Part shown: positions 1-64,000 of the stretch, piece after piece
How the letters are laid out: every line of letters starts with the position of its first letter
Position numbering within the stretch: the first letter of the stretch is position 1
Source of the DNA: Paramecium tetraurelia
Taxonomy: Eukaryota
Reading direction: 5' to 3'
DNA: 64,000 nucleotides
Assembly: GCA_000165425.1 (NCBI GenBank)
Contig: CT868017.1
Span: 124,001 to 188,000 of the forward strand
Position numbers and translations under genes: made by a program
Notes under the pieces: model-generated
What the model saw: the letters and a program-made list of their open reading frames with translations, nothing else
Told to the model about the DNA's origin: nothing
Database searches by the model: none

Positions 1-98
1 TAAAAAATAATTCTTAAGAATACTCAATTTATTCCATTCAGAATTTCCTGAAATAAAAATATTAAATTAACTCTGATTTAGTTTTGGAATATTTATAT

Positions 99-1560
99 AT
101 GAAATTTATTTTAATATTAGTCTTCACATTCGGCCTGAATGCCTTAATGCTGAGAAGTGTGAATGAAAAATTAACAGAGCATGTAATACAGGTAATTGAA
201 CCGTATTATTTAAGTAAATACGTGAATAAGTGAAGAATCCATTGAGCCAAAATTACCACTCAGCATATGATAGATTGGCTTATTATGTTGATACCTTTGG
301 TCCTAGATTATGGGGATCAGAGAATATGGCAGACGCAGTTGACGCACTCTATAAGGATATTCAGACAATGGGATTTGACAGAACTTGGAAAGAAAATCTA
401 GGAGAGATTACATCATGGAGGAGAGGAGAAGAAAGTGTTACATTGTTTGATCCGAGAGAAATACCTCAGAAATTGAATATGATTGGATTGGGATGGACTC
501 CTGCTGGAAGTGTAAAGGCTGAAGTGGAAGTGGTTCATTCATTTGAGGAATTGAAATCGAAGGATGTGAAAGGAAAGATTGTATGTTACAATTTTGAATG
601 GAATGGATATGATTCTGGTGTGGCATTCAGATATGCAGGACCTGTAGAGGCAGAAAAGGCAGGAGCTATTGGTACAATGATCAGAAGTGTGGCAAGTGTA
701 TCAATTGCATCACCACATACAGTATATATTTTGTTAGAATTTCAAGGGAATGACGGATTATGACAATATCAAATATCCAGCAGTTGCAATTACTGTTGAG
801 GATGCAGATATGCTAGACAGGATGAGATAAAGAGGCTAAACGGTAGTAGTGGAGATCAAAACAGAAGGATAGTAATATAAAACAACAAGCGATAATGTCA
901 TTGCAGAAATCAAAGGATCTAAATATCCAGACGAGATCTTGTTAATGGGTGGTCATTGGGATTCATGGGATGTTGGATCATAAACAGGAGCCAATGATGA
1001 TGGTGGTGGTGTTATTGTCTGTTTAGAGACATTAAGAGTCTTAAATTCATTGGGAATTAGACCAAAGAGAACATTAAGGTTCATTGCTTGGAGTGGTGAA
1101 GAGATGGGCTAGTACAACAATGGAGCAGTTCATTATGCTCGTAATCATGGCAAAGAAAATCATATAATTGCTTTCGAATCTGATTTAGGATCAACCAAAC
1201 CATATGGATTTGGTATAACAGCTGGATAGCAATTTACGTAATTTTTATGCTTACAAAATTCTTAGATAATTGGTAACATATTTGGCTTAAGAATATTTAA
1301 CTGGTATTGGAGCAGAACGCATCTTTCCAAATGATGGAGAAGCTGTAGATAGTGGAATTTTAGCTGAATTCACTGGAACTCCTATGTTGAATAATCGAAT
1401 TGCTGACAACAAAAATCATGATTACTATTTCACTTATCATCACACTGCCGGTGATTCTATGTGGATGATGAATCCAGAAGATATGGATGATAATGTAGTT
1501 GCTATTGCCAGTATCATGTATTTGATTGCTGATTATGATGGACCCATTCCAAAAGATTGA
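99..1560 (+). CDS. Secreted M28 metallopeptidase, carboxypeptidase Q-like
   Basis: Signal-peptide-like MKFILILVFTFGLNAL; motifs DTFGPRLWGS, GGHWDSWDVG, GANDDGGG, WSGEEMG, FESDLG, YFTYHHTAGD; 3 tiny introns; TGA 1558-1560. Confidence 0.9.
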
Positions 1561-2022
1561 GTAAATTAAATGTTGTTAAATTAAATGAATATTATATTCC
1601 TCATAGTTTTCTTTTATATATCAATTTTAATTATATGGACACTTTTTTAATGTTTGTTTTAAGATTTGTTAATATTTAGAAGGGTAGCTCTCTATTTTTA
1701 TATCTATTAATAAAACACTATCCATCTAATATTTTTTATTAAATCTTAAATTTATTAAGATATCATTACTAGGAGTGTATTTTATAAGAATATAGATTTA
1801 AAGTTATATCAAATGATTATTAACTGCTGTGTACCTTAATAAAACGTTAAGAATTCTCGAATAAATAACAGTTCAGTGAAAACTATTTCAGTGTTTTATA
1901 ATTTTAATTTCCTTTAGATTTAATATTCATATAATATATATAAAAGAATTATGAAATTATATGACCTTTTCATAATTTTTAACCCAACTAAATTGATTCA
2001 ATAATTGATATAAATTTATTTT

Positions 2023-4674
2023 TCATTCAAATTCAGGGTTGCATAATTTCATTAACAATTCTCTATCTGGCTTTAGAGTAACATTTAATTAACTAGCTCT
2101 TTACTTATACTTGGTACACGGCTCAAAATTTTTAATATTTTAAATCTTTGGAAAATATTGATGTCCGATTTGTTCATCTTCTTCTAATTGAATCAATTCT
2201 CTGAACAAATTTTCTTTTTTTTTTTTATCTATCTCACATACTTAGGTTTGAATGAGACAACCAACTGGTCTGTGATCAGAGACTTGAAAATTACCTTAAA
2301 TTCTATCATACCATTCAACTGAATGAATGGCTACTTTCTAAATCTTTTTGAGCAGAATTCTATCAGTAAATGAAGGGACTCTTTTTTTGACTGTGTCATA
2401 GATTTCAGTTCCTATGTCATACTTATAAGTAGGTAAAAATTAAATATCAGCTTCGTGAAATTGCTTTAAGTATTAAGATTTTAATTTTTCTAGATGCATC
2501 TAATCGTACTCTTTTAATACTTAGAATTTAATACCTTTTAAATGTTTCAAAATGGCTTCTTTCTATTCTTGGTTTTATATATTTTGATAGTTAGAGATGC
2601 TGGCTACGACTGATTATTGTGCTAGATTGATTCTGAAATTCATATCTCCAAATGTTATAACCCAATCGCATTAATTTAATTCAGCTCTATTATGGATATA
2701 GTCAAATGCAGCCATTCTATCATCATTAGACTTTTGTCCAGCTGGCAAATGCACATTGACAAAACAGATGTTACTGTCATAAAATCTCAGTTTAATGATC
2801 TATGTATTATATATTATCTTTACCACTCCTCCTTTGTTGCCTAATGATTATCCAAATCCATATTTGACAATTTCAGTTTTGACATTTGAAATGTGCAGTT
2901 TTTCATCATCTAACACAAACACTAAGATGAAAGTACCGACCATAACTTATTGAGCTGCTAAAACATACTTTGCTTTAGTATTCAGACAATTATATAATAT
3001 CTATTTCCAATTTTCAATGACATCTCTATTCTACCGACCAACTACAGTCAGAGTATTAAGTTTGACTAATTCTTGAAATCCTATAGCCACAATGTGAGGA
3101 GGAGTTTAGAATTGAAAGAGCTAACTATACAAAGACTTATCATTGGGTTAATGAGCATTGATGTTCCAAGTAACAACATAAACACTCTTCTACAACAATT
3201 ATGTGTATTCATTTTCTCTCTTTTTCATAGTTCTTTCTAACATCATAATATTTTCATTGGCCTAACTCTCCGATATTGGGAATCCAAGTGCTCTGTGAAT
3301 AACTTCTTTCAATTATTTTTCCTCAACCATGTTTTTATAAAATTGATTCAAATCACTATTCTATTATCCAACCTTATAAATTAATCTCAATTGATCTCCA
3401 TTTTCCATCCATTTCGATTTGAAATAGAGGAGGAAAGGATGTATATTGTGAATACTTGGGATGTCCAAATCAACGTAGAGATTCTAAGCATCAAATTCCT
3501 ATAAGATGTCAACTTTGAAAGTTTATAAGATTTTTTAAACTCCCATCATGGCAACTTTGGCCATCACAATATTAGTTTGATCCAAACAATCATAACAGTT
3601 GATCCTCATGATATTTTGCTATCTATGTCCTAAAGTGGATGAGTAATCAACACATTCATTCAGTTTTTCTAGGTATTTATTGATACTATCCAAATCCTTA
3701 TTGAGAAATGCTGACTTGAAATTGAATTTATAGATAGACATTTACTCTGACTCAGTTAGATATCTGTCTAATTGATTTGGGAGTTATGAACCATCATCAA
3801 CTAAATTGATAAAATGGATTTTGATGAAATTGGACAATAGAATTTGAAAGTGCTTATTCATCGCCTTTTTTGGGTCTTCTTAACTCATTACAATTTAATT
3901 ATTAAAGATGTTGTATTACCAAAAGAGAGGAATACTACCCCTACACAAAATCTATTTAGCCTTTTCGTTGTTCATGTAGACCAATTGCTCAGTCTCAGTG
4001 TAATTGGCAACATTCCCTTCAGTGTCTATGCCAGTGTCATTCCGTATCGACCCTCCTTTATAAAAGGATCTACGACTGATTAGACAATATTGAATTTGAT
4101 TCAAATTTCTTAAGGTTATTGAGAAGATCCCAACATAACCTTGTATGATCTTCAATTGCCATTCAGGTGGAAACATCTTACAAAGATTGCTGTTCCACCA
4201 AAATCGATTATGCTGATAATTTGATTGATTAGTCAAATCTATTCCATAACTAAAATAAAAAGAGTTGATGAAGAGATTCTTCACCTTCTCTAATTGATCC
4301 TTCTCAAAAATGTCATGTTCAGGCTCTTAATGTTTCTACAATAATTAATTAGAATACCTTGTCTACAAATCCCACTTTAGTAATCTGATAGATTGGCCAT
4401 CCTTCCAATATCCCAATCATATCTGCATCCTCTATAAACAATAGCACGGGCTTCCCGCTTACTTCGAATATACCCAAAATACCAAAAATCTTTCTGGGTT
4501 GAAAACTCTAATCGAATTTTTCTTTACTTTCCCACATTTTCATGTTTCCTCTATCAATGATCAACTTGTTAGAAATTCGAGTTAATTGAAAGTCAGGATC
4601 TATCTAGGGTTTCTTTAAATTTGTACAATCATCTTATTAGGAGTGAGGGTTAAACTCATTAATGCTTGATTCAT
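2023..4674 (-). CDS. Synaptojanin/INP5x-like protein: Sac1 domain plus inositol polyphosphate 5-phosphatase
   Basis: Sac1 motifs [33 protein letters not shown]; 5-phosphatase motifs [43 protein letters not shown]. Confidence 0.9.
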
Positions 4675-4681
4675 AATTATC

Positions 4682-4714
4682 TATATATATTTATATATAT
4701 ATATATATATATAT
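4682..4714. repeat. (TA)n microsatellite just upstream of the synaptojanin-like start codon
   Basis: tatatatatttatatatatatatatatatatat seen directly. Confidence 0.85.
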
Positions 4715-4736
4715 TTAAACATCAACAATCTCTTCT

Positions 4737-5176
4737 TCAATAACTTTATATAAAATTATTTCATTTATACCTAGATGATGATGAAGAATCCGATTGAGAA
4801 TCTGATGATGAACTTGCCTTTTAATTATTTCCAACCAGTGAGTTCTTAAAGTATCTATGAATTATAACATTTTTTAATACTTGCTGCTTTGGATCAGTGC
4901 TTCTTCATTATCACTAACCACAATAAAGTGACTTTGTATTAGCTCTCTCAATGCTGATTGTGTTATTTTAACTCGTTTATCATTCTAGTATTACTGCTTT
5001 TCCGAGACTTTCTTGTGGTTTTCTTGTTTTTTAACTACTGTCTTTTAAACCTTGGGAACTGGAGTTTTCTATTCTCTTAACAGCTCCTTCGTTACTACCG
5101 ACATCACTCCATTCACAGACATTACACGTTTGCGTTTCCCATCAACTACTTTAGATTTGTCACTCACTTCTTTCAT
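4737..5176 (-). CDS. Hypothetical Lys/Ser-rich protein
   Basis: Open in code 6 from MKEVSDKSKVVDGKRKR to a Ser-rich tail, with tiny GT..AG introns; no recognisable domain. Confidence 0.55.
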
Positions 5177-5308
5177 GTATGATATTATAATGAATCAAAA
5201 TTATTGCTTCATTAATCGCTGAATAATGAAAATCCCATTTATTGCACACGCCAATTAATCATAAATTCGCTTTATAATTTATATTTTATTATATTATAGT
5301 TAATTCTC

Positions 5309-5632
5309 ATGCTAAATCCTTCCATTTCAAAGTCCTTAGGCGTTTTCCAATTATTAATTTAAACCTATTTTGGAACTTCACTCCTTTTCAACAATCCAGA
5401 TATCAAGGACTAAGGTTCTGTTCAAAATCTCCAGAACTTCTTCGTCTCTCCAGAATATTCTAAAAATACTTTGCCATTTTTTAATCTTCATAAATGCAAC
5501 CTCAATTTTGCCTTGAACAACTCACTTGATCATTGTAATTAAATTGACTGGAATTTCAATGCTAAGTTTTAAATACGATTGCATTAAACAAAACAGAGTA
5601 GCATTTAAGATTCTCATTTGAAAGTACATTGA
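5309..5632 (+). CDS. Hypothetical 107-aa protein
   Basis: Intronless code-6 ORF MLNPSISKSLGVFQLL...DSHLKVH*. Confidence 0.5.
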
Positions 5633-5682
5633 TTATATATTTAATTATTTAATGTTAATTAAAATGATTACAATTCACAAAT

Positions 5683-6209
5683 TCATTAAGTTTTCTTGTC
5701 TTTTGCATTCACTTTATTCATATATTCATGTTTATCGATAGCATATTTTTTAGTATAATATTGAGCAATTGATTTGTATCCAATTAGATCATTGGCTCTA
5801 AGTAAATTTGCTGCATCACAATTCAACGGGCTGTCTGGATTGGGTTCTTAGAGCATTAATCTAACTGCTCGAATAATACTTTCAATTGTCCATCTTGGCT
5901 CCCATTTTTAGGAGAGTACTTCTAAACACACTTCTCCCGTGTCCATATGAACATTAGGATGAAATATTCTTGTTTGAAAATGAAGTGTAGGGGCTGAGAT
6001 TGGATAATTTTGCGGAATGGAAACTTTAATCTAGTTTCATCGAGTGATATTACTTTAAAGATTCCATTCTCAAATGGAGTGTCTTCTGGACCGAATAAGT
6101 AGACAGACCAATTTAGTAGATCAGTCTCGTTGACTTAAATAATCATAGTGGGGTCATTTAACTTTTATAGGTCATGTTGTTCCTTCATTAGTCGAGGTCT
6201 GCAAATCAT
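5683..6209 (-). CDS. PEX4: Ubiquitin-conjugating enzyme E2, peroxin-4-like
   Basis: RLMKE, GPEDTPFENG, IFHPNV..TGEVCLEVL (catalytic Cys), and a PEX4-type tail PDSPLNCDAANLLRANDLIGYKSIAQYYT. Confidence 0.8.
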
Positions 6210-6626
6210 CAATTTATATATTATTAATGGCAGATTTAAACAAAAACAAAAAGCCTATTTTAACATCAATCAGTTTGAATGAAAAACGATCAATCATAAG
6301 ATAATAGAAATCTCCAAAGAATAACAAAAATGCCATTCGACTCTGAGAAATATGTTGAAAGGGAAATGATGTGAAGATGGAAAAGAAATATAATGATTTG
6401 GTATGGAAATTGCAAACATTATTCCTGGAGATCAATAATAGTTATTATGTAAGTATTGTAACATAAAACAGGATATTAATGAAAAGATTGAATAGAAAAT
6501 CAGATGAATTTGGATATAAAACGCTATGGAGGAGATGAAGAGAGAATTCACATTTGCAATAGATAAGATAATTCTAATCATTAATCTACTAGGCATTAAG
6601 GTTGATGTATATAATAAATGCATATA

Positions 6627-7862
6627 TCACAACTTTAAGTATGAAATTAATAGTTTATGAAGTGGAGTCCTTTCAAAGGCTCTTATGTCATTCATCATTA
6701 ATATTTGTTGATTCAATAATTTTTGTCTAAGTATTTCCAATTATTCTTTCATGCATTGATTTAAATATAATTAGCTAGTTTTTAATTGCTCAAGGAATTT
6801 TTTAAAGTTCTTCTTTTAAATTTGGTTTTTATTCATTCTTTCATCCAAACTTTTATTCAGTAAAGATCGATTTGATTCTTTTTCTCTGAAAGTGAATCTC
6901 ATTCTATTTAAATTCCACAATTATCTTTTTTCATAAATAGTTTCTTTTCTTTGAGATTCACTTTTGTTAACTAAATCCATGACTTCTTTCTCCTTCCTTG
7001 ATTTTATAGTTCTGTTTTGCATAATAATACGATATAAGTTGAAAAATTGCATTCTCAAAGGATCTGATTTACAATTCACATCTTTTCGCAACATATCTAA
7101 TATAATTTTTTCTTTAACTTGCTGCAAATTTAATTATTTGAATGGTTATCTATGACCTTAATAAGATGAATTTCGTCCTGATTATAAGATTTTTGAACTT
7201 ATTAATTTGATATTAAGATTAGGGTTATCATTCTAACCAAGAGTTATGTAGTGTTCTAGTTCTTAATTTTACACTTCCTTATTATAGGAACTAAAGCGCA
7301 ATTCATTGACATAAGACTTGTGTCTTGAAACTAGTTCTTTCTGATTGTCTTCAAGTCTTAACATGATGTTGGATATCCTTTTTTTATTTTCGTGACTTGT
7401 TCTAATCATTAATTCTCTTGTTCGACCATCCAAAAATTCCTAAACATCTTTCGTAACCAAAATCATACTTGAACATCAGGTATGTCATCGGTTTTGGGAA
7501 CTGATTCCTGCAAATCTCCAAGCCAGACAGAATTGTCTCTGGAGGCAGAAGTTTATTTTCTTTTATTTTTCACCAACTGCACTCTTTATTAATGAATGTT
7601 CTTACTCATGTTCCTACTTTTTGATGTATTTCAATAGACTGTTGTTGGTTGCTGTTGAAGGTAGTTGAAGATCCTCCTGAAAATTGAGAGCATCATAAAC
7701 TCTCTCCATATCCACGCTTGGTTGTGTTTAGATTCTCAAATCGTTTTGCCTTTTGTTTCTTCTGGTCGTTTGCTTACTTTACAATTATTCATACAAAGCT
7801 AAATATAATTTGAATCACAATATACGATCATTAGTTATATCAATGTTATAACTTCTTTTCAT
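6627..7862 (-). CDS. Hypothetical protein
   Basis: Continuous code-6 frame after removing three 22-29 nt introns; MKRSYNIDITND...LISYLKL*. Confidence 0.6.
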
Positions 7863-7871
7863 TAATAATAA

Positions 7872-8864
7872 ATGAAATAAAATTATTATCGATAATAAAG
7901 AGGATCAGCTGGTGCAACATCCAATATAGTGCCTCCTCTGTAAATCAAGAGACAACAGAGCACCAATAAAATTGCAGCATAGCCATCCATGGGGAGTCAT
8001 CTGAGAGAAATAATGAAATAGCAATTTGTTCCAACCACCTCCACCAATAACATTTAAAACGAAATCATAAGATCACAAGAAACATATTTGCAGGAAGTGC
8101 CAGTTGAATTGCAAGACATTAAAATGTATCAAATTTTAAACGTTCTTGGACATGGAGCAACTGCTGAAGTAAAAATGGCAAGGCACAAGATGTTGGATTT
8201 TGTTGTAGCTATTAAGATATATGGAAGCAATGCCAATATTCAACTGTTAGAGTAGGAAGTTCTAATTTTGTAATTACTATCACACCCCAACATAATTAAA
8301 TTGTATTACCAATTGAAAACCACTCAGAGCATCTATTTGATCTAAGAATACTTTTCACCCATGACCTTAGACACCTATTTGAAAGGGAGAACAATCAAGA
8401 GGTTGAGTGAGGACCAAGCTAAAATTATCGGCAAACAATTAAGGAATGCAATTACATATTTACATAGTTTAAACATCATTCATAGAGATTTGAAATTAGA
8501 AAATATTCTAATAGATCCTTCAACCTTGAAAATCAAGTTGATTGACTTTGGATACTCCATCTAGACTGATAAGGAACTGTCTATTTAATGTGGGACTCAT
8601 TAGTATATGGCACCAGAATTAATTAAACAACAGAACTATGATAACAAAGTTGATGTTTGGGCATGCGGAGTTATCTTATTTAGATTGCTAACTGGGTTAT
8701 TCCCATTTAAGGGCAATAATGATGCGGAATTGAACAAGAAGATTATAGCTGGTAAATTGGAGTTCCCATCTTTTATGAATGGGAGTTCAAAAACACTGTT
8801 GCAAGGAATGCTTAATGTTAATAGTCAATAAAGGACTTTAATTGGTTCAGATTTTCTTTAATGA
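7872..8864 (+). CDS. Ser/Thr protein kinase (CAMK/AMPK-MARK-like)
   Basis: LGHGATAEVK, VAIK, HRDLKLEN, DFG, CGTHQYMAPE, DVWACGV. Confidence 0.92.
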
Positions 8865-8891
8865 TAATTTATTTAATTTATATTCAGTTAT

Positions 8892-10943
8892 ATGTTTCAA
8901 AATAAAATAGAGTAATCAAAAACAGCATTCTTTTGGGATGTATTCAAATGATTTCAAATTTAGATCCTATTGGGCACTTATTCCCCTCAATTACCACATC
9001 CCTCATTTAACGAAATAAATAAGACATCAGTCGACCAGCCACAATATCGCACTTTGAAAATGGATATTCCACGGACTCGTTCTCAATTACTACAACCTCA
9101 AATGCATGGCATTCTAGAAAAAATAATTGTTTTCTTTTGTTAATAGGAAAATATTAGTTACAAACAAGGAATGAATGAAATATTTGCTGTTGTAGCGGTC
9201 TTTAATGAAAGTGGACTTTCCTGGGAAAAGGTCTATGAGTATGCTCGTAAAATCATACTCGATAACAACTTCTTTAAAGACGAAGAGTTCTTGTCATTGC
9301 AAGTTGCCTTCTAATGGATAAATTTGCTACTTAAATTTCACGATTTCCAATTGTACGATTATTTGGATAAGAATCTACTCTCACCAGAACTATATGCTAC
9401 ACCTTGGCTGTTAACTCTATTCGCCAATAAAATGTCCTTAGAATGCACTTATCTGCTTTGGGAGATGCTCTACATCAAGAAGGATTAATTAATGATATAT
9501 TACTTCGTGATTGCAGTTCTCATTTTCTTCAGAGAGAAATTGCTATCAATTGATTCCTCACTCTTGCCACAAACCTTGAGTGGAATCTACATAGACAACG
9601 TTGAAATACTGAAGAACATCTATAAAAAGTAACCATTGTGTTTATAAATAGAGCAGTTGATTTAAAATTGAATACTCCTTCATCTGCCTGTATTCCCACC
9701 AAGATATTTGACTTACCAAAAGAAGAACTTAAGATTCTCATGGATTACTATTAACAACTTGATTGTTTGACTCTTCATTACACAGAATCATTAAAATTAG
9801 AGACCAATTATTGTAGATTATGTTCCAATAATGGATGTGTGCAATGTAGACTTGTGCGAATGCCTCCTGAAATGAAATGTTTCATCTATTCCAACAAACA
9901 TCTATAAGACCTAGTTCAATATGTTGGAGGCTCCATTAAACAATACAAACTGGTAGACAAGGTCCAGAATCACTAAAATTTAATATAGATCATCAAATAC
10001 TCTAAGTTTCAATCTGAATAACAAATTTAACAGAGCTATATATGTTTTTAACAGTAATAATCAAACTGTCAGAATACTGAAGAAGATACTATAAGCACCA
10101 GGTCTTAAAATAGTTTATACAGTTCTTAGATTATTGTTCCTTTTAAATTCAATAAATTACAATTGCAATAGTAATTGTAAAAGTAACCAGATGATTAATT
10201 TGATTCGATGCGATCTCAGGAATAATCCAATAGACAATAATCTGTATCATATAGATAATCATCCATTATTGAATGTAACATTTTACAGAATATACATTTA
10301 AATAATACATCGCCGGTGGAGATTCAGCCACTCATTTTAAAGAAGGATTCCAGAGCGAATTCTTTGAAATAAGATCCCATCAAAAGATACGAAAATAAAG
10401 GGTTATTTAAAAAGATGATTGTGGACATCAATATGTTGAATAACATCAAATTTCACATTTTTAGATGCAAACTGATTGGTACCTAAAAACAAAGAATATT
10501 GGTCTTGAATCAGGGATTCATCTGTTTAGTTAAAGAAGATAAATAAGTGTTTTCGAAATTACAGGGAATCTAATAATTGAAGCCAAAGTTACCCCTCAAA
10601 ACGGAGCAATAGAATCAAGCCATTTAGATTTAATACCTGTATTACATGATATTCCTTAAACGAATCAGCAGCAAACGACTCAATAGCAATGTGATCTCAT
10701 TCTACTTCAAACAGCCAATTGTGAATGTAACTATTTGTTTAATCTTAGTCACAACAAAACATTAATAATCGCTTTTTTAATCTGTTTAAGGAATTTCATA
10801 TGAATGTAGACAATGATTATATAAATGAAGCAAAAAGAATGATTAAGACAGAATACAAAATAACTCTGGAGATGTTAACAACTCAAGAAGCTTAAAATTG
10901 TATAGAAATGGGTAAACAATATTACAAGCAATGCTAATTTTGA
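8892..10943 (+). CDS. TBC (Rab-GAP) domain protein, TBC1D23-like architecture
   Basis: MDIPRTR, ISYKQGMNEI, PELYATPWLLTLFA, followed by a long C-terminal extension. The TBC1D23 assignment is inference. Confidence 0.75.
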
Positions 10944-10958
10944 TATATAAACCCATTT

Positions 10959-12231
10959 TCAATTTAATTTTACTCTCTTTTTCTCTTCTATTTCAAATTT
11001 TAATAAGTCGCCATAATCCACTTCTTAATTACTTTTGTTATCTCTCTATGGAGATTACTCCTTCGTCTGTTGTTTGGCTTAGTTCCTTTCGTCTTTAATC
11101 AATTTCTAAAACTTTTAAGAAACCATTGGTTACGGCCTATATTACACTTTGTCACTTCTATGCTACTGTAGTCTGATATCATTTTTCAAAAGAGTTTCAT
11201 GAAATTCTTTGTCAAATTGAGGCATCTCGTTTTGTTAACAAGGCTTTGGGTCCTGCTTAAAGAATTCATGATTTAAAGCCTGGGCTGCATTCAGCCTTTT
11301 TGTGGGATCAAGTATCAGCAATTACTCAATCAGATCTAAGGTAACTTAATCGATCTATTTATTCTAGATTTGACATAGTTCCTTGATATGTTTAGTAAGT
11401 AATCTCTCGTAGTTTCTTCGAGGCTTGAATTCCTCCCACTGTCTTAAGTTGACGCAATTAGGCCAATTCTATTCGTTAGCACTACCGCATAATTCATAGA
11501 TCTTCTCCATTTGGCGGTACTCAATATCCCCTTTGAAAAGAACATCTCCGGTTATTAATTCTGTAAATATGCAACCAAGACTCCACATATCAATCTAAGT
11601 GTTATAATTAGTTTATCCTAATAGAAGTTCTGGGGCTCTGTACCAAAGGGTTACTACCTTGTATGTGTATTTGGGATTGCTCACATTAGACAATGTTCTG
11701 GCCAAACCAAAATCAGCCAATGTCACTTATCCTTTATTATTCATTAAAATATTAGCACATTTCAAATCTCTATGTATAATTTTACTGTCATGAAGATATT
11801 TAACACCTTCTAAGAGTTGTTTAAAGATGCATTTTAATTATGGTAATGTGAATATATTTCGTTGTCTATGGAGACCAGCAAAATCATGATCGTAATAGTC
11901 AAAAACCAAGAAGGTTGAACCTCTGAAATTATTCCTATGAGATGCTTTGCTTACAATGATTTCCCTTAATCTTAGAATGTTTTTGTGATTCATTATTTTT
12001 AACAATTTGATTTCTCTTATGGCTGTTATAGGGAATCCTAAAGTATAGTGATAACCAATGATTACCTTCTGCCATAATTTTTTGATCCTTTGTATCAATT
12101 TTCTTAAGAGCTACGAAATCATTTGTTTTTAAACATTTCGCCTTATACACTTTCCCATAAGTTCCAGAACCTACTTCTGCAATCACCTTATAATATTTAT
12201 TCACGTTTTTAGTTCGACAAGGCACTTGCAT
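10959..12231 (-). CDS. Transcriptional cyclin-dependent kinase with PITAIRE motif (CDK12/13, CDKC or CDK9 group)
   Basis: [62 protein letters not shown]. Confidence 0.92.
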
Positions 12232-12463
12232 AAAGATAAAGAAATTAATATAAATAAAAAAAGTGACTGCAATCCCAATTTAGATTCTTACAATAGTATC
12301 TCTCCACTTGACTGCATTTCACAACTTCACTTGATATTCTTTTGTCTGTGAACCTCACAGCATACATAATCTAGATTTTTTCATCATTTAAATTCATGTC
12401 GACATGTAGGAATATGTGTGGTATAACATTATGTTATATTATAATACAAAACGAATTAGACTT

Positions 12464-12658
12464 TCATTATTTATTCTTTATATTCGTAACGACTTGATCA
12501 AATGGATTCTAAGACTGTTATTGAGTTTGGACAGGTTATTGATATTGCTATTCGAATTGTGGTTGTGGACTGCCAAATATTGATCTAATTAGGAAGTGCA
12601 TACCAAAAACACCTATTCCAACTCCTATAAAGGATACAGCAAAATGCTTGATACTCAT
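12464..12658 (-). CDS. 64-aa single-pass membrane microprotein
   Basis: MSIKHFAVSFIGVGIGVFGMHFLIRSIFGSPQPQFEQQYQQPVQTQQQSQNPFDQVVTNIKNKQ*; divergent from the next gene. Confidence 0.55.
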
Positions 12659-12679
12659 TCTGTTATTTTAATTAATATT

Positions 12680-13846
12680 ATGTCTAATTCCCCTTTAACA
12701 AAAGTACCAACTTCTGCGCTGTCTCCCGTGTCGGCTTTGGCATTTAGAAAGCCAGATCAAGTTCCTCAGGCACTCTCCAAGTAAGCCATAGACTTGCAGA
12801 ATACCTTGAATAAACTCAAGGAGGCAAAATAAAAGAAACTACAACTTTCAAATTCCAATATTGTGGTGTAATCCATAAGTAAGTCTTGATATGAACTCCA
12901 GCCAATCCAGTCAGCAGTCCTCAAAAAGTTAAAGACTCTGAAGAATCGGAACCTATGCAAATTTAATACAAATCCTTATTTAAGGATATCGAATCCCCAT
13001 TGATGAGTCAACCAAAAACCTACAACAAAATGAATGATTAGGAGGCCGAATAGAAGTACGAGCAGAGAAAAAAATAAATAAAAGAATAAATAGACAGAAC
13101 CAAGTCGAACAGCAAAATAATATAGAAACCAAAATAAAAGCAAAAGAAGACTGTTGAGAACTAAATTCAAAAAATAGATCTCTCCAAAAATTCCAATTAA
13201 AAATAGAAACAGGAATCTGTTCCTGAAGTTAAAACCATTGCACCCCAAAAACCTAAAGAAGTTTTGCATGATCAATTGAAAGTTATGCAAAATAAACTCA
13301 AGTAAGACATAGCCAAACTTGATAAGCAAATCAAAGGGGAAAACTAGACTTGTCTGTTCGAAATTAAGAATAAAGGACATGATTTATATTAATAAGGGTT
13401 GTAAATGGAAGATAGGAAGTACCTACATTTATAACTATTTAAGATAATTCAAATAAAAGATTCACGAGAGAGAAAAAAAACAAAAGGAGATGTAAGAGTG
13501 CACATTCAAACCATAAATCAGTCAACCCAAGACTTTAAACAATCAATCGCGATAAGTGTAGTCAAGAATACAGTAAAATGAATCTAAACTATAACTCAAA
13601 TGTTAGAGTCACAGGGATGGCTAGGTAACTTCCAAAAGATTATCCTGTTCTCCTTCTTAAGATCAAATTAATAGTACAACAATGACCTAAACAATGAATA
13701 ATACGAATGACATCCACTGTAATTTGAATATTCAATATTTTAGCTTACTTAAATAGAATTCAAGATAAATATTAACAAATAGTGAATAGAGCAAATGCTT
13801 TAAAAATTAAAGGACTTTGACTATAATATATATATAAATAAAATGA
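12680..13846 (+). CDS. Hypothetical coiled-coil protein with an ECTFKP motif
   Basis: Code-6 frame with two tiny introns; EMQECTFKPQIS; 3' end approximate. Confidence 0.55.
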
Positions 13847-13980
13847 ATCAATAAATTGATCTCATTTATTATTCTATTACATTACCTATTTTAGAACATT
13901 TAAATAAATAAGAACAAATTACTTTTAAATGTTAAAGACTTTTATTTTCGAAATTTTCTTAAAAAGAAAATAAAAATTAT

Positions 13981-14061
13981 TGTTGATAGCGAGATTTGAA
14001 CTCGCGCGCCTTTCGGATTGGAGCTTAAACCCAACGCTTTCGACCGCTCAGCCATATCAAC
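13981..14061 (-). tRNA. trnL-UAA: tRNA-Leu (anticodon UAA)
   Basis: Minus strand: GTTGATA/TATCAAC acceptor stem, D-arm GCTGAGCGGTCGAAAGC, anticodon arm TTGGG-TT[TAA]GC-TCCAA, long variable arm, T-loop GTTCAAATC, discriminator A, downstream T-runs. Confidence 0.95.
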
Positions 14062-14091
14062 CTTGTTATATATATTTTAAGAATTAAATTA

Positions 14092-15565
14092 ATGAAAGTA
14101 AAATAACTTTGCATTAATTCATACAAGTCTCCTGTTTAATCGTAAAGCTGGGCTTCAAGTCTATTTTTGAATCTCTATAGATGTAATTCATAATAGATTT
14201 CTCGTCATCTGCATAGGCTTAAAGTCAATAAAGTAGTGAAGGGAGGCCAGAGCTTTATTTTTGGAGATGAGAAAGTTGGACTGGCAGTAGGAGTAAAGGG
14301 TTCTTGTTATAATGCTGGAGGAGATGTAGCACGGGGTGCCAGAAAATACGGGTTTGGCAGAGTTGTATTAAGCCAAAATGAATTGAGCATTAAGGAAACA
14401 TCTTAAGTGATTTCAGGATTGATACAAGCCAACTACAAGTACAAGCTATTAGGAGATGCTGCAAAAGAGAAATTGCAAAATGATGAAAACAATGATAAAT
14501 ATAGTTATATATAAGAATTGCATGTTTAAGACAATATATTTGAAGATCCTTACTTTTAGCAATTGATTCGACTTGCTCAAACTAAGTTGTATGCAAGAGA
14601 GTTGGCAAATACTAGACAAGAAGGAACACCCTAATTTTTTGTGAATGAAGTAAAAACCCTGTTCAAAGATAACCCCAATGTTGAAATTAAAATTTTAGAA
14701 GGCAAATAATTACAAGAATGCTAATTGAATCTCTTTTATGCAGTTGGATAAGGATCAATCCATCCTCCTGCATTAATCAATTTGACCTATAGGGGAAATA
14801 AGGATTCTCAGTAATTGCACGCATTAGTGGGTAAAGGCATTACGTTTGATACTGGGGGTTTACATTTAAAGTCATATGGTCATATGGAAAAAATGTATCT
14901 CGATAAATCTGGAGCCTGCAATGTACTGGCTGCTTTTAAGGGAGCTGTAGATATGACATTGAAAGTAAATGTTACTGTCACTTTGGGAATGGCTGAAAAT
15001 GCAATCTCAAATACATCCTATAAGCCATCCTCTATTCTTAAAAGTCACAAAGGATTAACAGTAGAGATCAATAATACAGATGCAGAAGGACGTCTAGTGT
15101 TAGCTGATTGTCTGAGTTGGACTCAAGCCACCTATAACCCAACATCCATCTTAGAAATCTCAACATTAACTGGTGCTTGTAAAGCAGCCTTGGGAGAAAA
15201 TACAGGAGGATTATTCAGTAACAATGATTAGTTGTCACAAGAACTTCAAGAAATAGGAAAAGAGTTGCAAGAACCTTTCTGGAGAATGCCTGTGACTGAT
15301 GAACATAGAGATATGATGAAGAGTCAATTTGCAGATTTATGTAATTCTGGATAGCCTAAGGTTTGTGGAGCCAGTAAGGCTGCAGCCTTTTTATTCAATT
15401 TTGTAGATGAAAAGGTATTGATTATCCGTAGGATAGACTCCCTTTGCTCATCTTGATATTGCAGGGCCCAAGTTTAGTAAAGCAGACAAAGGTATCCATC
15501 CTCCAGGAGCAACTGGGTTTGGCACTTAGGTTCTTTTGAAATATCTGTTGAATAAGTAGGAGTGA
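14092..15565 (+). CDS. Leucyl aminopeptidase (M17 family)
   Basis: LVGKGITFDTGGLHLK, MYLDKSGA, NTDAEGRLVLAD, TLTGAC, FAHLDIAG, GATGFG. Confidence 0.93.
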
Positions 15566-15619
15566 CATGTTAATTATTCTATAGGGTATATTGGTAATAT
15601 TTTTTATTTTTATTTATTT

Positions 15620-16224
15620 TCATTTGTTTCTATAGATTTCTTATTCAACTTGTCTTCTTTAAACTCTTTTGCCCAAATATTTTTCAAATTTCTCTTCAGT
15701 GACATCTTCAGCTTCATAACCTGCAACGTTGTGAATTATTTCTTCAATGTCATCCTCAGTCAAATTGAATCTTAATTCCTCGGATATTTTATGTAAATCT
15801 CCTTTGTCCAAAGTTCCTTTTCCATCTACGTCGATGAGTTTGAACAATTGGACTCTTCCCTTCTAATCAAATGGGTTACCCTACGCAGAATTACTTAATA
15901 AGATTACTAATTTAGCTGTCAAATCTGAGATGAATGTTTCAAAATCAACTGCATCATCATAACTAGAGGCCAAATCATCAAGAGCATGTGCAATGATTGG
16001 AAATTTGTCAGTGAGACCAAGTGTCTTGGCTGTGACAAGAATATCCCTCACATCTGCTTTCTTTGTTCTGGGTTCAGCATAAAGAATGAACATTTCATAA
16101 AATTCTGCAATGTGATCATATGTAAAGATGGGATGATTCTTAACCCATGGCTTAGCTAGCAATGCTTACTTATCTTTGAATAATTTGTCTATATACCCTT
16201 CTCTATCTATTCTCTTCTGCTCAT
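15620..16224 (-). CDS. Centrin/calmodulin-like EF-hand protein
   Basis: VDFETFI, LFKLIDVDGKGTLDKGDL, ELRFNLTEDDIEEII; two introns. Confidence 0.8.
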
Positions 16225-16607
16225 TAAAAATAATTAATAAAAGATATGTAAAATAACCCATAGCAGATTTATATTCAAAATGCCTCTTTCTTGTACTTAG
16301 TCAATGTGGTTGGAGTATAGGTCATATCCAAAACGATAGGTAACACCCTTACTAATTAAACCTGAAAGCAATAAGAGCTCTATCCAATTTTGAATGTTTT
16401 GCCTTGATAAATTATCATTCAATTATATATCCTATCTTTTCTATTCAAATATTCTAATCGCTATCCTAGTGATTAAATAATTTGTCCAGCAATTTAGAGT
16501 AATTATTTATCTGTCTAAGAATTTGTTATAATAAATATGAAACTCCTTATCTAAAACAGGATTAATCTATTAAGGTATTCTTATAATACAAATATAAACA
16601 TTATATT

Positions 16608-17185
16608 TCATTCCTATTTTACTTTTTTAACAATGAACCCGACATATTCAACTTAATATTTATTGCTTTTTTTAATCTATATTTAAAATAGAATATTTAA
16701 TTACTGCTTCATCAAATAATTGTTCAGCCTACTCTCTTTCATATTCTGGATAAATTGATAAGAATTATGAAACTAAATTCTCCTTTACTTCGTTCATTCT
16801 TACTTCTTCCAACTAATTTGATTTGATATATGAATCAATGGATTTTTTCCATCCTTTCCATTCAGTTTTTGGTGCTTCAATTTCCTTAGAATTTTCTATT
16901 TCCTTCTATTTTTAGTTGTTCTGCTCTGCCTTCTATGTATTTTACTGTTACTATTGAGGTTTTTTACCCTAAGGATATTTATGAATTTCATACATTAGCA
17001 TAAGGTCCCCAATACAATTGTTTTTCGGTCAAACAGGATACGTGCTCAACGTGATTATCACTGAACATCTTCTTGCAATCAATACAGATTAGGGAAGGAG
17101 GTTTTCTGCATTGGGTTTTGACGTGTTTGTCGACTTAGGGTTTAGTTAAAGTACGATCACAGTGATAACACATAAAAGTCACCAT
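16608..17185 (-). CDS. LYAR: LYAR-type C2HC zinc-finger nucleolar protein
   Basis: MVTFMCYHCDRTLTKPQVDKH..C..LICIDCKKMF...HVSCLTEKQLY; C-terminal WKGWKKSI. Confidence 0.8.
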
Positions 17186-17237
17186 TAATTAAATAGGGAA
17201 ATAAAATTTATAAATATAATTATCAATTGTTCTGCCA

Positions 17238-18383
17238 ATGAAAAGTTTCCGATCTGAAGAACCGATGAGTACTACTTCAAAAAATAAGGGATTCGCATTT
17301 GAAACAGGGAATTAAAGTACAACAAGAGTATATAAAAAAGTTTAATAGCATTAGAAATAGCATAAAATTCCATTTCAAATGAACTCTTTAAACACTGAAG
17401 AGTGTGACAATGATACATACAGGAGTCAAGAAGCCTTTAAAAAGTTGAAAAATCTTGAATTTCAAAATGATTTATTTATGATGGAAATGCACCATGCATA
17501 AAGAAGAAAGGAAGCCGAATCCAATCGATTGAAGTTTCAATTATCTTCAATAAAATCAGACATTGATTTTATGAAAAGCTAATTATCATCTCCAGTTGCG
17601 AAAGCAAAACCAAAGCAAAAACGATCTTAATCAATCGATAGTGAATTATCTTCTGATGGTAGTAGCAGTAGTAGTAGTGATAATAGTTATGTCAAGTGTC
17701 CAATTAAGTTTAAACAATTCGAACCTATTTAAAAAGAGTAGGTCAAGATAGATAGGTATGAAATATGTTTAATTTAGTTATGAAACGATCGAGAATAGAT
17801 TTAGAAAGTTGTTTCAAATAAGTGATGTAAATGAGAAGTTGAATTGGATGGTAAAGTAATACTTCAATTCATTCCATTCAATTTAAATGGACTTATAGAA
17901 TAATTTGCTGCCATTATTATTGGAGAATACTTTGAAATTGTTGATCGAAATAATAGAGAAACTGAACTCAATCAAATTGGATTCATTGTAATTCAAATCA
18001 TACGATCCCTTCTCGAATGGCGATAAAAATATCAAACGATTTTCGAGTGATCTAGATGTAGAAGCCATCAATTAAGAGTATCTGTCTTAAGGGAATCATA
18101 CATTAACGGATTACTGTTAAAAATTTACTGAGTAACCTTAAAAGAATTAATTTTCGACTCCACAATACAAACAACAACAACCAGAATAGTAGTAATCGGC
18201 CAGACAATTATCAAATATGATGAAATCGAAACCAGATTCGAGTTGTCAGACAAGCAACAACTAAACTCTGGACAAGAAGGTTAGTATAAGTGAAAGGAGT
18301 TAGAAGAAAACAAGTAATTGAGTCTATATCTTGTAGCTTAGAAGTGCCAGTTAATGCCTAGTTTAAAGAATCGACAAAAATGA
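17238..18383 (+). CDS. Hypothetical protein
   Basis: Long code-6 frame MKSFRSEEPMSTTS..., Ser-rich patch, tiny introns; end approximate. Confidence 0.6.
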
Positions 18384-18614
18384 GGAGTGAATTTGAATGT
18401 TTAATATTACTATAAATGTATATATAAATGAAGGAGGAAGGAAGCATATTATATAATTATATAAATAAATAAGAGAAGGAAAAAAGAAAATATTAAAAAG
18501 CCCATTTTAATACACATATCATTGCCCCATGTCTTACTTTGATGTTGAGTTTTAGTATTATTTAATAAATGAATGTTATCCAACAACAAATAAAGGTTTT
18601 CAATATATGATTCA

Positions 18615-19291
18615 TCAATATCTTTGGTGATTCTAAAAATAAATTAGAATATACCTGAAATTGTTGATAGTGACTATTATGCGAAATGTCATTGTTATTA
18701 GTATTATCTTGTTATTCAATATTTACTATTACTTGCTTTAAATTCTTTCATCACATCCTTCTGAACTTTCAAAATGAATTCGCTCATTCTCGGATTCTCC
18801 AACAGAACTTTCTCCAACAACTCCTCTCTATTTTAAAACGCCTGTTTCAAATCTATGACAATTGCCAACTTCTTAGCGCTCGTCAGACTGCCGTAAAATT
18901 CCTCCAAAGGCAAACCCATACTATATGTATTCGATGTTTTATAATTGACTTTCTCGATAGCATAAGGTACTGTAATAAAAAAACATATAATAAAGAAATC
19001 ATACATATTTTGTACGTGCTTATATTTGTATGCAATTTCACTTTCAATTCTCTCCCCTAGAATTTATACCCATTCAATGTCTCCACCGCAATATTGGCTG
19101 TAAACTCATCATAATACTCAGCCGTACATGAGAATTTCACTTCCCCCTCTCGTCTATCAATTTAAGTTACTCAAATACTTTGGTGTCCATTCTGCCAATG
19201 GTCCAATGCTTGATAGCATCTATTCTACTTCTTCATTTTTAGCCAAACTTTGAATATTGCTTACGTGAATTTGATTTCCTTTTGGTGGCAT
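18615..19291 (-). CDS. RRM protein resembling CstF-64/Rna15 (RRM plus hinge)
   Basis: IHVSNI..LSSIGPL..AEYYDEFTANIAVETLNGYKFQGRELKV, then LLENPRMSEFILKVQ resembling the CstF-64 hinge. Confidence 0.65.
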
Positions 19292-19306
19292 ATATTAAAT
19301 TAATAA

Positions 19307-21115
19307 ATGCACGATCAAGGTATGTGATTTATTGGAACTAGGTATTTCACAGCCCATACCCTCAAACCTCCCTAGGCAATCTTTCGTAAGACAGTTTCGA
19401 TAGACATATGTATTAATAAATCCCCAAATCTTAGAAAGCCCAGTTTCCCAGGACTAAAAAGAATAATTTTTCAAAGAATCCAAACTTACCGTCTCATTTT
19501 CCTCTCCGCCGAATTCTGGCCGAGATAACTGCATTCCTGACGAAGAAGTAATATCGTACTTCATCCCAGATGACAACCACTCTCAAGCCAGCTACAAATA
19601 GGTACGCTTCATTGAACCCCAAGAAAAGTAATTTGATAACATAAGTAGAGTAGAACTACTAATACTATTGGATATAAATACAGAAGGCAGAGGTCCATTC
19701 CCATCCCTGAAAAAGTTCAAGAAGATTTGATTGGAGAATCCTCTTAACTCTCTCCTTACAACAAGAGTTAAATCCGTATTAAAGAACGGTAACATATGAA
19801 TTAATCGACTAATTTATTACATGACAATGAAAATTAATTTGCCTTAAATGCCATCCAACTAGACAATAGTTTTGGTCTGAAAACAGTCTCATCAAGCTAA
19901 TTATCTGATCAAATCAACCAATTGGCAGATGAACTAGTCACTTTAGTCAAGAATTACTTAAATGATATTTCATACCATGAAAGGCATTTCACTTTTGACG
20001 AGCGAGAAAATGACAACAGAAATCGATAACAACTCTAACGAAGAGTACTTTAAGTAAAATTTACAATTATTAAATAGAAAGCTTTAGAAAACCTAAATCT
20101 TAGGTAAAATTTCTCCACTTCCTCTCCTATTTCCAAAAGATCCAATGTGCAACATAGTCTAGATGATTTCAATGTAGACTATTAAGAATTGCTATCAAAA
20201 ATTGAGGAACTAACTGATTAAAATGATTTATTGAAGGATAAATTAGAAATCCAAGATTTGAAATTGTTAGAACAATATGAAGAAGTTAAAGAACTCAGGA
20301 TATAATTTGTGGATTTGGAATTGAAAAACAAGTCTCTGTTAATTGATTTAGATTCTAAAGAGTAAGAAATCGCTACTTTAAATGAGTAGTTGTTGCAATT
20401 AAAAAAATAATTAGATGACTAAATTAAAATTGGTTAAATGCAAACGTAAAAAATCTCATCATTGGAATAACAATAGATGATTGAAAAATAATCGAATTCA
20501 TATTATTACACCTTAAAACCAAATTCTAGTAGTCTGAATAGGTCATTTAAAAAGGAGAAAAAACATACAAATTCATTTCATGAAGTCTGTTCGTCCCCCA
20601 ATGGAAAGAAAATTATGATAGTAAACAGTAGCACCAATAGTTCGCAACAATCTCCAAGGAATCTATAAATCTCAAATAGTAAAACCCTCAATTTGGATGA
20701 TACTACTTACTTTGGATCAGTTTACAACGAAAAAAGATAAGGATATGGAAATCTAAAGAAGGGAGATAAGAAATTGTATATGGGTATTAATGATATGTTA
20801 ACAAAAAGGATTCTGGAAGGACGACTCTTTCAACGGGTTTGGACATTTAAACAATGAGACTGTGGATTTTGGCATAATTGATTACAGAAACTTAGATTCA
20901 GTAGGAAATAAGTGGATTAGCTATCAAGGGGAGTTTTAGGATGGTTTATTTCATGGTTATGGAATTTGGACATTTAGTGACAATTCTAGATTCCATGGAG
21001 TGTTCTAATTAGGCAAGGCTTGTGGTAGAGGGTACTATATTAGATATCAATTAGTGCTTACTATACAAATATTAATACTATTTAGGGAATATGGAATAAA
21101 AATATTAAAATGTGA
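19307..21115 (+). CDS. Coiled-coil protein with C-terminal MORN repeats
   Basis: Heptad-rich middle; YFGSVYNEKRQGYG, SYQGEFQDGLFHGYGIWTFSDNSRFHGVFQLGKACGRG. Confidence 0.8.
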
Positions 21116-21135
21116 TAATATATATTTATATCATA

Positions 21136-23431
21136 TCATATCTTGATAAATGTGTGATAATTTTTATGACTGGTGGCTACATAACATTTCCAATCATCTT
21201 TTTTAAGTACATAACATTCTTCGCAAAAATAAAATCCAAAGCAGTTTTCACACTTATAAACACTTCCAGATTTCTCCAATTCGCAACCTTAGCACTTATA
21301 GGTTTTCTTTTGATAAATCTAAACTTCATAAATGGGTTCAAAGCGATGATCAGCTTTATGTCTTTGTCCATTCAATTCTGATTGTGTTCTAGTGAAGAAA
21401 CAATTTTAGCCTTTAATAAGTAGAATAATTAATTACATAAACTAAAATTCGTACACTATTTACAAACAAATTACACTCCTAAAATGGGTTTTTGAAAGCA
21501 TCCATTACATTTTGCATCATGACAAGGTATGCCTTCAGCAAAAGTAGGTAGTTCTATCACTTTGAAGTCATGATCTTTATGAGCAGGATCTCCAGTTATC
21601 AATAGATTATCGAAGCAAGCCTCGCAAAAATCATGATTATCACAAGTGACACATTCAAATCTAGCTCCCCAGATGGGATTCTGATCACAACCATTGCATT
21701 AGTGATATTGATGTAAGACTTCCTCGTCTGCTTTGTTAGCCAAGAAGAACATTTCTTTCTCAGTGAAGTCTCCATTACTAATTTAATAGCCTATAATTAC
21801 TGAATATTCTGATTGTAGCAATTCTAGCAAATGTCAAAATTGGCAATTTTTTTAGATTTATATCTACAAATTCCTGGTTGCAAAGAGATCCCGCAGATAT
21901 TACAACTTATCTAGACCAACCACTTCTAAAAGGTTTCTCCCAATTGATTTCCAATAGAAAACCATCCATGTCTTAGATTATGATTTCTGGCGAAGATTTC
22001 CACTTTCTTGGATCCTGGCATCATCAATTCAATGATTTCGTATAACTCGATCGGTTTCTAGGATTTATTTCTAACAGGACTAAAGATTATGTTATTCGAT
22101 ATTTTTGAGTGGTATTCCACATGTTCTCCTGGAGGACATTTATAACTAATGATGTAATTACTATTTGTATACCCAACCAGACATATTTCAAATGAGTGCA
22201 TAAAGTAATATCCTGTAGAAAGATAAACGTTATTGCCTTATGGATTCAATTTTACCCAAATAATTTGATCAACTATTTCATATCCCCACTTACTAGCCAT
22301 TTCATATGCAATATTGAGTTGAGTGTTGAGGATCCAAAGAAATAGGAATCCCTTCTTACTCAACTTCTCTATTTTAATATCCATAATCTCTTGATTGCTC
22401 ATAGTGTTGTAATCCAAAGAGAATTTGCTATTCGTGAACATAAAAGAAGAATCATTCTATTAACCACCCTTGATTCTCCAGGGAGGATCCATCAAAACAA
22501 CTAAACATTAAATTAACATAACATACCATCAAAGCCACCCACTTTCTCGACTAGGAAGTCAATGTTAAAGTATCTAATATCACAATTAATATAAGATTTA
22601 ATTTCTCCCAATTTTGATAGTATTTCTTAATTTTCAATTCCTAACAGTTTTAAATTACGTTTAGTTTCAAAATCTGTTCCATTTTCAGTCAATACTCTCA
22701 GAGGTTCGTCATCTTATTTCGGTTCTTCTTCCAGTTACTTGCCATCGCCTTCCTATCCTGTTGAGCACTCAGGTTAGGTTAGTTGTTTCAATTCAGCGGC
22801 AGTCACAGGAATATCTTACATTAAAATTGATATGGTACCTTGAAATATCTTGACATAAATGTTCTTGAATAGTTCTTTGACTAGGTTCTCTTGTTCACTA
22901 CCTTAAGACAGGATTTATTTTTGTTCATAAGATTTTTTAAAGATCTTGTTGACTCTCTTCAGAATGAGTCTGCTTTTGTATTGGACTTCGTCGGAGGAGT
23001 CTTCAAGATCTATGTGTTTGTGAGTCCTACGAAACTTTTTGGATTTCTTGTGTTTGATCTTGGGATCGAACTCGGAAGAGTTGTCGGATTCGAGAACCAA
23101 TTATTCACAGGATATTGGTAATTATTTGATTTAAGTTGGTTCTTGGTTTTGCTACACCTCTTCTCTTGGCGGGGTCTGCAATTCAGTATTCTTCTTTTTA
23201 CGAGGTTACTTATTCTGAGTGATGACTTTGGGGTGCTAAATTACAGGCATGGGTTGAAGTGCTGGGAGTAAAAAAGATCTTGTTACCTTGAGTACCGGTT
23301 TACTTTCTCTCTCTCTTATTGTACACCAGATTATCAAGATTGATCTACTTTAATCCGGTCTTTTGTTTTTGAACATTTTTTTAGGTGTCAGAGGTCAGTT
23401 TGACATCGCAACTCTTTTCTTGGTCAGTCAT
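21136..23431 (-). CDS. MT-A70 family N6-adenine methyltransferase with four C-terminal ZZ-type zinc fingers (AMT2/AMT5-like)
   Basis: [17 protein letters not shown] (22478-22489), [59 protein letters not shown] units such as [31 protein letters not shown]. Confidence 0.9.
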
Positions 23432-23498
23432 TAATTTTTAATTTTTTTATTCAATCCCCACATGGAAGCCATTATAAATATTTATAAATAAAAAATAA

Positions 23499-27812
<4,314 letters not shown>

Positions 27813-27843
27813 GAGTTTTAATAAAATATAGATACAATTTAAT

Positions 27844-29174
27844 TCATATTTCAATTTGTTTAATCACATTAAATTCCTATTCTAATTAAAGGTTTGTATC
27901 TGCTTGCGCTTCTTAAGATATCACAGTTTGGAAGAAAGGATGCTTTAATGCATCTTCAACTTTAATTCTCTATTTAGGATGCAAACAAAGTAATTTGGTT
28001 AATAAGTCTTCGGCATTATCATCAAATCCTTCCATGTTTATAATTTATTTCCATTTGATTGGTTTTGTAGCTGACACTGATGGCAATTTTAAATCATATT
28101 CTACATTATTAATTAACCTTACCGAACAAGTCACAAATCTGCCTTACCTATTCAGATCCGAATAAGCTGGCTAACTCCAAAATAAAGTTAACATAGAAGA
28201 AATTCTTTGTATTGACAGGTTTATTAATCATTCTGACATTGCTAAATAGATTATATTTCTTGGTTAAAAATTGTAAAAATATAACTCCTACTGCCCACAT
28301 ATCAACTTCATAGGATTGATCCTATTTAAACTTAATTTTATATAATACATGATAATGTAAGATACTTTCTAAAGGCATAAAGCTTTCTGTGCCGATTTTA
28401 TTTTATCCTATTTAATCGATTGTTTTTTAAATTTCGTTATATAAATTGATTTTCCTTCGTATCTCTTAAACTTCATCAGATTAAGGATTCTGTTAAATAT
28501 AGTTTACTTAATTTTTACATTCTTGGACAGATCCTTCTCTTTTTCTATCAGTTTTGCAACAAATGACCTATCAATTTCACTGAGACCGTAATCAATCAGA
28601 ATTCCCTTGCAGGTTTTAGGATTGTAAAGAAAGTTACCAGGTTTCACATCTCTATGATAGATTCCATTTTGTTTTAATATGTTTAATGCCTTCAATAATT
28701 CATATAGATATTTTCTTATTTGCATCATGTCAAAGTTTGCAAAGAATGTCTTTTAAAAATGAAATACTTACAATAAATGGCTTATAAGTAAAGTATTCTA
28801 TTACGATGTATATTTTTTGATCCTTCAAAAATAGATTCACCAGTTGTGGCATATTCTCCTTACCATACACTAATTTTAAAAATCCAATTTCTGCAAAAAT
28901 CAATTCTGGAGACACAGTCGAAAAATTAACTTTGATAGCATATTTTTTGGTTTTCTCAATTTGACCCTAATTAAGTCCCAGACTAAGTTTTATGAATTAT
29001 TTCATACGCCTTGTAAACGACTCCATAGCCACCTCTTCCCATTTCCCTTACAACCTTATAATTTTACTTAAGGTAGACATCTTCATCGATCTGCTAATCC
29101 ATATAGTAACGATCATTGGAACAAGGAGTTACCTTGATTTTTGTGGTTTACGATTTTTTATTATTTTTTTTCAT
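27844..29174 (-). CDS. Cdc7-like Ser/Thr kinase
   Basis: MGRGGYGVVYK, YAIK, HRDVKPGNFLYN, LIDYGLSE followed by an insert, GTESFMPLE, DMWAVGVIFL. Confidence 0.8.
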
Positions 29175-29195
29175 AAATTATAGATTATATATAAA

Positions 29196-30790
29196 TCATT
29201 ATTGTTTATCAAATTAAGTCATGTCTTCTGTGTTTAGATGGTAGAATCGTATTTGAGACTTAGGTCTATTAATTAATTAAGACAGACCAGCATTAGTACT
29301 AGCAAGATGTGATAATTTGTTAATCTCTAAATCCCTATCTTTGATGGCATTTTGTAGTTGGTCAACTGCCTTGAGTAAATATTTAATTTTCTCATTATCA
29401 GTTATCTTCTAGCCTGGAGCATTGCTCAAGGATTAAATTTAACTTGTCATTATCGATTAAGGCAATTAACTAACATTCGATTGTTATTGCATTTATTGGG
29501 ACAGTAATTCATTATTTTCTTTTAACAGTCGATTCTCTCTTTTTAATTATTCATTGTCCTTTTTCATTTCATCCCTCTCCTTTTGAATCTATTAAAGTAA
29601 GTCTAACTTGTATTCTATCTATTTCTTAACATCGTCATCAAATCTTATGATATTACCACTTTCCATCTACTGTTACAACTCATTTAATTCTCTGCTCATG
29701 TTTCTTAAAGATTCTTATAGAACAAAATTCTAGGCTCTTAGCTCACTCACTTAATTGTTTTTTTCAAACATGGTCAGTTGCGTTTGGTTCATTAAATTTT
29801 ATTTATGAGTTGATATTAATAATTCTGCATTTTAGAGTTACAATTACAAAGTATTAACTTAATTTTTCAATTAATCAATAATTGATTCATAATTCATTCT
29901 TTCAGCCTTATATTATTCATCATATAATTATTTGTAATTTTCAATTTCTTATTTGATTTAATTCTAATTATATTATATATTATTTACAGCAAATTTCATT
30001 TCTGAATCTTCTATTGTATAACCATGCATGTCACGTAATACGTCAATCTATGCTTCTAGCTCTTTTTTTTCTTATATATTCTAATTCAATAGGTTAGAAT
30101 AATTGACTCTAAGAACATCTAAGTCTATTTTCAATAATTCATATGCATTCTTGGTTTCTAATAATTCATTTATTTAATCTGCCTGTTCTTTAACAACTTT
30201 TTGGAGCTACTAATACTCATAAATATATTTTAATTTCTCTTCCTTGACTACCCTTAAGGCTTAGTCCAGATGATAGGTCTGCTATAAACTTTGCTACAAT
30301 TCTTCTGTTTTTGCTATAAATTATTGTTTGCCGGCTTAAATTTCTTGATCCTTGATTTCTATAATTTTATTAGTCTATTCTAATTCATCTAAGACTTTAT
30401 TGAGATTTTGGCTGAGTTCCTTTGATATTATTCTAAAACTTACTTATTTCTGAAGAGTTAATTTTTAAACTTAGAATGCATATTCTTCCGACTCAATGCT
30501 CTTCTATTTTAATCTATCGCATAAATTATCGTATTCTTAATTTATCTAATTATATTTAATGGACATACAATTTAGGTAGATTGTTCCATTTCTTGTAATT
30601 AGTTTTATAAGTCTCTATTATGTTCCTTGAGAACTTCCATTTCTTGTGAGGCTGTTCCAAGTACATCAGTAAGTTTTTCTACTTCATTAGTAAGTATGTT
30701 GACTCTACTATAGCACATATTATGAATGTCTGTAGAGGTTGAATCATCAAGTCTTGACAATTTAGTTTGTGGAGTGTTGCTTAACTTCAT
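29196..30790 (-). CDS. Hypothetical long coiled-coil protein
   Basis: Q/E/K/L-rich heptad frame from MKLSNTPQTK. Confidence 0.7.
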
Positions 30791-31059
30791 ATATTTTTTA
30801 TTTAATTTTATTGTTAATTAATTTGGTTTATTTTATTTAAATGAAATACTCTTACCAATTTATTAAATTTATGAATATTGATAAATTCATTTAAATTTTT
30901 GATAATAAGAATAATATAAAAAGACGTAATATCACTCAAAAATATATACTATTTTCACCATCCCATGTATTTAGTTAGTAATTATATATTTAATTGGATA
31001 ATTGCCTTAATTTTTGCTCATCAATATTTCACACTCCAAGAATTTCATCCTTACCCATC

Positions 31060-32993
31060 TCAAAGGACTGTCGGTTTTCTTGTAATCAATTTACCTCGTT
31101 CTGAGTTTCGTTTCATTTCAGATATCCATAAACATGTTTATTTGATTTTCATCCTCTCTAAATATGTTAAACCCATGATTTAACTTCCAACTCCATCTTT
31201 CATTGTTAAATTAGATTCCTGTAAATGCTTTTCAAAGATTATAACAGAATAGCCATTGACAAGAATTTAAAAATAAAAAATCTCTTGATTATATTATAAC
31301 AATAGATTTAGGATAATTTAATTTTGAATTACTTTAGATCTCATAATCCTCCTTTTCATTTATAGAACTACTTAATTTTTCTAACTATGGTATTCTATTA
31401 TTAATTTGTTTGGCAATCTCTGGAATGAGATTATAATCAATAGATTTCGAAATGAATTCATCTAAAATATTGCCTTAAAAATCAAGTGAGATACAGGAAT
31501 ACTTTTCTTATAAACCAAATTATCTGATTGATTTTAAAATTGCATACTAAAGTGCATCAATTTATAATTTAAATATTTTAGCTTTACAAATTGGACATCT
31601 CCATTTTCTGGGTATTTATTGATCCAACATCAGGATGTAACTTTCTAATGAGAAACATTAAACATGAGTACAATAAATCCCTCTAACTGGAGTTTATATT
31701 AGAGATGAACTGAAGCAACATAATAATGATATGTGTAATTTGATTATTTTAATGGCAGGACTATAATTGATTTATAGAATAACGAAATCTCGTGATTATT
31801 CTAAACTCATCCAATTCTATGGATCATCAATAATTTTATCAATTAATTACTTAGATGTGTATTATTTGGTTTTATAAATTGCGAAATAATAGAGTTATTC
31901 ACTAAGGATTCTAAACTTTCTTTTTTAATCTATTCCTGGTATAGATTCCTTGAAAATGAGAGTGCATTCTTCATTTTTTGGAATTGTACAAAACAGTTTT
32001 TCATCCTTTCTTTTATGTAAACAACTCTATAAACTTAATGGAACAAATTCAAAGACCTTTTTACCATTTAACTGAATTTCTCCTAGATCTGGCCAAGTAA
32101 TTTCTTAAGCTGCTTAAGGAGAATCAAGCCTAATACATCTGATGTCAACCATTTCACAGTCAGTTTTAAATCTAACTAACTTAGAGTTGGTTAACCCATT
32201 TTTCTTAAATGGACATGGGTCAACTAGAGTTGTAATAACTTCACAGAACTAATCCATATTAGAAAGAGTGCATATTGGGCATGTAAAATTATCAACTTAT
32301 CTTTCATCATAACTTTTGTCTAAACAATTAACATGTAAGTATTTATCACATAATTAACATTAAACAATTTATTTGTAATGCAATTAATTACCACAAAAAC
32401 AATCTTCACAAATAGGTTATTTAGGTATTTTGTAATATTTTTGCTTTAATTTGAGACAAACGTCTCTCATATTTACAGTATCATATTCTAAAGCGCTGTT
32501 TTAATCTATTTCTTTTTAAGTTAATTATTAGGGTTATTACTTACTTTCTTAAATTGCTGTTTTCTATACTTCCTCTAATTCCATCTGGGTCTTCACTTCT
32601 TGTTGAAGTAACATCATTTTCTATAAGGTAGAAAAATGAGATTCAAAATATACATGGATAAAATCATTTATTATTTAGATATCATCTTCTAATTGAGGCT
32701 TTTATCTGGAAATGTGAGGATCTAATCTAAGAAGACTTTAGGAATAGAGTTCTTGGATATTGTTGGGCTTAGATTCTTTAAATAGACTTTCAAAGTATTG
32801 AGAATTACAAATGTCTTTTGTTGCATGATTAATGATTGATGGTAATGCTAATTTAAGTTATTTTTGAAATGTTTCTAAGTCTTTTAAGAGTTATTGATTT
32901 TTCATTTATTTCATTAAAATATTTGGCTTAGTTAATTGTTTATATATTTGAAATGGATGGGAATATTTGATGTTCTTAAACTTATGTACACAT
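31060..32993 (-). CDS. SIZ/PIAS-like SUMO E3 ligase (PHD finger plus SP-RING/MIZ)
   Basis: PHD CFCG..IVQCQLCDKYLHVNC..FTCPIC; SP-RING ISLLCCFSSSLIQTPVRGIYCTHVQCF..WRCPIC. 3' end uncertain (about 30930-31060). Confidence 0.8.
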
Positions 32994-33006
32994 ATTTTTT
33001 ATATTA

Positions 33007-33971
33007 ATGAAAATAACAATCACAGATTTGAAAATTTTATGTAAATTTAGTCTAGCAAGTGGGAATGCTGTGATTCCCTTCATTTCATTTCTGTATTTGG
33101 GAGAAGACAACGTATTCTCATTGAAGTCGTTTTCATTGTTGTCTGGATCACTTTTTATGGTATTTAACAATATTCATTATGAATAGGCTATGGCAAGCTA
33201 GGCCTTCAATTAAGTAATTGAATGGAAGTAAGATAAATTAATGACACGCACATGCAATCGTCCAATTCCAATCCAACGACTTACTCGTTTGTAAGGAGGA
33301 TTGATTGGATTTGCATTCTATGCAGCTTCCAATGTCCTGATGTATAATGTATATTTATTAGTGATTTAGTATTTGCCAACCAATGCTTTAGCGATTAACA
33401 ATTTGATTTTCTTCTCATACTTGGGAATATACACAACGTTGAAAACAAGATCTCCCATGAATACTTTAATTGGAGCAGTAATTGGGGCTCTTCCAGTGGT
33501 GTTAGGAGCAGCCTGTGTAAGCAACGACAGTTTGTATAATCTGGGGATGTGGGGCAATTTTGGATTCATGTTTTCATGGTAAATCAATCATTTCTACGGG
33601 ATTTATTGGAAATATTAGAAAGACTATTTGAGAGCTGGATTCAAAATGGTAAATGATAGTGCAGTTGCTAGTAGACATATGAAAATGTGTTTGGCTATTA
33701 ATGGGTTAAGTTGGTTTGGAACTGCATCTCAGCATTCTTAGCCAGAATTAAAATTTATCAGTTGCATCTCTGGATTATTGTCATTATACTTTTGGAATTA
33801 TAGAGCAATCAAATTATTTGAAGTGGACCCTTCAAAAAATGTATGAAATACAAACTTATTAGTTAGGCAAACTATCTTAAAAAAGCCTCCTACAATTTCT
33901 TGTTGGTCTACTACAGTATAATATTAATGGACATAGGAATCAAGAGATATTAAAAACAATAAAACCATTGA
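33007..33971 (+). CDS. COX10: Protoheme IX farnesyltransferase (heme O synthase)
   Basis: AFNQVIEWKQDKLMTRTCNRPIP, YTTLKTRSPMNTLIGAVIGALP, FSWQINHFYGI..DYLRAGFKM. Confidence 0.9.
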
Positions 33972-34005
33972 AAAACAATTATAAAATAATTAATATGATG
34001 AATAA

Positions 34006-34707
34006 TCATTTTCTTAGTGTTTTTTGACAAATAACAAAGGCCTCATGGTATTATTTTAAGTCGTTCTTCATCTAATGGTGATCGAAGTTCTAGTGATCAC
34101 ATTCGTCTTGCATATACTTCGTAAACACTACATAATTACAATCGATTCTTACCATGGTGCTATTAATACGAGGACTTCTTGGCATTTGGATCAGATTATT
34201 ACATTTGATGCAAATCATTAATATGATCATATTAGATACGTGCTTTCATGTTTCTTTCGTGTTCCTTTTATGCCTTATGAACCTCTTAACTAATAGGTAT
34301 AACTGCTTTACCATCGACAGGCAATTTGCCACCGGACTATTTTATAGATTTTATTTTTTGCATTTTCTATTCTTGAATTTACATCATCTGTTTAGTTGCT
34401 GATAGATTCGTATGAGCCTTATCGAATCCCAGATGGGTCGATCCAGTTATTGGCAATACTTTATCACTACGTTCAAATGGCAGAGGTTCCTGAGGGTCAT
34501 TGGAATGTCTTTTATGGTATTCCTCCTCAGCCAAAATTGCAGGGATCTTATCAGGGTCATGTCCTTATTCCTGTTTTAGAGGAAATTATAGAAATCATTA
34601 AACACTACCTCCAATTTATCAAATTCTGCATTGTACTTATTTGCTCTCTATTGATAGATTTTCTACTTCACTGCCTTGTCAAGATGTGCACCAATTCCTT
34701 TACTCAT
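34006..34707 (-). CDS. Hypothetical protein
   Basis: MSKGIGAHLDKAVKQK...; two introns give a continuous frame. Confidence 0.6.
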
Positions 34708-34755
34708 TTATTTTATATATTTATATTATTAATTATTAAAAATCTAACGTTACAT

Positions 34756-35279
34756 ATGACAGATGAGATTGTTCGATTATAAACTATTGAATTCGAATAA
34801 GAAATCGAGAAGAGATTTTCCAAGAGTCGTCAAAATCACTTTTACGTTTTTGAAAGAGAAGGTTGTGATGCTTCTGATGATGATTCACTTGATTCTCTTA
34901 AAAATATTGGAGTCTATAATTTATGCAAACCCCTTCGAAACAAATTAATTGAAACTGAAAGAACAATCCCTAAATCCAGCAAGACTTTACTAATACAACT
35001 GTTAAAGCCCAAAAAACAACCATAGTTTAATGAAAATAAGTCCAACAACACATCCTTATATAAATCAAGATCATAAAGCAAGAATGCAACTACACGACTT
35101 CGCACTGAGTATTACGTTTATATTTAATCAGAGGTTCTGTCTTGAGAGAATCCAAAAATGTAACCCTCATTTCTCCTAAAATACCTAAAAGTCCCAATTA
35201 CATTCAAATCGACAACCTCATCAAATCTACTAAGAATCAAAATATTTATAAAATCAACAACTATTCCTTTGTTATATGA
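34756..35279 (+). CDS. Hypothetical protein
   Basis: MTDEIVRLQTIEFEQEIEK...; one 23-nt intron. Confidence 0.6.
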
Positions 35280-35302
35280 TTCATATTAATTATTAATTAA
35301 AA

Positions 35303-35979
35303 ATGTCTCAAAAGTTTAAGTCCCCTTCTATTCAATCCAAAGTCCACCCTAAAGTACTCTACAACACTCAAGAGTATTTAAGAACTCATATCTTAGTCTC
35401 AATGCTAAAGTCGTCAAAGTCTTTAGTCCTTTTGAATATATGCATTATATTAAACGAAGACAAGATTACTTAAATAAGCAATAGGAGCTTCTTGCCAACC
35501 TTTAATTAAGCCAAGAGAATTACGAAAAATTGACATTCTCTGTAAAACAAATAGGAGTTTCTGATGAAGAAGGCAGAGTTGGTGCACTTAGTTAAAGAAA
35601 ATATCTCCTAAAATCTATGGAATCAACTAGACTCTAAAAATCTGAATCCATTTTGCAATCATAAACTGACAGGATTCAATATTAATTTAGAGCTAAAGCA
35701 TTACCAATTAGTCGAAGGGAAAAAACAAGTATGTCTTAGTAAAAATCCAAACTTAACTTTTTAACCATTCCTGAAAAATCAGAAAACCACTTTGAATTTA
35801 AGACCAGCAATATTGATAAGATTATCAAGAGATCAAGATCAAAAAAGAGATATCTATTAAGTCAACCATAACCTCCAGAAGTTGCACTGGCCAAATAATA
35901 CCAAAACTAAAAACATTTGTCGTATAGTCGATAATTGTAAGAACTATAAGGAACATTAGATTTCATTAAATTGTTATGA
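35303..35979 (+). CDS. Hypothetical basic protein
   Basis: MSQKFKSPSIQSK...IRSRSKKR...FIKLL*; probably one intron. Confidence 0.55.
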
Positions 35980-35996
35980 TTACTATATGAATTTTA

Positions 35997-37003
<1,007 letters not shown>

Positions 37004-37028
37004 TTTAACACGTAAATTAAATTACTAA

Positions 37029-38187
37029 TCATATTAATTATTATGAAGGAATTTCTTCAGGTTCTTTGACAGAAGGCTGGGGAGTGGAGTGTTGAATTTG
37101 GATTGCATAGGATGCAGGAGGCACTTATAACTTATACTCCTGACTTTATTGACACAATTATAGAATTTTGTATTTCAATTTCCCTACGATCACTTGTTCT
37201 TCTGAGATATTCTTTCTTATTTCACCATCAATTTCATCTGAAATCCTAATAATTATATTATCCTTCAAATGATGAGTGTGCATATGTGAGTAACTCTCAC
37301 AATATATTACATCTCCTACTTAAAACTATAAAAATGATATCTTAAAAATTACTTCTTCATTTTATTTAATCTTTTCTATGACCATATAGATAGATGTAAA
37401 ATCCTAGCAATTGAATCCAATAATGTTTTCCAAGAATTCATTATATTCTAATGGTTTACTTTTGAACAAACATTTTTAATCTGAAAATATAGAGCATTAA
37501 TAAGTGGGAGGATTCTTATTCATCAATGAGGAAGAGTGTTTGACTCCATACAGTTCCATTTCTGATATTAGAACCATCATAAATTTTGTTTGTTTGTTTA
37601 TAGTGGATAAGAATTTAAAATTGGCAAACTTGCTCTTGCTGAATTTATTACTTGTCAACTTATTAAAGATATTGATAGTTTTTTGATCATATTGTTCAAT
37701 AAGCTTTGTTGTGTGATATTTCTGCAATAAAACAACCTCACTTTAATGCTTTCGGTACTCCATGTCTTGCTTTTTAGCATCAATAACAGGAGGTAAATTA
37801 GTAATTCTATTAGCTAAACTACGATTTTCCTCACTAATTCGCTTGGTGTCAAAATTTATTTTAGCAAATTCTTTTCTTGATTGATTATGCTAAGATCGCG
37901 TTTTACTTGTTTGAGGCTGCATTATTTTCTAAATTAGATGCTAATTGACTCTTTATTATTCAATAAAAGCTTCTTAATTATAAAATTTTGAAACTGTTTT
38001 TATCATATTATGCTTCTCCTTCAATTTCTTCATCACATTCTGATCGTCCAATTTTGGGTACTAAATTTAATTGTGAGCCAGTTACCTATTAGTTTATTTC
38101 CTCTAATTTCTTTTTATGGAAGTCATAAATGCGTCCTTTATTTTTCTCTTAATAAATGTCTTTTACTATATAATTATTATTTTTCAT
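37029..38187 (-). CDS. CFAP97/Hemingway-domain-like protein
   Basis: RIYDFHKKKLEEI..PKLD and KRISEENRSLANRITNLPPVID resemble the CFAP97 domain; the family call is inference. Confidence 0.55.
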
Positions 38188-38367
38188 ATAAATTTAATTT
38201 TAAGATTATTAAACTAATCAGCAAGTTTAGTATGTATATATTGCATTTTTTCAATTCGGCATTCATAGAATATTTTAGGTGCAAAACTATTTATATTATG
38301 AAGTTCTATATATTGTAATTATATTCATTCTAAAACCTCAACCAAATTTTATATTAATAAAAATATA

Positions 38368-39346
38368 ATGAAATCTCCAACGCGTATCATTAATGGTTTA
38401 TATATTGGAGACTAGGGTGCAGCGCACGTAGATTGATAAATATTATATTAGGATCTAGAGTTCCTGATAACAAACAAAATTAAGAAAATCATCAATTGTG
38501 CTGGTAAATAAATTCCAAATCATTGGGAGTCTATTGGTATAGAATACTTGACATATGGTTGGATTGAAAACGACTATCAGTATGCTATTGACCATTCTCG
38601 TTGTTTCTCATTTATAAATGATACTTTGGAAGCGGGAGAAGCTGTTTTGGTTCACTCAATAAGTGCTCTCAATCGCTCTGTTTTTGTTATAGTTGTCTTC
38701 TTAATGAAGAAGTAATGAAATATTTTTACCTATTCATAGGTTTAAATGGACCTTATAAAAAACACTTTAGTATATCCAGAACCTTAAACATAATCCAGAT
38801 ATAAAATAGAATGTAATGCAGCAACTCGTGAATTTTGAAAAATGGCTTCTCCTTAGTAATTTAGCCAACAATTAGGATTTCAATCAATATTATGATGAGG
38901 TTTTGGCAAGAAATACTTATTTGAATAGTTAAAAGCCTTAATAATGTGAACCAAGAAGGAGAAAGGAAGTAATTTCTAAAAGAGTACAATGGAATAGAAC
39001 CATCATATCATAATACATTCCTCCATATTATTAAATGTACTCATTTTTACTAAGTTTAAGTTAATTCAAAAATCTATCAAAATTATAATCTGATCCTGTA
39101 AATCAAGTTTAAATTAAAAATCCACAACTTCCAGCAACTCCAAGAAGATAGACAACTGATAATTGGATGAATAAAAAGCTCCCTTTGAATTAAATTGTTG
39201 ATGATAAAAAGTTAAACCTTTTTAACATCAAATCTGAGAGGCAATCAATTAGACCTTAATTAAGACCAGGGACTGCTCCATAAAAAAGGCTTGTAAAAAA
39301 TACTTGGCAATCTTAATCCCATAGAGTCTTAGTTAAATAATCATGA
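38368..39346 (+). CDS. Dual-specificity phosphatase-like protein, probable pseudophosphatase
   Basis: PTRIINGLYIGD, IKKIINCA, VLVHSISALNRS in place of HCxxGxxRS. Confidence 0.8.
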
Positions 39347-39378
39347 TTATAAATATAAACAATCTTTTTTTTTAATAC

Positions 39379-40040
39379 TCAAGCTTATTTTCTATTTACT
39401 TTTGGTGTGCTTAATGGTACAACATTGAAAAATAAGTCTGGTCTTAAGTCTTAAGGAGTTTACTAGAATATTGCTATTTGTTACATTTTTTAATGGTTTC
39501 TTTTCAAATTAAATTGCTTGTCCTGAACTGAATATGTTTTATTAAGGTGCTTATTTATAACCTTTAGTAGCTTTATTAGTGCTTTTTTTAATTGTCCTCT
39601 CTTCTTCTTCAACTCTTATTCTAGTTTCTACCATAATGTCTTTAAACAAATCATAATCAAATAATGATGCTAAAGTTTCATTCATTGCTTCATCCAATGG
39701 GAGAGATTACAATTTTTCAAGAGTAAGTTCAACTTTGAGTTTCTAAATTCACTCATTGATTATAATACTTCATTCAAATATAACTAGATAGCACTTTAGT
39801 ATAGTTTAAATATTTCTCTGTATTCTTTTGATTCTGTCTCTTCGAAAACTAAGCATTTTTCACGTAAGAAATCTTAAGATAATTTTTCAAAATCCTCTGA
39901 TATTAGTATTTCTTATAATTATGAAACTAACTGATCATCTTAATCATCGTTATTGTCTAAACATAAAGAATTAATATACAGTTTTCAATTATGAGTTCAT
40001 CATTCTCCAAATCGATTGCATTTTCGAGATTTTAGTTCAT
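39379..40040 (-). CDS. BART-domain protein (ARL2BP/CFAP36-like)
   Basis: LQEILISEDFEKLSQDFLREKCLVFEE..EYREIFKLY..LFDYDLFKDIM. Confidence 0.7.
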
Positions 40041-40092
40041 TTATTTAATTAAGATTTATATATGTACTATATGTGTATTATACTTATCACGT

Positions 40093-41324
40093 TCATAGAG
40101 CAGGGAAATCCTTATCATCCAATTGAATTCCTTATTCCTAATAAATTAATATAAGAAATTACTTATTATCTTTGTACAGGCTTCTTTTCTTATCTATCAC
40201 CTCCTCTTCTAGCCTTTTCTCCTCTTTCTTAATCTCTAGTATTGTTGTCTCTGTTTTATCTGTCTCCTTTATATTATCTATCTCCTTTGTATTATCTGTC
40301 TCCTCTATCTTATCTGTCTCCTTTTTCTTGTCTATCTCCTCTTTCTTGTCTTTCTCCTCTTTCTTATCTGTCTCCTCTTTCTTGTCTATCTCCTCTTTCT
40401 TATCTGTCTCCTCTTTCTTATCTATCTCCTCTTTCTTATCTATCACCCTTATATTGTCTATCTCCTTTGTATTATCTATCTCCTCTGTATTACTTTTCAC
40501 CTCTATCTTATCTTTCACCTTTGTATTGTCCTTATTCCTATTATTCGTTTTATCTTTCTCCTTATTATTATTCACCTTCTTGTTATTATTGTTATTATTA
40601 TTAAGGTTATTCATATTATCTTCTTTCACCTCTTTCACCTCTTCTTTCATTCTTTTCTTGAGTTTAATTAGTAAATCCCAAATACTCAGCAGCTTAAGTA
40701 TTCAATTCAGATCTGTATGTTGATTATTATTATTTTGTTTTTTTTTACTTAGATTCTTGTTCTCTTTTCTCATCTTCTCTAGTTTTAACAACAAAGAGTT
40801 TTTCTTTCTTCAAGGCTTCTTCATCAAGTTTCTTTGGAGCTTATTGTTTGACTTCAACTTATTTTAAGACTTCATCAACATTCTGAGGATAATAAATAAA
40901 TTGATACAGCGCCTCTTTGTTAGTAATAATCAGCAAGAGTCTTTTCTGGGGCTGGTGGTTAAGTTGGTTGAGTTGTCTACTCATTTTTGCCTTCTTAATG
41001 TGCATCACCTGAGGTTTTTTCTTTTGCCACATATTTTTCTTCCTTCAAATCATCCTTGTAATTTCCCCAATTATTTCTGCCTCCGCCTTCTTTTCTTTAT
41101 TCCTTGCCTCTGCCAGTGCCAGATTGTCTGTCTTTAGGGTGTGGCTCAGCAGGGACTCCCTTAGTCTTAGGAGCGGGATTGTGATGTTGAGTGTTTTCCT
41201 TTACTACTTATTCAGCAGGGATGACCTACTCCTTGTTGTTGTTTTTTTTATTCTTTTTTTGGTGTTATTCAGGAGCTTCTTCTGTGTCGGAGAAGTTGAG
41301 AACGTTGAACAAATTATTACTCAT
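40093..41324 (-). CDS. SERBP1/HABP4/Stm1-like RNA- and ribosome-binding protein
   Basis: MSNNLFNVL, DRQSGTGRGKEQRKEGGGRNNWG, EKTLADY, C-terminal DDKDFPAL*. Confidence 0.85.
40260..40529. repeat. 15 x 18-bp coding minisatellite (G-D-R-Q-[E/Y/D]-[R/K])
   Basis: Units such as ttatctgtctcctctttc repeated 15 times inside the SERBP1-like CDS. Confidence 0.9.
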
Positions 41325-41688
41325 AAAGATTTAAAAAATATTTAATGTTTTCATCTTAATTAACCTCACCAGGAGTTAAATTAATTTATTCAAATATAAA
41401 AAATAACAATATTTTATCGAATCGCTACTTTGTGGAAAATTCTTTATTTGAACTAATAAAATGCTGGAATTGTAAATTAAAACTATAGACGCTCAAAAAG
41501 ATATTTTTAGATTAATAATAAAATTTCTAGCTCAAATTTTACATTTCTAATGAATTATAATAATATTTCTTTAATTGGATAACCGAGTTATAAATGATTT
41601 TTCATACTGACTTCATATAAATAAAATATTGATAGTTTTTAATACGTTTAATTATCTCTATCTTAATGAAGAAATTAATATATAATTT

Positions 41689-42021
41689 ATGGGCTGCTGC
41701 TAAAATATACCTTAGAAGGAAAAGGAAACCATTTTATTAACACAATTAAGCATAAAATAAGAATTCTTCCCAAAACCTCTTTAAATAGAGCCTCTCTCCC
41801 TAAATTTAATTAAGGGGGATGTCGATTATATAGAGAGGTTGGGAAGCACATGTGCTGATAATATTTTGGGTGAAAAATAGCTCAGCAGGGTGGATAAATA
41901 GTTCAGTGATTTGATGCAAAAGGAAGTTACAATAGATCTGAGGTAGGCCCCCAGTCCTTCATTGCTGATTAAAGATAGAAGCAGCAGAAATTTAAATAAT
42001 AAATTTATAGGAATGCTTTGA
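41689..42021 (+). CDS. 110-aa MGCC-start small protein (putatively acylated), copy A
   Basis: MGCCQNIPQ...VTIDLR...SSRNLNNKFIGML*; intronless; paralogue at 42460. Confidence 0.75.
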
Positions 42022-42459
42022 TTTAAGTTGTAATTAAATTTTGAAATATAATACAATTATATATATATTGAGGTGTAATCGATCATGGCACAATCCAAAT
42101 TTTCAGCATGAGATGTTCGAACAACATTCAAAGGCAAAACGAAATGATATTGAACAATAATATGTCAAATATTTATTAATTTATGATTGGTTTCCTGAGT
42201 GTATTAAGTAAAAATAAATAAGTTAATAAAATTGAATTACCAAAAAAATAAATCTGATTATTTAAACAAGTTAGAACAGTCACTACCACAATTGAGATTT
42301 TATAAATGAATTCAGAACTTTTTTGTGAAAATTTTGATAATACTTTAAAATATTGAATTACAACAGCCACAGAAACAAAGATACACCAAAAATTTCAAAC
42401 ATATAGTGGAAAATCAATTGAAATTTATTAAATATTATAAACTCTGTTTCAAGTGGGAG

Positions 42460-42771
42460 ATGGGTTGCTGTCAACATTAGTCTTATACTCAATCCTAACA
42501 AAATGTTGATGTCCAACTAAAATCTTGTCTGAAAGAGCGAAAAATTGAACCTCTTCAAATTTCAGTGATAGGAGATTCAGATAGAATGGAATTTATGGAT
42601 GAAGGACCGTAGTTTGAGGCGACATCCCTAAAAGAAATTCAGTCTCCTAATATTCTCAAATTCCCATCCGAATCTGTGATCATAGATTTGAGGTCGGGGA
42701 CATCACTAGCAAGCCCAATCAGAAGAAAATCAAGCAAGAACCTGAATCAAAAGTTTATAGAAATGCTTTGA
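42460..42771 (+). CDS. 103-aa MGCC-start small protein (putatively acylated), copy B
   Basis: MGCCQHQS...VIIDLR...SSKNLNQKFIEML*; intronless. Confidence 0.75.
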
Positions 42772-42888
42772 ATATACTTATAATATAAATTATGATTAAA
42801 TTTAATTAACAGATACGACATAAGGGACTCATGTAAATTTAACTAACATTTCTAATAATTAAATAATACGCTTCCTATTCAAAATTAT

Positions 42889-43557
42889 ATGAAACATTGA
42901 ATCAAAATATAACATTATAAACTTCAGAAATAAACTTTAAAGTTTAACTTAAAATTAATAAAGAAAATAATTAACTTCTAAGATATTTTCTTTTTCCATA
43001 TTTATATAAAGTTATAATTATACAATTAATAACAAAATACCATTATAATAATACTTAAGAAAATACTTAAGTTCCCAAGGAAGTTATTAATTGTGAGAAC
43101 GGAGTTATATTTAGAGGTATTTTGTAATCATATCAAAATTAATCTTAAAAGAGATTGATATTTATATAACTTCTATATTTAAATTAAGGAGAGTAATTTT
43201 TAGAATCTAAATGATCAATTGAAATGATAATATAGTTAGAATTAAAATATGACAGTTTCTAATTTTAAACTTTAGCAACTTATGCTATCTTGTAAGCAGG
43301 GAACCTTTTTATGTCTCATTAGAATATTATTAAACTGTAAACTTTGCCAATTATTGAAAAGCATTATGATATTAGTAAATATTCTAATGTGAATGATTAT
43401 TTTGAATATGGACTGAAATTAAATGCTTTTACATGCTCGAAAAAGGGAAATAAGTTTGGAATTGCAAAATAAATTAAATAAACAATTAAGTCTTATTTAT
43501 TAATTAGGAATTAAATTAAAACTAATTATATTAAAATTGAAATTAAATTTATTTGAT
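42889..43557 (+). pseudogene. Possible decayed gene remnant
   Basis: About 110 open codons from about 43224, preceded by frames broken by TGA; no domain recognised. Confidence 0.2.
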
Positions 43558-43617
43558 TTTAAGAGGAAATCAAAATGATATATTAATTGATCTATATTCT
43601 CTTTATATTTATAGTAA

Positions 43618-44846
43618 TCAGAGAATGCTACTTCTATTTGTGTTGCCTTAATTTAATTTTAGATGACCTTTGGTTTTCTCGAAATGATCTTGAAAAACAA
43701 ATGCTTCTTGCAAGAGCATCTCAAGTTGTACTTCTGTCCATTCCTTAGTTGGTAAATTCTATAAAAATATGACTGCTTCACTCATATTCTTTGATTTGAT
43801 CTATTTTATTTTGTTGATTTACTTCAGGTGCACATTTAAGAATTAGGTTTGTTACTGTGTACACATGCAAATTGGCCATTTCATCGCCTTCAGCTAAATA
43901 AGTATCCAATAATCTGATCGTTAAGGATAATGGAAACTCTCTTATCAATAGGCATAACACCCATCTAAAGGCGAAGTGATTCAAATCTATTTGTTGATCC
44001 TCAAAGTATTGATACAAGGGATAGTCAAGCTTAAGAGTATTTATTAATTCTTACTATTTTGATGAGTTCCCTGATTTTTACATATGCTTCCTAAACGCCT
44101 GGTTAATTTGCAGTGAAATAATCTTAAATGTTTTCAATTATTTTGCATAAACACCAATAAATATCAGCTTCAATATCAATCAAGATTTCTTCTGGCAATT
44201 TGTCAAAATTAGAAGGGACATCAAAAGAATTGAAATCTATTGGAACATATTCATTCAAGAATACTACAACTAAAGGCGATGCCACATCATTGATTCCTTG
44301 AACATAGCCACTCATAGGATGTCGCATATTCCATATAAATAAAAGCCTCTTAAACATTTCTTGAATCCTGGGATCTCTAAATAGTTTATAATCAGGCTGA
44401 GTTCTCAAGACATCATTTTATATAATCTTTATGATTTTCCTCTCGTTTTCATCCCTTTCTTGTTCGTTCATATGTTCGTAATAATTTCTTAATGTATTGT
44501 TGATAATCTTATCTTTTCTTTAATAAAATAGTGGTCTGACTCATGTGATTAGGAGGAATATATTTTACAATTAATTTCCACACTTTAGCTCTATATTCTA
44601 GTAATATTTATCGAAAACAATACCATTAGGTATTCCTCTCCATGTGAGTTTCTTAAGAGCCTCCAAATCAATTATTTGTTGTTCAAGTACAAGTTCAAAT
44701 TGCTCTAATTTTTTTTAATCCTGAATCGTTGAGGAAATTTATTTTTTTTGAAATGGCGATTTATTATAAATTTCATTTAAGTTAGTCTTATACAGAGAAC
44801 TTTAAGAATCTGTTTTTTATCCAAAGAATTTCTTTAAAAATGCCAT
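43618..44846 (-). CDS. TBC1D22/Gyp1-like Rab GTPase-activating protein
   Basis: LTWRGIP, IIQNDVLRTQP, WNMRHPMSGYVQGINDV, IEADIYWC, FAFRWVLCLLIREFP. Confidence 0.9.
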
Positions 44847-45025
44847 TATTCAATCTATATATTGAATTTATTAAATAATGATTACATCAATGATTGTAAT
44901 ATATTACTATAATTTGCAATAAAAATGATGGGTTCAAGAGAATGCGATTATTTGAACTATCTTATATTATTATATAAATTGGATGAAATGAATCAGATTA
45001 ATTCATCTTAATATAAAAAATTTTA

Positions 45026-46809
45026 TCAAATCATTTAGGAATATTGTATAAGGCTTTTTTCCAATTAAGTCACAAGGTTTCTGTGTAAATAGTAAGAAAT
45101 AAATACCCCATAGATTTATTATCTGCTTAGCTAACAGAGACTAAACTTCTATCTAGATGTTCATTCTCTTATTTAAGTTTTCTTTGCAATTCTTATTGAG
45201 CCTTTCTGACCAACTCCATGGAGAGTTTTTCTAAAGCCTTTTGCTCATTTAACTATTGACTATCTTTAATCACTTATTTAAATCTTAAATCTTTAAGTCT
45301 TTCTTATCTTTAATAATTTTCGATCAAGTCTTGCTATTTAATTTTCATTTTCTCTTTTCTTATATACTTTTAAAAGTCTTTTTCATCTTTTCGTCTGCTA
45401 GTCAACTCATCTTAATCCAAGAACTTCTTCTCTAGATCGGTAACTCGTTGCAATTATAGTGACTAGATTTTTTTCAATGAATCCTAGGCTTTTTTGCGTT
45501 TGGTAAGTTCTTCCTTTAGTTTTGCTTATTCATTAATTTACTTTTGTTTTTCAAGCACTAAAATATATACACAATTATATTATACTTTATAGTTCTTATT
45601 CTTTATTAAACATTTTTTCGACAACTTTCTAAATAGTTTCTGCTTCCTTTTATTCAGTTTGCAGTTTAATTTTTCTTAGTTTTTCATCATAATGAGAACT
45701 CCTCATAGTCAATTTTTCTAATTTACTTTCCCATGTAAACTTCTCTTTATTTGTATTGCACTCATTTTCTAGATGGTAAGGAGAATAGAGATACATTTAA
45801 CTTGCAAATTGGATAGAGTAAGTGTCATTTTGTCTTCCATAAATTTATCAAATTTTCTTTTGTTGGCTCTGACGGTTTCAAATTTTTATCTTAATGTTTT
45901 TTCATGTTCTTCAATTTCTTTTTTCTTAATTTGTTCATCGAGTTATAATTTTTTTCCCAATTCTTCAAATCTTTCTAATTACCTCTTGCGTTCATCAATT
46001 TATTTTAGGTTAAATTGTTTTTCTTTGTTTTTGATTTCATTAAATTTCTTTTAAGCAGCTTCCAATTTCTTTTTCTTCTTTAACATCTTCTCCTTCCTGA
46101 TCTTTTCATTTAATTCAGCAATCTTTTTTTCTCTTTCTTCCATGTCTTATTGCAACAAATGTCTTCTCTTCTCATTCTCCAACTGATGATGAACTTCCTT
46201 GGCCTTCACTCCGAGAGCTCTCTTATATTTTCTGATCTCCTTCTCCAATTATTCTTCCAAGACTAGAACTGGATCTTCTTCGTCGAAGGATTCGTAGGAA
46301 TTGTCATTTTCCTCTTCCTGTATCTTGAGGTTAACCATCTTTTTGTTGTAAGTTTCTATCAAATCATTGATCAAACTAATAAAATGTAAATGAGCATTTG
46401 GAGATACCCCTCATCTCGATGGAATGATTTTTCTAATTAAATATTTTGCAATCCTTTATTCTTCTTGGTTATTTATTTTCTCTTCTTGGAGATCTCCTTG
46501 AATGTAACTTTCTATAAAGATGGAAAATATACTCTCCATTTTTTTTACATAATGATCAAATCTCATTTTCTGAACTGCTTCAGTGACATTGGGCCCACCA
46601 AATTCTTCCAATTTTCTTAGTGTGATAATGCTTCATTACTTGAGTTTGAAGATAGAGGGATCATAACCCAAAGCCAGACAAGCCTCCCTGGTCTTAGGAC
46701 TATCTGGCCTCAGATTCAACCCTTTTTTAGTATAACTAAAGACAGTGGCTCTCCTGGGCTAAGCAACTCTACTGCTGAGTTAGAGCAATGCATTTTCATT
46801 TAAATTCAT
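45026..46809 (-). CDS. Hypothetical coiled-coil protein
   Basis: DSPKTREACLALGYDP..MRFDHY N-terminal segment followed by a long E/K/Q/R-rich helix. Confidence 0.7.
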
Positions 46810-46817
46810 TTTAATTA

Positions 46818-48339
46818 ATGTCTGAATCACCATTAATCACTCCATTATTACAACAATATCAAGTGGAATTGTAGGCAAAGTTGAATGAATGCTTTGAAAA
46901 CAACGAAGTCAAGGGAATGCTGCAATTAATAGATCAATTGGGACAAGACATAAGGGATGAGCCGCAACTCCAAGATTTGCTGAATCTACCATTATTGAGA
47001 AAATTGATGAAGCATCTCTCATCAACCAATCCCCAACAAGTCAGAAGTTCCATCATAATACTGGACGCAATAATGCAGCGAAAAATCATCGCCAACAGAC
47101 TTCTCCATCAAAGAGGTGCCGAAAGAACCATGGTGGATCTAGCAAATAGTTTATTGAACCTATAATAATAATTGCGGCATACCTCCTTAGAATTGCACAT
47201 CGATGAGCTCCTTGTTGGTTTATAAGTAAAATACGTTGACAAGAAACAGTCAGACTTAAGTGCCTTGAAATAGGCCTTGAAGCAATTCCAAGATAACAAT
47301 GGTCTTTTCATTAGGCAATTGGAGACCCTCTTATCCTAGTGTGAGAGCATCATTGATCAATATTATCTATTCGGAAGTCCACTGCAAGAACTTATTTATG
47401 AATATCTATTAATGATTAGGTAGATGGAAGAAAAACAATAGGTGAACTACTTGACTCAACTTTTAGGTATTTACGAAAGATACATTTTGGATGTGCAATA
47501 TACAATACAAGAAATGCAATAACGAACCTACTACATTAAAATAGAGAAGTAAATGATCTTACACGAGATATCCAACATATATAAAAGTTGTGCTCAACTC
47601 TTAAATATGATCCTGGTGTTGCCAGAAGAAATTGGATTACAAAAGAGAATCTATCTGATGATTAAAGTCTTGTATAAATATGTTCCAGATCTGAGAGTAG
47701 CTTTGATGGGACCCATACAATTGGTGATGCGCAATCTCTCTTTGTTTTTAAGCAAGGATGCCCAAGAATACAAGGAAATCACTATCTTCTTGTATTAACT
47801 GATCCATTCATCAGATTATGATGAGAAATTCAAGCAATCTCTTCTTGATGACGAGGATCTTGCATATCTGAGAGAAAATAAGTAAGATTTATTGTAATTT
47901 TCATAGATATTTCTCTGTTAAAGCTCTAAGCTATGTGGATGAGTCTTAAAGTGTTTCATCTCTGAGACACTTGAACATTCAAGCAGCCTTCCCTTGTTAT
48001 GCCATCATCTAAGCAGCATCCATCTATTGCTATTCATTCATGGTGGATAAACCGAATTCGCTCATTTTTTGGAGTTTCAGAACACTTGATTATGATGTAT
48101 CCTTTGGACTCTTTAAATTGCAAACAATCGAAGACTTAGGAATCATTGATTATGTGAATGAAAGGAATGGAGTTAAGTCATTGATCAAACTACAAAGAAT
48201 TGAATCTCATAAGCAGCCGATCATTGGAGTCACAGTTATATCCAATCCAGGACTATATAGGATTGTATTTGATAATAGTTATAGTTATCTGAGGTCCAAA
48301 TAGTTGTTTTATAGTATACATTTGCTAGAAACTAAATGA
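46818..48339 (+). CDS. Helical-repeat protein with a C-terminal GOLD domain
   Basis: WSFRTLDYDVSFGLF..RIESH..PGLYRIVFDNSYSYLRSKQLFYSI. Confidence 0.8.
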
Positions 48340-48562
48340 ATATTATTTGTTTTATTTAGTATATCTTTAAAGAGTTAAAATTTATTAAATTATTTGAATA
48401 ATCTATTGTCTTATTTTTAGATATTATATTCTATTTCAACTCTATATTAGAATTAATTATAGATAAAAAATTTAAGATATTGTAATATCTAATAATGTTA
48501 TTAAAATAATCTCTATAGCTAAAATTTAGAAATCCCTTTAAAATAATAACGATCATAATCTA

Positions 48563-49462
48563 TCAAAAAGTCTTCAAATTCAACAAATTTGATACTCCAT
48601 TTCCAGTTGGCACCCATGTAATATTTGGACTCTTGGCTAATTACTCGGCAATATGCTTAGCTGTCTCTAACTTCTTTATCTCGATTTAAGCTATTAATCT
48701 AATAAATATTTCTACCTGTTCCGTATTATTTGACTGCATCATTGATCAATCTGGCTGCCTCTGATTCTCCTTCAGACAATATGACTTTGGCATTCTTTTC
48801 TTCTTCATCTCTCAACACAATGAACTTCTATCTCTCAGCCAATTATTAAGCCACTTGCTTTGCCTCAATAGCCTAAGCATATTCCTTCATAAATCCTAAA
48901 TGAGTGATTGACACATCATCCAATACTATCTTAAACTCCTTGGCTCTTTCAATCAAACCTTCCTTAATTTCTTATGAGATCTTCTCTCTCATTTTGATTA
49001 ATTGATCTGCATCATATTAAGCAACTACTGCCTTTAACACCTCATTTGCAATTGATGGGAGAATCTTCTCTTCATAATTCAAACCAATAGTTCTAATCTA
49101 TTAGACAGTCAATTTACTTATAAATCTCAGGCAAATATGATTCAATGGGTTTGTGAAGCATTCTGATTGCAATATCAACTGTTTACAAGTCTTTTGTACC
49201 AGTATGAGATGCCACTGTTTTGGGTTACAATCTAACCTCTGCAACAATTGGAGACTAACATAAATTCTACCATGTATACTTAAATAACAGGGATGAAAAA
49301 ATGCATTCCTTCCCCATAGACATTTTCCTTGACTCCTTGGAAACGATCAAATATTAATCCTCTCTAGCCTCCGTCTACTGTATAAAAGAATGATTTAAAT
49401 AGTATTCCACCACCAACAAGTACGGATCCTGCTGTTAAAATTAGATTTGCGGCTCTTTCCAT
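48563..49462 (-). CDS. PHB1: Prohibitin 1
   Basis: [61 protein letters not shown]. Confidence 0.95.
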
Positions 49463-49945
49463 TTTTAATTATTAATTATGGACAATAAACAAAAATTAAT
49501 CAATCTAATAATCAAAGAACATAAATTTATAAATGACCTAGATTATTGACAACTTGTTGAGGTAATGGAATTATGGTAATATTTCAGAATCATGATGATG
49601 AACAATTGAATAAAGAAACTAAATTAATTTTAATGCAATACTTTTTAATTAAATTTACTCTCTATATATACATACATTGATTCTTTATGTGGTACATATA
49701 TTAACTACTTAATCATGAAGTTATTCAAAACATCCTAATATTTTGGATAGTTGAATTATTTTTCAAAAGGGAATTGTTGGAAACAACAATATGGATAGAG
49801 GGTTATTAATAAAATGGAAAGACAATCCTTATAAATTTAGACTTGGATTGGAAAGACAATTCTCATCAATTTGGTCTTATAAAAAAGGTCCATATGGGAA
49901 TGAATGTTGAACATATAAAATTATGATTAATAAATATATTTTATC

Positions 49946-50363
49946 ATGCAAGGAAAGAAAGTGTTGGTGGCTGATGATGAACCCTTTGCTCAAAATTTAT
50001 TGAAGATGCTGTATGGTGCTCTGTAAGTAGAATGCGTAGTGGTGTCTAATGGAAAGGAAGCCTTGGAAGCGTATCAATAATCACCTAATTTTGTTCACGT
50101 ATTGATGGATATTCATATGCCAGTGATGGACGGATATGATGTAAATGCTTAAATTAATTCTTAGTCTGCAAAGTAAATCAGAGCTCATGAAAAAGCAAAA
50201 GGATTACCTAGATGCAAGATACTTGGCCTCAGTGGAGGTAAATATAATTATAATTTGATTCAAAGATGGTGATCCTAAGACAAAGGCAGCATGCATCACC
50301 GCTGGTATGGATGATTTGTTAGTCAAGCCATTGAAAAAAGACCAATTATCATAGTTTTTATGA
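49946..50363 (+). CDS. Stand-alone CheY-like response regulator receiver protein
   Basis: KVLVADDEP, NGKEAL, VLMDIHMPVMDGYD, ILGLSG, AGMDDLLVKP; two tiny introns. Confidence 0.9.
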
Positions 50364-51026
50364 TTTTAACACATCTTATTTTTATCATATTCTGCAGTAA
50401 TTAATATAGATAATAAGTGAAAATTATAATAATACCTAAAATGTAGAAAGTAAGAATGCACAATAATGATATAGAATCATGTTCTCTTTATTTTGTTTTC
50501 TACTTCTTCGAACAAAGTTCAGATATATAATTAATATAAAAATCTTGTGAATATTTTTAGCAAAAGAGTTTCTGCATTATTATTATTTTTTATTTGATTG
50601 GATACCCAAATGGAAAATAAGGAACAGCAGAATGTTATGGTAACATTGATAAAATAAACCTTGTTTTTAGTGTGAATAATATGCAGCCATTCAAAGATTG
50701 GTTTGATCAATTTATTACCTATTGAAATAATAAGTAAGTGATTCAAAAAAAGCAGGAAAGACCTAAAAAACTATACATTTTAGATGAGGCAACAGTGAAT
50801 GCAAGATTTGTGATGTTGTGTTTATGAGCTTTTAGCAACTCTACTCTCACGGCCAGAAGTATTTAGAATTCCAAAAGATTGATAGTCTCTCCTACTTTCA
50901 TCAAGGTTACTCTTAATACAGGTGGTTACTTAAGTTGGAGCAAGTCTGTTTGTTGTCCCTGAAGTGTTCAAACCATACTTGTTTTTTAGATAATGATTTA
51001 TATTGTAGCACACACAAATATAATTA

Positions 51027-53040
51027 ATGAACATTCTTGCAATAGGCTTGATTTCTATATCCATTCTCACTTTTGTGATCTATCTAATATGTTATATCCT
51101 CAGTGGGAGTATAGTGATCTCAGTAGCCATTCTTTTACTATGTTTATACAAAATAGCTCACTTGATATGCACATTAATTACATTTCCAGGATCTGTCAAA
51201 TCACTTTACTACAAATTTACCTTGTTGAATCTAAGCGATTATTTTGTAAGTAGAACCTTATAGAATTTGACAATAATCATAAATTCTATGAATCCTCATA
51301 GGTATACACCTCAAACTATTGAAAATGCAATCTAATTTTTGAATATACAATGTAGGTCTCTATAAGAAATGAATAAGAGGAATGACCTACAAAACAAATA
51401 CCATGTCCAATTGAAGCTTTTGAGTGAAGAATTGATGCAAATCCCCAAAAATGAATCACTTGATAAATTATAGACAGAGAAGAAACAGAGAATCACTTCC
51501 TAAAGCAAACAACTACAAATCTTCCTTGAACACTACGCCTACCAAATGTCCAAGCAGAGTATTATTAGAAGATTCTTCTAACATGAATTCCTCTGCACTC
51601 TCGAATAGAGAAGAATTGAAATTTTAATTTAAAATAACAATGTTGAGAGACATCTTCTCAAGAATGCCAGCAGCTAAGAAACTATAGATTGTTTGTTCAT
51701 TAAGCATAATGAAAATGGACCGACAGTGCTCTTTTGTAATCCCAATGCTGGGTATTATGAATACATGTTCTTTGATGTAATACTAGTAATCCTATTTTTG
51801 TTAGTGCGATTGGTTTAGATTTTATGCCTAGATGAAATTCAATATTATTTTATGGAACTACAGAAGTTTTGGAGAAAGCACAGGCAGTATTTCAATAGAA
51901 AACTGTATTGAGGATGGCCGTTACGTTGCTGAATATTTTAGGAGCAAGTAAAAAATCAAAACACTGGGAGCTCATGGTTAATCCTTGGGAGGAATGGTGG
52001 CAGCAGAAGTTGCGTATAAAATGAAGCTTTAATTCCTAATTGTCGATAGAAGCTTTTCCTCATTGGGTCAAGTGGCAGCTGCGATGTAAATAAACAAATC
52101 AAAAGCATTAGGTTCTCCTCTTCGACTGTCAGATTCATTTATAATTGCCTTGTAAGTTGGGATAAACCGAATTATCTGGCTTATTACAAATACGTGGGAC
52201 CAAAATTAATAATTTAAGATCCGAAGGATGAAATACTACCGTATGAATCGTAGTTGCAAACTGCAGTGGTGCGTTGTCACTTTACTGATTAGCCAATAAA
52301 ATACTCGTTCAAGCATTCCTATTTTAATCAAGAATCTACTTGTATATTTGATATCAATTTTAGAATATTTGAAATACTTTTATTCAAAAATATTGTCAAA
52401 GAAACATGTACTTGAATTGTGCACGTCACTTTAATACATTATCAATTTGGCCATCAAGATTAATCAAGCTGAAAATAAATAAGAATCTGATAACAACAAA
52501 CAATATATTGAATTGCAGAATAACGATGATGATCTAGATGCAGCCAAACCTATACTATCATAAGTCTATTCACTTTTTTCATTAATCCATTATTGTGGCA
52601 ATAGTTTATTGGATGTAATGAATAGATAGGCGAATCCAGAGAAGATTGCTTTGTTTTTTGGCAGTTGTTTTGCATTTGATTAACAAGATGACGGTGAGTT
52701 TGAAAAATGCTTCCAGAATTTCGAAGTTAGTTGTACAGAGTTTTTGGAATCCTCTCATTATTACATTAATTGGGGCTAAGTAATTATAGTAATGACATTG
52801 ATTAGATTCGAACTCACATTAGGATAATTAGAGACATCAGTCGAAGTATTATTGGCAAATTCCAACATATCAAACAAAGCAATGATTACTCTCTGGAAAT
52901 GACTGGTTACACCAATGACTCAGATTTGTGCAAGAAGAACATGTTAGGAGAATTGGTTTCAGTTTCATGTGGACACAACAACAATCTAAGCAGAGAAGAT
53001 ACCTATTTAGTATAGAAATTCTTGTTGAAAAATAAACTGA
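51027..53040 (+). CDS. Membrane-anchored alpha/beta hydrolase (ABHD13/16-like)
   Basis: Two N-terminal TM helices; VLFCNPNAGYYE, WNYRSFGES, HGQSLGG, VDRSFSSL, DEILP, CGHN. Confidence 0.85.
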
Positions 53041-53091
53041 GATGATTATATTTATCTTCTATTTTTCATTTAATTATTATTATTCACTTCT

Positions 53092-55326
53092 ATGGTTGAT
53101 ACTCCTTCCGTTCAGTTCCTTGGATATGTGACACCTTAACTTTCATCCCATTACACAATTTTTGAGGAAAAGGATAATGTGCTCATCTACCTCAATTACT
53201 TTGAGATCGATAATTAGATGCTAATTCTGCTGTCTCCCTGTCCAATCGAATATAGTCAATAAAGTAAAATTCATCATCATAATCCCTTTCAGGTTTCATA
53301 GTATTTAGCTCCACAATCCGTCCTCGATACAGAGTTTCTCAGAAACTCATGGTGTCTCTGGACTAATTTAAATCGATAGTGAGCTTCAACATTCTGCTAT
53401 TTGGGGATTTATACTTAACAAACAAAACACAATTCCAGCCTTTCAATGCTCGAAACTTTTAGACTTTTATAAGTCCCAATCCTTTGCCATAAATTAATAT
53501 TTTGGTGGTTCCTGGAGTTTACAGTATTCACTTTGATCAGATATACGAATTCCTGGAAAGCAAATTAGCGTAAAAAAATGAATAGATTTAACCTCAACCT
53601 AAATTTGATATTCTTGTTTACACTACAAATCCTTACAGAGTGTGCAACATTCAATACTAATTTGATAAAACTACTTAATTAATCGATTATTTCTTTTATT
53701 TGATTGACAACCAAATCTATACCGACATAAACGAGATTCAATAGTAATTCATGTTGGAAGACATTAAAGGCACGCTATTCGATTTCTTGTAAGGTAAAAA
53801 TTACCCAAATTCCACACCCAATATTCAATCCATTCGAAAGAACTTCACTTACAATGCTTAGGACACTAAATTCTATATATTGCAACAAATCAAAGGCTTC
53901 AATTAGATTCATTAAAATGCTGATTTTGTGAAGATATGTAATATAATTTACAAATATAAGTTTAGTCTGTCAAAATTGTGAAGATGGAAACAAATGTACT
54001 TTGTTATCCTCTTAGAATCAATAGATTTATTTCGCTGGGTAAAGTTCACTATTTAAATATCCTCTATCTGTCAAATTTTTGGATTTAGTTTCTAGGACAT
54101 TTTCGCAATTGATTTGCCAGTTATTTCTGATAACAAATGCATAGAATGCCACTTATAAAATCAATAGATTGGCCAACCTTGATAGAGTTGAAGAAGCTAT
54201 TTCCTGTCCTTCATTCAATTCTCAAAGAAATTATCAAAATTTAGAAATGCTTGGTGACGTTGTAATTAAGTATTTAACATCTGCAATGTTATTTGAAGAC
54301 TCTAAGTACAAAACTGAAAACACTCTGTCCTCAGCAAGAGTTCGTTTAATCACTAATAAACACTTAAGCTCAATTTATGGAAATCTCAAATTGAATGCAA
54401 TGAATTTTAAAATTAACTCCAAGAAACTTCTAAATCACATGATGATGATTATCAATGAACATGAGGATTCCAAACTATCTCAAAAACAATAAGCAGATAT
54501 ATATGAAGCCTTATGCGGAGCCTGTTACATTAAAAATTATTAATTCAAAGATTTGATGGATTTTTTTAAATTAACAAAGTTAGAATTTTAAGGCACTGTT
54601 CCACAATACTATAAAGGAAACCCTCTTATTGATTTCTCCATTATCTCTCAGGATCCAGGTAAGGATAATGATTATCCTTTAAAAAAATAAATTTTAAAAA
54701 GGCCTTTCTCTGAAACTGTAAAATTTGACCAACCTTTTGAGGAATTTTAAGATTATCTAGGATGCAAATTGAATTTGATTGCCGAAGCTATGACTGTCGA
54801 TTAATTTGAAAGATTAGAGTTCTTTGGAGATGCAATCCTTGAATTATTGGTTATTGTGAATGTCCATAAGGAATGTGAAAAACTATACTACAATCCTAGA
54901 TAACAATAATTATGTCGAGAAGGCAAAATTACTTAAAAATTGTTACTTTGTCCAGGGATGTTGCATACAGCTAAAATATCTTTACTTGACAGTGGATTTA
55001 TGGGTACAATGGCTATCTACCATAATTTCCATTAGTATGCGAGAAACCTTCCAAAGGAGATTTAAAATAGTATAAAAAAAGCCTTAGCATTATTAAGACA
55101 GGATCAATTTACTGATTTTAGGAGAATCAATTAATATTCATAGTAGATTCCAAAAATCATGAGTGATCTATGGGAGAGTGTGGCAGCTTGTATTTTAGTG
55201 GAGTATGGATGGGAAAAGGTGATTGAAATCTATGGAGAAATGTACAAACCCTATATCAAATATTTTGTTGATAACATATCTTTGATTTACGACTTTTGTC
55301 AAAGCACTGGAAATTTAAAATAATGA
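53092..55326 (+). CDS. DCL: Dicer-like protein with two RNase III domains and no helicase
   Basis: RNase IIIa NYQNLEMLGDVVIK...ADIYEALCGA; RNase IIIb FERLEFFGDAILE...PKIMSDLWESVAA; about 730 aa. Confidence 0.9.
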
Positions 55327-55361
55327 CATTATTTTTAATATAAAAATTAATAATATATAAG

Positions 55362-56617
55362 TCATTTTAATTTTTTCGGCTTTTCTGAAATCCCTGAAAA
55401 ATTGAGTTCGTTTTACATTTAATATAATTTATCCTCCATTCTACCTATTACATTCTAGAATTTATTCAAGAATTCTTCCTAGAACTCTTTCTCTACATTA
55501 TTATGATCCTCTTCATCATCAAAATGGAAGCTACGTTTTTAATGATACTCCTTTGAATTCTATTTCTCTCTTGTGATCTATTGTAATTGATGATTTATCT
55601 TGTTGTTTGTAAAAAATGTTTTAGGAGGTCTTTGCAACATAGGTTATGCATAATTTTGTTAAGTGTGCAAATAAGTTGGAGATGGCTGATTGCATTTATC
55701 TTAGAGCACAGGGGATGTTAAAGGTTATTAATAGATATTTTGATTTAGATTAGGTTGTGAATACAAGGGCTATTGTGGAATTTATGAGATTATTTATTTC
55801 ATTTATTATGGCTGAGTCATCTCATACTAAACATGAACAGGCGTATTATTCAAATGTTAAGCTGAGCATTTATCTCTCTCTATAATCCTTTCATATTGAC
55901 TCAATAGCTCTTTTTATTCCTTTATTACACTTTACAGTTTTTAAACTTCATCTCTATGTTATTCATATAATAAATCATATTTCTGTTTCTCCTCATTAAT
56001 TTTACTCTGCATTATAATATTTCTATTTTTCAATTCAATAAGTTAATCCTCAAATTAAATTTAGTGTTGTTATTTTAGATGCTAAGTATCCTGCTTCTCA
56101 ATCTCATTCAATTTCTCATAAGACTAGATCAGACCACTTTGATTATCAATAATGCCCTATAACTTTTTTATTTCTTCCAATTATGATTACTGCAACTATT
56201 CGATTTATTTAATGCTATCATCTCTTTACTATTTGATATGTAATTCCTTTTATAGATTTTATTATCTGCACTAATCCAATTAATTAGCTAGCTTCTCATT
56301 CTAATCTTTCAAAATCGTAATTTAATCAATTTATTGCTCAATCAAGTATTTGGATTCTGTGCAGTTTCTTTGCAATTACTCATTTTCCTATTGTAGATCT
56401 AACATACAAATGAATGATTACTATAATTTTCATTTTGCAATTAATTAATTGTCTCTGATACTCTCTACACTTCTTCAGCCCATTCCTCTTTTAACAATTA
56501 CTTTTCCTACAATTCTTCACAAGCATCTTTAAGTTATTATTTGAGAGCATTATTCTGTTGCATAAGAATAGCTAGACTTCCTTTGATTTCTTAGTACTTT
56601 ATCTGATAATCACTCAT
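55362..56617 (-). CDS. Hypothetical coiled-coil, Gln-rich protein
   Basis: MSDYQIKYQEIKGSLAILMQQN... heptads with a Q/P-rich tail. Confidence 0.65.
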
Positions 56618-56846
56618 AGATGGGCGTTGTTATATAAATATAAAATTTGAAATTAAAAATATGTTATAAATTAATAAAATTAATCTTCAATTATTAATGT
56701 TCTTTTAAACATTCCGAATACATAAGACAATAATCATATTATAAGAAAGACTTAATAAGAGAGTAGAAATGTATTTGGATTTATGTGTTTTATAATTAGA
56801 TATTGAATTACTTATCTTTATATCAATTATTGATATTTTTATACCC

Positions 56847-57843
56847 TCATAACATTCCAGTTGTTTTTTGTAGGAATTTGTCCACTAATTCATTATAAAT
56901 GCTTGCTAAATGGCCATATGGATTATCGTAACTTTTATCTTCGAAATTGTAATCATAGATTTATCCTTCTAATCCTACGAAACGACCCTAGATCAATATA
57001 TTTTTGATACTCCAAAGGCTTTAAATAAGGCATCAGGAGCACATATATCCCATTTGCTCATCTTGACTCCAAGATAGATAAATAGGCTTGCCTTGCCTTC
57101 CAATAATGTAAGACTCTTTTTTCCTGATCCTCCCATTTAGAGGAGAGAACAACCAAGAGATTTTATTTTTTGCAATTTTTGCTCATCTATTCTTTTATTC
57201 TGTGTGCACAAGACAATGTTGGAAGGATCATAATTTGGCTTTAAGAGTTCAAATGGAATCTATGATGTAGTATCATATGTATAAAACACTCTCTTTTGTG
57301 GATGATGACCAAAGTATATCTTAGGTTTAAACTCGTATTGTTTGTCAGCAATTTTAACAAATGGTTGGGAGATGATTCCAATTAGAGCTTACTTCTTGTA
57401 TGAGACACCAATCAAAGTGGTGACACAATCAAATTCGCCTGTAACAAAATCAAGAGTTCCATCTAGAGGGTCAACCCAAACACAAAGATCTTCAATTTCA
57501 TATTCAGTTCTCACTTTGGCATTGTTGGGTGTTTTGTTGAAGATATCCTCTGTATATAGATTGATATGAGTATCAGGCAAATCTATTGGGTCATCATAGA
57601 CAGTAGATTCTTCGCCAACAATCCTTAGTTACGGCCTTGTATATTATTAGATTAGAATTACCAATGCTTACGGAGTTACTAGACTATGTAGGTTTAAGCT
57701 TTAACATCAGCGATGGTGACAGGATCATCGATGCCTTTCCATTTCTAGCCAATATCAGCAGATTATCTAATTTGATTAATAATTATTGCTGCGTTGTAAG
57801 CTAATTGGGTTGCGACTGAAAAGAATTCGTGTACTTAAAGCAT
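56847..57843 (-). CDS. 3'(2'),5'-bisphosphate nucleotidase / inositol monophosphatase family
   Basis: DPVTIADVKAQ, IVGEE, VWVDPLDGT, GGSGKK, KWDICAPDAL. Confidence 0.9.
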
Positions 57844-57861
57844 ATTATTATTTTTATTTTA

Positions 57862-58925
57862 ATGAATAGCGATGAAATAATATCTGTTGTTGCCGACATT
57901 GGTAACCTCTACACCAGAGCAGGATTTACAGGAGATGACTTCCCCAGATGGAGTACTTTCTCTAAATGCACTGAGACTATGCAATTCGGAGATGAAGCAT
58001 TGGGGTATGGGAATGGATAGGTATTGGACATATTACAACCATTCAACCCAGATTTATATGAGAATCTATTGAAGAAGATGTTTGAGAAGCTTGGGAAGTT
58101 CAATCCAAAGATTATAGTTTGTTGTTAGCCAATAATTTCCAGACTAAACATGATTTATAAAAAGTGGTCGAAATATTATTTGAGAGTGTGGAAATCCCTA
58201 ATTTCTTCACCATTAGGAATGCAGCCTTGTCAACATTTTCAGCGGGTCGTTCCACCGCATTGATTTTGGATATTGGTGCTTATTCAACAACTGCATCTGC
58301 TGTTCATGATGGTTATACATTATTAAAAACCCAAATTTAAGCGCCAATTGGAGGAGAAATACTAAATGACCCATTTAGACAATTTGTGGTCGGAGAATAT
58401 AATCAATTCAAAAAAACATGTTTAGCCAGAGACATTAAATAAGGCTTATTAACATACGAGCAAATCGATTCAACATAGCAATACGAATTGCCTGATGGAA
58501 AATTCGTGTCCATGTAACAAGCACAGCTTTCTGAGATTGCAGACAAATTATTCAACAGCAATGACAACTTCAAAGGCATCCAACATATGTTATTGGACAT
58601 TATCAACAACTCTGTCAATGATATCAAACAACAATTGTGTTCCACTGTGATTTCCACTGGAGGATCATCTAATATCCCTGGCTTCTTGAACAAATTGTAA
58701 ACCACCTTATCTGCTTTGGCTCCACCAATGTGCAAAGTTAAATTAGTAATGTATCCCTCTAATGTAAATATTTATTTGATTTCATAGCAAAATCGCTATC
58801 ATTCAGTATTTATTGGAGGCTCCATTTTGGCTTCACTTAGTTCTTTTTAGTCTCTTTGGGTGGCAAAGAATGAATACCAGGAATCTGGCAGGTTCAGTAT
58901 TATAGAAAGGAAATGTCCAAATTGA
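57862..58925 (+). CDS. Actin-related protein, ARP4-like
   Basis: VADIGNLYTRAGFTGDDFP, FSAGRSTALILDIG, YELPDG, TGGSSNIPGF, FIGGSILASLSSFQSLW, IERKCP; frame discontinuity near 58095. Confidence 0.85.
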
Positions 58926-59367
58926 TTAATTATCATTAATCTAGAATTTTATCGTCATTTATATATATATGTCTAATTAAATTCCCAAATCTTATTAGTC
59001 AATTCACCTCATAACTCAGTTCGGTTAAAATATATCATATTATAATGTTTTGAATATATCCATATTATGTTAATTAATTCATTAATTTATACTAAAAAAT
59101 ACAAAATATATTTAGATAGCAATAATAAATGAATTCAGCCTTATTGAATGCCTTCATTTGTTTTGAATTCCTTCGAAATCATAATTAATTTTACTAGTAA
59201 GTAAGCATACTCAAGTTTTACTTATAAATTCATAAGCCAATCAACAATGCAAGCATCACAAGTGAACTAGTGAGAAATAATATGAGTTTTGGACTCAAAA
59301 TAAGAAGAATTGATAATAATTCAAAATTAATGATATATTTTAATAATATTTAAAGAAAATTACATAG

Positions 59368-60444
<1,077 letters not shown>

Positions 60445-61469
60445 TTTAAATCAGAAAATTTATATTCAACCAACTTAATAGCTTATTAACTTATCTTCCA
60501 TATGTATTAAGGTTGTAATCTCACTATTTAGAAATCTTAAGAGCTATGTTTATAATAAATATTAATAATCAAGACCATCTTATTAATGTTATAAAATTGA
60601 TATATCATTAAAATTCTTTTTGATATATAATTAGATTGTTTAAAAAGGTATTAATATACTGAAATAAGTCAATATTAAAACCATTAATCTAATGTTGAGG
60701 TAATAAATATATCAATAGGAACAAAAAATATTGATAAAAATTTAATTCAGTAAAGAAATATTGATATTTTCATTTTTTAAACCCAATTTTATAAGCAATG
60801 ACAACTTCATTTCAATAGAAATCTACTTTGCCATCAATAATTACATAGGATTATTCAACATATTTTAATATGGTATTGTTAAAGTAGGAGTGCTGTAGGT
60901 TTACTGATAATATTAGCTGTAGTTATTGTAGTACCAGTTTTTCTTTTTACTCATTGGATATCAAATAATATTATAAATAATTTAATTTACAAAAAAATTA
61001 AAAATATTGAATTACCAAATTTTTAGATGTACTAACTTTAGATCGCAATTAAAAAAGAAGCTAATTATTTTATGATCATTATCTATATTATTAGTTTAAT
61101 AAAAAATCTTCTTATTCTAACAAAAATTTTAGGTAAATTTGTGTTTTAATCTGTAGATGGAAATTATTTATTTCAGAAAAGTAAATGTTAAGAGTAGATT
61201 TCACCCATATTATATATAAAACAAGATAAATTAAAAACTTTTTGATCTAGTCTATTAAAATAGCTCTCCAAAATTTAAAAGAAAATGAAAAAATTTTAAT
61301 TATTATTAAGTTGTATCCTCAAAAACCATGTAATTATTAGAAGAGAATATTAATGAATTTAATAACTTAACGAAATTTTTAGTAAATCATTTATATTTTA
61401 ATCCAGTTTATTTATTCTAAAGTATTAATATTTTTATCATTTTAAGTTTCCCTTCAGAAAATATCTATT

Positions 61470-63143
61470 ATGTCAGCACTATAAACCATTAACTACTTCT
61501 TATTGAGGCCTTGGATAATGATTTTTATAATTCTAGATCAATCTCCTAGTAATTGCTAAAAAGAATATCAAAATTGAATAAGTTAGAGTAAATAGAGCTT
61601 GATTGTGGCTTATAACTAAGAAAGTTTAGATAATACAAGATATGACAATACTTTTTTATTTAACAAATTTATTTATTCAAATTAATTATACTACAATCTT
61701 CAAACTCAGCTAGACTAATAGGATGATACTTTTCCAAATTTTTGTTTGAGTATAAATTTTTCAAAGTTATGATATATATATTATGAAATACTTGATCCTA
61801 TAGACTCCTCTGAAATATCAATTATTATTTTATTTATAATTATCACAACATAATATCAGTCTTGCAAAATTTTTCAGCATATTAAATTTGAATTAATTAA
61901 ACATATTAAAATAATAAAGAGGATATAATATCAATCTATAAAAATAATCATATATTATTGTTATGAACATTTAATTTTTTACCTATTTAATAGTCGGAAT
62001 AGGTAGGTAGTAAAGCCTGCAATAGGTTTCGTCACTTAATTCTTAAATGATATAAAGGCTAAGCATAATCCTAATTCGACATCTCCCAGTAGAATTTTAA
62101 TTTAATAGAGACATTAATTTTTCATTCTAATTCAATACACGACGTTTGAACACTCAAAAATGTAGGTATAGATTTTCTGAAGAAAATCTAATCTTGAAGC
62201 AATTTAGGAGGATGTTAATTCAATAAAGCTCCTTGACTAATAAATGCTCAAAAAATACTTACAGTAAAGCCTTAACAGCTTAAGACCATAACCCATGTTA
62301 ACAAGAAAATTAAATGAATTTGAATCTCCTTTTGTTAGATATTTGCTAGGGTGTTGTCAATATAATTAGATTCGTTTCATCCAGAAGAGATAAAATAATT
62401 TTTGAAACGATATTTTACAAACTTGTTTTATATTCATAGACGATAACAAGACCCTTAATAAATATTAAAAGAATAAATATAAACAATTTAATCAGCAAAA
62501 TACAATTTTATTTTATTAATAATTTTTTTTTTATGGCTAAGAAGCCTTTCTATAATTATCCAACAGAAGGATTCATCTCAAGATGTGAGAATATAGTCCA
62601 CTATGACTTAAGTATCATACAAATATCTTTTAAATCAAATATTAGGCAATCAATAGCGAATTTTAGATCCAATTTGTCCATAAATTGATTCCTTACCTAA
62701 TCATTAATTGTTAGAGAATTTTATATAGAATAAGTAGATTACTTAAATGAAATGGAATCAATTTTTAAATCTTATTAATTATGAAGCTGTTTAAATAATG
62801 GCAATCATTTAATTAACATTTAATAAACAATTTTAATGTACCTGATATAAAAAAGGATGATTGGACTATAAATTAAAATGTTATAGGATTCTTAGAATGT
62901 TTGAACAGAAGGGGATTTTTATTTTTTAACATTTATATCAATATAATTTTGATAATTATTGGAATTATTTAAACATAATCAAACCTACTGTTATGATATA
63001 AGTCTATAGATTGCACTTCTAAGACTTCGAATCAGAAACTTTGGAGTAGATAAGAGGCCCAGATTTACTCATAATTGAATAAAATTATTAATTAAAATTG
63101 CGAAAAAAAAAAACAATAAATTGAGTCGGCCAATAAACAATGA
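61470..63143 (+). pseudogene. Possible degenerate gene remnants
   Basis: Coding-like stretches (from 61470, about 61990 and 62533) repeatedly broken by TGA or frameshifts. Confidence 0.25.
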
Positions 63144-63254
63144 AATCGATATCATTAAATGAGTGCGTTATTTTTTCAAATGAAATGGGTAAAAATTATA
63201 ATTATTAATTATATTTAATTATTTTAATTCAGCAAAATATGAATTATTAAATAA

Positions 63255-64000
63255 ATGTTTTGGATATTTTATATATTAAGATTAGCCTAATCATCTTGTT
63301 CATACACCAATTTTGATTAATTCTAATTGAATAGCGCTAGCTTTTATCAAGAAAAGTAGTATGTGAGAGGAAATCCATATGCCTTTGGTGTATGGACACA
63401 ATAGGCTCCACTTAGAAAAAACTTTTATGGGAACAAATCAAAACCATATTTTGATTCAACCCGTAGTCTTGATGGGTTTCATATTCTTAATTTTCAAAGC
63501 GGAGGTAGCATATAAACATTGTTCTATTAATAGCCAGTTTATGTTACAGGATACCCAATACTAGTATTTTTATAAAATACATAGTCTGGGGTCTTGTCTT
63601 ATAAAATTCAGTAGGGACTCTTTTATTATGAGGGATATTGGGTTTTTACCTATTTTAGTTTTAGCTATAATAACAAATACAATTTTGCATCATATAATAC
63701 AGGGGATAATCGCTTTTATAATTTTTTGATCACAGATAGAAGATTGACTGTATAAACAACGAATGTAAAATTAGAACATGGAGGTTAAGGATTATATGTC
63801 ATAGGAACTAGTAGTTATAATCTAAATTTATTTTCGGGAAGGATTTCGATAATTACGACATTTGAAAGTTCAATTACTTTTTTCTTAAATACAGATAAAG
63901 TTAAATTTTAATAATTTATTTCAAATTGCTATGTTCCTCCAGCATGTTAAAAACCTGTGGAATTATATTTCTTTAATGAAACCTATAATTAAAATAATTT
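63255..64000 (+). CDS. 5' part of a large secreted/surface protein (runs off the window)
   Basis: Signal-like MFWIFYILRLAQSSC; YAFGVWT, YYEGYWVFTYFSF; frame open to the window end. Confidence 0.65.

What the first reader, a model, noticed from the sequence alone, without database searches (positions are those of the whole stretch)
21136..23431. MT-A70 N6-adenine methyltransferase fused to four ZZ zinc fingers
Seen: an intact DPPW motif, a complete MT-A70 core ending GWFSIGNQL, four Cys/His ZZ-type units (the first degenerate) and a basic low-complexity N-terminus. Known: ciliates carry ApT 6mA written by MT-A70 enzymes, the ZZ-bearing subclade corresponds to Tetrahymena AMT2/AMT5, and some ZZ domains bind histone H3 N-termini. 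Inference: a chromatin-reading DNA 6mA writer, possibly acting de novo in the developing macronucleus.
Basis: partly seen in the sequence, partly recalled or inferred. Interest (0 to 1): 0.8.

Follow-up and report, generated by a model that had tools for sequence, protein, structure and literature searches.

The report
Known Paramecium AMT2-type adenine methyltransferase gene
This is an already deposited Paramecium tetraurelia gene for an adenine methyltransferase with four zinc fingers at its tail, a relative of the Tetrahymena enzyme that lays down new N6-methyladenine marks on DNA, so the find is real but not new.

Summary
On the minus strand, 23431 (ATG) to 21136 (TGA), lies a 7-exon, 6-intron gene read with the ciliate code. 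Its 714-aa product is 714/714 identical to CAI39084.1/Q3SE41, deposited as 'Putative N6-adenosine-methyltransferase with ZZ-type zinc-binding domains', Paramecium tetraurelia.

It has a disordered N-terminus, an MT-A70 domain (Pfam E 1.1e-35) with DPPW, SQKP and F-A-R intact, and four ZZ units. The first keeps only one zinc site.

In my tree it sits with the ZZ-bearing MT-A70 proteins (SH-aLRT 99), outside the METTL3 and AMT1/MTA1 clades. Published work assigns ZZ-bearing MT-A70 proteins to the AMT2/AMT5 subclade. It shows Tetrahymena AMT2/AMT5 are needed for de novo DNA 6mA in the new macronucleus, and says Paramecium has only AMT2 homologs.

Function in Paramecium is untested.

New detail: only ZZ1 and ZZ2 carry the Asp/Asn + Asp signature of histone-H3-binding ZZ domains, and it is conserved across the family.

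Stranded RNA reads show the gene is transcribed. The homodimer test could not be run.

The parts
21136..23431 (-). Whole coding region (ATG 23431, TGA ending 21136). It has 7 exons: 23431-23287, 23261-22839, 22814-22527, 22500-22173, 22145-21801, 21777-21437, 21410-21136. The product is 714 aa.
   Evidence: The spliced translation under code 6 is 714/714 identical to P0054 = CAI39084.1/Q3SE41.
23262..23286 (-). Intron 1, 25 nt, GTA...CAG; shifts the frame.
   Evidence: Needed to join the two open frames. The product matches the deposited protein.
22815..22838 (-). Intron 2, 24 nt, in frame (would read GTISILMQ).
   Evidence: The 8 residues are absent from all 7 Paramecium homologs aligned.
22501..22526 (-). 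Intron 3, 26 nt, just upstream of the DPPW codons.
22146..22172 (-). Intron 4, 27 nt, in frame (would read YTNSNYIIS), inside the MT-A70 domain.
   Evidence: Absent from the homologs. The family consensus reads ICLVGYKCPPGE. The automatic model P0053 splices differently here.
21778..21800 (-). Intron 5, 23 nt, after ZZ1.
21411..21436 (-). Intron 6, 26 nt, splits ZZ3.
22600..23431 (-). N-terminal region, aa 1-261. It is predicted disordered: basic in 1-180, with Lys/Arg clusters (aa 66-72 and 116-131), and acidic in 181-261.
   Evidence: No Pfam family; composition; pLDDT under 50; not conserved outside Paramecium (consensus).
21920..22599 (-). MT-A70 catalytic domain, aa 262-470 (the span includes introns 3 and 4).
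   Evidence: Pfam PF05063, E 1.1e-35. PDB sequence search: Tetrahymena MTA1 112.8 bits, METTL3 101 bits. Foldseek: MTA1 7yi8_B at 1.9e-19, METTL3 with TM about 0.8.
22478..22489 (-). DPPW catalytic motif, aa 290-293.
   Evidence: invariant in 37/37 family members.
21986..21994 (-). F446-A447-R448, the 'FxR' SAM-binding residues named for AMT2.
   Evidence: F 37/37, A 37/37, R 36/37; PMC12077518, section 13.
21777..21910 (-). ZZ1, aa 474-510 (the span includes intron 5). A half ZZ with one Cys4 site, where a conserved basic RYKSKK stretch stands in place of the second CxxC.
   Evidence: Pfam ZZ 25.6 bits. C476, C479, K491, C501 and C504 are invariant 37/37; D499 is 36/37.
21561..21710 (-). ZZ2, aa 533-582. 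A complete ZZ that carries N538 and D559.
   Evidence: Pfam ZZ, 43.9 bits for the exon. Best solved relative is the HERC2 ZZ fused to H3, 6ww4, E 1.1e-8. Conservation.
21337..21518 (-). ZZ3, aa 597-648 (the span includes intron 6). A complete ZZ, with no Asp at the cage position (S622).
21145..21303 (-). ZZ4, aa 660-712. All 8 ligands are present, with no Asp at the cage position (Y684).
   Evidence: Pfam 16.4 bits, below the cut-off; ligands; present in 22-25 of 37 family members.

Best explanation
The gene is one of four whole-genome-duplication paralogs in Paramecium tetraurelia of the AMT2-type MT-A70 methyltransferase (CAI39084 = GSPATT00032234001).

Shown here:
- An intact, transcribed gene.
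- The product has a complete SAM-dependent N6-adenine methyltransferase core (DPPW, SQKP, F-A-R).
- Four C-terminal ZZ zinc-finger units follow the core.
- A disordered, largely basic N-terminus precedes it.

Inferred from orthology to Tetrahymena AMT2:
- It methylates DNA, not mRNA.
- It turns unmethylated ApT into hemi-methylated 6mApT when a new macronucleus forms.
- The AMT1/MTA1 complex then completes and maintains the mark.

Inferred from sequence signatures:
- The ZZ units are protein-binding modules.
- ZZ2, and perhaps the half-finger ZZ1, could cage a free protein N-terminus such as Ala1 of histone H3 and so tether the enzyme to chromatin.
- ZZ3 and ZZ4 lack that signature.

Paramecium has no catalytically dead AMT5-type partner. 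The enzyme would therefore have to work as a homodimer, a dimer of paralogs, or with unknown partners.
For: - Identity to the deposited protein: 714/714.
- Pfam finds MT-A70 plus ZZ.
- The catalytic and SAM-binding residues are invariant or nearly so in the 37-member family alignment.
- Library search: of 1.84 billion representatives, 5372 score E<=1e-3 and only 37 score E<=1e-30. A score gap (253 to 187 bits against my domain profile) sets the ZZ-bearing group apart.
- Tree of 78 rows: the window's protein lies in a clade of 28 rows (27 of the ZZ group plus one long-branch row), SH-aLRT 99. This clade is apart from a 24-row clade whose member P0194 matches human METTL3 at 395 bits. It is also apart from a 26-row clade whose member P0166 matches Tetrahymena MTA1 at 244.8 bits.
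- My strict three-CxxC pattern matched 22 of 27 ZZ-group rows, none of the 50 rows of the other two clades, and not the long-branch row P0179 inside the ZZ clade.
- Papers: PMC7145601 (passages) says AMT2/AMT5 bear C-terminal ZZ fingers. PMC12077518 (abstract, sections 12-13) says AMT2/AMT5 knock-outs lose most de novo 6mA in the new MAC, APPA or APPF mutants of AMT2 do not rescue, and Paramecium has only AMT2 homologs. PMC10173741 (passages) places PbAMT2 in the AMT2/5 clade; P0004 from P. bursaria is 82% identical over the core.
- RNA: oligo-dT stranded reads of two runs lie on the gene. 213 reads were laid in X21 (170 at >=99% identity) and 382 in X22 (327 at >=99%). Their orientation is opposite to that of both neighbours.
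- ZZ signature: ZZ2 aligns to the H3-bound HERC2 ZZ at E 1.1e-8. N538 and D559 fit the rule 'invariable Asp plus Asp or Asn' of H3-binding ZZ domains (PMC6138639, passage). These positions are conserved: 34/37 are N or D at 538, and 36/37 are D at 559. For ZZ1, 36/37 are D or N at 477 and 36/37 are D at 499.
Against: - No experiment on the Paramecium genes was found. A February 2026 preprint states that the Paramecium 6mA writer is unknown, with at least 14 candidate genes (10.64898/2026.02.13.705781, passages).
[quoted passage not shown] DNA as the direct substrate therefore rests on genetics.
- The MT-A70 core scores almost as well against METTL3 (101 bits) as against MTA1 (112.8 bits). The depositors named it an N6-adenosine methyltransferase.
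- My tree holds no sequence verified as Tetrahymena AMT2 or AMT5, and no METTL4, METTL14 or AMT6/7.
- Of the HERC2 acidic triad D2709/D2728/D2730, only the last is an Asp in ZZ2 (N538, N557, D559), and D2709A abolishes binding in HERC2 (PMC9001736, passage). PMC6138639 also reports that acidic residues alone do not confer H3 binding.
- The developmental stage of the RNA runs is unknown. No splice joints were listed from the 58-nt reads.
Confidence: 0.8

Rival explanations
1. It writes 6mA outside the new-macronucleus de novo step. Two possibilities are the recently reported micronuclear/anlagen 6mA that marks retained DNA against excision, and vegetative macronuclear non-symmetric 6mA. In either case its main role in Paramecium would differ from that of Tetrahymena AMT2.
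For: The Paramecium writer of germline 6mA is unknown, and its site preference (VATB) differs from Tetrahymena's (10.64898/2026.02.13.705781, passages). Paramecium lacks AMT5 (PMC12077518, section 13). The gene is transcribed at moderate depth in two oligo-dT runs of unknown stage. PMC7145601 (passage) proposed that AMT2/AMT5 make AMT1-independent asymmetric and non-ApT 6mA.
Against: There is no direct evidence. Orthology predicts the new-MAC role. The preprint lists at least 14 candidate genes, so the prior for any one family is modest.
Confidence: 0.12
2. It is an RNA m6A methyltransferase, as the deposited name 'N6-adenosine-methyltransferase' and some automatic names of homologs ('methyltransferase like 3', 'IME4') suggest.
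For: Names given by sources. The MT-A70 core matches METTL3 at 101 bits, and Foldseek TM is about 0.8 to METTL3 structures.
Against: It lies outside the METTL3 clade (SH-aLRT 99 on both clade branches). No CCCH zinc finger or other family was found N-terminal of the domain. Ciliates have separate METTL3 and METTL14 orthologs: AMT4/AMT3 in Tetrahymena and PbAMT4/PbAMT3 in P. bursaria (PMC7145601 and PMC10173741, passages). Tetrahymena AMT2/AMT5 loss lowers DNA 6mA (PMC12077518).
Confidence: 0.05
3. It is a non-catalytic scaffold or a decaying duplicate among four paralogs.
For: Four paralogs exist. AMT5-type members with eroded motifs occur in the same clade, for example P0047 with NPVW and F-A-S.
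Against: The frame is open over 714 codons, and DPPW, SQKP and F-A-R are intact. The MT-A70 domain is 96.7-97.6% identical among paralogs, against 79-84% in the N-terminus, which indicates purifying selection on the core. The gene is transcribed.
Confidence: 0.03

Closest known systems
Tetrahymena thermophila AMT2 (TAMT-1), with its partner AMT5: the AMT2/5 subclade of MT-A70 and the de novo DNA 6mA methyltransferases (PMC12077518, PMC7145601)
   Same: MT-A70 core with DPPW and FxR, as in AMT2. Several C-terminal ZZ-type zinc fingers. Published statement that Paramecium carries AMT2 homologs.
   Different: Paramecium has four AMT2-type paralogs and no AMT5-type dead partner. The N-terminal region is lineage-specific. 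No functional data exist for Paramecium. I could not obtain the Tetrahymena sequences, so the relation is shown through architecture, through a clade shared with an Ichthyophthirius protein (P0016, 61% identity over the core) and through the literature.
The deposited record itself: CAI39084.1 / UniProt Q3SE41 'Putative N6-adenosine-methyltransferase with ZZ-type zinc-binding domains' (P. tetraurelia); automatic model GSPATT00032234001 / XP_001429400.1
   Same: 714/714 identical to the window's spliced product.
   Different: The automatic model (P0053, 711 aa) uses another splice at intron 4 (708/711 identical).
Paramecium bursaria PbAMT2 (PMC10173741)
   Same: Same genus and same architecture. 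The P. bursaria protein P0004 is 82% identical over the core and 68.9% overall.
   Different: That P0004 is the paper's PbAMT2 is my assumption. PbAMT2 was only classified, not tested; the paper knocked down PbAMT1.
AMT1/MTA1, catalytic subunit of the MTA1c maintenance complex (PDB 7yi8, 7f4r and others)
   Same: Best solved relative by sequence (112.8 bits) and by fold (E 1.9e-19). Same DPPW chemistry on ApT DNA.
   Different: It is a separate clade. AMT1-type proteins end right after the GNEL motif (32 of the 97 non-ZZ rows) and have no ZZ fingers. They work with AMT6/7 and p1/p2.
METTL3, the mRNA m6A writer
   Same: MT-A70 fold, TM about 0.8, 35-37% identity.
   Different: It is a separate clade. 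METTL3 has CCCH fingers N-terminal of the domain and pairs with METTL14. Here the fingers are ZZ-type and C-terminal.
ZZ domains that bind free N-termini: HERC2, ZZZ3, p300/CBP (histone H3 Ala1) and p62 (N-degrons)
   Same: ZZ2 aligns to the HERC2 ZZ at E 1.1e-8 and keeps the Asn/Asp + Asp pair described for H3 binders (PMC6138639).
   Different: Two of the three HERC2 pocket aspartates are Asn here. ZZ3 and ZZ4 lack the Asp. ZZ1 lacks the second zinc site. No binding data exist.

Membership tests
AMT2/AMT5 subclade of MT-A70 | MT-A70 methyltransferase domain | tested here: met
   PF05063, E 1.1e-35, 123.5 bits against a cut-off of 23.9, profile positions 4-172 of 172.
AMT2/AMT5 subclade of MT-A70 | AMT2-type catalytic motif [DNSH]PP[YFW] and SAM-binding FxR (AMT5 has APPF and FTK; PMC12077518) | tested here: met
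   DPPW at aa 290-293 and F446-A-R448. All four P. tetraurelia paralogs have DPPW.
AMT2/AMT5 subclade of MT-A70 | Several ZZ-type zinc fingers C-terminal of the domain (PMC7145601) | tested here: met
   Four units. Pfam ZZ is above the cut-off for ZZ1 and for the ZZ2 exon, and ZZ4 is below it.
AMT2/AMT5 subclade of MT-A70 | Phylogenetic placement with ZZ-bearing MT-A70 proteins, apart from the METTL3 and AMT1 clades | tested here: met
   Clade of 28 rows, SH-aLRT 99. The other clades were labelled through PDB matches. Quick search only; 78 of 124 eligible rows were used.
AMT2/AMT5 subclade of MT-A70 | Groups directly with Tetrahymena AMT2/AMT5 in a tree that also holds METTL4, METTL14 and AMT6/7 | not tested
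   No tool gave me those named sequences. The accession lists of the published trees are in supplements that could not be read. I rely on the papers' text.
AMT2/AMT5 subclade of MT-A70 | Required for de novo DNA 6mA in the developing macronucleus | not testable with these tools
   Needs knock-down plus 6mA mapping. Only transcription was seen.
METTL3 (mRNA m6A writer) | Membership of the METTL3 clade, with CCCH zinc fingers N-terminal of the MT-A70 domain | tested here: not met
   Outside the 24-row METTL3 clade. No Pfam family in the N-terminal exons.
AMT1/MTA1 (maintenance 6mA methyltransferase) | Membership of the AMT1 clade; the protein ends at the GNEL motif and has no ZZ fingers | tested here: not met
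   Outside the 26-row AMT1 clade. Here GNQL is followed by 244 further residues.
Histone-H3-binding ZZ domains | An invariable Asp before the third Cys pair, plus Asp or Asn inside the first Cys pair (PMC6138639) | tested here: met
   ZZ2 has N538 + D559 and ZZ1 has N477 + D499. ZZ3 (N601, S622) and ZZ4 (Q664, Y684) do not meet it.
Histone-H3-binding ZZ domains | Binding of the H3 N-terminal peptide with a free alpha-amino group | not testable with these tools
PMC6138639 notes that the acidic residues alone are not sufficient.

The most novel reading that the evidence does not exclude
Paramecium's AMT2-type paralogs work without any AMT5-type dead partner, as homo- or paralog-dimers. They are the still unidentified writers of the 6mA that marks retained (MDS) DNA against excision in the germline and the developing macronucleus. 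They are steered to chromatin by ZZ1/ZZ2 caging the free N-terminus of histone H3.
Probability: 0.12. Interest if true: 0.7.

Novelty: already known. Interest (0 to 1): 0.25.

Why it matters
As a discovery it does not matter much. The gene, its domain description and its family are already in public records and papers.

It is still a sensible candidate for an open question. A 2026 preprint reports that 6mA protects Paramecium DNA from programmed deletion and that the responsible methyltransferase is unknown. Tetrahymena work leaves two things unexplained: what the ZZ fingers do, and how AMT2 becomes active.

Two findings here give concrete mutants and peptides to test. First, only ZZ1 and ZZ2 carry a conserved H3-reader-like signature. 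Second, all four Paramecium paralogs are catalytically intact.

Tried and rejected
- A 4-intron gene model (731 aa) was rejected after alignment showed two more in-frame introns.
- A whole-genome search for paralogs was not possible: no genome is held for this window.
- Complex prediction for a homodimer of the MT-A70 domain (alignment A1, residues 235-475, two copies) was never run. The queue was full and the tool then became unavailable. The dimer question stays open.
- A 'near'-length word-index search for outgroups returned only fragments of the same family. The outgroups came from the exhaustive representative search instead.
- Expression stage: searches for the four GSPATT ids in the paper library found 0 papers. 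The readable supplements of PMC3091696 and PMC5485702 held no occurrence.
- The supplements of PMC7145601 and PMC12077518, which list the accessions in the published trees, were too large to read.
- Sequencing runs: no listed holder is on record as RNA in the index. Contigs of X3 laid nothing, and those of X9 laid only on the neighbouring gene.
- No splice joints were listed from the 58-nt raw reads. Depth is lower in the bins that hold introns 3, 4, 5 and 6, which I treat as weak.
- A search for Paramecium gene names such as PtAMT2 returned only plant ammonium-transporter and other unrelated plant papers.
- Earlier scan notes on this genome: none.
Full report
**What is there.** The window is AT-rich (about 30% G+C). 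The region is open only under the ciliate nuclear code. On the minus strand an ATG at 23431 opens a frame that, after removal of short GTA...AG introns, runs to a TGA ending at 21136.

My first model used the four introns needed to keep the frame and gave 731 aa. Aligning it with seven Paramecium homologs showed two extra segments, of 8 and 9 residues, that no homolog has. Both coincide with candidate in-frame introns of 24 and 27 nt.

With six introns (23-27 nt, 64-85% A+T) the product is 714 aa and identical at 714 of 714 positions to stored protein P0054. The sources name P0054 CAI39084.1 / UniProt Q3SE41, 'Putative N6-adenosine-methyltransferase with ZZ-type zinc-binding domains', Paramecium tetraurelia. 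The automatic model of the same locus is GSPATT00032234001 / XP_001429400.1 (711 aa, 708/711 identical; it differs at intron 4).

**Domains.** Pfam gives MT-A70 at E 1.1e-35 and ZZ hits in exons 5, 6 and 7. DPPW is at aa 290-293 (22489-22478) and GWFSIGNQL at aa 455-463 (21967-21941).
- ZZ2, ZZ3 and ZZ4 each have the full set of six Cys and two His.
- ZZ1 keeps only the first and third Cys pairs (C476, C479, C501, C504). It has RYKSKK where the second pair should be, and no His pair.
Yet in a 37-member family alignment (A1) those four Cys and K491 are invariant in 37 of 37, whereas ZZ4 is present in only 22-25 of 37. ZZ1 is a conserved half-finger, not a decaying one.
- The N-terminal 261 residues have no Pfam family. 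They are basic over 1-180 and acidic over 181-261, and are not conserved outside Paramecium.
- In an AlphaFold2 model built on A1 (mean pLDDT 62.8), pLDDT is below 50 over nearly all of 1-261. The MT-A70 and ZZ parts mostly reach 70-95.

**Which MT-A70 family.**
- Against solved structures by sequence, the core scores 112.8 bits with Tetrahymena MTA1 (AMT1), 101 with human METTL3, about 55 with METTL14, 29 with a chain named 'Methyltransferase-like protein 2' (7cv6_B) and 26 with MTA9.
- By fold the order is similar (MTA1 7yi8_B at E 1.9e-19; METTL3 with TM about 0.8). Similarity to solved proteins therefore does not decide the question.
- An exhaustive phmmer search of 1.84 billion representatives with the 190-residue core found 5372 proteins at E<=1e-3, 746 at <=1e-10 and 37 at <=1e-30.
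- I scored 152 proteins against a domain profile built from A1: the 150 listed, overlapping those already stored, plus other stored homologs. All 152 matched, and 124 covered at least 80% of the 207 profile positions. There is a gap from 253 to 187 bits between 27 proteins and the rest.
- For time I built the tree from 78 of the 124, taken in list order: all 27 of the high-scoring group, 16 of 32 that end at a GNEL-like motif, 9 of 9 with GNEV, and 26 of 56 others. The other 46 were left out.
- The quick IQ-TREE tree (LG+C20+F+G4, SH-aLRT only) has three clades. One holds 28 rows: the 27 plus P0179, a long-branch row with DPPL (support 99). One holds 24 rows (99). One holds 26 rows (93).
- A member of the 24-row clade, P0194, matches human METTL3 over 350 residues at 395 bits. 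A member of the 26-row clade, P0166, matches Tetrahymena MTA1 at 244.8 bits, against 121 for METTL3.
- A strict three-CxxC pattern hit 22 of the 27 and none of the 50 rows in the other two clades. Two of the five misses (P0023, P0029) carry PF00569 in the precomputed column. The other three have C-terminal tails of only 64-95 residues.
- The window's protein is thus inside the ZZ-bearing clade, and not a METTL3 or an AMT1. The tree has no outgroup, no METTL4, METTL14 or AMT6/7, and no row that I could verify as Tetrahymena AMT2 or AMT5.

**What the literature says about that clade.**
[quoted passage not shown] PbAMT4 and PbAMT3 are the METTL3 and METTL14 orthologs.
- PMC12077518 (abstract, passages, sections 12 and 13 read in full): deleting AMT2 and/or AMT5 strongly lowers 6mA in the progeny macronucleus. 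APPA or APPF versions of AMT2 do not rescue. The model is AMT2/AMT5 making hemi-6mApT that AMT1 completes. [quoted passage not shown] AMT5 has eroded APPF and FTK where AMT2 has DPPW and FxR. [quoted passage not shown]
- In the window's protein the FxR is F446-A-R448, and SQKP is at 423-426. These and DPPW are invariant or nearly so across A1.
- All four P. tetraurelia paralogs have DPPW: CAI39082 = GSPATT00018667001, CAI39083 = GSPATT00027481001, CAI39084 = this gene, and CAI39085 = GSPATT00034815001 + 34816001.
- Among the paralogs the MT-A70 domain is 96.7-97.6% identical, the ZZ region 87-91% and the N-terminus 79-84%.
- A member of the clade from an unnamed source (P0047) has NPVW, F-A-S and an altered SQKP, so it looks AMT5-like. 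Paramecium has nothing of that kind among the hits.

**The ZZ fingers as chromatin readers.**
- By sequence, ZZ2's best solved relatives are the HERC2 ZZ fused to histone H3 (6ww4, E 1.1e-8) and the HERC2 ZZ fused to SUMO1. MIB1, BIG, p62, ZZZ3 and others follow.
- PMC9001736 (passages) names the HERC2 pocket as D2709, D2728 and D2730, and reports that D2709A or D2730A abolishes H3(1-12) binding.
- The printed alignment, with that numbering, maps these positions to N538, N557 and D559.
- PMC6138639 (passages) states that all H3-binding ZZ domains have an invariable Asp (D848 in ZZZ3) plus an Asp (D824) or Asn (p300, CBP). It also states that adding acidic residues to non-binding ZZ domains did not make them bind.
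- That D824 and D848 of ZZZ3 correspond to D2709 and D2730 of HERC2 is my inference from their positions relative to the Cys pairs. I did not align ZZZ3 here.
- By that rule ZZ2 (N538, D559) and ZZ1 (N477, D499) qualify, and ZZ3 (N601, S622) and ZZ4 (Q664, Y684) do not.
- Across the 37 family members, position 477 is D or N in 36, D499 is D in 36, position 538 is N or D in 34, and D559 is D in 36. The matching positions of ZZ3 and ZZ4 are variable.
It is not shown. The main text of PMC12077518 has no occurrence of 'zinc' or 'ZZ-type'.

**Expression.**
- Two oligo-dT stranded RNA runs carrying the same species label laid 213 reads (170 at >=99% identity) and 382 reads (327 at >=99%) on 20900-23700.
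- Across the gene, depth is about 1-16, almost entirely in the 'first mate on +' direction. Both neighbouring plus-strand genes are covered in the other direction. That fits a minus-strand transcript in the usual stranded library.
- No joints were listed from the 58-nt reads, so the introns are not confirmed by RNA here.
- A loose end at 23315 appears to come from reads of a paralog. This is my reading of its letters, and some cross-mapping is therefore likely.
- The stage of the cells is unknown to me.

**Paramecium context.** A February 2026 preprint (10.64898/2026.02.13.705781; abstract and passages read) reports 6mA in the Paramecium germline nucleus, enriched on retained DNA and able to block IES excision. 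[quoted passage not shown]

I found no paper in the held library that tests the Paramecium AMT2 homologs. Most subscription journals are not covered. The supplements of the two key Tetrahymena papers could not be read.

**Earlier notes of this scan.** Notes on other genomes (e1-554843 and e1-554196 for Cyanidioschyzon merolae, e1-609566 for a Naegleria-like amoeba) reached the same family assignment for the same architecture. They are AI notes that I did not check.

**Verdict.** The gene is the already annotated P. tetraurelia AMT2-type MT-A70 methyltransferase.

What remains open:
- its role in Paramecium;
- its partner, given that there is no AMT5 (the homodimer prediction could not be run);
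- the ligand of the ZZ fingers.

Noticed in passing
window 23499-27494, + strand: Only 67 bases upstream of the methyltransferase ATG, on the other strand, a gene starts with a small-GTPase-like N-terminus ([16 protein letters not shown]...). It continues into a 1215-codon ORF with Ras-family (partial), UCH deubiquitinase and USP47_C matches. This looks like a Ras-like GTPase fused to a USP-type deubiquitinase. It is transcribed. I did not work out the exon structure of the first 350 bases.
   Followed up: partly
window 19796-21146, + strand: A convergent neighbour encodes a coiled-coil-like, Gln/Asn-rich protein with a MORN repeat (E 1.8e-6) near its end. RNA depth stops near 21090. A loose end at 21031 fits a 23-nt intron at about 21033-21055 (my reading). 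The two genes' 3' ends therefore lie within a few tens of bases of each other.
   Followed up: partly
window 22146-22172 (intron 4): The automatic gene model GSPATT00032234001 (P0053, 711 aa) reads 'YT---NKHVEY' here, whereas the hand-deposited CAI39084 and all other Paramecium homologs read '[11 protein letters not shown]'. The public automatic model seems to use a wrong splice site.
   Followed up: yes
protein P0047 (unnamed source), in the tree: A ZZ-bearing member of the same clade, next to the Ichthyophthirius and Paramecium proteins, has NPVW for DPPW and F-A-S for F-A-R, and has lost SQKP. It looks like an AMT5-type catalytically dead paralog.
   Followed up: partly
window 21777-21910 (ZZ1): The half-finger ZZ1 replaces the second zinc knuckle by a basic stretch (R-Y-K-S-K-K) whose K491 is invariant in 37/37 family members. 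It lies directly after the catalytic domain and could be a DNA-contacting element. This is pure speculation.
   Followed up: no

Follow-up and report, generated by a model that had tools for sequence, protein, structure and literature searches.

The question raised by this locus is whether Paramecium tetraurelia has a separate gene for a lone receiver domain and, if so, what a receiver with neither a kinase nor an output domain might do in a ciliate. The window, i.e., the entire stretch of 64,000 nucleotides that was analysed, contains at 49946-50363 (+) a short gene that an earlier note had described as a stand-alone CheY-like response regulator. The best explanation, held here with moderate confidence from sequence comparison and a structural model, is a nuclear gene of the aurelia group of Paramecium for a 121-aa single-domain response regulator, which would accept phosphoryl groups and act as a modulator or sink in a relay.

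Under the ciliate code, the receiver gene starts with the ATG at 49946, ends with a TGA stop at 50361-50363, and is divided on the + strand into three exons by GT..AG introns, one of 24 nt and one of 28 nt. Exon 1 (49946-50140) covers codons 1-65, from beta1 to the beta3-alpha3 loop, and includes D10/D11, D55, and two in-frame TAA codons (Gln). It is followed by intron 1 (50141-50164; GTAAAT..TAG, phase 0) and by exon 2 (50165-50237), which covers codons 66-89 and the first base of codon 90 and provides alpha3, beta4, and S88. Intron 2 (50238-50265; GTAAAT..AAG, phase 1) precedes exon 3 (50266-50363), which runs from the rest of codon 90 to codon 121 and the TGA and supplies alpha4, beta5 (with K110-P111), a short alpha5, and one in-frame TAG (Gln). 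The spliced product is a single receiver domain of 121 aa, and the start, the stop, and the motifs previously read from the DNA (ADDE pocket, LMDIHMPVMDG, LSG, and VKP) were all recovered in this gene model and its product. Four Gln residues are encoded by in-frame reassigned stop codons, Gln27, Gln45, and Gln69 by TAA and Gln119 by TAG. The window is AT-rich (GC 0.24-0.35), and its long reading frames stay open on condition that TAA and TAG encode Gln; GC is 0.39 in the receiver CDS versus 0.21-0.23 in its flanks, and 0.23 in the upstream intergenic region (49464-49945, +) that the receiver gene has in common with a divergent prohibitin-like gene. Because of this GC profile and the in-frame TAA and TAG codons, the receiver gene was assigned to the host and not to a contaminant.

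Transcription was assessed with three oligo-dT, stranded RNA-seq runs (X19, X20, and X21), which were picked by their common species label and mapped on 49200-50900. On the + strand RNA channel, depth was 3-20 across 49941-50339, 1.5-7 in 50340-50396, and about zero in 50397-50510, and coverage over the receiver gene was confined to about 49941-50396. The gene is moderately expressed, from a separate transcript about 450 nt long. Intron 1 is removed, since the end of exon 1 is fused to reads that begin at 50165 (three listed reads in X19, seven in X21, and no listed read in X20), and the eight residues that it would encode are absent from the orthologues in the alignment. Intron 1 is divisible by three in length and free of in-frame TGA, so that retention would add these eight residues; retention of intron 2 would end the frame early, before beta5. 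Among the listed reads of the three runs, no joint or loose end was found at intron 2, which rests on gap-free colinearity with the 121-aa orthologues, on a depth dip in the bin that spans it (50226-50282), and on the early end of the frame if it is retained. Two neighbouring introns in the same reads, at 49255-49279 (minus strand) and near 50639-50670, are 25 and 31 nt long, respectively, and by this likeness the two introns of the receiver gene are of host type.

Several side observations concern the same reads and introns. A retained intron 1 would escape nonsense surveillance, and its eight added residues would lie in the beta3-alpha3 loop, beside the active site. The read-through gene calls of two relatives, P0005 and P0006, stop about five residues further, so the introns of these relatives carry an in-frame stop; introns that are a multiple of three in length and free of stops are selected against in Paramecium. 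Reads of the minus-strand channel were also present at 49941-50339 (depth up to 5 in X19, about 1 in X21, and none in X20) and may represent low-level antisense transcription; the prohibitin-like neighbour, unlike the receiver gene, was strictly single-channel in all three runs.

Exons 1 and 2, read through intron 1, matched Pfam PF00072 with 43.4 bits (E 4.4e-11, cut-off 30.2), exon 3 alone matched profile positions 80-108 (E 0.0026), and the orthologues P0003 and P0004 scored 76.2 and 75.2 bits, respectively. The catalytic set is complete, comprising D10 and D11 in VADDEP, D55 in LMDIHMPVMDG, S88 in LSG, and K110 and P111 in VKP; these residues are retained in P0003, P0004, and P0008, and D11, D55, K110, and P111 are invariant in a 14-sequence alignment. 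The AlphaFold2 model was built for P0003, which is 92% identical to the window protein, with the 14-sequence alignment, and showed a canonical (beta-alpha)5 arrangement of five strands and five helices with a mean pLDDT of 94.2. Strands of this model end at residues 9, 55, 88, and 109, and D55, S88, and K110 are located at strand ends. Helix alpha5 is short (residues 114-118 of 121 in the P0003 model), and Leu107 stands three residues before K110, at the K-3 position, which holds the aromatic switch residue in CheY; the position is not aromatic here. Given Leu107 and the short alpha5, the modelled alpha4-beta5-alpha5 output face may be atypical.

Orthologues were sought by a word-indexed search of 5.8 billion proteins, which gave five matches among seven candidates of similar length. 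P0003 of P. sonneborni (121 aa) and P0004 of P. pentaurelia (121 aa) align with the window protein without gaps and are identical to it at 111 and 105 of 121 positions, respectively, and the first 121 residues of P0008 of P. bursaria, likewise gap-free, are identical at 82 of 121. The orthologue models begin at the same Met, and the three genes agree with the window gene in identity, start, splice-derived junctions, and catalytic residues, differing in that they come from another species or strain. The database model of P0008 has 245 aa, of which 124 low-complexity residues past the receiver contain no Pfam domain; rather than a real extension, this part is probably due to a model that overruns the true stop codon. 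The cluster of P0003 has 11 members. The aligned orthologues indicate that the receiver gene is conserved genus-wide and is at least as old as Paramecium, an age that follows from its four reassigned stop codons, its two introns, and its presence in P. bursaria. P0003 and P0004 are named 'unnamed protein product' or 'Response regulatory domain-containing protein' in the databases and P0008 is a hypothetical protein, so the protein was already public for sister species under automatic annotation and is less novel than the earlier note implied; no functional study of P0003, P0004, or P0008 was found in the literature searched.

When 1.84 billion representatives were searched exhaustively with HMMER for relatives outside Paramecium, 286,713 proteins were obtained at E <= 0.001, none of which exceeded 50% identity outside the protein's own cluster. 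Because the best-150 list was ranked by score summed over several receiver domains, multi-receiver proteins dominate it, and the library carries neither names nor taxa; among the matches listed, the closest non-Paramecium single domains were 34-43% identical and were located in proteins of 299-1441 aa. Scores were distributed flatly among the relatives, and AT-rich matches were no closer than GC-rich ones. Pfam analysis of nine of these non-Paramecium proteins showed all to be multi-receiver and eight to contain HATPase_c: six combine HisKA-HATPase_c with two to four receivers (one also with Hpt), two have HATPase_c with receivers, and one has three receivers only. When the P0003 model was compared with the PDB by Foldseek, the best match was GacS D1 (TM 0.94), further top matches were the REC domain of Chaetomium HK3, Sln1-R1 bound to Ypd1, the receiver of Candida Sln1, and the RpfC receiver, and CheY structures ranked below the receivers of hybrid kinases. 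A sequence search of the PDB placed 8phn, 3c97, and RcsC ahead of the CheYs, with similar E-values. In NCBIfam, P0003 gave partial matches to the receiver regions of PRK15347, RcsC, LuxN, and BarA, none of which reached the family cut-off, and these hybrid-kinase models scored higher than the CheY model NF041367 (CheY_Halo), for which 46.4 bits were obtained versus a cut-off of 200. The nearest entries in a protein-atlas feature search were generic clusters of bacterial stand-alone regulators of about 125 aa, and a metagenome scan for related loci returned two of 67 pattern matches, both 38% identical and bacterial-looking, neither being a Paramecium locus. In sequence and in modelled fold, then, the best relatives are the receiver domains of hybrid histidine kinases and not CheY. 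The label 'CheY-like' is apt for the architecture of the protein but not for its family, given the CheY model score (46 bits vs 200) and the hybrid-kinase receivers among the best matches.

These relationships shape the role that we propose. As all residues of Mg2+-dependent phosphorylation are present and conserved, the product is more probably a working phospho-acceptor than a pseudo-receiver, with D55 as the predicted, Mg2+-dependent acceptor. Receivers cannot pass phosphate to one another, so the donor would have to be the His of a kinase or of a histidine-phosphotransfer (HPt) protein. Ciliate hybrid histidine kinases would be the donors, most likely by way of an HPt intermediate, a route favoured because the nearest sequence and fold relatives are HPt-facing receivers of hybrid kinases; with identities of 34-43% and flat scores, 'HPt-facing' should be taken as a lead. 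Having no output domain, the protein would either drain or compete for phosphoryl groups, as the plant regulator ARR22 and bacterial sink CheYs do, or signal by phosphorylation-dependent protein binding. A role inside the relay (competitor, sink, or buffer) is preferred because of the likeness to HPt-facing receivers and the lack of an output domain, and we lean toward a modulator or sink inside the relay, which would resemble plant ARR22. The proposal of the earlier note, the end point or phosphate sink of a ciliate His-Asp relay, is plausible.

The alternative that survives best is an output of the CheY type, in which the phosphorylated protein would diffuse and bind a target outside the relay (a ciliary, channel, or enzyme component) as the end point of a pathway. 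We regard it as possible but rather unlikely: the architecture resembles that of bacterial single-domain regulators, the catalytic residues relevant to switching are all intact, and conservation across the genus is accompanied by moderate expression, but the score to the CheY equivalog model lies far below its cut-off, hybrid-kinase receivers outrank CheY structures, and the surface expected to carry such an output has Leu at the K-3 switch position and a short alpha5.

The same non-aromatic K-3 residue and short alpha5 would suit a phosphorylation-independent adaptor, a pseudo-receiver that has kept the fold and binds its partner constitutively, and single-domain receivers with non-canonical roles do exist. 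This reading is nevertheless improbable, as none of the five catalytic positions is lost here or in three other Paramecium species, down to 68% overall identity. Pseudo-receivers are defined by the lack of such catalytic residues, according to PMC12632262, which also speaks against an adaptor.

That the locus represents the final exons of a larger gene for a hybrid histidine kinase, or what decay has left of one, is very improbable, even though its nearest relatives are receivers embedded in such kinases. TGA stops are present in all three + frames of the 483 nt upstream (49464-49945), including one at 49901 in the frame of the CDS, and no domain was found there; these stops leave no room for kinase exons. 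Over the eight bins of 49485-49940, X20 and X21 had no coverage and the depth of X19 did not exceed 0.9, with about 0.5-0.9 in three bins at 49770-49940 (+); together with a low-depth spliced contig on the same strand (49551-49813), this slight coverage is what a kinase tail could claim from the RNA, but no joint leading from upstream into the receiver gene was listed for X19, X20, or X21, and the reads show no link to upstream exons. Next upstream is a minus-strand Band_7/SPFH (prohibitin-like) gene, which starts at 49463, 483 nt upstream of the receiver gene and divergent from it; this gene and the short coverage of the receiver gene's own transcript identify the latter as something other than the tail of a hybrid kinase. 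The orthologue models, with the same Met start and 121 aa, agree. When the fetched proteins of at least 100 aa, almost all of them two-component proteins, most hybrid kinases, and a few with an Hpt domain, were used as tblastn queries against the 64-kb window, all of the 504 alignments fell between 49781 and 50360, and no HisKA/HATPase_c signal, kinase gene, or HPt gene was detected elsewhere in the window, an absence from 64 kb that means little in a eukaryote. A kinase core is absent from both the polypeptide and the transcript of the receiver. The description of a stand-alone receiver without a kinase or output domain is thus sustained by the extent of the transcript, the upstream neighbour on the opposite strand, and the single domain. 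The outcome that would have refuted the earlier note, transcripts that join these exons to a larger hybrid kinase, was not observed in the reads.

The surroundings of the receiver gene were also annotated. A small upstream ORF (49755-49907) had no Pfam match and no homologue, and no Rfam match was found in 49300-50700. In Pfam analysis of eight neighbouring ORFs, the next + strand gene, which begins after about 50550, was found to encode a membrane/DUF818-like product. Run X3 contained a contig at 49586-49813 (+; depth 3.8) preceded by 10 bases found at 49550-49559, which implies that a 26-nt GT..AG intron (49562-49587) was spliced out of a transcript at 49551-49813 (+), upstream of the receiver gene. 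This transcript, in which no ORF with a homologue, Pfam match, or Rfam match was found, may be a minor isoform with a long 5' UTR or a separate non-coding transcript. Within the prohibitin-like gene at 49202-49463 (-), three positions (49222, G>A; 49231, T>C; 49364, C>T) were mismatched in all three runs, each time in between about a quarter and 60% of the RNA reads, and junction-spanning loose ends at 49254 differ from the window exon by some three bases, which points to transcripts that cross-map from a close paralogue or from a different allele or strain. Comparable mismatches were not listed within the receiver gene. About 3.5 kb downstream, a Dicer-like ORF at 53932-55323 (+) has two stretches that match the RNase III domain (PF00636, E 6.4e-26), and a RabGAP-TBC ORF lies at 44028-44540 (-), about 5.4 kb upstream; both are unrelated to two-component signalling. 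Further away, a (TTA)n microsatellite of 68.7 copies (36192-36397) falls inside long ciliate-code frames as poly-Ile, poly-Asn, or poly-Gln, and an 18-nt tandem repeat of 14.3 copies (40256-40513), within the minus-strand ORF 40118-41044, reads as hexapeptide repeats rich in Arg, Gly, Asp, Gln, and Glu.

An origin by bacterial contamination or by recent horizontal acquisition from bacteria has practically no standing, for although receiver domains are overwhelmingly bacterial and the nearest non-Paramecium matches look so, the gene has four reassigned stop codons and two spliceosomal introns, is flanked by host genes, has orthologues in four Paramecium lineages including P. bursaria, and exceeds 50% identity with its own cluster alone among 1.84 billion representatives, the best outside domain being 43% identical. 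The Gln stop codons, the GC content, and the likeness of its introns to those of its neighbours likewise bear out the earlier claim of a host gene with host-type introns.

With the modulator or sink inside a relay as the preferred reading, the setting in which the protein would act can be sketched from published work. Two studies report 70 HKs in Tetrahymena, of which a single one is not hybrid (PMC6324907), and 83 HPKs, the majority with receiver domains (PMC1557398). With these 70-83 Tetrahymena genes, almost all for hybrid kinases, ciliates are among the eukaryotes with the largest histidine-kinase repertoires. PMC3019232 mentions HKs in P. tetraurelia, and PMC4029085 describes P. bursaria transcripts, annotated with phosphorelay GO terms, that increase in cells bearing symbionts. 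A 2015 census describes HK, HPt, and RR proteins as 'almost absent in Alveolates', and its main text contains none of the words Paramecium, Tetrahymena, and ciliate (PMC4558063). In the literature searched, no description was found of ciliate stand-alone receivers, of ciliate HPt proteins, of this protein, or of partners downstream of ciliate histidine kinases. As a sequence feature the protein is ordinary, a textbook receiver domain, and receiver-only regulators are known in plants and bacteria; as a conserved, expressed, and, by its sequence, catalytically intact receiver-only protein, it is a small and tractable entry point into the ciliate pathway. A bolder reading, which we consider quite improbable, makes the receiver the shared diffusible output of the dozens of membrane-bound hybrid kinases of ciliates, a eukaryotic CheY that, when phosphorylated, would couple environmental sensing to the ciliary or membrane-excitability machinery and so to swimming; if true, it would give these kinases a common downstream partner linked to swimming behaviour.

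Beyond its orthologues, the protein can be compared with three known groups. The receivers of hybrid kinases (GacS D1, 7QZ2; Chaetomium HK3 REC, 8PHN; Sln1-R1/Ypd1, 5KBX/2R25; and RcsC, 2AYZ) have the D-x-x-M-P-x-M-D-G loop in common with it at about 24-33% identity and, in fold, an rmsd of about 1.1 A, but are fused to HisKA or HATPase_c, whereas the Paramecium receiver is encoded and transcribed on its own. Bacterial CheY and other single-domain regulators resemble it in size (about 120 aa), in consisting of a lone receiver, and in having a complete active site; sink CheYs, DivK, and Spo0F belong to these bacterial single-domain response regulators. The Paramecium gene differs from CheY in its introns and ciliate code and in the non-aromatic Leu107, and the bacterial context of motor and CheA is impossible in a ciliate. 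The third group is found in plants, and it renders incomplete the premise of the earlier note that eukaryotic receivers are mostly fused to other domains, since type-A and type-C ARRs are established receiver-only regulators of eukaryotes (PMC6370222). In that source, ARR22 is presented as a phosphohistidine phosphatase or sink that acts strictly inside the relay and depends on its phospho-Asp (PMC6370222). Both ARR22 and the Paramecium protein are eukaryotic receivers without an output domain, but ARR22 comes from a different eukaryotic supergroup, and the likeness to this type-C ARR is one of functional analogy alone, with no claim of orthology.

Follow-up and report, generated by a model that had tools for sequence, protein, structure and literature searches.

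The gene at 53092..55326 of the window, which is the whole 64,000-nucleotide stretch of Paramecium tetraurelia DNA analyzed here, raises the questions of which Dicer-like protein it encodes, how this protein is built, and what it serves. A sequence-only reading had placed it among the helicase-less Dicer-like proteins used in ciliate genome rearrangement and left the choice of paralog open.

Identity and gene model of the locus

The coding region starts with an ATG at 53092 and ends with a TGA at 55326 on the plus strand (ciliate code 6). No frame is open from end to end, which rules out a single open reading frame and makes introns necessary. Two GT-AG introns of phase 1, of 29 nt (53264..53292) and 28 nt (53938..53965), separate exon 1 (53092..53263), exon 2 (53293..53937), and exon 3 with the stop codon (53966..55326); the sequence-only reading had not mentioned them. 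An assembled contig from a run that is probably RNA lacks the same 29 and 28 bases, no junctions of the two introns were found in raw reads at the listing threshold, and the DCL3 paralog carries two phase-1 introns at matching places. The spliced product of 725 aa and 85.0 kDa is identical at 725/725 residues to the database protein CAI39051.1 (GSPATT00032258001; P0012) on scaffold_128. The published primer DCL4.TGA.rev of Hoehener et al. (PMC5871716) matches 55298..55326 on the minus strand with 0 mismatches (0 matches in 100 shuffles), and DCL3.TGA.rev matches paralog loci only (2 of 9 loci), including the gene on contig C1. Dcl4 is catalogued as PTET.51.1.P1280115 in a further publication. 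Based on the primer matches, the identical named protein on scaffold_128, and the P1280115 listing, the gene is P. tetraurelia DCL4, an identification that we regard as virtually certain, and no difference from the known gene was found. DCL4 is already described (it has been named, cloned, and assayed), and finding the gene is not news.

Over the whole length, Dcl4 shares 54% identity and 72% similarity with Dcl3 (GSPATT00027456001), against published values of 51% and 72% (PMC5871716), and the computed 85 kDa fits the 88 kDa published for tagged Dcl4 (PMC5871716). A search of the genome (G000) for PF00636 gave 12 matches in total in six genes, which were named by length, motifs, and named records as DCR1 (C667), DCL5 (C666), DCL1 (C291), DCL2 (C125), DCL3 (C1), and DCL4 (C34, in the window). 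The locations of DCL2, DCL3, and DCL5 rule out these three as the identity of the window gene, and DCR1 is a separate long gene with an open frame of 1813 codons.

The upstream gene (51027-53082) is possibly an alpha/beta hydrolase by a GxSxG motif seen by eye, with no Pfam match on two pieces. Its transcript contig stops at 53082, the DCL4 ATG following 10 bases later, so its 3' end must overlap the promoter or 5' UTR of DCL4. The neighbors between 48207 and 59000 are ordinary (Band 7/prohibitin-like, a stand-alone response-regulator receiver, inositol monophosphatase-like, and actin-related), and a Q-rich coiled-coil-like open reading frame lies at 55362-56405 on the minus strand.

Catalytic half and domain content

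The two RNase III domains noticed from the letters alone are present with all their acidic residues. RNase IIIa (54178..54588, plus strand; Pfam and alignment) carries E366, D370, D450, and E453, and RNase IIIb (54769..55272, plus strand; Pfam PF00636 genome search and alignment) carries E557, D561, D673, and E676. These eight residues are invariant in 15/15 Dcl3/4 sequences and in 6/6 Dcl4 orthologs. The Pfam content of Dcl4 consists of RNase III families only, with two PF00636 stretches; helicase, Dicer_dimer, PAZ, and dsrm gave no Pfam match at E<=0.1, and exons 1 and 2 gave only sub-threshold DUF matches. The N-terminus ahead of RNase IIIa, estimated before at roughly 350 aa, measures ~345 aa, and a motif search of the protein found no DExH or GxGKT motif. 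The lack of an obvious dsRBD noted before also holds, as the 48 residues after the last catalytic motif (DLWES, 673-677 of 725) are too short for one.

Two RNase III domains with four acidic residues each, in the absence of a helicase and DUF283, place Dcl4 in the helicase-less ciliate Dcl family, as the sequence-only reading had rightly said, whereas the helicase, DUF283, and dsRBD that mark a canonical Dicer (Dcr) are missing by Pfam. Dcl1, Dcl2, Dcl5, and Tetrahymena Dcl1p share with Dcl4 the helicase-less plan, the two RNase III domains, and a colinear N-terminus, at identities of about 28% for Dcl1/2 and about 20% for Dcl5 and Tetrahymena Dcl1p. Dcl5 has a dsRBD, unlike Dcl4, and Dcl2 works as a strict 25-nt ruler, also unlike Dcl4. 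As a side observation, Dcl1 of P. tetraurelia (C291, P0182) carries the E-to-Q change in its second RNase III domain that is said to inactivate that domain; the change is present in 1/13 Dcl1/2 sequences, that of P. tetraurelia alone, and other aurelia species may have a catalytically intact Dcl1.

Platform, PAZ-equivalent region, and connector

Lepere et al. described DCL1-4 as two RNase III domains after an extension of ~350 aa without database homology (PMC2647294), and Hoehener et al. already termed the N-terminus a highly diverged PAZ domain (PMC5871716). When 1.84 billion proteins were searched with a Dcl3/4 profile, Dcl1/2 were the only matches that clearly extended into the N-terminus. 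For profile-profile comparison by hhalign, the template was built from the ~380 residues that precede RNase IIIa in helicase-bearing Dicers; of 45 long matches, 30 were kept, a DE[CA]H motif being required and P0036 removed. This template replaced an earlier one made from all 45, which had given a score of 31.7 (E 0.0019) but had Tetrahymena Dcl1p among its members, and one alignment (A5), in which Dicer helicase and DUF283 were set against the Dcl N-terminus, was discarded. The profile of 23 ciliate-type Dcls over residues 1-344, five rows of which are unnamed metagenome proteins presumed to be ciliate Dcls, matched the clean template over 269 columns (Prob 89.9, E 1.7e-6, score 56.5); the controls scored 13.3 (reversed profile) and 14.5 (helicase region), and none of 40 block shuffles exceeded 18.3. 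For Dcl5 by itself, E was 9e-5. The Dcl1-4-only profile matched the same template weakly (score 26.8, E 0.016; shuffle maximum 17.9), and the match of Dcl5 to the Dcl1-4 N-terminal profile was colinear but weak (E 0.08).

The signal comes from two sub-regions. Residues about 25-150 (53164..53570, plus strand) match the Dicer platform at E 2.4e-4 (reversed control E 0.95), and residues 290-343, which correspond to the last PAZ strand and the connector, match at E 2.7e-4; the connector helix itself is placed at residues about 306-343 (54064..54177, plus strand), where a low-confidence model has a long helix at 308-342. Between them, residues about 151-305 (53571..54063, plus strand) form a PAZ-equivalent region with a helical insertion, which is assigned by position: its core taken alone gave no significant hhalign match (E 0.68), and the Pfam PAZ of template protein P0077 (786-881) falls on Dcl4 residues about 155-300, colinear in the long alignment. 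In addition, a single stretch of the Dcl profile, positions 76-704, aligns with Arabidopsis DCL3 (7vg2). The proposal of a hidden platform/PAZ-like module is largely right: a platform and a connector are well supported by the profile comparison, and the PAZ of Dcl4 would be at most a degenerate version. In all, we consider with good confidence that Dcl4 is probably a minimal Dicer composed of a platform, a degenerate PAZ region, a connector helix, and two RNase III domains. The order platform, PAZ region, connector, RNase IIIa, and RNase IIIb would be common to the human, mouse, Arabidopsis DCL3, and Giardia Dicers, from which Dcl4 differs by the lack of helicase, DUF283, and dsRBD, by products without a fixed length, and by a PAZ region that lies beyond Pfam detection and bears a helical insertion and a Cys/His motif.

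Structure prediction, which had been suggested for the N-terminus, gave mixed results. AlphaFold2 with 15 Dcl3/4 sequences produced a mean pLDDT of 54, with values below 50 over most of residues 87-356, and hence no confident three-dimensional model of this part; Foldseek ranked Dicers first for this model, but with an rmsd of about 23 Å over the whole length, and this result was not used for the N-terminus. Between predicted models, the Atlas model of Dcl4 superposes on a 928-aa eukaryotic RNase III cluster with a TM of 0.61 over 539 residues (2-722), a span exceeding the RNase III half (~380 residues). In the Atlas structure search, residues 1-345 alone gave no match above TM 0.3 by query, and the feature search linked them to RNase III/Dicer clusters at scores of 0.76-0.80, short of the 0.9 bar.

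Paramecium Dcl1-5 and Tetrahymena Dcl1p have the helical insertion of the PAZ-equivalent region (at about 185-225 in Dcl4) in common with four helicase-less double-RNase III proteins from metagenomes (P0022, P0023, P0033, and P0034; 791-933 aa), which probably belong to other ciliates as Dcls. In Blepharisma stoltei, P0037 is likewise helicase-less with two RNase III domains and has a weak C-terminal dsrm match, and several matches of 715-780 aa like it may represent an expanded heterotrich Dcl family.

An invariant H-C-C-C motif

In 22 Dcl1-4 sequences, residues 1-343 contain 16 invariant columns, and H264, C274, C277, and C283 account for four of them, in a region with only 2.4% Cys and 1.6% His. 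The motif (53910..53997, plus strand) spans intron 2. It is found in 28/28 Dcl1-4 sequences, Dcl1/2 carrying it as Dcl4 and Dcl3 do, but in 0/8 Dcl5 and not in the single Tetrahymena Dcl1p. The pattern occurs in one of 147 other matches, where it is located inside a helicase, and the four metagenome proteins above are without it. The pLDDT around it in the AlphaFold2 model of Dcl4 is about 30. A zinc site is the simplest reading of the conservation, and metal binding is possible at this candidate site. No description of the motif was found in the literature searched, a set outside which most subscription papers fall.

Origin and conservation of the DCL3/DCL4 pair

When DCL3 and DCL4 arose is dated differently in the two main papers (PMC2647294, PMC5871716), and synteny decides between them. 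The DCL4 neighborhood has a close sister on C55 (74-91% DNA identity) and farther sisters on C1 and C524 (66-82%), the latter two being close sisters of each other (72-89%), and no DCL relic was found on C55 or C524 by tblastn. DCL3 and DCL4 are thereby shown to date from the intermediate whole-genome duplication, each without a recent twin, in agreement with Lepere et al. (PMC2647294), and an origin in the most recent duplication is rejected. This dating is new here and settles the conflict. The sites from which the recent-duplication twins of DCL4 and DCL3 were deleted lie at C55:130162-130638 and at about 280100-281800 of C524, respectively, and the upstream hydrolase-like gene is missing from C55 too.

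In a quick IQ-TREE analysis, Dcl4 of six species and Dcl3 of seven species each form a clade with a support of 100, and P. caudatum and P. multimicronucleatum have single members each in the 15-row Dcl3/4 group, the branching among the two clades and the two single members not being fixed. Dcl4 groups with Dcl3 and these pre-duplication Dcl3/4 proteins at a support of 99. The six Dcl4 orthologs are intact and 81-91% identical, and in matched species pairs Dcl3 shows similar identities for both the N-terminal and the RNase III parts (RNase III half, three species pairs: 84-92% for Dcl4 vs 89-96% for Dcl3). Jenkins et al. counted 21 Dcl3/4 copies out of the 22 expected across 11 aurelia genomes (PMC8059543), and no P. 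sexaurelia Dcl4 was found among 11 matches. Between DCL3 and DCL4, pN is 0.29, with a saturated pS of 0.76.

Divergence of Dcl4 from Dcl3

Dcl4 (six species) and Dcl3 (seven species) differ by fixed residues at 89 positions; with two outgroups only for polarization, 52 are not polarizable, 28 are Dcl4-derived, and 9 are Dcl3-derived (p 0.003). By this count, Dcl4 is the derived copy and Dcl3 the one closer to the ancestral sequence. The Dcl4-derived changes are enriched in RNase IIIa, with 12 changes in 137 residues vs 16 in the 588 residues of the rest of the protein (Fisher p 0.0025, domain borders being approximate), against 0 Dcl3-derived changes in that domain. At S371, H423, and R428, Dcl3 agrees with both outgroups and most Dcl1/2 while Dcl4 differs, as it does at L396; R is the commonest residue at 428 in the other aligned proteins (39/111). 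The RNase IIIa changes are candidate residues for the difference between 5'-UNG and 5'-U specificity. S371, H423, R428, and L396 cannot be sufficient for 5'-UNG, since Dcl2 shares them and makes no 5'-UNG. The literature search found no publication on scnRNA 5' signatures in P. caudatum.

Activity, expression, and role of Dcl4

Dcl4 over-expressed and purified from an early-development lysate cuts random and ND7 dsRNA in vitro into products of broad sizes with a mode of 27-28 nt, prefers a 5'-U, and has no strict size preference; Dcl3 prefers 5'-UNG, and Dcl4 is without the +3 G preference (PMC5871716). Partners may have co-purified with Dcl4 in this assay. A degenerate PAZ would fit the loose product length. 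An N-terminal control of product length becomes less credible given the missing size preference, and the polarizable Dcl3/Dcl4 differences concentrate in RNase IIIa and not in the N-terminus. DCL4 expression is 10.5 in vegetative and 10.3 in autogamous cells (log2), above the 9.3 of vegetative DCL3 (PMC2647294, Table 1). We found sense reads on DCL4 in 2/2 raw mRNA runs at depths of 0.3-4.8, and one small-RNA run had only five reads on the DCL4 stretch, uninformative on function. An index search turned up the stretch in no run recorded as RNA, which was not counted as evidence.

A use in genome rearrangement fails for DCL4, which is published as not induced in autogamy and whose knockdown had no developmental effect (PMC2647294, PMC5871716). 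All DCL combinations were silenced by Lepere et al., with effects only in those including DCL2 or DCL3, and silencing of DCL2 and DCL3 abolished the 25-nt scnRNAs though DCL4 was not targeted; the transgene-silencing passage of the same paper names DCL1-3 and not DCL4, and is thus compatible with a vegetative role of DCL4 (PMC2647294). Dcl3 is meiosis-induced and needed with Dcl2 for scnRNAs, whereas Dcl4 is flat in expression and dispensable. Hoehener et al. termed the function of Dcl4 unknown (PMC5871716), and no small RNA class or phenotype tied to it was found in the literature consulted.

Flat expression, long conservation, and the failure of the scnRNAs to be sustained upon DCL2 and DCL3 silencing make a role outside development, at low and steady expression, the most likely one for Dcl4. 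It would bind dsRNA along the platform, the connector, and the RNase III pair; the two RNase III domains would pair within one chain and cut both strands to leave 2-nt 3' overhangs. This architecture comes from profile comparison, and the cutting was shown in vitro by Hoehener et al. in 2018 (PMC5871716). In vitro, the enzyme favors U at the new 5' end and measures length loosely (PMC5871716), with no firm end-anchored ruler. Since the duplication, DCL3 has stayed nearer to the ancestral sequence and DCL4 has changed mostly in RNase IIIa; DCL3 is induced at meiosis, and DCL4 expression is low and constant. Dcl4 may thus be a non-developmental dsRNA cutter of vegetative cells, outside the scnRNA and iesRNA pathways, that makes a minor class of 5'-U small RNAs or clears dsRNA. 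We lean slightly towards this account as a whole, including the vegetative role in vivo.

The earlier reading corresponds to a Dcl4 that would help Dcl2 and Dcl3 in meiosis as a minor redundant producer of 5'-U scnRNAs. In line with this, Dcl4 is directly paralogous to Dcl3, its catalytic sites are intact, it makes 5'-U products of 25-30 nt in vitro (PMC5871716), and it continues to be expressed in autogamy (PMC2647294); an RNAi knockdown can also be incomplete. We nevertheless consider such a helper unlikely, given the missing induction, the silencing effects confined to combinations with DCL2 or DCL3, the loss of scnRNAs after silencing of these two, and the 5'-UNG borne by scnRNAs, which Dcl4 does not make. 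Less likely still, the gene would be retained not for products of its own but for dosage, or because Dcl4 joins a complex, for example by pairing with Dcl1 or Dcl2 on a single dsRNA. Invariant catalytic residues in all orthologs and the cutting of dsRNA by the purified tagged protein speak for an enzyme in its own right, against a proposed cooperation of Dcl2 and Dcl3 on one duplex (PMC5871716), the flat expression of both DCL1 and DCL4 (PMC2647294), and a high retention of the pair (PMC8059543).

Two further explanations are very improbable. One is an RNase III of Drosha type, or for rRNA/snRNA processing, with structured transcripts as substrates. In its favor, the best whole-model structural neighbor is the oomycete-rich 928-aa RNase III cluster, whose type is unnamed. 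A platform, a connector, and zinc sites also occur in Drosha. The absence of a helicase was likened to Drosha by Lepere et al. (PMC2647294). However, profile ranks against the PDB place Dicers (1e-45 to 1e-41) ahead of Drosha (1e-26) and single-domain RNase III (1e-14), Dcl4 dices random and ND7 dsRNA, and the grouping with Dcl3 at 99 comes from a tree without Drosha; the ranks favor Dicers over the Drosha or rRNA RNase III grouping that the sequence-only reading had named as its counterexample. A shade less probable again is an ongoing loss of this duplicate under relaxed selection, to which the excess of Dcl4-derived fixed changes, the knockdown without phenotype, and the missing P. sexaurelia match would point. 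The Dcl4 changes are fixed across six species and must predate their radiation, the later identities stay close to those of Dcl3, and the paralog pN is 0.29 with a saturated pS of 0.76.

DCL4 is conserved across the sampled aurelia species, and Hoehener et al. left open which residues lie behind the 5'-UNG of Dcl3 and the 5'-U of Dcl4 and how variable lengths are tolerated (PMC5871716). We tentatively suggest that in Dcl1-4 an H-C-C-C zinc module at the C-terminal end of the degenerate PAZ might replace the RNA end-reading surface, that 5'-UNG might be ancestral and read by RNase IIIa, and that Dcl4 might have lost the +3 G through few RNase IIIa changes (ancestral H423, R428, S371, and L396) and taken a vegetative role; this idea is rather doubtful at present. 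The polarized RNase IIIa list and the invariant H-C-C-C motif lead to a short set of swap and mutation tests, and the value of the locus lies in such testable structural leads more than in the gene itself. If the idea is true, the Dcl3/Dcl4 pair would map how a Dicer reads sequence.
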